Notes under the pieces: generated by a model
The model's input: the letters and a program-made list of their open reading frames with translations, nothing else
What the model was told of the DNA's origin: nothing
Database searches by the model: none
Made by a program: the position numbers and the translations under genes
Assembly: GCA_035558535.1 (NCBI GenBank)
Contig: DATMCI010000056.1
Span: 1 to 31,743 of the forward strand
Source: Kofleriaceae bacterium
GTDB taxonomy: Bacteria; Myxococcota_A; Polyangia; Haliangiales; Haliangiaceae
DNA: 31,743 nucleotides
Direction: 5' to 3'
In this document: one piece after another, positions 1 to 31,743 of the stretch
How positions within the stretch are numbered: the first letter of the stretch is position 1
Layout of the letters: each line of letters starts with the position of its first letter

Positions 1-2
1 GC

Positions 3-137
3 CAGGCGCCGCACATCGGGCACCCGACGTTCCCGTGCACGGCCAACGCCGGCCTGACCGCGCAGAAGAGCTTCTACGACAAGACGATGGCGAACATCAC
101 CGCGGGTGGCTGCGCTCCCAAGCCGCTCCAGAACTAG
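3..137 (+). CDS. 3' terminal fragment of an upstream gene (product unknown); reads ...QAPHIGHPTFPCTANAGLTAQKSFYDKTMANITAGGCAPKPLQN*
   Basis: Frame 3 is open from the window edge to TAG at 135-137. It has strong GC third-position bias and is followed by a terminator hairpin at 179-213. Confidence 0.45.
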   Translation, partial: QAPHIGHPTFPCTANAGLTAQKSFYDKTMANITAGGCAPKPLQN

Positions 138-178
138 TCCGAGACTCCCCCCCCAAGAGATAGACAACAGCAAGAGAA

Positions 179-213
179 CCGAAGGCGCCCCGCGAGGGCG
201 CCTTCGGCGTTTT
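179..213 (+). terminator. Rho-independent terminator (11-bp GC-rich stem ccgaaggcgcc/ggcgccttcgg, 7-nt loop, then cgtttt)
   Basis: Perfect inverted repeat at 179-189/197-207 followed by a T4 run, sited 40 bp after the upstream stop codon. Confidence 0.6.
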
Positions 214-318
214 CGGCGCTGCGCGCTCGGCGCCCTCGGCGCTGCGCTGAGCGCTGAGCGGCGAAGGTGTACCTCGAATCGCACCTCAAGTAGCCGCGCG
301 CAGCTAGACTTGACCGAA

Positions 319-909
319 ATGGCCGGCGCGCCTTTCACGGCGATTCCGCCGCTTCCGATCGCCCGCTTCTCGGTGGAGCAATACCACCGCATGCTCGAGT
401 CGGGCGCGTTCACCGAGGACGACCGCCTGGAGCTCATCGAAGGCTGGGTGGTGCAACAGCTGGCGAAGGGTCCCGGTCACGAGTACGCGGTCGGTCAAGG
501 CGAGGAGCTTCTGCGAGCGTGCGTCCCTACCGGATGGCACGTGCGCAACCAGGCGCCCATCACGCTGGCGAGCAGCGAGCCGGAGCCCGACCTGGCGATC
601 GTGCGCGGCGATCGCGGAGCCTATCGACGGCGCCACCCGGCCGCGTCCGACGTCGCGCTGGTGGTCGAGGTCTCGGACACGTCACTCGACACCGATCGCA
701 TCAAGGGCAAGACGTACGGCGCGGCGGGGATCGCCCAGTACTGGATCGTCAACCTCGTCGATCGATGCGTCGAGGCGTACGCGCAGCCGGATCCGGCGAG
801 CGAAGCCGGGTACGCCCGCCGCGCGCTCTTTCGCGCGAACGAGACCATCCCGCTTCATATCGCCGGCCAGGACCTCGGCACGCTGGCCGTGGTCGCGCTC
901 CTGCCCTGA
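319..909 (+). CDS. Uma2 family (DUF820) PD-(D/E)xK putative restriction endonuclease-like protein
   Basis: ATG at 319 inside the listed 106..909 ORF. Motifs FSVEQYHRMLESG...ELIEGWVV, PDLAIV, LVVEVSDTSLDTDRIKGKTYGAAGIAQYWIVNL match the Uma2/DUF820 family signature. Confidence 0.8.
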   Translation: MAGAPFTAIPPLPIARFSVEQYHRMLESGAFTEDDRLELIEGWVVQQLAKGPGHEYAVGQGEELLRACVPTGWHVRNQAPITLASSEPEPDLAIVRGDRGAYRRRHPAASDVALVVEVSDTSLDTDRIKGKTYGAAGIAQYWIVNLVDRCVEAYAQPDPASEAGYARRALFRANETIPLHIAGQDLGTLAVVALLP

Positions 910-1061
910 CTCCAGGTTGCGTCCGGCGCGAGCGCGTGAACACGCACGTGGTGCTCGAGTGAAGACGGCGCGGCTGCCGCGCGTTGCGCGAACGTTCGCG
1001 CACGAACGGTGAGACGAGCCAGCTCGGCGCCGCATGACGAGCGGCTGCCCGCGATCAGCGT

Positions 1062-1513
1062 TCACTCCGGATGACCGCGCTCGGCCACCATATATAAGGA
1101 GGGCGCAGCGCGTTGAACGCGCCGCGTCAAAACTGGGCTCCGTCGGCGACGCTTGACGTCGCGGCGCCGGCATCGCCGCCGCCCTTCACGATCGCTCCGC
1201 GTCGGCCGCCGCGTGGCACGCCAGCTCAACGAGCGCGACGACGGCTCTGGTGCGGTCACGGTCATGCTCGCCACGAATCGACGCGCTCGATCGTCACGTC
1301 CCACCGCACACGCGATAGACAGAACGTTCGCGTCGATCAGGTATCCCATTCGATCCCCGGGCGTCCGGTGTCACGAATGCGCTCGAAATCCACATCCTCG
1401 CCGACGGTCGGAGCGGATAGCAAAACGTCGATGAAGTTCGATCTCCTCTCGCGACTTCGGGTGGAGGAACGCGTGCTCGTCGACCTCGATTGCGATCCGC
1501 GTGGAGATTGCAT
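1062..1513 (-). pseudogene. Decayed VapBC-like toxin-antitoxin remnant: 58-codon antitoxin-like ORF (1337..1513) overlapping a PIN-like N-terminus (MGYLIDANVLS..., 1062..1349) that degenerates into low-complexity sequence
   Basis: The small minus-strand ORF ends ...FIDVLLSAPTVGEDVDFERIRDTGRPGIEWDT*. Its stop overlaps the downstream ATG by 13 bp (ATGGGATACCTGA), as in type II TA pairs. The downstream ORF opens with the PIN-type motif YLIDANVL, then becomes Arg-rich nonsense. Local GC is clearly lower than in the flanks. Confidence 0.25.
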
Positions 1514-1706
1514 CTTAGCGTCCAGAACGACGAGTGATAGACAGCCATGACCAGCGGACCTCGCTCGGAGCCGCGCACAGCCGCCGATGTGACGAACGGT
1601 GCTGGTTGCAGGGATCGCTCGTCCGCACGCGCTAGCCCGCGCGGACGCTCCCCGTTCCTGGATTCCTCCTGCCGGGCGTGCTCAGCTGCCGCGAGAGGAG
1701 GAGCCC

Positions 1707-3344
1707 ATGTCCAAGAAGCTGCCCGCCGGAATCCGCGATTCGCGAGAGCTCACTCGTAAGGTCCAGTCTGGAGCCCTCACGCGCCGCGATCTCTTCAAGC
1801 TGTTCGGCGTCTCCGCCGCGGCGTTCGGCCTCCCGGCCGCCACCGGCTGCTCCGAGGAGTCCTCGCCGTACGACTTCATCATCATCGGCGCGGGGTCGGC
1901 GGGGTGCACGCTGGCGGCGCGGCTCCTCGCCGACTCGGACGCCCGCGTCCTCCTGATCGAGGCCGGCGGCTCGAATGACCGCGAGGAGATCCGGGACTTC
2001 ACCCAGTCCTACCGGCTGACGCTGCCGGACTCGCAGGTCGACTGGGGCTACAAGTCCGAGCCACAGGAGACGCTCCAGAACCGGGTGCAGTCGTACTCGT
2101 CCGGCAAGGTCCTCGGCGGCTCCAGCTCCATCAACGGGATGGTCTGGGTGCAGGGCAATCAGGCCGACTATGACGGGTGGGCCGCGGAGGGCTGCACCGG
2201 CTGGGATTTCGCGAGCGTCCTCCCCTCGCTCCAGGCCCTGAGCGGACCCATCCGTCCCTCCAGCGAGATGACCGCGCGCAACGCGCTGTCACAGGGCATC
2301 GTCCAGGCGGCGGTCGACCTCGGGTACCGATTCAACATGGACTACAATGGCGATAATCAGATGGGTGTCGCGTATACCCAGCTCAACGTCGAGAACGGTA
2401 TCCGCCAGGACGCCTTCACGGCGTTCCTGACGCCGTATTTGGGAGATCCGCGGCTCACGCTGATGACCGACGCCGCGGTCAAGCGCCTGACCTTCGACGG
2501 CTCGAAGACCATCGATCAGGTCATCATCGATACCGGCACAGGCGAGCTCGCGGTGCGGGCGGAGCGCGAGGTCATCGTCTGCACCGGCACCATCCACACG
2601 CCTCACCTCCTGCAGCTGTCCGGCGTGGGTGACCCCGCGGACATCGAGCCGCACGGCATCTCCGTCGTGGCGAACGTGCCCGGGGTCGGGAAGAACCTGC
2701 ACGATCACCTCGTCTCGGTCGTGGCGAAGAAGCTCCAGCAGCCCGGCCCGATGACGCACGTGACCGCGATGGACGTCAACGTGTTCGCCGGTAATGGCCC
2801 GCGCGCCGGCTCGCCGAAGTTCCAGGTCCAGTCGTATTACATGCGGTATGGCTGGGGCGCGTACCCCTCCGAGGCGGTCGCCTTCGGGGTCATCAACCTG
2901 CACCCCACCAGCCGCGGCTACGTGAAGCTGCGCTCGGCGGATCCGCAGGTCGCGCCCATCATCCAGCCCAACTTCCTCGGCACGAGCGAGGACCTGGCCA
3001 ATCACCTCGAGGGCTACAAGCTCGTCCGGGCGCTCCTCGGCGCGCCGGGCATGATCAGCTGGCTCATCGCCGACGAGGCCGTCCCAGGCCCGGGCGTCGT
3101 CACCGACGAGCAGCTCATCGGAGCGATCCGGCAGTACTCCGAGGCCGACTTCCACCCGGTGGGCACGTGCAAGATGGGCACAGATGCCATGGCGGTCGTG
3201 GATCCGCAGCTGCGCGTCCGCGGGCTCAAGGGGCTGCGGCTGGCGAGCGCCGCCATCATGCCGTTCATCACCTCCGGCAACACCAACGCGCCGTCGATGA
3301 TGATCGGCGATCGCTGCGGCCGGCTCCTCCTCGGCCTCGGCTGA
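1707..3344 (+). CDS. GMC family FAD-dependent oxidoreductase (choline dehydrogenase-like), Tat-exported
   Basis: RBS gaggaggag precedes ATG at 1707. Twin-arginine motif TRRDLFK plus a hydrophobic region. Rossmann motif DFIIIGAGSAGC. GMC signature regions are present throughout, with a conserved C-terminal region (HPVGTCKMG...). Confidence 0.9.
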   Translation: MSKKLPAGIRDSRELTRKVQSGALTRRDLFKLFGVSAAAFGLPAATGCSEESSPYDFIIIGAGSAGCTLAARLLADSDARVLLIEAGGSNDREEIRDFTQSYRLTLPDSQVDWGYKSEPQETLQNRVQSYSSGKVLGGSSSINGMVWVQGNQADYDGWAAEGCTGWDFASVLPSLQALSGPIRPSSEMTARNALSQGIVQAAVDLGYRFNMDYNGDNQMGVAYTQLNVENGIRQDAFTAFLTPYLGDPRLTLMTDAAVKRLTFDGSKTIDQVIIDTGTGELAVRAEREVIVCTGTIHTPHLLQLSGVGDPADIEPHGISVVANVPGVGKNLHDHLVSVVAKKLQQPGPMTHVTAMDVNVFAGNGPRAGSPKFQVQSYYMRYGWGAYPSEAVAFGVINLHPTSRGYVKLRSADPQVAPIIQPNFLGTSEDLANHLEGYKLVRALLGAPGMISWLIADEAVPGPGVVTDEQLIGAIRQYSEADFHPVGTCKMGTDAMAVVDPQLRVRGLKGLRLASAAIMPFITSGNTNAPSMMIGDRCGRLLLGLG

Positions 3345-3354
3345 GGGAACGCGC

Positions 3355-3765
3355 CTAGCCGCGCCTCACGATGAAGAACCGCACGTGGTTCGTCGGCTCC
3401 TCCTTCGGGGGCGTGATGTACCCCTTCGGATCGAGGCGCTCGGCCGCCACCTCCTTGCCGATCAGGTAATCGACGATGAGCCGGGCGCGCTTGTCGGCGC
3501 GCTCCTGGCGCGTCGCCTCGTCGCCATCGAGGACGTAGACCTGCACCTCGACCAGCTGGAGCGATGGATTGTTCACGAACGTCGACGCGATCGCGTCGAG
3601 CGTCTTGTACGAGCCCGGCGTCAGCTCGGTCTCGCCCGTGAACTGGATCGGATCGAGGATCTCGATCTTCGTTTCGGAGGTGACGACCTTGCCGGATTGC
3701 TTCGGCGACGAGCCGCCACACGCAACCAAGAGGAGGAGCACGATCCCGGCGAGACGAGCGGTCAT
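3355..3765 (-). CDS. OmpA-like domain lipoprotein
   Basis: Start MTARLAGIVLLLLVACGG (signal peptide plus lipobox Cys). The C-terminal region IQFTGETELTPGSYKTLDAIAS...QERADKRARLIVDYLIGKEVAAERLDPKGYITP resembles the OmpA_C peptidoglycan-binding fold. Confidence 0.65.
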   Translation of the reverse strand: MTARLAGIVLLLLVACGGSSPKQSGKVVTSETKIEILDPIQFTGETELTPGSYKTLDAIASTFVNNPSLQLVEVQVYVLDGDEATRQERADKRARLIVDYLIGKEVAAERLDPKGYITPPKEEPTNHVRFFIVRRG

Positions 3766-3874
3766 GCGCCGACGGTAGCGCGGCCGCGCGCGACGATGCG
3801 GACAATGCCGCGATCGGACTGCCATCCCTGGATGGGAATTGGGGACGAGAGGGACGTGAGCGCGCCCGCGCGGC

Positions 3875-4339
3875 TCACGAGTCGACGAGCAGCTCCGTCA
3901 CCCGGCCGAGGTGCGCGTCGACCTCGACGCGCGCGTCGTAGGCCGGGCCCGCCTCCGGCGGATCACTCCGCGTGAACGTCACGACGAAGACGGGGCCGCG
4001 GCGCGTCACCTCGACGCCGCCGCCCGGCGACAGCTCCACGTTGTCGACGAGGATCTCGCGCGCCACCCGGACCGCCTCCGCTTCGGAGATCTCCGCGGGC
4101 GCGAGGCCGCGCTCCGCCATCACGGCCTTGAGCCTGCGGTACCGCTCGAGCAGCATCGCGCGGTTGCCCCAGTCCTCCTGCTCGTCCGCGACGCGCGGCT
4201 CGAGGAACGTCCCGCCCTCCCCGATCATGCCGTTGAACGGATTCAGCATCACTTGTGCGTAGTCCCAGTCGTGGTGGAACACCATCTCGAACGCCCAGAC
4301 GAGCTCGGTCAGCGCGTCGTGTAGCTCGCGGTCACTCAT
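3875..4339 (-). CDS. Hypothetical protein (154 aa), divergent from the STAND gene
   Basis: Only the 3' 465 nt of the giant 3875..8917 shadow ORF show protein-like composition (MSDRELHDALTELVWAFEMVFHHDWDYAQVMLNPF...). ATG at 4339 (alternative 4348). The rest of that ORF is antisense to the STAND gene. Confidence 0.5.
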   Translation of the reverse strand: MSDRELHDALTELVWAFEMVFHHDWDYAQVMLNPFNGMIGEGGTFLEPRVADEQEDWGNRAMLLERYRRLKAVMAERGLAPAEISEAEAVRVAREILVDNVELSPGGGVEVTRRGPVFVVTFTRSDPPEAGPAYDARVEVDAHLGRVTELLVDS

Positions 4340-4468
4340 GCCGCGCATGATGACAGCCCGCCGCGCGCGAAAACCGGACAGAAAACCGGACAGCCGCGCC
4401 TCCTCGAGCGCGCCAGCATCGTGCAGCAAACGGCGGCACCCCTGGCAATATAGATGTCGGAAGGAGCG

Positions 4469-7400
4469 ATGGACCGCCTCGACCTCGCGCAGGAGCCACG
4501 CAGCGTTGTCCCGGGCCCGTCCGCCCGGTTCGGCAAGAGCCTCGCCGTGGTGATCGGGGTCGACGTCTACGGCGAGGGCATCGCGCCGCTCCGCTCGGCA
4601 GTCGCCGACGCGAAGGCGATCGCGGCGGCGCTGGAGCGCGATCACGGCTTCGAGACGTGGCGCCTGCTCGACGGCGACGCGGAGCTCCCGCACCTGCTCG
4701 CGCTCTTGCGCGAGCGGCTGCCCGCCGCGCTCGAGCAGGGCGATCGGCTCGTGCTCTACTTCGCCGGCCACGGCATCGCGCTCGATGGGGACGCCGGCCC
4801 GGCCGGCTACCTGCTGCCGGCGGGCGCCCAGCGCGCCGAGCGGGATGGCTTCTTGCCGATGCACGTCGTGCACGGCGAGCTGGCGCGGCTCCCGGTGCGC
4901 CACGCGCTGATCATCCTCGACTGCTGCTTCGCGGGCACGTTCCGGTGGTCGAGCCTGCGCGACGTCGTGCCCGAGTCGTCGACGATCTACCGCGAGCGCT
5001 ACGACCGCTACCTCGAGAGCGCGGCGTGGCAGGTGCTGACGTCGGCGAGCAGCGACCAGCTCGCGCTCGACATGCTCGCGAACGACCGCGGCGAGGGCGA
5101 GGGCGTGCACTCGCCGTTCGCGCTCGCGCTGCTCGACGGCCTCGCGGGCGCCGCCGACTACACGCGGGACAACGTGATCACCGCCGACGAGCTGGCGATG
5201 TACGCGCGCGAGCGCGTCGCGTCGGTCGCCGAGTCGGTGGGCCGCCGCCAGGTCCCGCAGCTGTTCCCGCTCGATCGCCACGACGCGGGCCAGTTCGTGT
5301 TCCAGGTGCCGGGCCGCGCGGTCGCCCTCGCCGCCGCGCCGCCGCTCGACGAGGCCCAAAACCCCTACCGCGGCCTGCGATCGTTCCTCGAGGAAGACCG
5401 CGGCCTGTTCTTCGGCCGCGACGCGGTCGTCGAGCGGCTCGCCCTGGCGGCCGCCGCGCGACCGCTCACCGTGGTCGCCGGCCCGTCGGGCTCGGGCAAG
5501 TCGAGCCTCGTCCACGCCGGGCTCGTGCCGGCGCTGCGCGCGCGAGGCTTCACCGTGCTGCCATCGCAGCGCCCGGCGCGCGCGCCGCTCGACGCCCTCG
5601 ACGCGTGGACGCGCGCGCTCGGCGCCGAGCCGATCCCCGGCGCGCCGGTGCGGTCGTGGGCGACCGCGGTCGCGGCGCGGGCCGCCGCCCACCCGGACCG
5701 CCCGTGGCTCGTCATCGTCGATCAGCTCGAGGAGCTGCTCACCCACCGGACCGCCGAGGCCGATCGGCTCGCGTTCCTCGGCGCGCTGGCGGACGCGCTC
5801 CGGGCCGCGCCGCAGCTCCACGTGATCGTGACGGTCCGCTCCGACGCCGAGCCGCAGCTCCACGACACCGCGCTCGCGCCGTGGTGGGCGGCCGGGCGGT
5901 TCGCCGTCCCCGCGATGACCCGCGACGAGCTCCGCCAGATCATCGAGCGGCCGGCGACCGCGGCCGTGCTGCACTTCGAGCCGTCGCGGCTGGTCGATCG
6001 GCTGATCGACGACGTCGCGCTGGTCCCAGCGCCGCTGCCGCTCCTGTCGTTCGCGCTGTCCGAGCTGTACCGCCGCTCGTGGGCGCGCTGGCAGGCCGGC
6101 GACCGCGACCGCGGGCTGCGCGAGGCCGACTACGACGAGATGGGCAGCGTGGCGCGGGCGCTGACCCAGCGCGCGACGGCTGTGCACGACGCGCTGGTGG
6201 CCGAGGACGCGCAGTACGCGACCACGATCCGCAACGTGTTCACCCGAATGGTCGCGCTCGTCGGCGGCGAGCTCGCGCGGCGGCGGGTGCCGCGCCACGA
6301 GCTTGCGTACGAAGATCCGGCCGAGGACCGACGCGTCGACGACGTCCTGCTGCGGTTCCACGACGCGCGCCTGATCTCGCTCGGGACCGAGCCGGCCCCC
6401 GACGGCGGCGCGAGCGCGTACGCCGAGCCGACGCACGACGAGCTGGTGCGCGGCTGGGCCCAGGTCCGCCGCTGGCTCGACGAGCTCGACGCGCCGGCCG
6501 GGACGCGGGCGCTGCTCGGCGCGCTGGCAGACGCGGTGCGGCCGTGGCGGACCCAGGGCCGCGCCGACTCGTACCTGTGGAGCGACGCGCGCGTCGAGCT
6601 CCTGAGCGCGCTCGGGCGGAGCCGCCGGCTCGCGCTCAACGCCGACGAGGCGCGCTTCGTCGCGCGCGCAGCGCGGCGGCGGCGCTCCCAGCGCAGGCGC
6701 CTGGTCGGGGGACTCTTGGCCGTGATCGTCGTCCTGGCCGTGGCCGCCGGCGTCGCCCTCTCGCAGCGCGATCAGGCGCAGCAGAACGCCGCGCGCGCAG
6801 AGGAGAACGCCGCCCGCGAGAAGCTCGCGCAGCAGCGCGCGTCGTCCGAGGCCCAGCGGGCCACGAGCCTGCTCGCGCGCATGTATCAGGAGGCCGGCCA
6901 CCAGTTCCTGCTCGATGGGCACCGCTTCAAGGCGCTGCCGTTCCTGGTGGCGGCGCGGCGCGAGGGCGAGGCGGGCACGCCGCTGCGAATGCTGTTCTGG
7001 ACGGCGACGCGCGCGCTGCCCAGAACGCCGCCGCTCGATCACCAGCGCGCCGTGACGAGCGCCGCGTTCAGCCCCGACGGCGCCCGCGTCGTGACCGGGG
7101 GCTTCGACCATACCGCGCGCGTCTGGGACGCCGCGACCGGTAGGCCGCTCCTGCCGCCCCTCCAGCACGGGGGCATCTTGAAGCGCGTCACGTGGAGCTC
7201 CGACGGCAAGCGGATCGTCACCGCCTCGCTCGACCACCGCGTGCGGATCTGGGACGCCGCGGCCGGCACGCTCCTCGTCACGATCCAGGACCGGAGCGCG
7301 CCGAGCGTCGCCGTGCTCAGCCCCGACGGCGCCCGCCTGCTCACCGCGAACAACAACGACACCGCGCAGCTCTGGGACGCCGCGACCGGCAAGCCGCTCG

Positions 7401-9115
7401 GCCCGCGCTTCCAGCACGCCGGCGCGGTGACCGACGCCGCGTGGAGCCCCGACGGCGCCCGCGTCGTCACCGCCAGCCGAGACTACACCGCGCAGGTCTG
7501 GGACGCCGCGACCGGCAAGCCGCTCGCGCCGCCGCTCCGGCACGCCAGCGTGGTGAACAGCGCCGCGTGGAGCCCCGACGGCGCCCGCGTCATCACCGCC
7601 AGCACCGACAAGACCGCGCGCGTCTGGGACGCCGCGACCGGCGAGTCGATCGGCCCGCCGCTCTTGCACCGCGAGAACGTCCGCGCCGCCTCGTTCAGCC
7701 CCGACGGTGCGCTCGTCGTCACCGCCAGCGACGACAAGACCGCGTGCGTCTGGGACACCGGCGCGGGCCGCTTCCAGCCCCTCGAGCACCAGCGCGCCGT
7801 GACAGGTGCGGCGTGGAGCCCCGACGGAACTCGCGTCGTCACCGCCAGCACCGATGGCACCGCGCGGATCTGGGACGCCGCGACCGGCCGGCCGCTCTCG
7901 CCGCCCCTCGAGCACACGGACGAGATCCTCCACGTCGCGTGGAGCCCCGACGGTGCCCGCATCGTCACCGCGAGCAGAGACAAGACCGCGCGCGTCTGGG
8001 ACGCCGCGAGCAGCGGGCCGCTCTCCCGGTCCCTCGCGCACACGCACGCCGTGAAGACCGCCGCGTGGAGCCCCGACGGCGCCCGCGTCGTCACCGGAGG
8101 CGACGATCATGCCGCGCACATCTTCGCCGCCGCGACTGGCAAGTCGCTCGGCCCGCCCCTCGAGCACCGGGGCTCGGTGAACTGGGTCGCGTGGAGCCCC
8201 GATGGCGCCCGCGTCGTCACCGCCAGCGCCGACGACACCGCGCGGATCTGGAGCGCCGCCACCGGCAAAGAGCTCGCCACCCTCCAGCACCAGAACAAGG
8301 TGTGGCGCGCCGCGTGGAGCCCCGACGGCACCCGCGTCGTCACCGCCAGCTTCGACAAGACCGCGCGGATCTGGAGCGCCGCCACCGGCAAAGAGCTCGT
8401 CACCCTCCAGCACCGGGGCGAGGTGCGAAGCGCCGCGTGGAGCCCCGACGGCACCCGCGTCGTCACCGCCAGCGCCGACAACACCGCGCGCGTCTGGGAC
8501 GCCGCCACCGGCCGCGCCCTGCCCCCGCCGCTCGAGCACCGCGGCCCCGTGTGGAGCGTCGCGTGGAGCCCCGACGGCACCCGCGTCGTCACCGCCAGCG
8601 CCGACAACACCGCGCGCGTCTGGGACGCCGCCACCGGCGCCCAGCGCGCCCGCCCCCTCGAGCACCAGGGCGCCGTGCACGATGCGTCGTTCAGCCCCGA
8701 CGGCTCGCTCGTCGTCACCGCCAGCGCCGACAAGACCGCGCGCGTCTGGGACGCCGCCACCGGCATGCCGGCGTCTCCGGCCTTCGAGCACCGGGACAAC
8801 GTGAGCAGCGCCGCGTTCAGCCCCGACGGCGCGAGCATCGTCACCGCGAACGACGACGGGACCGCGTCCGTGTGGAGCCTCGCCACTCACAAGCTGCTCG
8901 GCGCGCCGTTCCAGCACCGAGAGCTCGTGTGGACCGCAGCGTTCAGCCCCGACGGTACGCGCGTCGTCACCGCCAGCGACGACCAGACCGCGCAGATCTG
9001 GGAGCTCCCGATCGCCAGCGGCTCCCTCGCGGAGTGGGACGAGCTCGCGGAGCGGAGCCCGTACCTGCTCAGTAGCGGCGTGCTCGTGCCGCGCCTTTTG
9101 CGCCCCGCGCCGTGA
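4469..9115 (+). CDS. STAND NTPase: N-terminal caspase-like peptidase C14 domain - NACHT/AAA P-loop NTPase - single hydrophobic helix + coiled coil - ~15 WD40 repeats
   Basis: SD aaggag lies 5 nt before ATG at 4469. Caspase His/Cys dyad context: YFAGHG ... IILDCCFAG. Walker A VVAGPSGSGKSSLV, Walker B LVIVDQLEE. Hydrophobic segment LVGGLLAVIVVLAVAAGVAL. C-terminal tandem WD40 units are built around the recurring WSPDG/VWDAATG motifs. Confidence 0.85.
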   Translation: MDRLDLAQEPRSVVPGPSARFGKSLAVVIGVDVYGEGIAPLRSAVADAKAIAAALERDHGFETWRLLDGDAELPHLLALLRERLPAALEQGDRLVLYFAGHGIALDGDAGPAGYLLPAGAQRAERDGFLPMHVVHGELARLPVRHALIILDCCFAGTFRWSSLRDVVPESSTIYRERYDRYLESAAWQVLTSASSDQLALDMLANDRGEGEGVHSPFALALLDGLAGAADYTRDNVITADELAMYARERVASVAESVGRRQVPQLFPLDRHDAGQFVFQVPGRAVALAAAPPLDEAQNPYRGLRSFLEEDRGLFFGRDAVVERLALAAAARPLTVVAGPSGSGKSSLVHAGLVPALRARGFTVLPSQRPARAPLDALDAWTRALGAEPIPGAPVRSWATAVAARAAAHPDRPWLVIVDQLEELLTHRTAEADRLAFLGALADALRAAPQLHVIVTVRSDAEPQLHDTALAPWWAAGRFAVPAMTRDELRQIIERPATAAVLHFEPSRLVDRLIDDVALVPAPLPLLSFALSELYRRSWARWQAGDRDRGLREADYDEMGSVARALTQRATAVHDALVAEDAQYATTIRNVFTRMVALVGGELARRRVPRHELAYEDPAEDRRVDDVLLRFHDARLISLGTEPAPDGGASAYAEPTHDELVRGWAQVRRWLDELDAPAGTRALLGALADAVRPWRTQGRADSYLWSDARVELLSALGRSRRLALNADEARFVARAARRRRSQRRRLVGGLLAVIVVLAVAAGVALSQRDQAQQNAARAEENAAREKLAQQRASSEAQRATSLLARMYQEAGHQFLLDGHRFKALPFLVAARREGEAGTPLRMLFWTATRALPRTPPLDHQRAVTSAAFSPDGARVVTGGFDHTARVWDAATGRPLLPPLQHGGILKRVTWSSDGKRIVTASLDHRVRIWDAAAGTLLVTIQDRSAPSVAVLSPDGARLLTANNNDTAQLWDAATGKPLGPRFQHAGAVTDAAWSPDGARVVTASRDYTAQVWDAATGKPLAPPLRHASVVNSAAWSPDGARVITASTDKTARVWDAATGESIGPPLLHRENVRAASFSPDGALVVTASDDKTACVWDTGAGRFQPLEHQRAVTGAAWSPDGTRVVTASTDGTARIWDAATGRPLSPPLEHTDEILHVAWSPDGARIVTASRDKTARVWDAASSGPLSRSLAHTHAVKTAAWSPDGARVVTGGDDHAAHIFAAATGKSLGPPLEHRGSVNWVAWSPDGARVVTASADDTARIWSAATGKELATLQHQNKVWRAAWSPDGTRVVTASFDKTARIWSAATGKELVTLQHRGEVRSAAWSPDGTRVVTASADNTARVWDAATGRALPPPLEHRGPVWSVAWSPDGTRVVTASADNTARVWDAATGAQRARPLEHQGAVHDASFSPDGSLVVTASADKTARVWDAATGMPASPAFEHRDNVSSAAFSPDGASIVTANDDGTASVWSLATHKLLGAPFQHRELVWTAAFSPDGTRVVTASDDQTAQIWELPIASGSLAEWDELAERSPYLLSSGVLVPRLLRPAP
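7040..9000 (+). repeat. Nucleotide-level tandem repeat array (period 126 bp = one WD40 unit) inside the STAND gene, including two exactly identical 78-bp copies at 8435-8512 and 8561-8638
   Basis: Strings such as gcgtggagccccgacggc(g/a)cccgcgtcgtcaccgccagc and gacaagaccgcgcgcgtctgggacgccgc recur at a 126-bp spacing many times. Confidence 0.85.
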
Positions 9116-9169
9116 CCGGCCGTCGCGCCCGCGTGCGCGCGGCGCGGCGATCGGCGATCATGCCCGTCC

Positions 9170-10984
9170 ATGCACGCGCAGCTCCTCGCCGAGATCCTCG
9201 CGGAGCCGCGCTCGATCGCGCCGCGGCTGGTCTACGCCGACGCGCTGCTCGAGGCTGGCGACCCGCGCGGCGAGCTCATCCAGCTCCAGTGCGCGCTCGA
9301 GGAGCAGGGCGCCGACGATCCGGCGCGCGAGGAGCGCGAGGCGCGCGCGGCTGACCTGCTCGCGCAGCACGAGCCGGCGTGGACGCGCGAGCTGCGCGCG
9401 AGCTGCCAGCTCCACGATCACCCGTTCGAGCTCGGCTTCCGCCGCGGCTTCGTCGAGCGCGCGCGGGTGCCGGGCAGCCGCGTGCCGGAGGTGCTGCCGC
9501 TGCTCGCGGCGCAGACCCCGCTGCGCGAGCTGCAGCTCCGCATCAAGGGTTCCATCGAGGCGCTCGCCGAGGTCCCTGGCCTGATGGAGCTGGAGGGCCT
9601 GTCGCTGGACGGCTCGACGACCGCCGGCGACCGCGCGCGCGCGTTCGCGCGCTGGCCGCACCGCGGGCGGCTGCGCTCGCTCGAAGCCGACGACGGGACC
9701 GCCATCGCGCACGCGGTGGCCGAGACGCCGGCGCTGGCCGGGCTCGAGAGCCTCGCGCTGAGCTTCGTCGACGCCCGGGGGGTCGCGGCGCTCGCCGCGG
9801 CGGCGCACCTCGCGCCCCTGCGCAAGCTGCGGCTCGCCCACGCCGTGATCGACGGCGCGGAGCTCGCCGCGCTCGGGCGCGCCGAGGTGTGGCCCGCGCT
9901 CGAGGCGCTCGATCTCCGGCGCTCGCGCGTGGGCGGCAACGGCGCGCTCGCGCTCGCGCACCTGGCCGCCGCGCGCCTGCGCGAGCTGCGCTGCGATCAG
10001 GGACTCGCCGCCGACGACGTGCTCGCGCTCGCCGCCCGCGCCCCGGACCTCGAGGTCGCCGATCTCGAGGGCGTCCGGCTCCAGGACACCGGCGCGCGGG
10101 CGCTCCTCCACGGCGCGGCCGCGCGCGCGAAGCTGCGCCACCTCGATCTCTCCGACACCGGGCTCTCGGACCAGGGCCTCGCCGGCGTGGTGCGCGCGCT
10201 CGAGGACGCCAGCCTGCGCCGGCTCGCGTGCTGCAAGAACGATCTGTCCACCGCCGCCACCGCGGCGATCGCGGCGAGCCGCGCGCTCGACGGTCTGCAG
10301 CAGCTGTTCCTGGCGGGGTGCCCGCTCGGCGACGCCGGGGTGACGGCGCTCGCGAGGAGCGCGCACCTGCCGGCGCTCCGCGTGCTCGATCTCGCGCGGA
10401 CCGAGTGCGGCCGCGGCGGGCTCCAGGCGCTCGGCCAAAGCGAGCTCGGGGCGCGCCTGGTCTCGCTGGAGCTCGGCTACAATGAGCTCGTCGATCGCGA
10501 TCTCGGCGCGCTGCTCGCCGGGCGTCGCCTCGATCGGCTCGAGCGCCTCACCCTCGGCGGCCTGGACCTGGAGCTGCCCGGCGCCCGCGTGCTCGCCGGC
10601 TCGCCGCTCGCCGCGCGCCTCCGGGCCCTCACCCTCGGGCGGCTCCAGCCCGACGCGGCCGCCCTGCTCGCGGCGGCCGACCTGCCCGAGCTGCGGCAGC
10701 TCGTCATCGGCGACTTCGACGATCGCGCCGCCGCGATCCTCGCCCAGTCGCGCGGCACGCCGTGCCTCTCGCACGTGGTGATGTTCAGCTCCCAGCTCAC
10801 CGACCAGGGCGCGTTCGCGCTCGCGGAGGCCCCCGGGCTCACGCGGATCACGTGGCTCGAGCTCGACGCGCCGCACGTGACCGATGCCGGCAAGGACGCG
10901 CTGCGGCGACGCTTCGGCCACCGCGTCGGCGTGTTCTCCGGCGCCACGCTGCACGCGTTCTCGGCGCTGTCGCGCCGGTTCTGA
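9170..10984 (+). CDS. TIGR02996-type N-terminal 'repeat-companion' domain fused to ribonuclease-inhibitor-like leucine-rich repeats
   Basis: N-terminus LVYADALLEAGDPRGELIQLQ matches the TIGR02996 signature. Repeated L-rich ~28-aa units follow (LDLSDTGLSDQGLAGVVRAL, LAGCPLGDAGVTALA...). Starts 55 bp after the STAND stop on the same strand. Confidence 0.7.
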   Translation: MHAQLLAEILAEPRSIAPRLVYADALLEAGDPRGELIQLQCALEEQGADDPAREEREARAADLLAQHEPAWTRELRASCQLHDHPFELGFRRGFVERARVPGSRVPEVLPLLAAQTPLRELQLRIKGSIEALAEVPGLMELEGLSLDGSTTAGDRARAFARWPHRGRLRSLEADDGTAIAHAVAETPALAGLESLALSFVDARGVAALAAAAHLAPLRKLRLAHAVIDGAELAALGRAEVWPALEALDLRRSRVGGNGALALAHLAAARLRELRCDQGLAADDVLALAARAPDLEVADLEGVRLQDTGARALLHGAAARAKLRHLDLSDTGLSDQGLAGVVRALEDASLRRLACCKNDLSTAATAAIAASRALDGLQQLFLAGCPLGDAGVTALARSAHLPALRVLDLARTECGRGGLQALGQSELGARLVSLELGYNELVDRDLGALLAGRRLDRLERLTLGGLDLELPGARVLAGSPLAARLRALTLGRLQPDAAALLAAADLPELRQLVIGDFDDRAAAILAQSRGTPCLSHVVMFSSQLTDQGAFALAEAPGLTRITWLELDAPHVTDAGKDALRRRFGHRVGVFSGATLHAFSALSRRF

Positions 10985-11009
10985 GGCACGATGTGGAGAG
11001 GAGAACTGG

Positions 11010-11747
11010 ATGGACAGCCCCGGCGATGAGTGGCAGGCGCGTCAGGAGCTCGCGGCGTGCTATCGCGTGTTCGATCACCTCGGCTGGACCGAGCTGATCT
11101 ACAACCACATCTCGCTGCGCGTGCCCGGGCCCGAGCGGCACTTCCTGATCAACCCGTTCGGGCTCCACTACAGCGAGGTCCGCGCGTCGAACCTGGTGAA
11201 GGTCGATCTCGACGGCGCGATCATCGGCACCTCGGCGTGGGGCATCAACCCGGCCGGCTTCGCGCCGCACGCGACCATCCACCGCGCGATCGAGCGGGCG
11301 CACTGCGTGATGCACACGCACACGACGACCGGCATGGCCGTCGCCTGCTCGGCGCAGGGCCTGTCGATCAGCAACTTCTACGCGGCGCAGCTCGGCGAGC
11401 GCCTCGCCTATCACGACTTCGAGGGGATCACCGTGCACGCCGACGAGGGCGCGCGGTTGCTCGCGAACATCGGCGACCGGCAGGCCGTGATCCTGCGCAA
11501 CCACGGGCTGCTCGCCTGGGGCGAGACCCTGCCGCAGACGTTCCACCTGCTCTGGACGCTGCAGCGCGCGTGCGACGTGCAAGTCGCCGGCGCGGCCCTC
11601 GGCCCGCCGCTCCTCGTCCCCGAGCCGATCCAGCGCCGCTGCGCCGCCGACGCGCACAAGGTCAGCGCCAGCGCGGCGTGGGGCCAGGACGTCTTCGACG
11701 CGCTGGTGCGCCTCGTCGACCGCACCGATCGCAGCTGGCGCGACTGA
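11010..11747 (+). CDS. Class II aldolase/adducin family protein
   Basis: RBS ggagaggag precedes ATG at 11010. Metal-binding region HAIERAHCVMHTHTTTGMAVAC and NHGLLAWGETL match class II aldolase/epimerase motifs. Confidence 0.85.
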   Translation: MDSPGDEWQARQELAACYRVFDHLGWTELIYNHISLRVPGPERHFLINPFGLHYSEVRASNLVKVDLDGAIIGTSAWGINPAGFAPHATIHRAIERAHCVMHTHTTTGMAVACSAQGLSISNFYAAQLGERLAYHDFEGITVHADEGARLLANIGDRQAVILRNHGLLAWGETLPQTFHLLWTLQRACDVQVAGAALGPPLLVPEPIQRRCAADAHKVSASAAWGQDVFDALVRLVDRTDRSWRD

Positions 11748-11793
11748 CGCCCCGCGCCCCGCGACTCCGCCAGCCCAGCGGGAACAAGCCGCC

Positions 11794-11833
11794 GATCGAT
11801 CAGCTAGTCGCGTCGAACGGGGCGTAGCCGCGG
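11794..11833. repeat. 40-bp direct repeat copy A (gatcgatcagctagtcgcgtcgaacggggcgtagccgcgg), 36/40 identical to copy B at 21342-21381
   Basis: Direct comparison of the two stretches. Copy A sits in the convergent gap between the aldolase (+) and VOC (-) genes. In an otherwise non-coding frame it would read ...[10 protein letters not shown], which is the MVP C-terminus. Confidence 0.85.
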
Positions 11834-11834
11834 C

Positions 11835-12284
11835 TCACCGCGCAAACAGGCGCTCCGGATCCTTGAACGACTTGAGCTCGATGTGATTGCCGCTGGGATC
11901 GCGCAGGAACATCGTCGCCTGTTCGCCGACCTGCCCCGGAAACCGCACGTGGGGCGCGATCACGAACGTCACACCCGCGCGCTCGAGCCGCCCCGCCAGG
12001 TCGTGCCACGTATCCCACGGCAGGATGGCGCCGAAATGCGGCACCGGCACCTGCTTGCCGTCAACTGGGTTCTCGCCAGCGGGGGTGATCGGTTCGTGCG
12101 GCTGCCCCCGAGACGCGAGGTGATGCGCCGTGAGCTGATGCCCGAAGAAGTCGAGATCGATCCACGACTCACTCTCTCGACCGACCCGGCAACCGAGCAG
12201 CTCGCAGTAGAACGCCCGGGTGGCCTCCAGATCGGTGACAGGGAACGCGAGATGGAACGGGGGCAGACTCATCGCGGCAAGCAT
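11835..12284 (-). CDS. VOC family (glyoxalase/bleomycin-resistance/dioxygenase fold) protein
   Basis: [23 protein letters not shown] ... [29 protein letters not shown] ... [13 protein letters not shown], the typical paired beta-alpha-beta-beta-beta module. Confidence 0.8.
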
Positions 12285-12335
12285 CGCATGTCGCCGCCAG
12301 CGACGCGGCAGAACCACGACGAATGCGCGATCGCG

Positions 12336-12770
12336 TCAACCGCCTCGAGCTCCCGGCGCCGGGGCTTCGGCGCGATGCCCGGTCAAGGAAAGGAGGATGT
12401 GCCCTGCGAGTGCTCCGAGCTCCGTCTGAAGGAACCTGGAATCGATGGCACTACCGAAACGCACCCAAAGCGGATCCCAATAAACTTCCGTTCGTGTGCT
12501 GGTCACTTGCAGGTAATGCTTCAACGACGCGAGGCGCTGATGGACATCCGGAGCGGCGACTTCGTCGGGAGCCACGATGTCGAGATAACTCACGATCCGG
12601 TTCTCCCCCGGCGGCACCTCCAGCCACTGGCGAACGAGCTCCCCCGGGTTCGTGTCTGGAAGCAGCTCGTCCGGGACGCGCGTCCAGACGGACGACCCAT
12701 GGACGTACTGATAGACGTTGACGCCGCGTGCTCCGCGCGGCGACACGACACGCTGCGCGGTCAGTAGCAC
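12336..12770 (-). CDS. Hypothetical protein (144 aa), third gene of the low-GC HEPN operon; GTG start overlapping the upstream stop (TAGTG)
   Basis: Protein-like composition. 1-nt overlap with the upstream gene. No family recognised. Confidence 0.5.
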   Translation of the reverse strand: MLLTAQRVVSPRGARGVNVYQYVHGSSVWTRVPDELLPDTNPGELVRQWLEVPPGENRIVSYLDIVAPDEVAAPDVHQRLASLKHYLQVTSTRTEVYWDPLWVRFGSAIDSRFLQTELGALAGHILLSLTGHRAEAPAPGARGG

Positions 12771-13192
12771 TACGCCGCCTTCCGGGGCAGCTCACTGCTA
12801 CCGGTTCCTGGCGCCCCGCTTCGCGGATGCAACGCGATGTCGGTCCCCAGTGGAGGAACTTCCACATCGAGTATACGAGCGGCGGTGTCCACATCGAGCG
12901 TGACCTCGGCCAGGAGCGCCCGTTCGACGAAATCAGAGTAGAGGCGAGCAGACTCGGCGCGTGTATGGAAGATGACGATCACGGGACCGCCCGCCACTGC
13001 CTCCATCTCCTTCCGGATCGGCCGCAAGCTGCGAAACAGCTCGCGCTGCTCGGCGGCATCGGCGTTGAAGATCTCCAACGTTCGCTCGCGGCCATCGTAG
13101 TCGCCCAAGACGTTCTGCGCCCACCGAACCGGACGGCCGCTGAGCGCATCGCTGATGCGCCGTGCGAGCTCTTCGCGCACTGGCGTCGTCAT
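12770..13192 (-). CDS. Hypothetical protein (140 aa), middle gene of the low-GC HEPN operon; ATG overlaps the HEPN stop (ATGA)
   Basis: Translational coupling on both sides. No GS-x-D-x-D nucleotidyltransferase motif, so it is not a canonical MNT partner. No family recognised. Confidence 0.5.
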   Translation of the reverse strand: MTTPVREELARRISDALSGRPVRWAQNVLGDYDGRERTLEIFNADAAEQRELFRSLRPIRKEMEAVAGGPVIVIFHTRAESARLYSDFVERALLAEVTLDVDTAARILDVEVPPLGTDIALHPRSGAPGTGSSELPRKAA

Positions 13193-13578
13193 GACGCCTT
13201 CCTTTCGAGCACCTCGGCGACCAACCGCTGTGCCATCACTTGGGCGTCGGAAGCCTCGTCGTACTCGATCATGTCTTCGTAGTAGTCTGCCTTGACGCGA
13301 AGATCGCGAAGTCTCGAGAGATCATCACACAAATCGTCATCCAAGATTCCCCACTCCTGGGCACGGCTGGGAAGGGTGTCATGACGATAATACTGCGCCC
13401 CGCGAGAATCGAACGAGAGGCCCTCTTGCTGAGCGCGGTCTGCGACGGCTTGGTAGGCTGCGTAATACGCGCGCGCCGTCGCCGCGTTGGACAACGGTTC
13501 CACCCGGCCATCGTCTGATCGATCGAGCAAGCGCTCGGCCGCCTCGAGGTTCTCCCTTGCCTTCTCATCGAGCCGCAT
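13189..13578 (-). CDS. HEPN-like domain protein (first gene of a translationally coupled three-gene operon)
   Basis: MRLDEKARENLEAAERLL ... ATARAYYAAYQAVADRAQQEGL ... SRGAQYYRHD ... LRDLRVKADYYEDMIEYDEASDAQVMAQRL. This is an all-alpha HEPN-like pattern with an R-x6-H (RGAQYYRH) candidate catalytic motif. ATG at 13578 is preferred over 13659, which would overlap the divergent gene. Confidence 0.5.
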   Translation of the reverse strand: MRLDEKARENLEAAERLLDRSDDGRVEPLSNAATARAYYAAYQAVADRAQQEGLSFDSRGAQYYRHDTLPSRAQEWGILDDDLCDDLSRLRDLRVKADYYEDMIEYDEASDAQVMAQRLVAEVLERKAS

Positions 13579-13647
13579 GGTCCTGGGGGTAGATTGGAGC
13601 GCTGGGACCACGATGTCCACAGGCGAACGCGAGCCCGGCCGCCGTGG

Positions 13648-13806
13648 CGGCCGGAACAATCCGCCGCCGGCCCGCGTTCAGCGCTGATGTTGCGCACCGC
13701 GACGCTCGGCCTCGCCCTCTACCTCGCGTTCACCGCGTCGGCTCGCAGCACGCTCTCGGTGATCGTCGTCTGCCCCATCGCGGCGCCGCCCGCTCGGAGC
13801 GTGCTG
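13648..13806 (+). repeat. R-family repeat copy R1 (5' region and signal-peptide coding part of the Pro-rich gene), ~85% identical over ~100 bp to 17443-17546
   Basis: gctcggcctcgccctctacctcgcgttcaccgcgtcg is identical in both copies and downstream identity is also high. The upstream part shares atccgccgc with R2/R3. Confidence 0.7.
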
Positions 13807-14700
13807 GTTGCAGCGCCGCAGCCGCAGCCTCCTCCGCCGCAACCACCACAGCCACAGCCCCCTCCGCCGCAACCACCGCAGCCACCTCCCCCACCGCCTG
13901 CGCCACCGCCCCCGGCCCCCGCTGCGCAAGATCCGTGTCCCGCGCCGTTCACGGCGGGCACGACCGGCGAGCTCCACGCGCCGCCCGGCATCGACGCGCT
14001 CACCCCGTCGCGGCACGACGTCCGCTTGCTCGCGGCCTGGAGCCGCGACGCGCTGCACGTCAGCACCGACGAGGGGCAATCGTTCCAGCAAGTACTCGAT
14101 CACCGCGGCGAGATCGGCGACGTGGCCTTCGACTGCCACGGCCGCCTGCACGCCCTCCGCGGCGACGGCGAGCTCGGCACCTACGACCCACGCACGAAGG
14201 CAGAGCGCTGGACGCGCGTGACGACGCTCTGGTCGCGCGGCGACACGATCGATCCAGGCCGGCTGGTCCCCGACGGCGCCGGTGTCGCGGTCATCGGCAA
14301 CACGCCGACGCGGCGCGATCGGCTCTGGCTCGTGCGCCGCGGCGAAGACGGACGCTGGCACGCAAAGCACCTGTTCAGCGATCGCGAGCCGGACTACTGG
14401 TCCGGAATCTACATCGGCTCGATCCGCGTGCTCCCCGGCGATCGGATCCGCCTCATGGCGACGCCGAACATGGCCGACTACGGCGTCGCCGAGTGCGGCT
14501 ACTCGAAGCTCTTCGAGGTGACGTTCGATCCCGGCGCCCGCCGGATCGCCGTCCGCGATCTCGGCGAGGGCGGCGAGCATCGGGACGACCGCCTCCAGCA
14601 GGACCCCATGGGGCGCTGGCTCCTCGTGACCGACGGCCGCGCGGCGCGGCTCACGACCGAGGAGCTCGCGGACCGGCTCGCCACGCCACCTCCCCCCTGA
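13687..14700 (+). CDS. Secreted proline-rich protein: Sec signal peptide, (PQPPPP)n linker, C-terminal globular domain of unknown function
   Basis: MLRTATLGLALYLAFTASA signal sequence. The linker PQPQPPPPQPPQPQPPPPQPPQPPPPPPAPPPPAP is encoded by an internal ~33-bp DNA duplication. GC3 bias is consistent with coding. Confidence 0.6.
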   Translation: MLRTATLGLALYLAFTASARSTLSVIVVCPIAAPPARSVLVAAPQPQPPPPQPPQPQPPPPQPPQPPPPPPAPPPPAPAAQDPCPAPFTAGTTGELHAPPGIDALTPSRHDVRLLAAWSRDALHVSTDEGQSFQQVLDHRGEIGDVAFDCHGRLHALRGDGELGTYDPRTKAERWTRVTTLWSRGDTIDPGRLVPDGAGVAVIGNTPTRRDRLWLVRRGEDGRWHAKHLFSDREPDYWSGIYIGSIRVLPGDRIRLMATPNMADYGVAECGYSKLFEVTFDPGARRIAVRDLGEGGEHRDDRLQQDPMGRWLLVTDGRAARLTTEELADRLATPPPP

Positions 14701-14724
14701 GGCCCGGGTGATACCGTCGGCGCG

Positions 14725-15696
14725 ATGCAGCGCTACGAGCTGGCGGACGGGACCTCGAACAAGTTCTGGGAGATCGGGCTCGACGGTAAGACCGTCACGG
14801 TGCGGTTCGGCCGGATCGGCACGACCGGCCAGACGCAGGTCAAGACGCACGCCTCGCCCGAGGCCGCACGCAAGGAGCGCGACAAGCTCGTGGCCGAGAA
14901 GACGAAGAAAGGCTACCGCCTCGCGGCCGCGCGTGGCCCCGCGGCCGCGAAGGCCGGCGCGAAGGCCAGCGCGAAGACCAAGGCCAAGGCCAAGCTGGTG
15001 CCGCTGCTCGCCGACGGCGCGCCGAAAGACGTCGTCGCGCTGCGCAAGCTCGCCGCGCAGGCGCGCGAAGGAGACGAGGCGATGACGCGCACGTACATCA
15101 TCACGGTGACGAAGGGCAAGCCCGGCGTCATGCGCGCTGGCGGCCCACCGATCGGCGTCACCGACAAGACGCGCCCCAAGTACGACGGCGCGTTCATGCA
15201 CCACCTCATCACGCTCGATCTCGACGCGATGCCCGAGCTGCGCAAGCAGCACAAGCCGCTCGCGCGCGCCCGCGCGCTCGCGCTGTTCATCTCCAACGCG
15301 ATGGACAACGAGGCATTCGACGACGACACCCAGGAGACCGCCGTCCTCGCGCTCGCCCCCAAGGACATCGCCCGCGGCGAGTGGACCGGCCCCGCCGTCG
15401 GCGATCCGAAGCCGCACGCACTCGCGGCGTGGCCCGTCGACGTCCCCGCGCGCGTGTTCACGTTCGATCGCTACGCCACCGACGACGATGCCGACGACAC
15501 CGACGATCCCATGGCCGAGCTCCACGACGAGCTCATGTCCGCGTGCCGCGCGGGCGGCCAGGTCATCCACTGGTCCGGCGACGATCCCGACGACCGCTGG
15601 GTGTTCCAGTTCAACGAGGATCTCGTCGAGGTCAACCTCGGCGACGCCGGCACGATGTACGTGTTCACCGATCGCGCTTACTGGGACGGACACTGA
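14725..15696 (+). CDS. WGR domain + DUF1963 (YwqG-like) domain protein
   Basis: N-terminus MQRYELADGTSNKFWEIGLDGKTVTVRFGRIGTTGQTQVK...KGY matches WGR. The C-terminal region (GGPPIG, HHLITLDL, DAGTMYVFTD) matches the DUF1963 pattern. Confidence 0.65.
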   Translation: MQRYELADGTSNKFWEIGLDGKTVTVRFGRIGTTGQTQVKTHASPEAARKERDKLVAEKTKKGYRLAAARGPAAAKAGAKASAKTKAKAKLVPLLADGAPKDVVALRKLAAQAREGDEAMTRTYIITVTKGKPGVMRAGGPPIGVTDKTRPKYDGAFMHHLITLDLDAMPELRKQHKPLARARALALFISNAMDNEAFDDDTQETAVLALAPKDIARGEWTGPAVGDPKPHALAAWPVDVPARVFTFDRYATDDDADDTDDPMAELHDELMSACRAGGQVIHWSGDDPDDRWVFQFNEDLVEVNLGDAGTMYVFTDRAYWDGH

Positions 15697-15697
15697 G

Positions 15698-17371
15698 ATG
15701 CTGCCTGGAAACTGGACCGCGGAGGACCTCACCGCGGAGCTCAGCTCGCACGGGGGCGTCATCCTCGAACGCGGCCTCCACTACATCCAATCGCCCATCT
15801 ACCTGCCGAGCGGGACGACCCTCGAGGGCCTCGGCTACTCGACGCACATCGCCTGCACTGGCGACTTCCCCGCGTTCATCACGCGCGAAGGAGCCGGCGG
15901 CCCCCGGTCCGAGCGCGTGACCGTGCAGAACCTCCGCGTCCGGCGGAACAACACCTCAGGCGCGGGGACGCCGCAGACGCAGAGCATCGGCATCCGCTGG
16001 TGGGGCAACGATCTTCGCTTCGAGGATCTCTGGCTCGAGGATCACTTCTGCAGCACCCAGGGCGAGGACGTCGGGCTCGGCGGCGCGGCAGACTACGTGA
16101 GCCCGACCGCGCCGACGGCGTGCGGCCCGAACGCCCTGACCGACAGCACGCGGTCGTGGGCGCCCAACGAGCACGCCGGGCGGTGGGTCTACTCGGGCAA
16201 CGCGTCGATGTTCCTCATCACCGGCAACAACGCCACGACGCTGTACCTCGATGCCGGCGGCGCGACCCCCGAGAGCTTCCCGTACACGATCTTCCTCGGC
16301 GTCGCCGAGCTCGATCCGAGCTACGACGTGAAGCTCATCAACGTCCGCTCGAGGCACGTGGCCGGCTTCAGTCTGTACGGCTCCCAGTGGGGGTTCGAGG
16401 TCAACTCCGTCCGCGGCTACGTGCAGCGCGACTGCCAGCACACAGGCTCGCGCCTCGACGGCACGAAGCTCCGGCGCAACACGCAGGACGTGCTGATCGA
16501 TGGCGGTCGCTACTACGGCTGTCGCCAGGCCGGGATCAACCTCTTCGGGGGCGGGTACCGCGTGAAGCTGCGCGGCGGCGTCTGCGACGGGAACGGCATC
16601 GCCGGCGTCCCCGCGAGCGGGATCGAGATCAAGACCTCCTGGCTGAACCCATGCTTCGGGAATGTCGCCGAGATCGAGATCGATGGCTGGACGTGCCGCG
16701 ACAACGCCGGCTCGGGGCTCGTCATCAACCGCGACGCCGACGCGCCCGTGACGCGGTCGCTCGTCCAGCACGTGTCGATCCGAGGCGGCGTGATGGAGGC
16801 GAACCGGTGCGGCTGGGACGACGGATCGGCCAGCGGCGCCGGCATGTACCTCCGCGGCCGCGACATCACCGTCGAAGGGACACGGCTGATCCGCAACCTG
16901 GGGGTCGGCCTGTGGGCGACGAGCGACGCGCGCGACGTCACCCTCGCGAACATCGCCTGCATCGCCAACGGCGCGCACGCCGCCGGTGGCGGCTCGAACC
17001 TCGTGATCGATGGACAGCGGATCAAGGTCGCGCACCTCACCTCGCACGGGAAGGAGTCGACCGACGTCTCCGACGACGCCGAATTCGACGCGCTCCCCGT
17101 CGTCACCGCGAACGCGGTGCTGGTCCAGAGCACGGCTCGCGCGGTCACGATCTGGATCCGCGACGCAGACGTGCGCGGCCACAGCCTGACCATCCCGATC
17201 AACACCGTCGCTGGCGCCGAGCTCATCGCCCACTACGAAGGGGCCGGCGCGCCGTACCGGTTCGGCGGGATCGGCTCCACGTTCCAGCGGACCGACGGCG
17301 GGACCGGCACGTCGCTCTACGTCAAGGAGAGCGGCACCGCGGTGACCCCGACCGGCTGGACCGGGAAGTAG
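15698..17371 (+). CDS. Right-handed parallel beta-helix repeat protein (pectate-lyase/tailspike-like fold), no signal peptide
   Basis: ATG at 15698, 1 nt after the WGR gene stop. Recurring beta-helix rungs (GIEIKTS..., NAGSGLVINRDAD, SIRGGVMEANRCG, GVGLWATSDARDVTLANIACIANG, NLVIDGQRIKVAHL). Confidence 0.65.
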   Translation: MLPGNWTAEDLTAELSSHGGVILERGLHYIQSPIYLPSGTTLEGLGYSTHIACTGDFPAFITREGAGGPRSERVTVQNLRVRRNNTSGAGTPQTQSIGIRWWGNDLRFEDLWLEDHFCSTQGEDVGLGGAADYVSPTAPTACGPNALTDSTRSWAPNEHAGRWVYSGNASMFLITGNNATTLYLDAGGATPESFPYTIFLGVAELDPSYDVKLINVRSRHVAGFSLYGSQWGFEVNSVRGYVQRDCQHTGSRLDGTKLRRNTQDVLIDGGRYYGCRQAGINLFGGGYRVKLRGGVCDGNGIAGVPASGIEIKTSWLNPCFGNVAEIEIDGWTCRDNAGSGLVINRDADAPVTRSLVQHVSIRGGVMEANRCGWDDGSASGAGMYLRGRDITVEGTRLIRNLGVGLWATSDARDVTLANIACIANGAHAAGGGSNLVIDGQRIKVAHLTSHGKESTDVSDDAEFDALPVVTANAVLVQSTARAVTIWIRDADVRGHSLTIPINTVAGAELIAHYEGAGAPYRFGGIGSTFQRTDGGTGTSLYVKESGTAVTPTGWTGK

Positions 17372-17405
17372 CCCCGGCCGCCCCCGCCCGCCCCGGCCGT
17401 CCCCA

Positions 17406-17546
17406 CCATATCGGCGCGGATAACTCGCGATCCGCCGCTATCGCTCGGCCTCGCCCTCTACCTCGCGTTCACCGCGTCGCATCGCGGCACTGTCTCGGTG
17501 ACCGTCGTCTGCCCCGCCGCGGCGCCGCCCACCCGTCCCCTGAGGC
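17406..17546 (+). repeat. R-family repeat copy R2: hairpin module (gcggataactcgcgatccgc) plus a pseudo-copy of the Pro-rich gene signal-peptide region
   Basis: See R1 and R3. Lies in the convergent gap between the beta-helix gene and the CxxCH lipoprotein gene. Codes for nothing in context. Confidence 0.7.
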
Positions 17547-17578
17547 CGCGAGCGCCACGAGCGCGACCGGTGCTCAGC

Positions 17579-31743: not shown

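Follow-up and report, generated by a model that had tools for sequence, protein, structure and literature searches.

A Candidate Transmembrane Caspase-nSTAND1-WD40 Receptor on a Myxococcota-Like Contig and Its Unrelated Leucine-Rich-Repeat Neighbor

Results and Discussion

Gene Content of the Locus

The gene at 4469–9115 sits on a high-GC, Myxococcota-like metagenome contig and encodes a 1548-aa protein with a caspase-like protease domain, a STAND ATPase, a transmembrane (TM) helix and WD40 repeats. It is followed on the same strand by a gene for a leucine-rich-repeat (LRR) protein. The initial annotation of the window (the whole stretch of DNA that was analyzed, 31,743 nucleotides) had read these two genes as a paired NLR-like module, and every feature that it listed was found again at its position. 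The features are as follows:

3875–4348, minus strand: divergent upstream gene, 157 aa, neither EACC1 nor Pepco (coding-type GC pattern 0.75/0.42/0.94)
4469–9115, plus strand: single orthocaspase-nSTAND1-TM-WD40 gene, 1548 aa (open reading frame and public gene call; Pfam domains)
4538–5263, plus strand: caspase-fold domain (Peptidase_C14, p20-like), residues ~24–265 (Peptidase_C14, E = 3.2e-15)
4769–4771, plus strand: catalytic His101 (motif YFAGHG)
4925–4927, plus strand: catalytic Cys153 (motif DCCFAG)
5363–6568, plus strand: nSTAND1 NTPase module, residues ~299–700 (PF20703, E = 1.8e-86, 291.6 bits)
5480–5503, plus strand: Walker A/P-loop motif GPSGSGKS, residues 338–345
5708–5734, plus strand: Walker B motif LVIVDQLEE, residues 414–422
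6668–6757, plus strand: basic stop-transfer cluster RAARRRRSQRRR (residues 734–744) and single TM helix LVGGLLAVIVVLAVAAGVA (residues 745–763; Kyte-Doolittle 2.77)
6758–7042, plus strand: post-TM helical/coiled-coil stalk and linker, residues 764–858 (AF2)
7043–9043, plus strand: 16 tandem WD40 repeats, residues 859–1525 (PF00400, 15 stretches, E = 5e-134)
9116–9169, plus strand: intergenic spacer between the STAND and LRR genes, 54 nt
9170–10984, plus strand: neighboring gene outside the system, 604 aa, with a TIGR02996 domain (residues 2–43) and ribonuclease-inhibitor-type LRRs (profile matches)

The ATG start codon of the STAND gene at 4469 has a Shine-Dalgarno sequence, GGAAGGAG, just 5′ of it, and the public gene call agrees on this start. 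The codon-position GC of the gene is 0.75/0.56/0.96.

Caspase-Like, ATPase and WD40 Regions

The caspase-like domain, which had been proposed from the YFAGHG and DCCFAG contexts of a His/Cys dyad, is borne out by the Peptidase_C14 match and by the aligned dyad. On proper alignment His101 and Cys153 were both present, and they were invariant in alignments of 39 and 26 homologues; DCCFAG was found in 117 of the 120 top matches when the protein was used in a homologue search. YFAGHG lines up with HYSGHG of AtMC4 and Yca1, and DCCFAG is presumably the equivalent of metacaspase DSCHSG, judging from motif position and established knowledge of metacaspases. With its caspase-hemoglobinase fold and canonical xxGHG/DxCxxG dyad motifs, the protein fits the caspase/metacaspase superfamily (MEROPS C14, PF00656), and it is predicted to be proteolytic.

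The ATPase had been taken for a NACHT-type P-loop NTPase. A NACHT or bNACHT assignment is not supported, as nSTAND1 fits at full length (291.6 bits, profile positions 1–378 of 379), whereas NACHT (PF05729) gave only a partial match of 29.6 bits. The best assignment is nSTAND1 (PF20703), a conflict-system clade of STAND proteins (PMC8195603). Residues G338, G341, G343, K344, D418 and E421 were invariant among 26 homologues, and so were the GPSGSGKS and hhhhDQxEE motifs. The AF2 model of the whole protein has a pLDDT of 82.7 and a pTM of 0.73, with pLDDT mostly >85 over the nSTAND1 module. Its secondary structure consists of an alpha/beta NTPase core, then helical and beta-hairpin modules, and then the 16 WD40 repeats; the NTPase region gave fold matches to Cdc6/Orc1 and PAB2304 over 240–280 residues. 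As modeled, the protein thus has the organization of a STAND protein, in which an NTPase is followed by helical/winged-helix modules and these by superstructure-forming repeats.

The WD40 array itself was described correctly at the outset, but its count of ~15 repeats is corrected here to 16 units at the protein level, each of 40–42 aa, with a mean pairwise identity of 53%. At the DNA level, TRF reported a 126-nt tandem repeat of 15.7 copies (72% matches) at 7027–8993. Sixteen repeats are enough for two beta-propellers. Variation between the repeats was concentrated at a small number of sites within the 42-aa unit (repeat alignment, column entropy).

The LRR Gene Is a Chance Neighbor

That an LRR protein of ribonuclease-inhibitor type is encoded just downstream on the same strand was confirmed by matches to LRR_6 (5.9e-12) and TIGR02996 (47 bits versus a cutoff of 29.05). 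Having the N-terminal domain over the cutoff and repeats after it, the 604-aa product belongs to the TIGR02996 “repeat-companion” proteins. Neither a TM helix nor a signal peptide was evident in it. The 54-nt spacer contained no promoter-like or terminator-like site, its RNA fold was no better than that of shuffled sequence (z +0.74), and co-transcription of the two genes is possible.

These observations could suit a two-gene NLR-like module, in which the LRR protein would be co-transcribed with the STAND gene and act as co-sensor, inhibitor or substrate; the same strand, the short gap without terminator-like structure and the similarly high GC of both genes all agree with it. However, the aldolase gene starts just 26 nt after the LRR gene, again on the same strand, and so such close spacing does not set this pair apart. 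LRR/TIGR02996 genes were found in none of 147 loci of STAND relatives. These comprised 143 loci from collection scans, examined by tblastn and two family HMMs (88 of them with at least 1.5 kb downstream of the STAND gene), and four loci fetched separately, one from the closest relative (P0001) and three from relatives with WD40 repeats, the nearest full-length ones examined. The LRR protein, for its part, has about 27 full-length orthologues, and the five contexts examined (46–74% identity, the 74%-identical one included) held no caspase/STAND gene and differed from one another. In addition, a signal-less LRR protein could not reach the WD40 array if that array is periplasmic. The LRR gene is thus found without STAND genes, which is the observation by which the initial annotation itself had proposed to judge the pairing, and the STAND-LRR module is not supported. 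The LRR gene is a chance, unrelated neighbor and no partner, and a working two-gene module is very improbable.

Membrane Helix and Predicted Topology

An internal hydrophobic helix with coiled coil had also been noted at the outset, and in the AF2 model the hydrophobic 19-mer at residues 745–763 indeed lies within one continuous helix (residues 725–812), with low confidence past residue ~800. The helix had been called unusual for STAND proteins. This holds for STAND proteins generally but not within the caspase-nSTAND1 family, where the helix is the rule: a TM-like 19-mer (Kyte-Doolittle at least 1.6, 380–470 aa C-terminal of Walker A) was present in 95 of 99 homologues. The literature has already noted a TM helix in such STAND proteins (PMC7475262; PMC12642450). 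Around the segment, the homologues had on average 5.8 K/R residues on the N-terminal side versus 2.5 on the C-terminal side.

The regions that follow the helix differ between relatives. In P0001 (73% identical), the WD40 repeats are replaced by a dCache_1 domain together with another TM helix; P0002 and P0003 have repeats with conserved Cys pairs, and other relatives carry acidic low-complexity tails. P0096, a family member with an FGE domain, has no TM helix. A dCache domain with a second TM helix is the classic arrangement of an extracytoplasmic sensor. Because the TM helix and basic cluster are family-wide and P0001 has dCache and a second TM helix, the WD40 array is probably periplasmic and the protein N-in/C-out, as predicted from the positive-inside rule and from analogy with relatives. 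It would be plausible for the ~780-aa C-terminal region (residues 764–1548, including ~670 aa of 16-blade WD40) to be exported behind an internal signal-anchor.

A different topology was implied by the bNACHT/Avs-type picture of the initial annotation, in which the sensor is cytosolic. The helix would then be buried or would serve as an inner-face tether, and a cytoplasmic WD40 array would recognize a phage protein and set off caspase-mediated abortive infection. The effector-STAND-repeat architecture does match that of characterized antiviral STANDs (PMC12642450; bNACHT preprint 10.1101/2022.07.19.500537), the variability among the WD40 repeats is receptor-like, and the helix-less family member bears an FGE-type sensor that is presumably cytosolic. 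We nevertheless consider a cytosolic antiphage sensor unlikely. The 19-mer is strongly hydrophobic, conserved across homologues and accompanied by a marked positive-inside bias, and the dCache_1 domain with second TM helix of P0001 and the Cys-pair repeats of other relatives lie past it; these features argue for a WD40 array outside the cytoplasm. PADLOC-DB v2 likewise gave no Avs or bNACHT match for the STAND protein, which matched generic “caspase” weakly (1.2e-6) and the P-loop-only mad3 and mad8; the LRR protein had no match at all.

Neighborhood and Family

Neighbors of the locus encode a GMC oxidoreductase, an OmpA-like protein, an aldolase and a glyoxalase, and the STAND locus is outside any recognizable defense island. 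The 157-aa upstream gene had no Pfam match and no tblastn match in any related locus, and no conserved neighbor of the STAND gene was found on either side in the related loci. Among the neighboring ORFs we found no pro-toxin of the catalogued EACC1, Pepco/Trypco, MBL, alpha/beta-hydrolase or gasdermin families, to which the search extended, and no identifiable substrate or effector of the STAND protein; PADLOC likewise flagged no such effector for the STAND and LRR genes. In 38 related loci out of 87, mostly cyanobacterial, the STAND gene is directly preceded by a second, NTPase-less caspase gene, which is absent here. The family comprises 4,100 clusters (50% identity, E ≤ 1e-30), among which cyanobacteria predominate, and the 1548-aa protein is an ordinary member of this large, previously described bacterial family. 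To our knowledge, no caspase-nSTAND1-WD40 protein has been characterized experimentally.

A Proposed Transmembrane Receptor

On balance, we lean towards the product of the gene being an orthocaspase-nSTAND1-WD40 receptor that acts without a partner and crosses the membrane once, with its N-terminus in and its WD40 array out, and that signals to its caspase. This explanation builds on the domain identities, the conservation of catalytic residues, the family-wide TM helix and charge bias, the swapping of post-TM domains and the absence of a conserved partner gene. Weighing against it are the lack of a recognizable defense island, of an identifiable substrate and of the second caspase gene, and the weakness of the PADLOC match. 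What it would add to them is a topology, ligand sensing, oligomerization, protease activation and an outcome. The caspase-like domain with its His101/Cys153 dyad would be cytoplasmic, as would the nSTAND1 ATPase; the basic cluster and TM helix would act as anchor, and the helical stalk would hold the 16 WD40 repeats in the periplasm. The variable face of the propellers may bind a periplasmic or envelope-derived ligand, upon which the stalk and TM helix would relay the signal to the STAND module. Nucleotide exchange and oligomerization of that module could then bring the caspase domains together and so activate them, as in apoptosomes and inflammasomes. The protease would finally cut cytoplasmic targets encoded elsewhere and cause growth arrest or death, whether in defense or in a social or developmental setting.

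The output might instead be regulatory, with an envelope or extracellular cue (nutrients, kin or development in a social myxobacterium) leading to limited proteolysis and no killing. Orthocaspases are reportedly tied to stress responses, not death, in some cyanobacteria (PMC7889975). The chromosomal context is housekeeping-like, no toxin-like effector was found nearby, and dCache-type ectodomains, as in close relatives, typify small-molecule signal transduction. On the other hand, other STAND-caspase fusions have been linked to death or defense (PMC7159879, PMC8195603, PMC12642450), and repetitive WD40 units with concentrated variability, together with wholesale sensor swapping, resemble a diversifying immune-type receptor. 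A non-lethal protease is, in our view, unlikely.

The family as a whole may be one of true transmembrane NLR-like receptors, in which a hypervariable WD40 ectodomain detects a periplasmic or extracellular ligand and a STAND-driven caspase is switched on across the membrane; we regard this as a serious possibility, if somewhat short of an even chance. Candidate ligands would then include components of an entering phage, molecules from competitors or kin, and envelope damage. It would also amount to a bacterial “extrinsic” death-receptor pathway within one polypeptide, which for cyanobacteria is an in silico proposal only: an N-in/WD40-out topology and the “extrinsic death receptor” idea were put forward on that basis for p20-AAA_16/NACHT-TM-WD40 orthocaspases (PMC7475262). 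The myxobacterial copy would be a minimal version, one gene without partner caspase or pro-toxin, and convenient to test.

As a sequence finding the gene adds little, since TM-bearing caspase-STAND-WD40 proteins are abundant and already catalogued. The analysis does dispose of an attractive but mistaken “NLR plus LRR partner” module. It also replaces the picture of an Avs-like sensor in the cytosol with that of a receptor spanning the membrane, which moves attention from cytosolic co-expression with phage proteins to periplasmic ligands and topology. With all its functional motifs intact and no accessory genes, the myxobacterial copy would offer a clean entry into STAND switching across a membrane.

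Comparison with Known Systems

Unlike the eukaryotic Apaf-1 apoptosome with caspase-9, the 1548-aa protein has its protease fused, is of nSTAND1 and not AP-ATPase type, carries a TM helix between ATPase and WD40 repeats, and has no CARD domain. It shares with Avs/bNACHT proteins and protease-effector modules (Pepco, EACC1, MBL, alpha/beta-hydrolase; Evans et al. 2025, PMC12642450) a tripartite effector-STAND-repeat plan with protease output, and the sensor types that have been listed for protease-effector defense modules include “transmembrane STAND ATPases” with a fused protease (PMC12642450). In contrast to these systems, however, its NTPase is of a different clade and an adjacent pro-toxin gene is missing; its predicted sensor is outside the cytoplasm, whereas characterized Avs/bNACHT proteins detect phage proteins within the cytosol.

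The nSTAND1 conflict systems (Kaur, Burroughs, Iyer, Aravind, eLife 2021, PMC8195603) and EACC1-caspase (eLife 2020, PMC7159879) are similar in NTPase clade, N-terminal caspase, variable C-terminal sensor and enrichment in multicellular or social bacteria. Unlike in those systems, the 1548-aa protein showed no EAD or death-like adaptor domain. It also differs from the two-gene EACC1-caspase system in that the gene has no 5′ single-TM EACC1 gene, the upstream gene being divergent, and in that the EACC1-associated caspase model (NF047832) scored 69 bits versus a cutoff of 140.

The closest system is that of the cyanobacterial p20-AAA_16/NACHT-TM-WD40 orthocaspases, such as Ava_0039, Ava_3079 and GEI7407_1667 (PMC7475262, PMC8283722). 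NCBI currently names these proteins “caspase family protein / nSTAND1 domain-containing NTPase”. The copy described here differs from them in being myxococcal-like and high in GC, in having no NTPase-less caspase upstream and in its 16 highly similar repeats. It resembles them in domain order, size (~1450–1500 aa), proposed topology and position of the TM helix, and it is 41–49% identical across the caspase, nSTAND1 and TM regions, with identical DCCFAG, GHG and Walker motifs.

Domain organization of the STAND protein and its family

The protein considered here carries a caspase-like protease domain, a STAND ATPase, a hydrophobic helix and a WD40 array in a single chain, and its gene is followed directly by a leucine-rich repeat (LRR) gene:

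4469-9115, + strand: STAND gene, 1548 aa
9170-10984, + strand: LRR gene, 604 aa, with an N-terminal TIGR02996 domain and ribonuclease-inhibitor (RI)-type LRR_6 repeats

A Shine-Dalgarno sequence, GGAAGGAG, is present immediately 5′ of the ATG at 4469. An alternative start at 4454 gave no match in an exact-sequence look-up, and the start on record is 4469. The domain and motif features that the initial annotation had described for both genes were found at these positions, with corrections to the label of the ATPase and to the number of repeats. The P-loop NTPase itself (GPSGSGKS, residues 338-345) was confirmed, but its NACHT label was not, as Pfam nSTAND1 (PF20703) matched over its full length with an E-value of 1.8e-86 versus a partial NACHT match of 29.6 bits. 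Judged by these matches, the ATPase is a STAND module of nSTAND1 rather than NACHT type.

The caspase domain was matched by Peptidase_C14 (Pfam, E 3.2e-15), and both expected motifs, YFAGHG (His101) and DCCFAG (Cys153), were found. A single-sequence phmmer search of residues 1-870 against the PDB returned P-loop and TM noise only, so that a family profile was required. The profile, built from 39 members, matched the metacaspases AtMC4 and Yca1 and the paracaspase MALT1 in the PDB, and aligned the YFAGHG of the family with the catalytic HYSGHG. His101 and Cys152/Cys153 were invariant in the family alignments, and of the 120 top-scoring database matches, 117 contained DCCFAG. The proposed His101/Cys153 dyad is therefore retained on proper alignment, and the protease is a bona fide caspase homologue that is probably active.

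In the WD40 array, Pfam recognized 15 stretches and Tandem Repeats Finder 15.7 copies of a 126-nt unit. With the S-P-D-G motif as anchor, the array resolved into 16 units of 40-42 aa each, upholding the array as such and revising the earlier count of about 15. The units had a mean identity of 53% (maximum 81%), with variation clustered in the first six residues, the x-D-x turn and the loop past the WDAATG segment. In WD40 propellers such positions form the top face, the ligand-binding side, and the array resembles a receptor surface.

When 1.84 billion representatives of 50%-identity clusters (one each) were searched exhaustively with HMMER, the family matched 53,168 of them at E ≤ 0.001, 25,720 at E ≤ 1e-10 and 4,100 at E ≤ 1e-30. 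The 150 matches listed all had E < 1e-153, and most of them spanned from about residue 20 to 770-800, TM helix included. Named matches were overwhelmingly from filamentous cyanobacteria (Moorena, Calothrix, Nostoc, Microcoleus, Scytonema), with further copies in Myxococcota, Bacteroidota (Saprospiraceae, Lewinella) and Chloroflexota; the nearest genomic relatives of the large gene were in MAGs labelled Deltaproteobacteria DP_38 (61% identity) and Kofleriaceae. Based on this size and spread, and on reviews that rank WD40 and AAA_16 first in frequency among accessory domains of cyanobacterial orthocaspases (PMC8283722), we assign the STAND protein by homology to a large, already catalogued family.

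Membrane helix and probable interchangeable sensor regions

The hydrophobic helix at residues 745-763 (Kyte-Doolittle 2.77), preceded by the basic run RAARRRRSQRRR, had been regarded initially as an oddity for a STAND protein. It proved to be a family trait, since a hydrophobic 19-mer (KD ≥ 1.6) lies 380-470 residues past Walker A in 95 of the 99 homologues whose length allowed a judgement. The 15 residues before the segment contain on average 5.8 Lys/Arg and the 15 after it 2.5, and under the positive-inside rule this bias predicts an N-in, C-out orientation. AlphaFold predicts a single unbroken helix at 725-812; it comprises the basic cluster and the hydrophobic segment and extends into a polar stalk.

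Relatives that are 65-73% identical in the caspase-ATPase part were observed to differ strongly after the TM helix.

Regions after the helix in homologues of the STAND protein (P numbers)
P0001 (closest relative, 73% identical; locus L153, 10001-13378): dCache_1, then a second TM helix
P0002, P0003: Cys-pair repeats (conserved pairs), Sel1/TPR-like
P0024, P0029: TPR-like helical regions
P0031, P0052: acidic low-complexity tails
Several relatives: C-terminal end soon after the helix
P0096 (more distant, 47% identical): FGE-type sensor/FGE-sulfatase domain, without the TM helix

A dCache domain followed by a second TM helix is a classic extracytoplasmic-sensor layout, and the post-helix regions of the close relatives point to the extracytoplasmic side. 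The pattern resembles a recent exchange of sensor domains on a signalling chassis that stays constant. It is read most economically as a cytoplasmic caspase-ATPase that a single TM helix couples to an interchangeable extracytoplasmic sensor, here a double WD40 propeller. That the protein is instead a cytosolic Avs-like sensor, which the helix would merely tether to the membrane, appears unlikely to us; the Lys/Arg bias and the post-helix regions both speak against this alternative.

Adjacency of the STAND and LRR genes

The initial annotation had proposed that the two genes form a paired NLR-like death or defence module. Its description of the downstream product as an RI-type LRR protein with a TIGR02996 domain, encoded on the same strand, was borne out by the LRR_6 repeats and by a TIGR02996 match of 47 bits (cutoff 29.05); a literature search for TIGR02996 returned no paper. 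The LRR gene begins 54 nt after the STAND stop codon, and no promoter or terminator above background was found in this spacer. As the spacer has no terminator-like structure, read-through transcription is possible. An aldolase gene begins only 26 nt past the LRR gene, again in the same orientation, so close same-strand spacing is not specific to the STAND-LRR pair.

Collection scans provided 143 loci of STAND relatives, 88 of which reach at least 1.5 kb past the STAND stop codon. None of the 143 had an LRR homologue by tblastn (full protein or N-terminal 110 residues) or by HMMs made from 28 sequences of the LRR family (full length or N-terminal domain alone). At the P0001 locus, where the contig extends only ~170 nt past the stop codon, no gene was called downstream. 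Downstream of three of the nearest full-length WD40 relatives were a DUF4096 fragment with a CHAT-STAND gene, a GerE regulator, and a partial gene without assigned function. The LRR protein has ~27 full-length orthologues (43-74% identity), with relatives labelled Myxococcota, Kofleriaceae and Polyangiales. Five of their contexts were inspected, and none had a caspase or STAND neighbour, the neighbours being unrelated among contexts; the 74%-identical orthologue sits after an FHA-sigma54 activator gene. The LRR protein was rejected as a partner from the STAND and the LRR side alike, by tblastn, by two family HMMs and by inspection of gene contexts; the adjacency is best treated as incidental, and a two-gene module is very improbable.

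At one LRR locus (L150, 11849-13639, +), a second TIGR02996-domain gene was observed beside the LRR orthologue (4e-12, family N-terminal-domain HMM). TIGR02996 paralogues can thus cluster together, though not with STAND genes.

Other genes in the window

The window is nearly identical to a 31.7-kb metagenome contig in ENA (ERZ27228470 k141_883413). Going by the labels on relatives of the STAND and LRR genes, its source is most likely an uncultured member of Myxococcota. The window has a GC content of ~70%, and codon-position GC distinguishes real genes from many high-GC shadow ORFs. Upstream of the two genes are a Uma2 endonuclease, a GMC oxidoreductase, an OmpA-like protein and a divergent 157-aa gene; downstream are the class II aldolase, a glyoxalase and several small genes without assigned function. 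None of the flanking genes (157-aa gene, OmpA-like, aldolase) showed conserved synteny with relatives of the STAND or the LRR gene. Further features were as follows:

3875-8917, − strand: 1680-aa open frame antisense to the STAND gene, a high-GC shadow ORF; a called gene occupies 3875-4348, the one part whose codon-position GC (0.75/0.42/0.94) is of coding type
12336-13578, − strand: three small genes (144, 140 and 129 aa) with overlapping stops and starts and no family; the last has a very weak HEPN-like match (E 0.021)
14725-17371, + strand: WGR-domain protein (323 aa, PF05406 1.5e-18), then directly a 557-aa right-handed beta-helix protein
18871-21375, + strand: 834-847-aa homologue of eukaryotic major vault protein (MVP)
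22443-25511: HAMP-GAF kinase gene

The three-gene set could be a toxin-antitoxin-like cassette. A defence island was not evident, the candidates being the Uma2 endonuclease and the HEPN-like match several kb away. GC content is 75-78% across the STAND and LRR genes (5001-11000) versus 65-70% in the 4-kb flanks on each side, and GC3 is 0.96 in both genes versus 0.86-0.93 in their immediate neighbours. The HAMP-GAF kinase gene and the MVP homologue reach similar values, so an Ala/Arg/Gly-rich composition, and not joint acquisition, may account for the difference.

The WGR and beta-helix genes are placed after the STAND locus and before the MVP homologue; other proteins known to carry WGR are PARPs and MolR-type proteins. 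Eukaryotic vaults include the NACHT-WD40 protein TEP1. A link between the STAND and MVP genes was dropped, as they are 10 kb apart with unrelated genes on both strands between them, and the TEP1 beta-propeller Pfam matches of the STAND protein were generic WD40 matches. The MVP homologue matched MVP_shoulder (6.6e-25) and Vault_3 (1.5e-11) in Pfam, and rat/human MVP structures over residues 476-762 (phmmer, 2e-16). Bacterial MVP homologues have already been described (bioRxiv 10.1101/872010), and such a gene is known but uncommon.

Accessory genes and a second caspase

In systems built on protease-bearing STANDs, a pro-toxin is frequently encoded alongside, for example EACC1, Pepco, an MBL or an alpha/beta-hydrolase (PMC7159879, PMC12642450). 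Family searches and PADLOC found no EACC1, Pepco or other pro-toxin beside the protease gene, and the divergent 157-aa gene upstream had no family match. The EACC1-associated caspase model scored under its cutoff against the STAND protein, and PADLOC gave only a weak generic caspase match.

Among the 87 related loci with enough upstream sequence, 38, mostly cyanobacterial, carry an additional caspase gene that lacks an NTPase domain, located just upstream and in the same orientation. Its product is ~700 or ~1300 aa with a D[SC]CHSG motif, and the gap is often <250 bp. Examples are:

L105, 7618-9927
L125, 7799-9931
L019, 5968-9930
L069, 6162-9965

This two-caspase cassette is conserved in relatives and fits published "initiator/executioner" speculation. 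No such gene is present in the window. As no adjacent pro-toxin was detected either, the myxobacterial STAND copy appears to be self-contained, a unit of one gene.

Other caspase-superfamily genes were noted within a few kb of the closest full-length relatives, which suggests that death-protease genes cluster locally in those genomes:

L154, 5360-10675, − strand: 1771-aa CHAT-NPHP3_N STAND protein
L155, 12031-14535, − strand: 834-aa Peptidase_C14 protein

Proposed mechanism and comparison with known systems

We propose that a ligand would bind the periplasmic WD40 face, that the stalk and TM helix would pass the signal to the nSTAND1 module, and that this module would then oligomerise in a nucleotide-dependent manner. 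Proximity would activate the fused caspase, and cleavage of cytoplasmic targets would lead to arrest or death. These steps go beyond the anatomy, residue conservation and absence of conserved gene linkage observed here, and we infer them by analogy with apoptosome- and inflammasome-type STANDs. Taken as a whole, this four-step explanation of transmembrane WD40 sensing and STAND-driven caspase activation is somewhat favoured. A non-lethal signalling protease, which would share the predicted active caspase and differ in the outcome of cleavage, is an unlikely alternative.

Related proteins have been noted before. A 2025 preprint on protease-effector defence modules mentions "Transmembrane STAND ATPases" fused to proteases (PMC12642450). 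For cyanobacterial orthocaspases, p20, AAA_16 or NACHT, a TM segment and an "extracellular" WD40 array have been proposed from sequence analysis (PMC7475262), which is exactly the layout predicted for the STAND protein.

Follow-up and report, generated by a model that had tools for sequence, protein, structure and literature searches.

The question raised by this locus, found on a MAG contig of a Kofleriaceae bacterium (Myxococcota, a socially multicellular phylum), is whether the WD40 units that end a caspase gene resemble one another as DNA because recombination has renewed them recently, or merely because a conserved protein scaffold is written in a strongly biased set of codons. We have addressed it on the whole stretch of 31,743 nucleotides, hereafter the window, and on homologues of the gene.

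The repeats belong to a single plus-strand gene (4454..9115, from the ORF list and its translation), which codes for a caspase domain, an nSTAND1 NTPase, a predicted transmembrane (TM) helix and 16 WD40 units. Counted from the first ATG, the product has 1553 aa; its exact match in the database, HWO18562.1, named 'caspase family protein [Kofleriaceae bacterium]', has 1548 aa and takes Met6 (nt 4469) as its first residue. A minus-strand ORF (3875-8917, 1680 aa) was dismissed as a gene, its GC3 being 0.77 against 0.96 in the plus-strand frame of this 71% GC genome, and was treated as a shadow ORF of the high-GC gene. Domain scans of the ORFs of the window identify the flanking genes as ordinary metabolic and signalling genes, and found neither a defence-island context nor a conserved partner gene among the neighbouring ORFs. 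PADLOC, applied to the product, returned weak domain matches alone (caspase E 1.2e-6).

The predicted effector is the N-terminal caspase-like peptidase C14 domain (4538..5263, plus strand, aa 29-270), which matches Pfam PF00656 with an E-value of 3.1e-14 and 53.6 bits for a cutoff of 21.4, and which holds the catalytic dyad in the His motif FAGHG (aa 103-107, nt 4760-4774) and the Cys motif DCCFAG (aa 156-161, nt 4919-4936). The caspase residues H, G, D, C and C are almost invariant in an alignment of 60 sequences. Membership of the EACC1 type was considered and rejected, the NCBIfam model 'caspase_w_EACC1' reaching 69 bits, under its cutoff of 140; the protein contains neither an EAD adaptor nor an EACC1 constant domain. 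The nSTAND1 module of the STAND NTPases follows (5363..6568, plus strand, aa 304-705): the match to Pfam PF20703 covers profile positions 1-378 of 379 with an E-value of 1.2e-85 and 288.9 bits, well above the curated threshold of 27.1, and includes the Walker A motif GPSGSGKSS (aa 343-351, nt 5480-5506) and a Walker B-like VIVDQLEE beginning at aa 420. For the N-terminal 860 aa, Pfam returned nSTAND1, a weak NACHT, AAA_16 and bpMoxR but not NB-ARC, and the NTPase lies outside the Apaf-1-like AP-ATPase (NB-ARC) clade.

Between the NTPase and the repeats, the hydropathy profile reveals a polybasic RRRRSQRRR (aa 741-749) followed by the 20-residue hydrophobic LVGGLLAVIVVLAVAAGVAL (aa 750-769; together 6674..6760, plus strand), whose Kyte-Doolittle mean over 19 residues is 2.77. 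From hydropathy and the positive-inside rule only, we predict LVGGLLAVIVVLAVAAGVAL to be a signal-anchor or TM helix with an N-in/C-out orientation. The same polybasic and hydrophobic feature is present in 80 of the 105 homologues longer than 900 aa, and in the homologue P0001 two such segments flank a dCache domain. Since the signal-anchor helix precedes the WD40 array, the latter would probably face the periplasm. An extracellular WD40 topology has previously been proposed for the cyanobacterial caspase-AAA-TM-WD40 orthocaspases (PMC7475262), and the outside-facing WD40 is therefore not claimed as new. A helical linker (6761..7033, plus strand), defined from the AF2 model and the homologues, joins the TM helix to the propellers; it includes the conserved MYQEAGHQ...LPFLVAARREG, and its helices span aa 791-820, 824-836 and 842-852 in the model. 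The array is followed by a non-repeat tail, LAEWDELAERSPYLLSSGVLVPR... (9026..9112, plus strand), delimited by translation and homologue comparison; this tail is conserved and common to the homologues P0013, P0019 and P0025, and the ORF therefore leaves the array in frame.

The array itself (7034..9034, plus strand) consists of 16 tandem WD40 units with a period of 126, 123 or 120 nt, as delineated by TRF, repeat search, unit parsing, Pfam and AF2. Parsing of the protein places the starts of units 1 to 8 at 7034, 7160, 7283, 7409, 7535, 7661, 7781 and 7907, and those of units 9 to 16 at 8033, 8159, 8282, 8405, 8531, 8657, 8783 and 8909, all on the plus strand; the units are 42, 41, 42, 42, 42, 40, 42, 42, 42, 41, 41, 42, 42, 42, 42 and 42 aa long. 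Pfam WD40 recognises 15 stretches (E 5e-134). TRF reports one array at 7027-8993, with a period of 126, 15.7 copies, 72% matches and 6% indels, so that the 126-bp DNA-level period noticed in the initial annotation holds and the units are homologous as DNA. A higher-order period of 372 nt, also reported by TRF, was dismissed, the identity at an offset of three units (0.753) being equal to that at offsets of one and two.

The identical 78-bp copies 126 bp apart that had first drawn attention to the region are present, and direct comparison extends them by one base to the left. The exact tract is 79 nt long (8434..8512 in unit 12, codons 11-36 plus one base; 8560..8638 in unit 13; both on the plus strand, 126 nt from start to start). 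The next-longest tracts of the exact-repeat listing tie units 10 to 12 together (8237..8473, plus strand), with 40 nt common to the tails of units 10 and 11 (8237-8276 and 8360-8399) and 44 nt common to the cores of units 11 and 12 (8307-8350 and 8430-8473). Counting every maximal exact direct repeat of 25 nt or longer gives 18 in the array (a single one of 79 nt, three of 40-44 nt, eight of 30-38 nt and six of 25-29 nt), whereas three 2-kb control stretches of the same window contain none, which bears out the claim that many units share exact strings of 30-40 bp. The words 'near-perfect' and 'homogenised' applied to the array in the initial annotation were too strong: besides the 72% matches of TRF, pairs of units compared over their first 36 codons are 59-93% identical in nucleotides (mean 74%) and 31-89% in amino acids, the mean amino-acid identity over whole units is about 60%, and the internal identity level is 0.6. 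Units 12 and 13, with 19 differences in 126 nt (85% nucleotide identity over the whole unit, 89% amino-acid identity over 36 aa), form the sole close pair, and units 2, 3, 6, 9, 15 and 16 are more diverged, with mean nucleotide identities of 68-71%.

Does this similarity go beyond the conservation of the protein? It could be argued that no special DNA-level process is at work and that purifying selection on the scaffold, combined with an extreme codon bias, explains the whole of it. With a GC3 of 0.96, identical residues often have the same codon by chance, in 58% of cases when the first 860 codons of the gene itself are taken as the reference for codon usage, and the scaffold residues SPDG, TAS, WD and AATG are conserved in the homologues as well. 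Yet identical residues of different units use the same codon in 84% of cases, and one amino acid is written with different codons in different columns: alanine is GCG in column 11 (12/12) and column 28 (15/15) but GCC in column 33 (13/13; chi-square p=3.8e-8), and valine is GTG in column 7 (12/13) but GTC in columns 19/20 (25/26; p=1.4e-7). The units of the homologue L083 are as similar to those of the gene in protein as the latter are to one another (0.61 vs 0.58), but share their codons at 0.64 instead of 0.84. More generally, the same-codon share is 0.84 within the gene and 0.53-0.69 with five homologous arrays, and the best nucleotide match of every unit (16/16) lies within the same gene and not in homologous genes. 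For units 12 and 13, the probability of 26 identical codons given the same amino acids is 4.3e-7, and none of their 19 differences lies within the 79-nt core, an arrangement that 2,000,000 random placements never reproduced. The Nei-Gojobori dS is about 0.27 over all unit pairs and about 0.13 when restricted to scaffold codons in the eight units most alike. Codon bias and scaffold selection by themselves are thus already largely refuted as an explanation by the codon tests, and we regard it as extremely unlikely that they suffice. The codon tests and the gene-specific matching support recent unit duplication or gene conversion: the units share a recent DNA ancestry beyond protein conservation, as the initial annotation had proposed in terms of recent duplication or concerted evolution, and this ancestry is readable at synonymous sites. 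Units 10-14 are the youngest or the most recently converted.

The family to which the gene belongs varies in its sensor part. Homologues of the N-terminal module with 42-47% identity are abundant in Nostoc, Calothrix, Moorena and Scytonema, and the closest N-terminal homologues carry, where this protein has 16 WD40 units, other sensors (dCache, TPR, kinase, FGE) or none. No relative above 78% amino-acid identity to the N-terminal 860 aa was found in the genome or metagenome contig collections. Arrays with a period of about 126 number 38, in 33 of the 147 fetched loci and the window (148 sequences scanned), some of them with 88-92% matches, and the unit numbers in related genes are 16, about 15, 8 and about 6-7. 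The units group by gene and not by orthologous position, in a comparison of distant genes (about 61-64% amino-acid identity in the N-terminal part, where measured); such a gene-wise clustering may be explained equally well by lineage-specific expansion as by concerted evolution.

Whether the array is still changing is a separate matter, and one on which the initial annotation, which saw in the repeats a means of in-frame expansion and contraction by unequal recombination, is sustained in part. The spacings of all 18 exact tracts are multiples of 3, recombination between them therefore stays in frame, and unit number does vary among the homologues; these 18 in-frame tracts of 25-79 nt make ongoing unequal recombination plausible. 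Signs of its present activity are missing from the tests that were applied: a PHI-type test on the 16 units gave no signal (p=0.93), with low power on 108-nt units containing selected, homoplastic sites, identity does not decay with unit distance (0.756 at offset 1, 0.751 at offset 8), and a segment-wise nearest-neighbour scan of the units was suggestive only. These results would be expected of a static, ageing array, produced by one or several old bursts of duplication and diverging since without turnover, in which units 12 and 13 would represent the last duplication. The mean amino-acid identity of 60%, that of the moderately repetitive class, means that for most units divergence has been under way for some time; a single exact tract is longer than 44 nt, and the six units singled out above as more diverged fit the same picture. 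Divergence of a clock-like kind, on the other hand, would not confine the 19 differences of units 12 and 13 to two variable segments, nor does it account well for the apparent patchwork of units 10-13, in which a tract of the tail is common to one pair (10/11, 40 nt), one of the core to the next (11/12, 44 nt) and 79 nt to the third (12/13); the wide differences in unit number among homologues and the weakness of the PHI test on such units also count against it. We consider a static array unlikely, though it deserves serious attention.

The two remaining alternatives concern the origin of the sequence data and of the variable positions. The number or the order of the units might be wrong, through collapse, expansion or strain chimerism during assembly, in which case the 79-nt identity or the count of 16 would not be biological. 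The contig comes from a MAG. Its ENA copy is labelled k141_883413, which points to a k-mer assembly of short reads with k=141; this copy is identical over the 10.6 kb compared, and is therefore the same sequence and no independent assembly. The contigs of the closest WD40-bearing relatives, L083 and L005, stop in or near their arrays, P0006 is broken by a frameshift within its array, and the literature documents that highly conserved WD40 repeats are assembled unreliably from short reads (PMC12222747). These documented failures, however, involve repeats that are 80-100% identical, well above the present array; here no two of the 16 units are the same, both the suggested k of 141 and a 150-nt read exceed the longest exact tract (79 nt), and the ORF continues unbroken over 4.6 kb and passes from the array into a tail that the homologues conserve. 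Collapse is for these reasons less likely than the initial annotation implied, an assembly artefact as a whole appears very improbable to us, and the count of 16 units, drawn from a single short-read MAG assembly, is provisional, though probably right. As to the variable positions, they might be written by targeted hypermutation, by a DGR or similar templated mutagenesis, given that DGRs diversify nSTAND1/NACHT sensors in multicellular bacteria and that the homologue P0095 has an FGE-sulfatase sensor of the C-type-lectin fold. But the known DGR targets are C-type-lectin/FGE or Ig folds and not WD40, the scanned ORFs yielded no reverse-transcriptase domain, and a search of both strands of the 31.7-kb contig for 16-mers of the array found none outside it, and therefore no template repeat is there; the window thus lacks the nearby template repeat and RT of a DGR-diversified sensor, and the probability of this origin is practically negligible. 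The same 16-mer scan of both strands found no second array or copy in the window.

The differences between units have a definite distribution. Amino-acid variation is centred on columns 2, 4, 5, 6, 8, 9, 24 and 26 of the 42 columns of a unit, together with the outer strand D, and the bottom loops (SPDG, AATG) are nearly invariant across units. DSSP assignment of the AF2 model gives strand A at columns 7-12, B at 18-23, C at 27-32 and D at 38-2, which puts the variable columns 4, 5 and 6 in the D-A loop (columns 3-6) and 24 and 26 in the B-C loop (24-26). All eight columns, in this model, are in or beside the D-A and B-C loops, that is, at the predicted top of the propeller, the ligand-binding face. 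In L083, an independent homologue, the columns that vary most coincide with these at 7 of the 8 positions, and column entropies correlate with those of L083 (rho=0.60) and of pooled homologues (rho=0.77). The Nei-Gojobori dN/dS, a ratio inflated here by codon bias, is 2.3 at the gene's own variable columns and about 0.9 elsewhere; with the variable columns defined on L083 it is 2.6 and 0.89, under the same inflation. Since a GC3 of 96% leads to an underestimate of dS, only the contrast between column classes is robust, and not the excess of dN/dS over 1. The two AF2 models differ on units 3 and 9 as blades: with an MSA, unit 9 and half of unit 3 are disordered, and with the single sequence all 16 units fold, at lower confidence. 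The best PDB match of the propeller model is 2ymu, a 'highly repetitive propeller' (E 1.9e-53, 32% identity), and Apaf-1 (3sfz) is among the top structural matches.

How does the protein compare with known systems? The repetitive WD40 proteins that Hu et al. 2017 (PMC5587647) described from prokaryotes, among them 2YMU of Nostoc punctiforme, combine low dS with hotspot sites that vary; according to the abstract they are enriched in Cyanobacteria and Planctomycetes, and 'myxo' occurs nowhere in the text. The present protein resembles theirs in its multi-propeller array, high internal identity, low dS, and scaffold with top-face hotspots, and differs from the Highly-Repetitive (HR) ones in its internal identity level of 0.6 and its myxobacterial host. 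The HR class is defined by eight contiguous repeats of which at least six have all pairwise amino-acid identities of at least 0.7, the moderate class covering 0.4-0.7 (PMC5587647); our array passes at 0.60 and fails at 0.65 and 0.70, and the protein is therefore 'Moderately-Repetitive', with dS values (0.27 and 0.13) within the range, mostly below 0.4, taken as a sign of young duplication in HR proteins.

The fungal HET-E-type repeats undergo concerted evolution with positive selection (Paoletti 2007, PMC1805685), and for HET-E/HET-D/HNWD in Podospora both polymorphism among strains and exchange between paralogous loci are on record (PMC1805685; Dyrka 2014, PMC4986451). The likenesses are several: a STAND NTPase with C-terminal WD40 units of 42 aa (126 bp) homologous as DNA, gene-wise unit clusters, few hypervariable top-face positions with an apparently elevated dN/dS, a repeat number that differs within the family, and the caveat of short-read assembly. 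In contrast to HET-E and HNWD, the NTPase is nSTAND1 and not NACHT, the effector a caspase and not HET, and the protein is predicted to be membrane-anchored. The HIC threshold requires units more than 85% (80-100%) identical within a gene over at least 100 aa (PMC4986451, PMC12222747), whereas the units here are 59-93% identical in nucleotides and about 60% in amino acids (mean 0.60), the best pair reaching 89% over 36 aa or 85% in nucleotides over the whole unit. Kaur, Iyer, Burroughs & Aravind 2021 (PMC8195603) described nSTAND1 proteins with caspase/TIR effectors and repeat sensors in multicellular bacteria; ours shares with these conflict systems the full-length nSTAND1, the N-terminal caspase, the C-terminal repeats, the sensor swapping and the multicellular phylum, and differs in being without EAD/EACC1, partner gene or defence-island context. 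The cyanobacterial orthocaspases Ava_0039 and Ava_3079 (Bhattacharjee & Mishra 2020, PMC7475262) have the same order, p20 - AAA_16/NACHT - TM - WD40, and the same topology, cytoplasmic protease and NTPase with WD40 outside, predicted only in both cases; they belong to another phylum, and that review does not deal with DNA-level repeat homogenisation. With Apaf-1 and the bacterial Apaf-1-like caspase-AP-ATPase-WD40 proteins (Nature 2026, PMC13581612) it would share the logic by which WD40 repeats sense, the STAND module oligomerises and the caspase is activated, but it has nSTAND1 instead of AP-ATPase/NB-ARC, a predicted TM helix between NTPase and sensor, and 16 units.

The model we propose combines these observations. 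We think it likely that the array is a recently related, recombination-patched sensor in a one-gene NLR-like conflict-system protein made of caspase, nSTAND1, TM helix and 16 WD40 blades. RecA-type homologous recombination, by unequal crossing-over or gene conversion between the in-frame tracts of 25-79 nt, would make the array grow, shrink and be patched, and selection on the top-face residues would turn it into a modular ligand-binding surface able to change fast. The binding of a ligand to the propellers would license the NTP-dependent oligomerisation of nSTAND1, thereby bringing the caspases together and activating them, with cell death or signalling as the result. This scheme is modelled on Apaf-1, whose WD40 region comprises 7+8 blades, on the Avs proteins and on fungal HET-E. 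A bolder version, which we hold to be doubtful, is that of a membrane-spanning 'death receptor', whose periplasmic, recombining array of 16 blades, with eight selected positions per blade, would bind external or periplasmic ligands and drive, through the NTPase, the activation of the cytoplasmic caspase. If this were true, the ligands might be phage entry proteins, toxins delivered by competitors or kin-recognition cues, and the receptor would be a bacterial counterpart of the fungal allorecognition NLRs, sensing outside the cell.

In conclusion, bacteria and fungi have already furnished well-described WD40 arrays of this kind, and the present one is an ordinary member of a described class. 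It provides a Myxococcota example of a pattern already seen in the NLRs of fungi and in WD40 proteins of cyanobacteria and actinobacteria, in which a scaffold similar at the DNA level carries a few varying surface positions, and it offers a concrete set of in-frame recombination substrates. Were such repeats shown to turn over in natural Kofleriaceae populations, this gene would be a tractable case for the study of recognition by membrane-anchored caspase-STAND proteins.

The repeat array is real and lies where the initial annotation placed it; the best reading is that a myxobacterial caspase-nSTAND1 receptor carries it as a partly homogenised array of WD40 sensor units. It forms the C-terminal part of an ORF at 4454-9115 on the forward strand, whose exact product is on record as HWO18562.1, 'caspase family protein [Kofleriaceae bacterium]', the database record starting at Met6 (nt 4469). 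The window spans the complete contig of 31,743 nt from this metagenome-assembled genome; Kofleriaceae are placed in Myxococcota, Polyangia, Haliangiales. Numbered from the first ATG, the protein comprises a Peptidase_C14 (caspase) domain at aa 29-270, which carries the motifs FAGHG and DCCFAG, an nSTAND1 NTPase at aa 304-705 (E 1e-85; Walker A GPSGSGKSS), a polybasic stretch with a 20-residue hydrophobic segment at aa 741-769 (6674-6760), a helical linker, 16 WD40 units and a short C-terminal tail conserved in homologues. The long minus-strand ORF at 3875-8917, with a GC3 of 0.77 against 0.96 for the gene, was rejected as a shadow frame.

Tandem Repeats Finder (TRF) reports a single array at 7027-8993 (period 126, 15.7 copies, 72% matches, 6% indels). 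In the translated ORF, the 16 units, anchored on S[PS]DG, occupy nt 7034-9034 of the forward strand and measure, from unit 1 to unit 16, 42, 41, 42, 42, 42, 40, 42, 42, 42, 41, 41, 42, 42, 42, 42 and 42 residues. Within the array lie 18 maximal exact direct repeats of 25 nt or longer: a single one of 79 nt, three in the range 40-44 nt, eight in the range 30-38 nt and six in the range 25-29 nt. None of this length was found in three control 2-kb stretches of the window. The longest pairs 8434-8512 with 8560-8638 at a spacing of 126 nt; the identity of 8435-8512 and 8561-8638 claimed by the initial annotation is therefore present and extends one base further leftward, to 79 nt. Exact-repeat counts, TRF and unit parsing bear out its factual statements on the array sequence, whereas its description of the repeats as near-perfect fails: over their first 36 codons, unit pairs are 59-93% identical at the nucleotide and 31-89% at the amino acid level, the means are 74% nt and, over whole units, 60% aa, and even between units 12 and 13 there are 19 differences in 126 nt. 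Similarity is greatest among units 10-14, and units 2, 3, 6, 9, 15 and 16 are the most diverged.

With a window GC of 70.9% and a gene GC3 of 0.96, identical residues would often match in codon by chance, and this null was tested by computing the expected codon sharing from codon usage in the first 860 codons of the same gene. Where two units have the same degenerate residue, they use the same codon in 84% of the comparisons (1982/2350), against 58% expected. The codons are also specific to the column, that is, the position within the 42-residue unit: Ala is encoded by GCG at columns 11 (12/12) and 28 (15/15) and by GCC at column 33 (13/13), Val by GTG at column 7 (12/13) and by GTC at columns 19 and 20, and the heterogeneity between columns is significant for both residues (Ala p=3.8e-8, Val p=1.4e-7). 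Units 12 and 13 share the codon at all 26 of their identical residues (chance 4.3e-7, or 5e-5 when corrected for 120 pairs), and their 19 differences all fall outside the 79-nt core, a gap obtained in 0 of 2,000,000 random placements. The excess of codon sharing and the column-specific codons rule out protein conservation alone as the source of the similarity and, combined with the tests on units 12 and 13, establish that the units are truly homologous at the nucleotide level.

When the units are compared with the arrays of homologues (P0006, P0013, P0025, L083 and L005), the nearest nucleotide relative of all 16 is another unit of the same gene. Same-codon sharing reaches 0.84 within the gene versus 0.53-0.69 between genes, even though the protein similarity of the L083 units (0.61) is as high as that among the gene's own units (0.58). 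Such within-gene clustering is the mark of lineage-specific expansion, of concerted evolution, or of both. Units have been duplicated or converted recently, and on this point the evolutionary reading of the initial annotation is reasonable and borne out; the degree was overstated, the array being only partly homogenised. The spacing of all exact tracts of at least 25 nt is a multiple of three, so that homologous recombination between them would gain or lose whole units in frame, and homologues contain 16, about 15, 8 or about 6-7 units. We infer that unit turnover may be ongoing. A PHI test on the units, however, found no recombination signal (p=0.93), identity showed no decay with distance between units, and the genome and metagenome collections searched held no relative above 78% aa identity.

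The unit count must be read with the caveat that short-read assembly may have collapsed the array. The contig was assembled from short metagenomic reads, and its ENA copy, whose name k141_883413 suggests k=141, is identical to the window across the 10.6 kb compared, which leaves the count of 16 without independent support. Failures of short-read assembly on WD40 repeats of high internal conservation (HIC) are documented (PMC12222747). In the nearest WD40-bearing relatives, the P0006 gene is split by a frameshift inside its WD40 array (L080, 4197/4217), and the contigs of L083 and L005 break in or near theirs (6573-7611 and 12401-12844, respectively), observations consistent with short-read assembly trouble in the gene family. 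The arrays of these relatives, with 80-87% TRF matches, are more uniform than that of the window. Three features of the window's array speak against a collapse: every unit is distinct from the others, k=141 exceeds the length of the longest exact tract (79 nt), and the ORF is unbroken and closes with the tail conserved in homologues.

An AF2 model of aa 790-1553, built with a 60-sequence alignment (mean pLDDT 87), has as its best PDB match 2ymu, 'a highly repetitive propeller structure', with Apaf-1 among the top matches. DSSP assigns strands A, B, C and D of this model to columns 7-12, 18-23, 27-32 and 38-2, which sets the D-A loop at columns 3-6 and the B-C loop at columns 24-26; the opposite face carries the A-B (SPDG) and C-D (AATG) loops. 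The columns whose entropy exceeds 2 bits (2, 4, 5, 6, 8, 9, 24 and 26) correspond in the model to the loops D-A and B-C together with the strand ends next to them, which in WD40 structures make up the top, ligand-binding face of the propeller; the outer strand D is variable too. In the independent homologue L083, the eight most variable columns are 2, 4, 5, 6, 8, 11, 24 and 26, and the entropy profile of the gene correlates with that of L083 (rho=0.60) and of the pooled homologues (rho=0.77). Among the 16 units, the Nei-Gojobori dN/dS at the variable columns of the gene itself (2.3) exceeds that at the remaining columns (0.88), as it does when the variable columns are set independently on L083 (2.6 and 0.89); since the extreme GC3 makes dS too low, we rely only on the contrast between column classes and not on a value above 1. 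In the alignment-based model, unit 9 and half of unit 3 come out unstructured, a single-sequence model folds all 16 units at lower confidence (pLDDT 73), and the two runs conflict on which units serve as blades.

The hydrophobic segment, LVGGLLAVIVVLAVAAGVAL, directly follows RRRRSQRRR and has a 19-residue Kyte-Doolittle mean of 2.77; of the 105 homologues that exceed 900 aa, 80 have such a polybasic and hydrophobic segment at the equivalent position. In P0001, the closest N-terminal homologue (73% identity), two such hydrophobic segments flank a dCache domain, and a dCache domain between two transmembrane segments is the classic layout of a periplasmic sensor. The positive-inside rule predicts that the caspase and the NTPase would be cytoplasmic and the WD40 array extracytoplasmic. 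For cyanobacterial orthocaspases of caspase-AAA-TM-WD40 order, an extracellular location of the WD40 domain has already been predicted (PMC7475262). The closest relatives of the caspase-nSTAND1 module (P0001, P0002, P0008 and P0004; 65-73% identity) differ wholly in their C-terminal sensor, which is a dCache domain between two transmembrane segments, TPR, a protein kinase, or none, and in the more distant P0095 (47% identity) the sensor is an FGE-sulfatase domain. The sensor is thus a cassette that is exchanged while the N-terminal chassis stays conserved.

No conserved neighbour genes were found across the homologues, and the caspase-STAND gene is therefore regarded as a single-gene system; its neighbours in the window include no recognised defence gene. 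The only one with any possible link to nucleic-acid conflict is a Uma2-family putative restriction endonuclease near the contig start (106-909, forward strand; PF05685, E 3.4e-22). On the same strand, 55 nt downstream of the WD40 gene, lies a gene for a 604-aa protein (9170-10984) with an N-terminal TIGR02996 ('repeat-companion') domain and leucine-rich repeats, an adjacency that is not conserved next to homologues. An 847-aa ORF (18832-21375, forward strand, GC3 0.98) matches the major vault protein (MVP) shoulder PF11978, a domain of the eukaryotic protein (E 6.6e-25), and the Vault_3 repeat (E 1.5e-11), both beyond the Pfam cutoffs; it has no NCBIfam family match and encodes a bacterial MVP-like protein. 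The other neighbours encode a GMC oxidoreductase, an OmpA-like protein, an aldolase, a WGR protein, a beta-helix protein, a GGDEF response regulator, a histidine kinase, and ABC and TRAP transporter components. A 30-nt tandem repeat (13819-13898; 2.7 copies, 88% matches) lies inside an unannotated ORF (13594-14700), and a 21-nt unit repeated perfectly 2.3 times closes the contig (31676-31743) and may be the reason that the assembly stopped there.

Among 148 sequences run through TRF (147 fetched loci and the window), 33 contain a total of 38 arrays of period about 126. The array of the window, at 72% matches, lies toward the low end of their 64-92% range, and several are far more uniform: L003 (89%, 13.9 copies), L137 (88%, 13.8 copies), L124 (88%, 9.2 copies) and L010 (92%, 3.7 copies). 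Judged by the scheme of Hu et al. 2017 (PMC5587647), the protein has an internal identity level of 0.6 and is 'moderately repetitive' and not 'highly repetitive', and the array is well below the threshold of >85% used for fungal HIC repeats (PMC4986451, PMC12222747).

In conclusion, the array belongs to an already described kind of WD40 sensor array: the nSTAND1 clade, in which caspase or TIR effectors are combined with repeat sensors (PMC8195603), bacterial STANDs with WD40 sensors (PMC13581612) and a model of concerted evolution and positive selection for WD40 sensors (PMC1805685) have all been published. In this myxobacterial receptor, the array is best explained by recent intragenic duplication of units and/or gene conversion, and the variation of its units is focused on the top face of the propeller.

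Follow-up and report, generated by a model that had tools for sequence, protein, structure and literature searches.

The three-gene cluster at positions 12336–13578 of the window (the whole stretch of 31,743 nucleotides that was analysed) is a real, mobile three-gene operon of soil myxobacteria. The reading that we favour, at roughly even chances, is that of a mobile tripartite toxin-antitoxin (TA) operon built along the lines of the toxin-antitoxin-chaperone (TAC) systems, with a third component that is not SecB-like.

The genes g1 (13578–13189, 129 aa, ATG start), g2 (13192–12770, 140 aa, ATG start) and g3 (12770–12336, 144 aa, GTG start) all lie on the minus strand and, as a sequence-only reading had already described, are coupled, through an ATGA junction between g1 and g2 and a TAGTG junction between g2 and g3. 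An AGGA is found 7 nt 5' of the ATG of g1, and the open reading frame itself reaches further upstream, to a TTG at 13659. The N-terminus shared across the family, M-[YL]-L-T-A-Q-R-V, starts precisely at the GTG codon of g3, which supports this start. The GC content of the segment is 63.5% (g1 60.3%, g2 65.5%, g3 64.1%) versus 70.9% for the window; the earlier estimate of about 55% was thus wrong, whereas its recognition of a local GC minimum was right. Among 1.24-kb stretches of the window the segment is essentially the lowest (0.2nd percentile), the true minimum being about 190 bp off and overlapping it. GC3 is 0.70–0.76 in the trio, compared with 0.86–0.96 in five of the six measured neighbours; the adjacent glyoxalase gene has 0.81. 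The intergenic region 5' of g1 (13579..13686, no strand assigned), which would separate g1 from a divergently arranged gene on the plus strand, contains an 11-nt inverted repeat (13625–13635 and 13669–13679) and is a possible promoter or operator. No match to the sigma-70 consensus was found 5' of g1, and a scan for promoters and terminators yielded nothing exceeding chance.

Some 26 independent (non-redundant) loci share the arrangement g1-g2-g3, their reading frames overlapping or abutting, and all of them lie on Myxococcota-type contigs. The conservation of gene neighbourhood proposed as a check on the original reading is indeed observed. A search of 185,579 species genomes gave 14 loci, all in Myxococcota-type MAGs or in Paraliomyxa. 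The gene order does not vary among the loci: the HEPN gene always leads, and most loci include a third gene. The flanks of the trio differ at each locus and consist mostly of unrelated housekeeping genes and sometimes of other TA pairs, some relatives adjoining HigBA-like and VapBC-like pairs; a consistent location in defence islands, the other part of that check, is therefore unsupported. In one locus (L029), g3 is a pseudogene while the HEPN gene and g2 are apparently intact. Unshared flanks, low GC and GC3, and decayed copies are together the typical behaviour of a chromosomal TA module, and the initial interpretation of the trio as a candidate TA-type module gains support. A tblastn search of plasmids with g3 and two of its distant homologues gave no match, nor did a scan of viral contigs with the g3 profile, so that carriage by plasmids or phages is unsupported. 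None of the three proteins matched PADLOC-DB v2 (library of 2023) at E ≤ 1, and a full-text literature search retrieved no published description of the module.

Profile comparisons place g1 among the HEPN proteins, in the UPF0332/AF0298 HEPN-T type, in agreement with the HEPN-like character first assigned to it. Pfam PF05168 aligned with g1 over residues 5–123 (model positions 6–114 of 117) with an E-value of 0.021 and 15.5 bits, under the gathering score of 22. Many of the 176 homologues carry PF05168 and are named 'UPF0332 family', and dozens that share 50–67% identity with g1 have this domain, this name or both. Against solved structures, the g1 family profile retrieved AF0298 (2hsb, E 0.009) and 9xbd (E 0.01). 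The former was the top relative (residues 13–124, about 19 bits, a remote match), and its full-length alignment suggests that g1 folds as a four-helix up-and-down bundle. The match to HEPN-T/PF05168 thus spans a whole domain of about 120 aa.

Where HEPN proteins have the catalytic Rx4-6H motif, as their last helix begins, g1 shows R94-V-K-A-D98-Y99 (R 99%, D 99%, Y 100%) and no His. The string RGAQYYRHD, previously put forward as the HEPN motif, is present in g1; yet no more than 29% of homologues keep R59, and RGAQYYRH is therefore not the catalytic Rx6H. The invariant residues are instead H66 (100%), D67 (96%) and R65 (86%). In the AF0298 group, the motif His is absent, a conserved His lies N-terminal to the motif instead, and an alternative active site has been proposed (PMC3710099). 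The pattern of R94..D98-Y99 plus invariant H66 in g1 would fit such an alternative site: as in AF0298 and UPF0332 (COG1895), the basic residue of the motif is kept, its His is missing and a separate His is found towards the N-terminus. AF0298-type archaeal proteins adjoin MNT genes, whereas g1 adjoins g2. The protein is also strongly acidic (pI 4.5; about 4.6 across the family), which is unusual in a toxin that targets RNA and, like the missing canonical His and the score of the window's g1 under the Pfam gathering cut-off, counts against the TAC-like reading.

The protein encoded by g2 consists of two parts. Its N-terminal domain (g2-N; 12923..13192, minus strand; residues 1–90) is a conserved alpha/beta domain with the blocks RPVRW, GDYDGRER, TLEVFNAD, GGPVIVIFHT and ESARLY; it adjoins a HEPN gene in 39 of 58 loci and is the putative HEPN-neutralising part. 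The C-terminal extension (12770..12922, minus strand; residues 91–140) comprises a helix followed by a tail that terminates in GTGSSELPRKAA-COOH. Residues 101–140 had AF2 pLDDT values of 49–61, and the tail is probably disordered; its last residues are nevertheless conserved (P136 94%, R137 87%, A139 86%, A140 83%). We propose that the extension is a g3-binding element bearing a ClpX-type Ala-Ala C-terminal degron.

As anticipated, neither g2 nor g3 matched any Pfam, NCBIfam, PADLOC or PDB family. Their profiles found nothing under E = 1 among PDB sequences, and a Pfam search at E ≤ 10 with 119 members of the g2 family and 90 of the g3 family returned scattered noise only. An AAA_15 match of one protein (P0298) was dismissed, its source being a chimeric contig of 530 nt. 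Relatives of g2 of about 230 aa were considered as HEPN fusions and rejected, their extra length corresponding to an inserted middle region.

We considered the possibility that the pair g1-g2 is a derived HEPN-MNT system, g2-N being a highly diverged minimal nucleotidyltransferase that either still modifies the HEPN protein enzymatically (type VII-like, for example on the invariant Y99) or has turned into an antitoxin that acts by binding only, and g3 a later add-on. The predicted fold of g2-N does weakly resemble a minimal nucleotidyltransferase and the operon shares with HepT/MntA (type VII) the translational coupling between a HEPN protein of about 130 aa, from the PF05168/UPF0332 lineage, and a small partner of alpha/beta type. 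Yet g2 lacks the nucleotidyltransferase signature (hG[GS]...[DE]x[DE] with a third carboxylate): as the sequence-only reading had noted for the GSx(n)DxD motif of MNT, no G[SG]...DxD was found, and none of the 119 family members matched nucleotidyltransferase Pfam models. The MNT gene is nearly always 5' in MNT-HEPN pairs (PMC3710099), whereas here the HEPN gene comes first and a third gene is added, a layout correctly singled out from the start as unlike HepT/MntA; g1 moreover has R..DY and a distal His rather than Rx4-6H. A derived HEPN-MNT origin appears unlikely to us. It concerns where g2 comes from and how it works, and is compatible with either reading of g3.

The sequence of the g2 tail tracks, and predicts, the identity of the third gene. 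Tails of the form P[RH]x..A were accompanied by g3 in 23 loci and by a g3 fragment in 3, never by a PIN gene or by no third gene; other -AA tails went with a PIN gene (8 loci), and where g2 had no -AA the third gene was absent (12 loci). Short forms of g2 (17–30 residues past FHT) were found solely in loci without a third gene, and the extension occurs only alongside one. Two-gene relatives consist of a HEPN protein and a short g2 devoid of extension, one of them being a paralogue apparently from the trio's own MAG, as judged from the common VNO30_ locus-tag prefix; since such relatives exist, the HEPN/g2-N pair looks self-sufficient. The g3 family seems to recognise the C-terminal tail of g2.

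The PIN proteins of the sister loci score above Pfam gathering, and their acidic residues are apparently kept in the alignment. These HEPN-g2-PIN modules follow the logic of VapB tails, with PIN directly after g2 and a PIN-specific tail on g2. The window differs from VapBC in that its third gene is g3, in which profile scans found no PIN match, in that g2-N is no known DNA-binding antitoxin domain and in that g2 is already paired with an upstream toxin-like gene. The presence in the third slot of sister modules of a PIN nuclease, a toxin and not a chaperone, counts against the TAC-like reading.

The structure predicted for g3 is confident (pLDDT 92) and beta-rich, with six strands and three helices, and its fold is unmatched among solved structures. 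Clustering of the family at 50% identity gives 680 clusters or more, and N18, H24, N57, D64, S61, D69, E117, R7 and R104 are conserved throughout. We sampled only six or seven contexts of distant homologues, a small number that also counts against the TAC-like reading; in these, g3 sits 3' of unrelated first genes and non-homologous middle genes and is portable across both. One context combines a Tse2-like ADP-ribosyltransferase (PF18648, E 2.7e-10) with a helical protein, and others comprise pairs of 128-aa and 151-aa proteins, one such relative being located within a CRISPR-Cas locus. In five of the six informative contexts, g3 is the third gene after a toxin-like first gene, and no classical DNA-binding antitoxin was seen beside it in those sampled. 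The middle proteins end in ...GSGTFPREAA, ...RQRVA, ...LKEVA and ...PPRLEVA, several of these ends resembling the g2 tail. In one locus (L071), the Tse2-like first gene is decayed, but the two genes that follow it, a middle gene and g3, are intact; another (L074, a 183-aa protein and g3) may be a two-gene form.

We propose that g3 is a tail-binding third component, the alternative being a second toxin. According to this main rival, g3 would be a toxin of new fold neutralised in the manner of VapB by the g2 tail, g2-N would neutralise the HEPN protein, and the Ala-Ala end would simply confer lability on the shared antitoxin. With g3 directly 3' of the antitoxin and the codons of the two overlapping, the module shows the canonical antitoxin-then-toxin order; the slot of g3 is filled by PIN in 8–10 sister loci; the tail co-varies with the third gene as in VapB/VapC pairs; and the invariant N18, H24, N57, D64, S61, D69 and E117 point to a catalytic site. 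The decay of g3 in L029 next to intact g1 and g2, that of the first gene in L071 next to an intact middle gene and g3, and the possible two-gene form L074 would also fit this rival. However, g3 resembles no known toxin fold or family, its place after a toxin-like gene in most informative distant contexts is the behaviour of the chaperone in TACs rather than of a toxin, a classical DNA-binding antitoxin never accompanies it in the contexts sampled, and the -AA/-VA end with its disordered extension matches the ChAD elements of TAC antitoxins. We hold a second toxin to be rather unlikely. The many invariant polar residues of g3 (N18, H24, N57, D64 and others), which could mark an enzyme, count nonetheless against the TAC-like reading, and the g3 pseudogene of L029 beside an intact HEPN/g2 pair would not be foreseen under a strict addiction of g2 to g3.

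A further possibility is that the trio is no TA module at all, g1 being a catalytically dead HEPN scaffold within a regulatory or housekeeping complex specific to the Myxococcota lineage. The absence of the canonical His from a very acidic g1, the restriction of the HEPN/g2 pair to one phylum-level group, the housekeeping genes that often flank the trio and the lack of a PADLOC match would agree with this. Against it stand the patchy occurrence (14 loci among the species genomes) without conserved flank, the paralogous copies in apparently one MAG, the low GC3 and the pseudogenised copies. So do a third slot that holds PIN, g3 or nothing, a first slot that holds HEPN or a Tse2-like toxin, and relatives of which one lies within a CRISPR-Cas locus and others beside HigBA-like and VapBC-like pairs. 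H66, R94, D98 and Y99 are moreover invariant, as an alternative HEPN active site predicts. We regard this explanation as improbable.

Comparison with TAC systems (M. tuberculosis HigBAC; E. coli CmdTAC, HigBAC and MqsRAC) supports the TAC-like reading. Their genes follow the order T-A-C and the chaperone joins several TA families (PMC5105189, PMC6377645). The antitoxins have a disordered C-terminal ChAD that ends in Ala-Ala in CmdA and in Val-Ala in Mtb HigA1; in these two antitoxins, though not in all TACs, this end serves as a ClpX degron, which the chaperone masks. The trio likewise encodes, in this order and co-translated, a putative toxin, a putative antitoxin and a third component, g2 has a C-terminal extension, predicted to be disordered, that is missing from two-gene relatives, it ends in Ala-Ala while distant middle proteins end in -EAA, -RVA or -EVA, and g3 pairs as third component with unrelated TA-like pairs, including one with an ADP-ribosyltransferase toxin. 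The difference is that the third component of TACs is a SecB-like chaperone, which g3 does not resemble.

Under the TAC-like reading, we infer that g1 is toxic, that g2 neutralises it, that g3 binds the tail, that ClpXP is involved and that the module might have a role in phage defence. In such a scheme, g1 would be a putative RNase toxin and g2 a two-part antitoxin or adaptor, whose N-terminal domain would partner the HEPN protein and presumably neutralise it. The disordered extension (...LPRxAA-COOH) would be the docking peptide for g3, which would act as a TAC-type third component, hiding the ClpX-type Ala-Ala degron upon binding and so keeping g2 stable. If g3 were titrated away or lost, for instance through stress or a phage protein, g2 would be degraded and the HEPN toxin freed.

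To our knowledge, the third component of TAC systems is known only as a SecB-like chaperone. Recent work has shown that this chaperone senses phage proteins and that TACs fire via ClpXP degradation of the antitoxin. A structurally unrelated third component obeying the same logic, here recognisable in the T-A-X order, the disordered Ala-Ala/Val-Ala tail and the portability among toxin families, would make the control of antitoxins by a tail and a tail-binder a general, convergent design. It is tentatively conceivable, at somewhat less than even chances, that g3 founds a new, widespread family of non-SecB 'addiction' partners that read a short C-terminal [LFP]PRxAA or xVA tail and that, along with this tail, can be joined to unrelated TA pairs, among them HEPN/g2, Tse2-like ADP-ribosyltransferases and one pair in a CRISPR-Cas locus. 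If so, it would represent a second, independently evolved activation of TA modules under chaperone or degron control, g3 could be a sensor of phage or stress, and the HEPN-g2-PIN sister modules would be dual-nuclease systems with a single antitoxin. Were g3 a toxin, its fold would be new among toxins, and the module would have a rare architecture of one antitoxin and two toxins. Under the TAC-like reading, the many hypothetical proteins of the g3 family, and likewise a new HEPN partner, would receive their first function, and a short, transplantable pair of peptide and binder would become available.

The three genes described in the sequence-only reading were recovered as minus-strand ORFs, with the overlaps that it had noted (ATGA at the g1/g2 junction and TAGTG at the g2/g3 junction). 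g1 (13578-13189; 129 aa) starts at an ATG with AGGA before it, and its frame is open upstream as far as a TTG at 13659; g2 (13192-12770) encodes 140 aa. g3 (12770-12336) encodes 144 aa from a GTG, and this start was confirmed by the family-wide N-terminus M-[YL]-L-T-A-Q-R-V, which begins at that codon. The GC content over 12336-13578 is 63.5% (g1 60.3, g2 65.5, g3 64.1) and not ~55% as first estimated, but the segment is indeed approximately the lowest-GC 1.24-kb stretch of the window (70.9%). The GC3 of the trio is 0.70-0.76, as compared with 0.86-0.96 in five of the six neighbours measured and 0.81 in the adjoining glyoxalase gene. The source is a Kofleriaceae (Myxococcota) MAG (locus tags VNO30_07320 and VNO30_07315). 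Upstream of g1, the intergenic sequence contains an 11-nt inverted repeat (13625-13635 / 13669-13679; 91% complementary, 33-nt spacer), which could serve as an operator or as a neighbouring gene's terminator. Elsewhere in the window, an 847-aa plus-strand ORF (18832-21375; MVP_shoulder PF11978, E 6.6e-25; Vault_3 repeat PF17795, E 1.5e-11) is a major-vault-protein-like gene of this Kofleriaceae MAG. In a 1553-aa protein (4454-9115, plus strand), the nSTAND1 NTPase domain (PF20703, E 1e-85) precedes ~14 WD40 repeats; an LRR protein (9170-10984) comes next, and 14725-15696 encodes a WGR-domain protein.

The product of g1 aligned end to end with the Pfam HEPN domain PF05168 (E 0.021, 15.5 bits, below the gathering score). 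Among its 176 homologues there are many with PF05168 and with 'UPF0332 family' as their JGI name, and a profile of 119 family members matched AF0298 (2hsb, 'UPF0332') at E 0.009, as well as 9xbd and 9xbc, both recent entries titled 'HEPN domain-containing protein'. These matches bear out the HEPN-like call made for the first gene and place its product among the UPF0332/AF0298-type HEPN proteins. The R-x6-H motif (RGAQYYRHD) proposed for it was misplaced: R59 is conserved in 29% of members only, which rules it out as the motif arginine, and the canonical motif position is R94-V-K-A-D98-Y99 (R 99%, D 99%, Y 100%). Conservation analysis found no histidine at this position in the family, while H66 is invariant within Y63-x-R65-H66-D67. 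In the AF0298 HEPN-T group the motif histidine is absent, and an alternative active site using a second conserved histidine, N-terminal to the motif, has been proposed (Anantharaman et al. 2013, PMC3710099); the g1 family resembles this group on both counts. The family is strongly acidic (median pI 4.66), which is a caveat for its reading as an RNA-cleaving toxin.

The trio is conserved and mobile, and behaves like a selfish chromosomal element of the TA type. By contig look-up and pattern scanning it was located at 14 genome loci among 185,579 species genomes, all in Kofleriaceae, Polyangiaceae, Sandaracinaceae, Polyangia, Paraliomyxa or unclassified 'delta' MAGs, and 42 more loci came from metagenomes. 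An HMM scan of all loci gave a single order and strand, with overlapping or abutting frames. Counterparts of the window's flanking genes were sought in the other loci and none was found. Elsewhere the trio is flanked by unrelated housekeeping genes (IMPDH, malic enzyme, RecF, HAD hydrolase and others); other TA pairs sometimes adjoin it (Gp49/HI1420 and PIN/FitA in locus L003), and in L001 it adjoins a PIN. Since the flanks are mostly of the housekeeping type, association with defence islands is not consistent; of the neighbourhood conservation looked for, the gene order held and the defence-island setting did not. Decay was also observed: in L007 and L016 (1130-1756) the HEPN gene is missing, g2 is truncated and g3 is reduced to a fragment, and in L029 (3417-3900) internal deletions have turned g3 into a pseudogene next to intact HEPN and g2 genes.

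g2 is a new two-part protein. A Pfam domain was found in none of its 158 homologues, and sequence searches of NCBIfam, PADLOC and the PDB gave no match for g2. The model of residues 1-90 (g2-N) is of high confidence and has the order helix-strand-strand-helix-strand-helix; conservation of this part is strong (R20 P21 R23 W24, G30 D31 Y32 D33 G34 R35 x R37 T38 L39 E40 x F42; further G68 G69 P70, F75 H76 T77, E80, R83 L84). Residues ~91-140 are predicted to form a helix and then a low-confidence tail (pLDDT ~50-60) ending in G-T-G-S-x-x-L-P-R-x-A-A-COOH (P136 94%, R137 87%, A139 86%, A140 83%).

This tail tracks the third gene, as tallied over 58 non-redundant loci. A P[RH]x..A tail (LPRKAA, PPRTAA, PHRRAA, etc.) was accompanied by g3 at 23 loci and by g3 fragments at 3, and at no locus by a PIN gene or by no third gene. 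Other -AA tails (DIEP[LIF]RLR[GE]AA, DPDDIARITMDAA) accompanied a PIN protein at 8 loci, and at 12 loci lacking both extension and -AA ending there was no third gene. Furthermore, a two-gene paralogue (HEPN and short g2, no third gene) apparently belongs to the same MAG as the window, given the common VNO30_ prefix. The tally and the paralogue suggest that the extension is an adaptor for whichever protein the third gene encodes, and the HEPN/g2-N pair looks self-sufficient.

The PIN proteins in the third slot matched PF01850 above the gathering score (E 1e-12 to 4e-16), with acidic residues apparently kept in the alignment. In these HEPN-g2-PIN sister modules (L019, L043, L047, L052-L054, L056, L058; e.g. 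L053 2004-2453), g2 carries the different tail DIEPLRLRGAA or DPDDIARITMDAA, and the arrangement could be one of one antitoxin and two nucleases. An NTase-like ORF (L047 2096-2512; LVGSHARG...GSDVDVVLVV), for which phmmer found no PDB relative, lies directly upstream of one of them. Other unassigned third genes follow g2 variants ending ...DREAA and ...YEEAA (L063 1149-1568, L022 550-924), and the third slot may therefore accept further partner types.

g3 is modelled by AlphaFold, with confidence, as a new fold of six strands and three helices (pLDDT 92, pTM 0.87), representing a large unannotated family. When 1.84 billion representatives were searched with its profile, 680 clusters matched at E<=1e-3, and 505 at E<=1e-10. 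Pfam yielded no meaningful match among 90 family members and none for 10 longer relatives. g2 and g3 are undescribed in every library searched, and the first reading likewise recognised neither. Members measure ~130-150 aa or ~240-265 aa, the many longer ones (L021 4339-5061; L046 3390-4295; P0403-P0462) having an extra C-terminal region (~110 aa) without Pfam match. The core of 135 diverse members reads M-Y-L-T-A-x-R-V ... G-I-N ... H-G ... P-G ... P-G-G-N-x-V-x-S-Y-L-D-[IV]-V-x-P-D ... R-F-G ... E, with N18 at 98%, H24 at 96%, N57 at 100% and D64 at 97%.

Distant homologues (E ~1e-30 to the g3 profile) were sampled in six or seven contexts. In L070 (1586-2741), a 136-aa Tse2-like ADP-ribosyltransferase (PF18648, E 2.7e-10, above gathering) precedes a 112-aa middle protein ending ...GSGTFPREAA and a 138-aa g3-like protein. 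Tse2-like genes also lead L068 (258-1665; middle 92 aa, ...RQRVA) and a JGI contig (middle 91 aa), both with a C-terminally extended g3-like protein. In L070 and L068 the middle protein is small and helical, and the three genes seem to form a tripartite ART-based module that is as yet uncharacterised. In L071 the Tse2-like gene is decayed: it is truncated and runs in frame into the middle gene (4558-5001; ...LKEVA), which precedes a 245-aa g3-like protein. In L069 the contig ends before the first slot, the upstream ORF ends ...PPRLEVA and the g3-like protein has 250 aa. The L075-77 trio (128, 151 and 149 aa; L075 4172-5450) sits inside a type I CRISPR-Cas locus, with cas8b-type effector genes on one side and cas4/cas1-cas2 on the other. 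L074 has no apparent first gene, a 183-aa protein ending ...NRFREAS and a 153-aa g3-like protein. The distant middle proteins and g2-N are non-homologous, yet four of the six sampled terminate in a short [RH]-x(1-3)-[AV]-A sequence, L074 (...REAS) and L075 being the exceptions, and the L070 protein has nearly the whole G[ST]G..[LF]PRxAA tail in common with g2. These comparisons indicate that g3 is portable and that a similar tail recurs alongside it.

In the main rival reading, g3 would be another toxin, restrained by the g2 tail much as the PIN protein of the sister modules presumably is. The invariance of polar residues in g3 would fit this, as would its pseudogenisation in L029, the intact middle gene and g3 beside the decayed toxin gene of L071, and the possibly two-gene form of L074. 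Against it, the first genes are varied and toxin-like while g3 behind them is conserved, and in the distant contexts sampled g3 was never seen beside a classical DNA-binding antitoxin; we regard this explanation as the less likely one.

The module is not of the HepT/MntA type, because it lacks the NTase signature (not found in g2, in agreement with the first reading), its order is reversed, with HEPN first at all loci, and it has a third gene. Its closest functional analogue would be the toxin-antitoxin-chaperone (TAC) family. In published accounts of TAC systems (bioRxiv 10.1101/2024.02.24.581848; PMC5105189; PMC6377645; PMC11618068), the order is toxin, antitoxin, chaperone; a disordered C-terminal extension of the antitoxin (ChAD) makes it dependent on the third protein, and an ordinary two-gene TA results when the ChAD is removed. 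According to the same sources, the ChADs of CmdA and M. tuberculosis HigA1 end in ClpX degrons (Ala-Ala and Val-Ala, respectively), an AA-to-DD change abolishing toxicity; the chaperone pairs with several TA families, including one with an ADP-ribosyltransferase toxin, and is the phage sensor in E. coli HigBAC. The trio shows a counterpart to every one of these genetic traits bar the defining one: the third TAC component is SecB-like, whereas no SecB likeness was found in g3. The module is therefore TAC-like on paper, yet outside the TAC family.

In the mechanism that we favour, g1 would be a HEPN RNase toxin acting through an H66/R94/D98/Y99 site and neutralised by g2-N. g3 would bind the g2 tail and mask its Ala-Ala degron; upon loss or titration of g3, ClpXP would degrade g2 and release g1. 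It is probable that the module is of the TA type and that g2 serves it as a two-part adaptor; the specific TAC-like role of g3 is tentative, with at best an even chance of being correct. The earlier proposal of a novel HEPN-led toxin-antitoxin or defence module is supported overall, its observation being real once the GC value and the motif assignment are corrected. In the literature searched, no earlier report of tail/third-gene co-variation or of g3 portability was found, and to that extent both are new observations. We read the module as a tripartite TA with a non-SecB third component.
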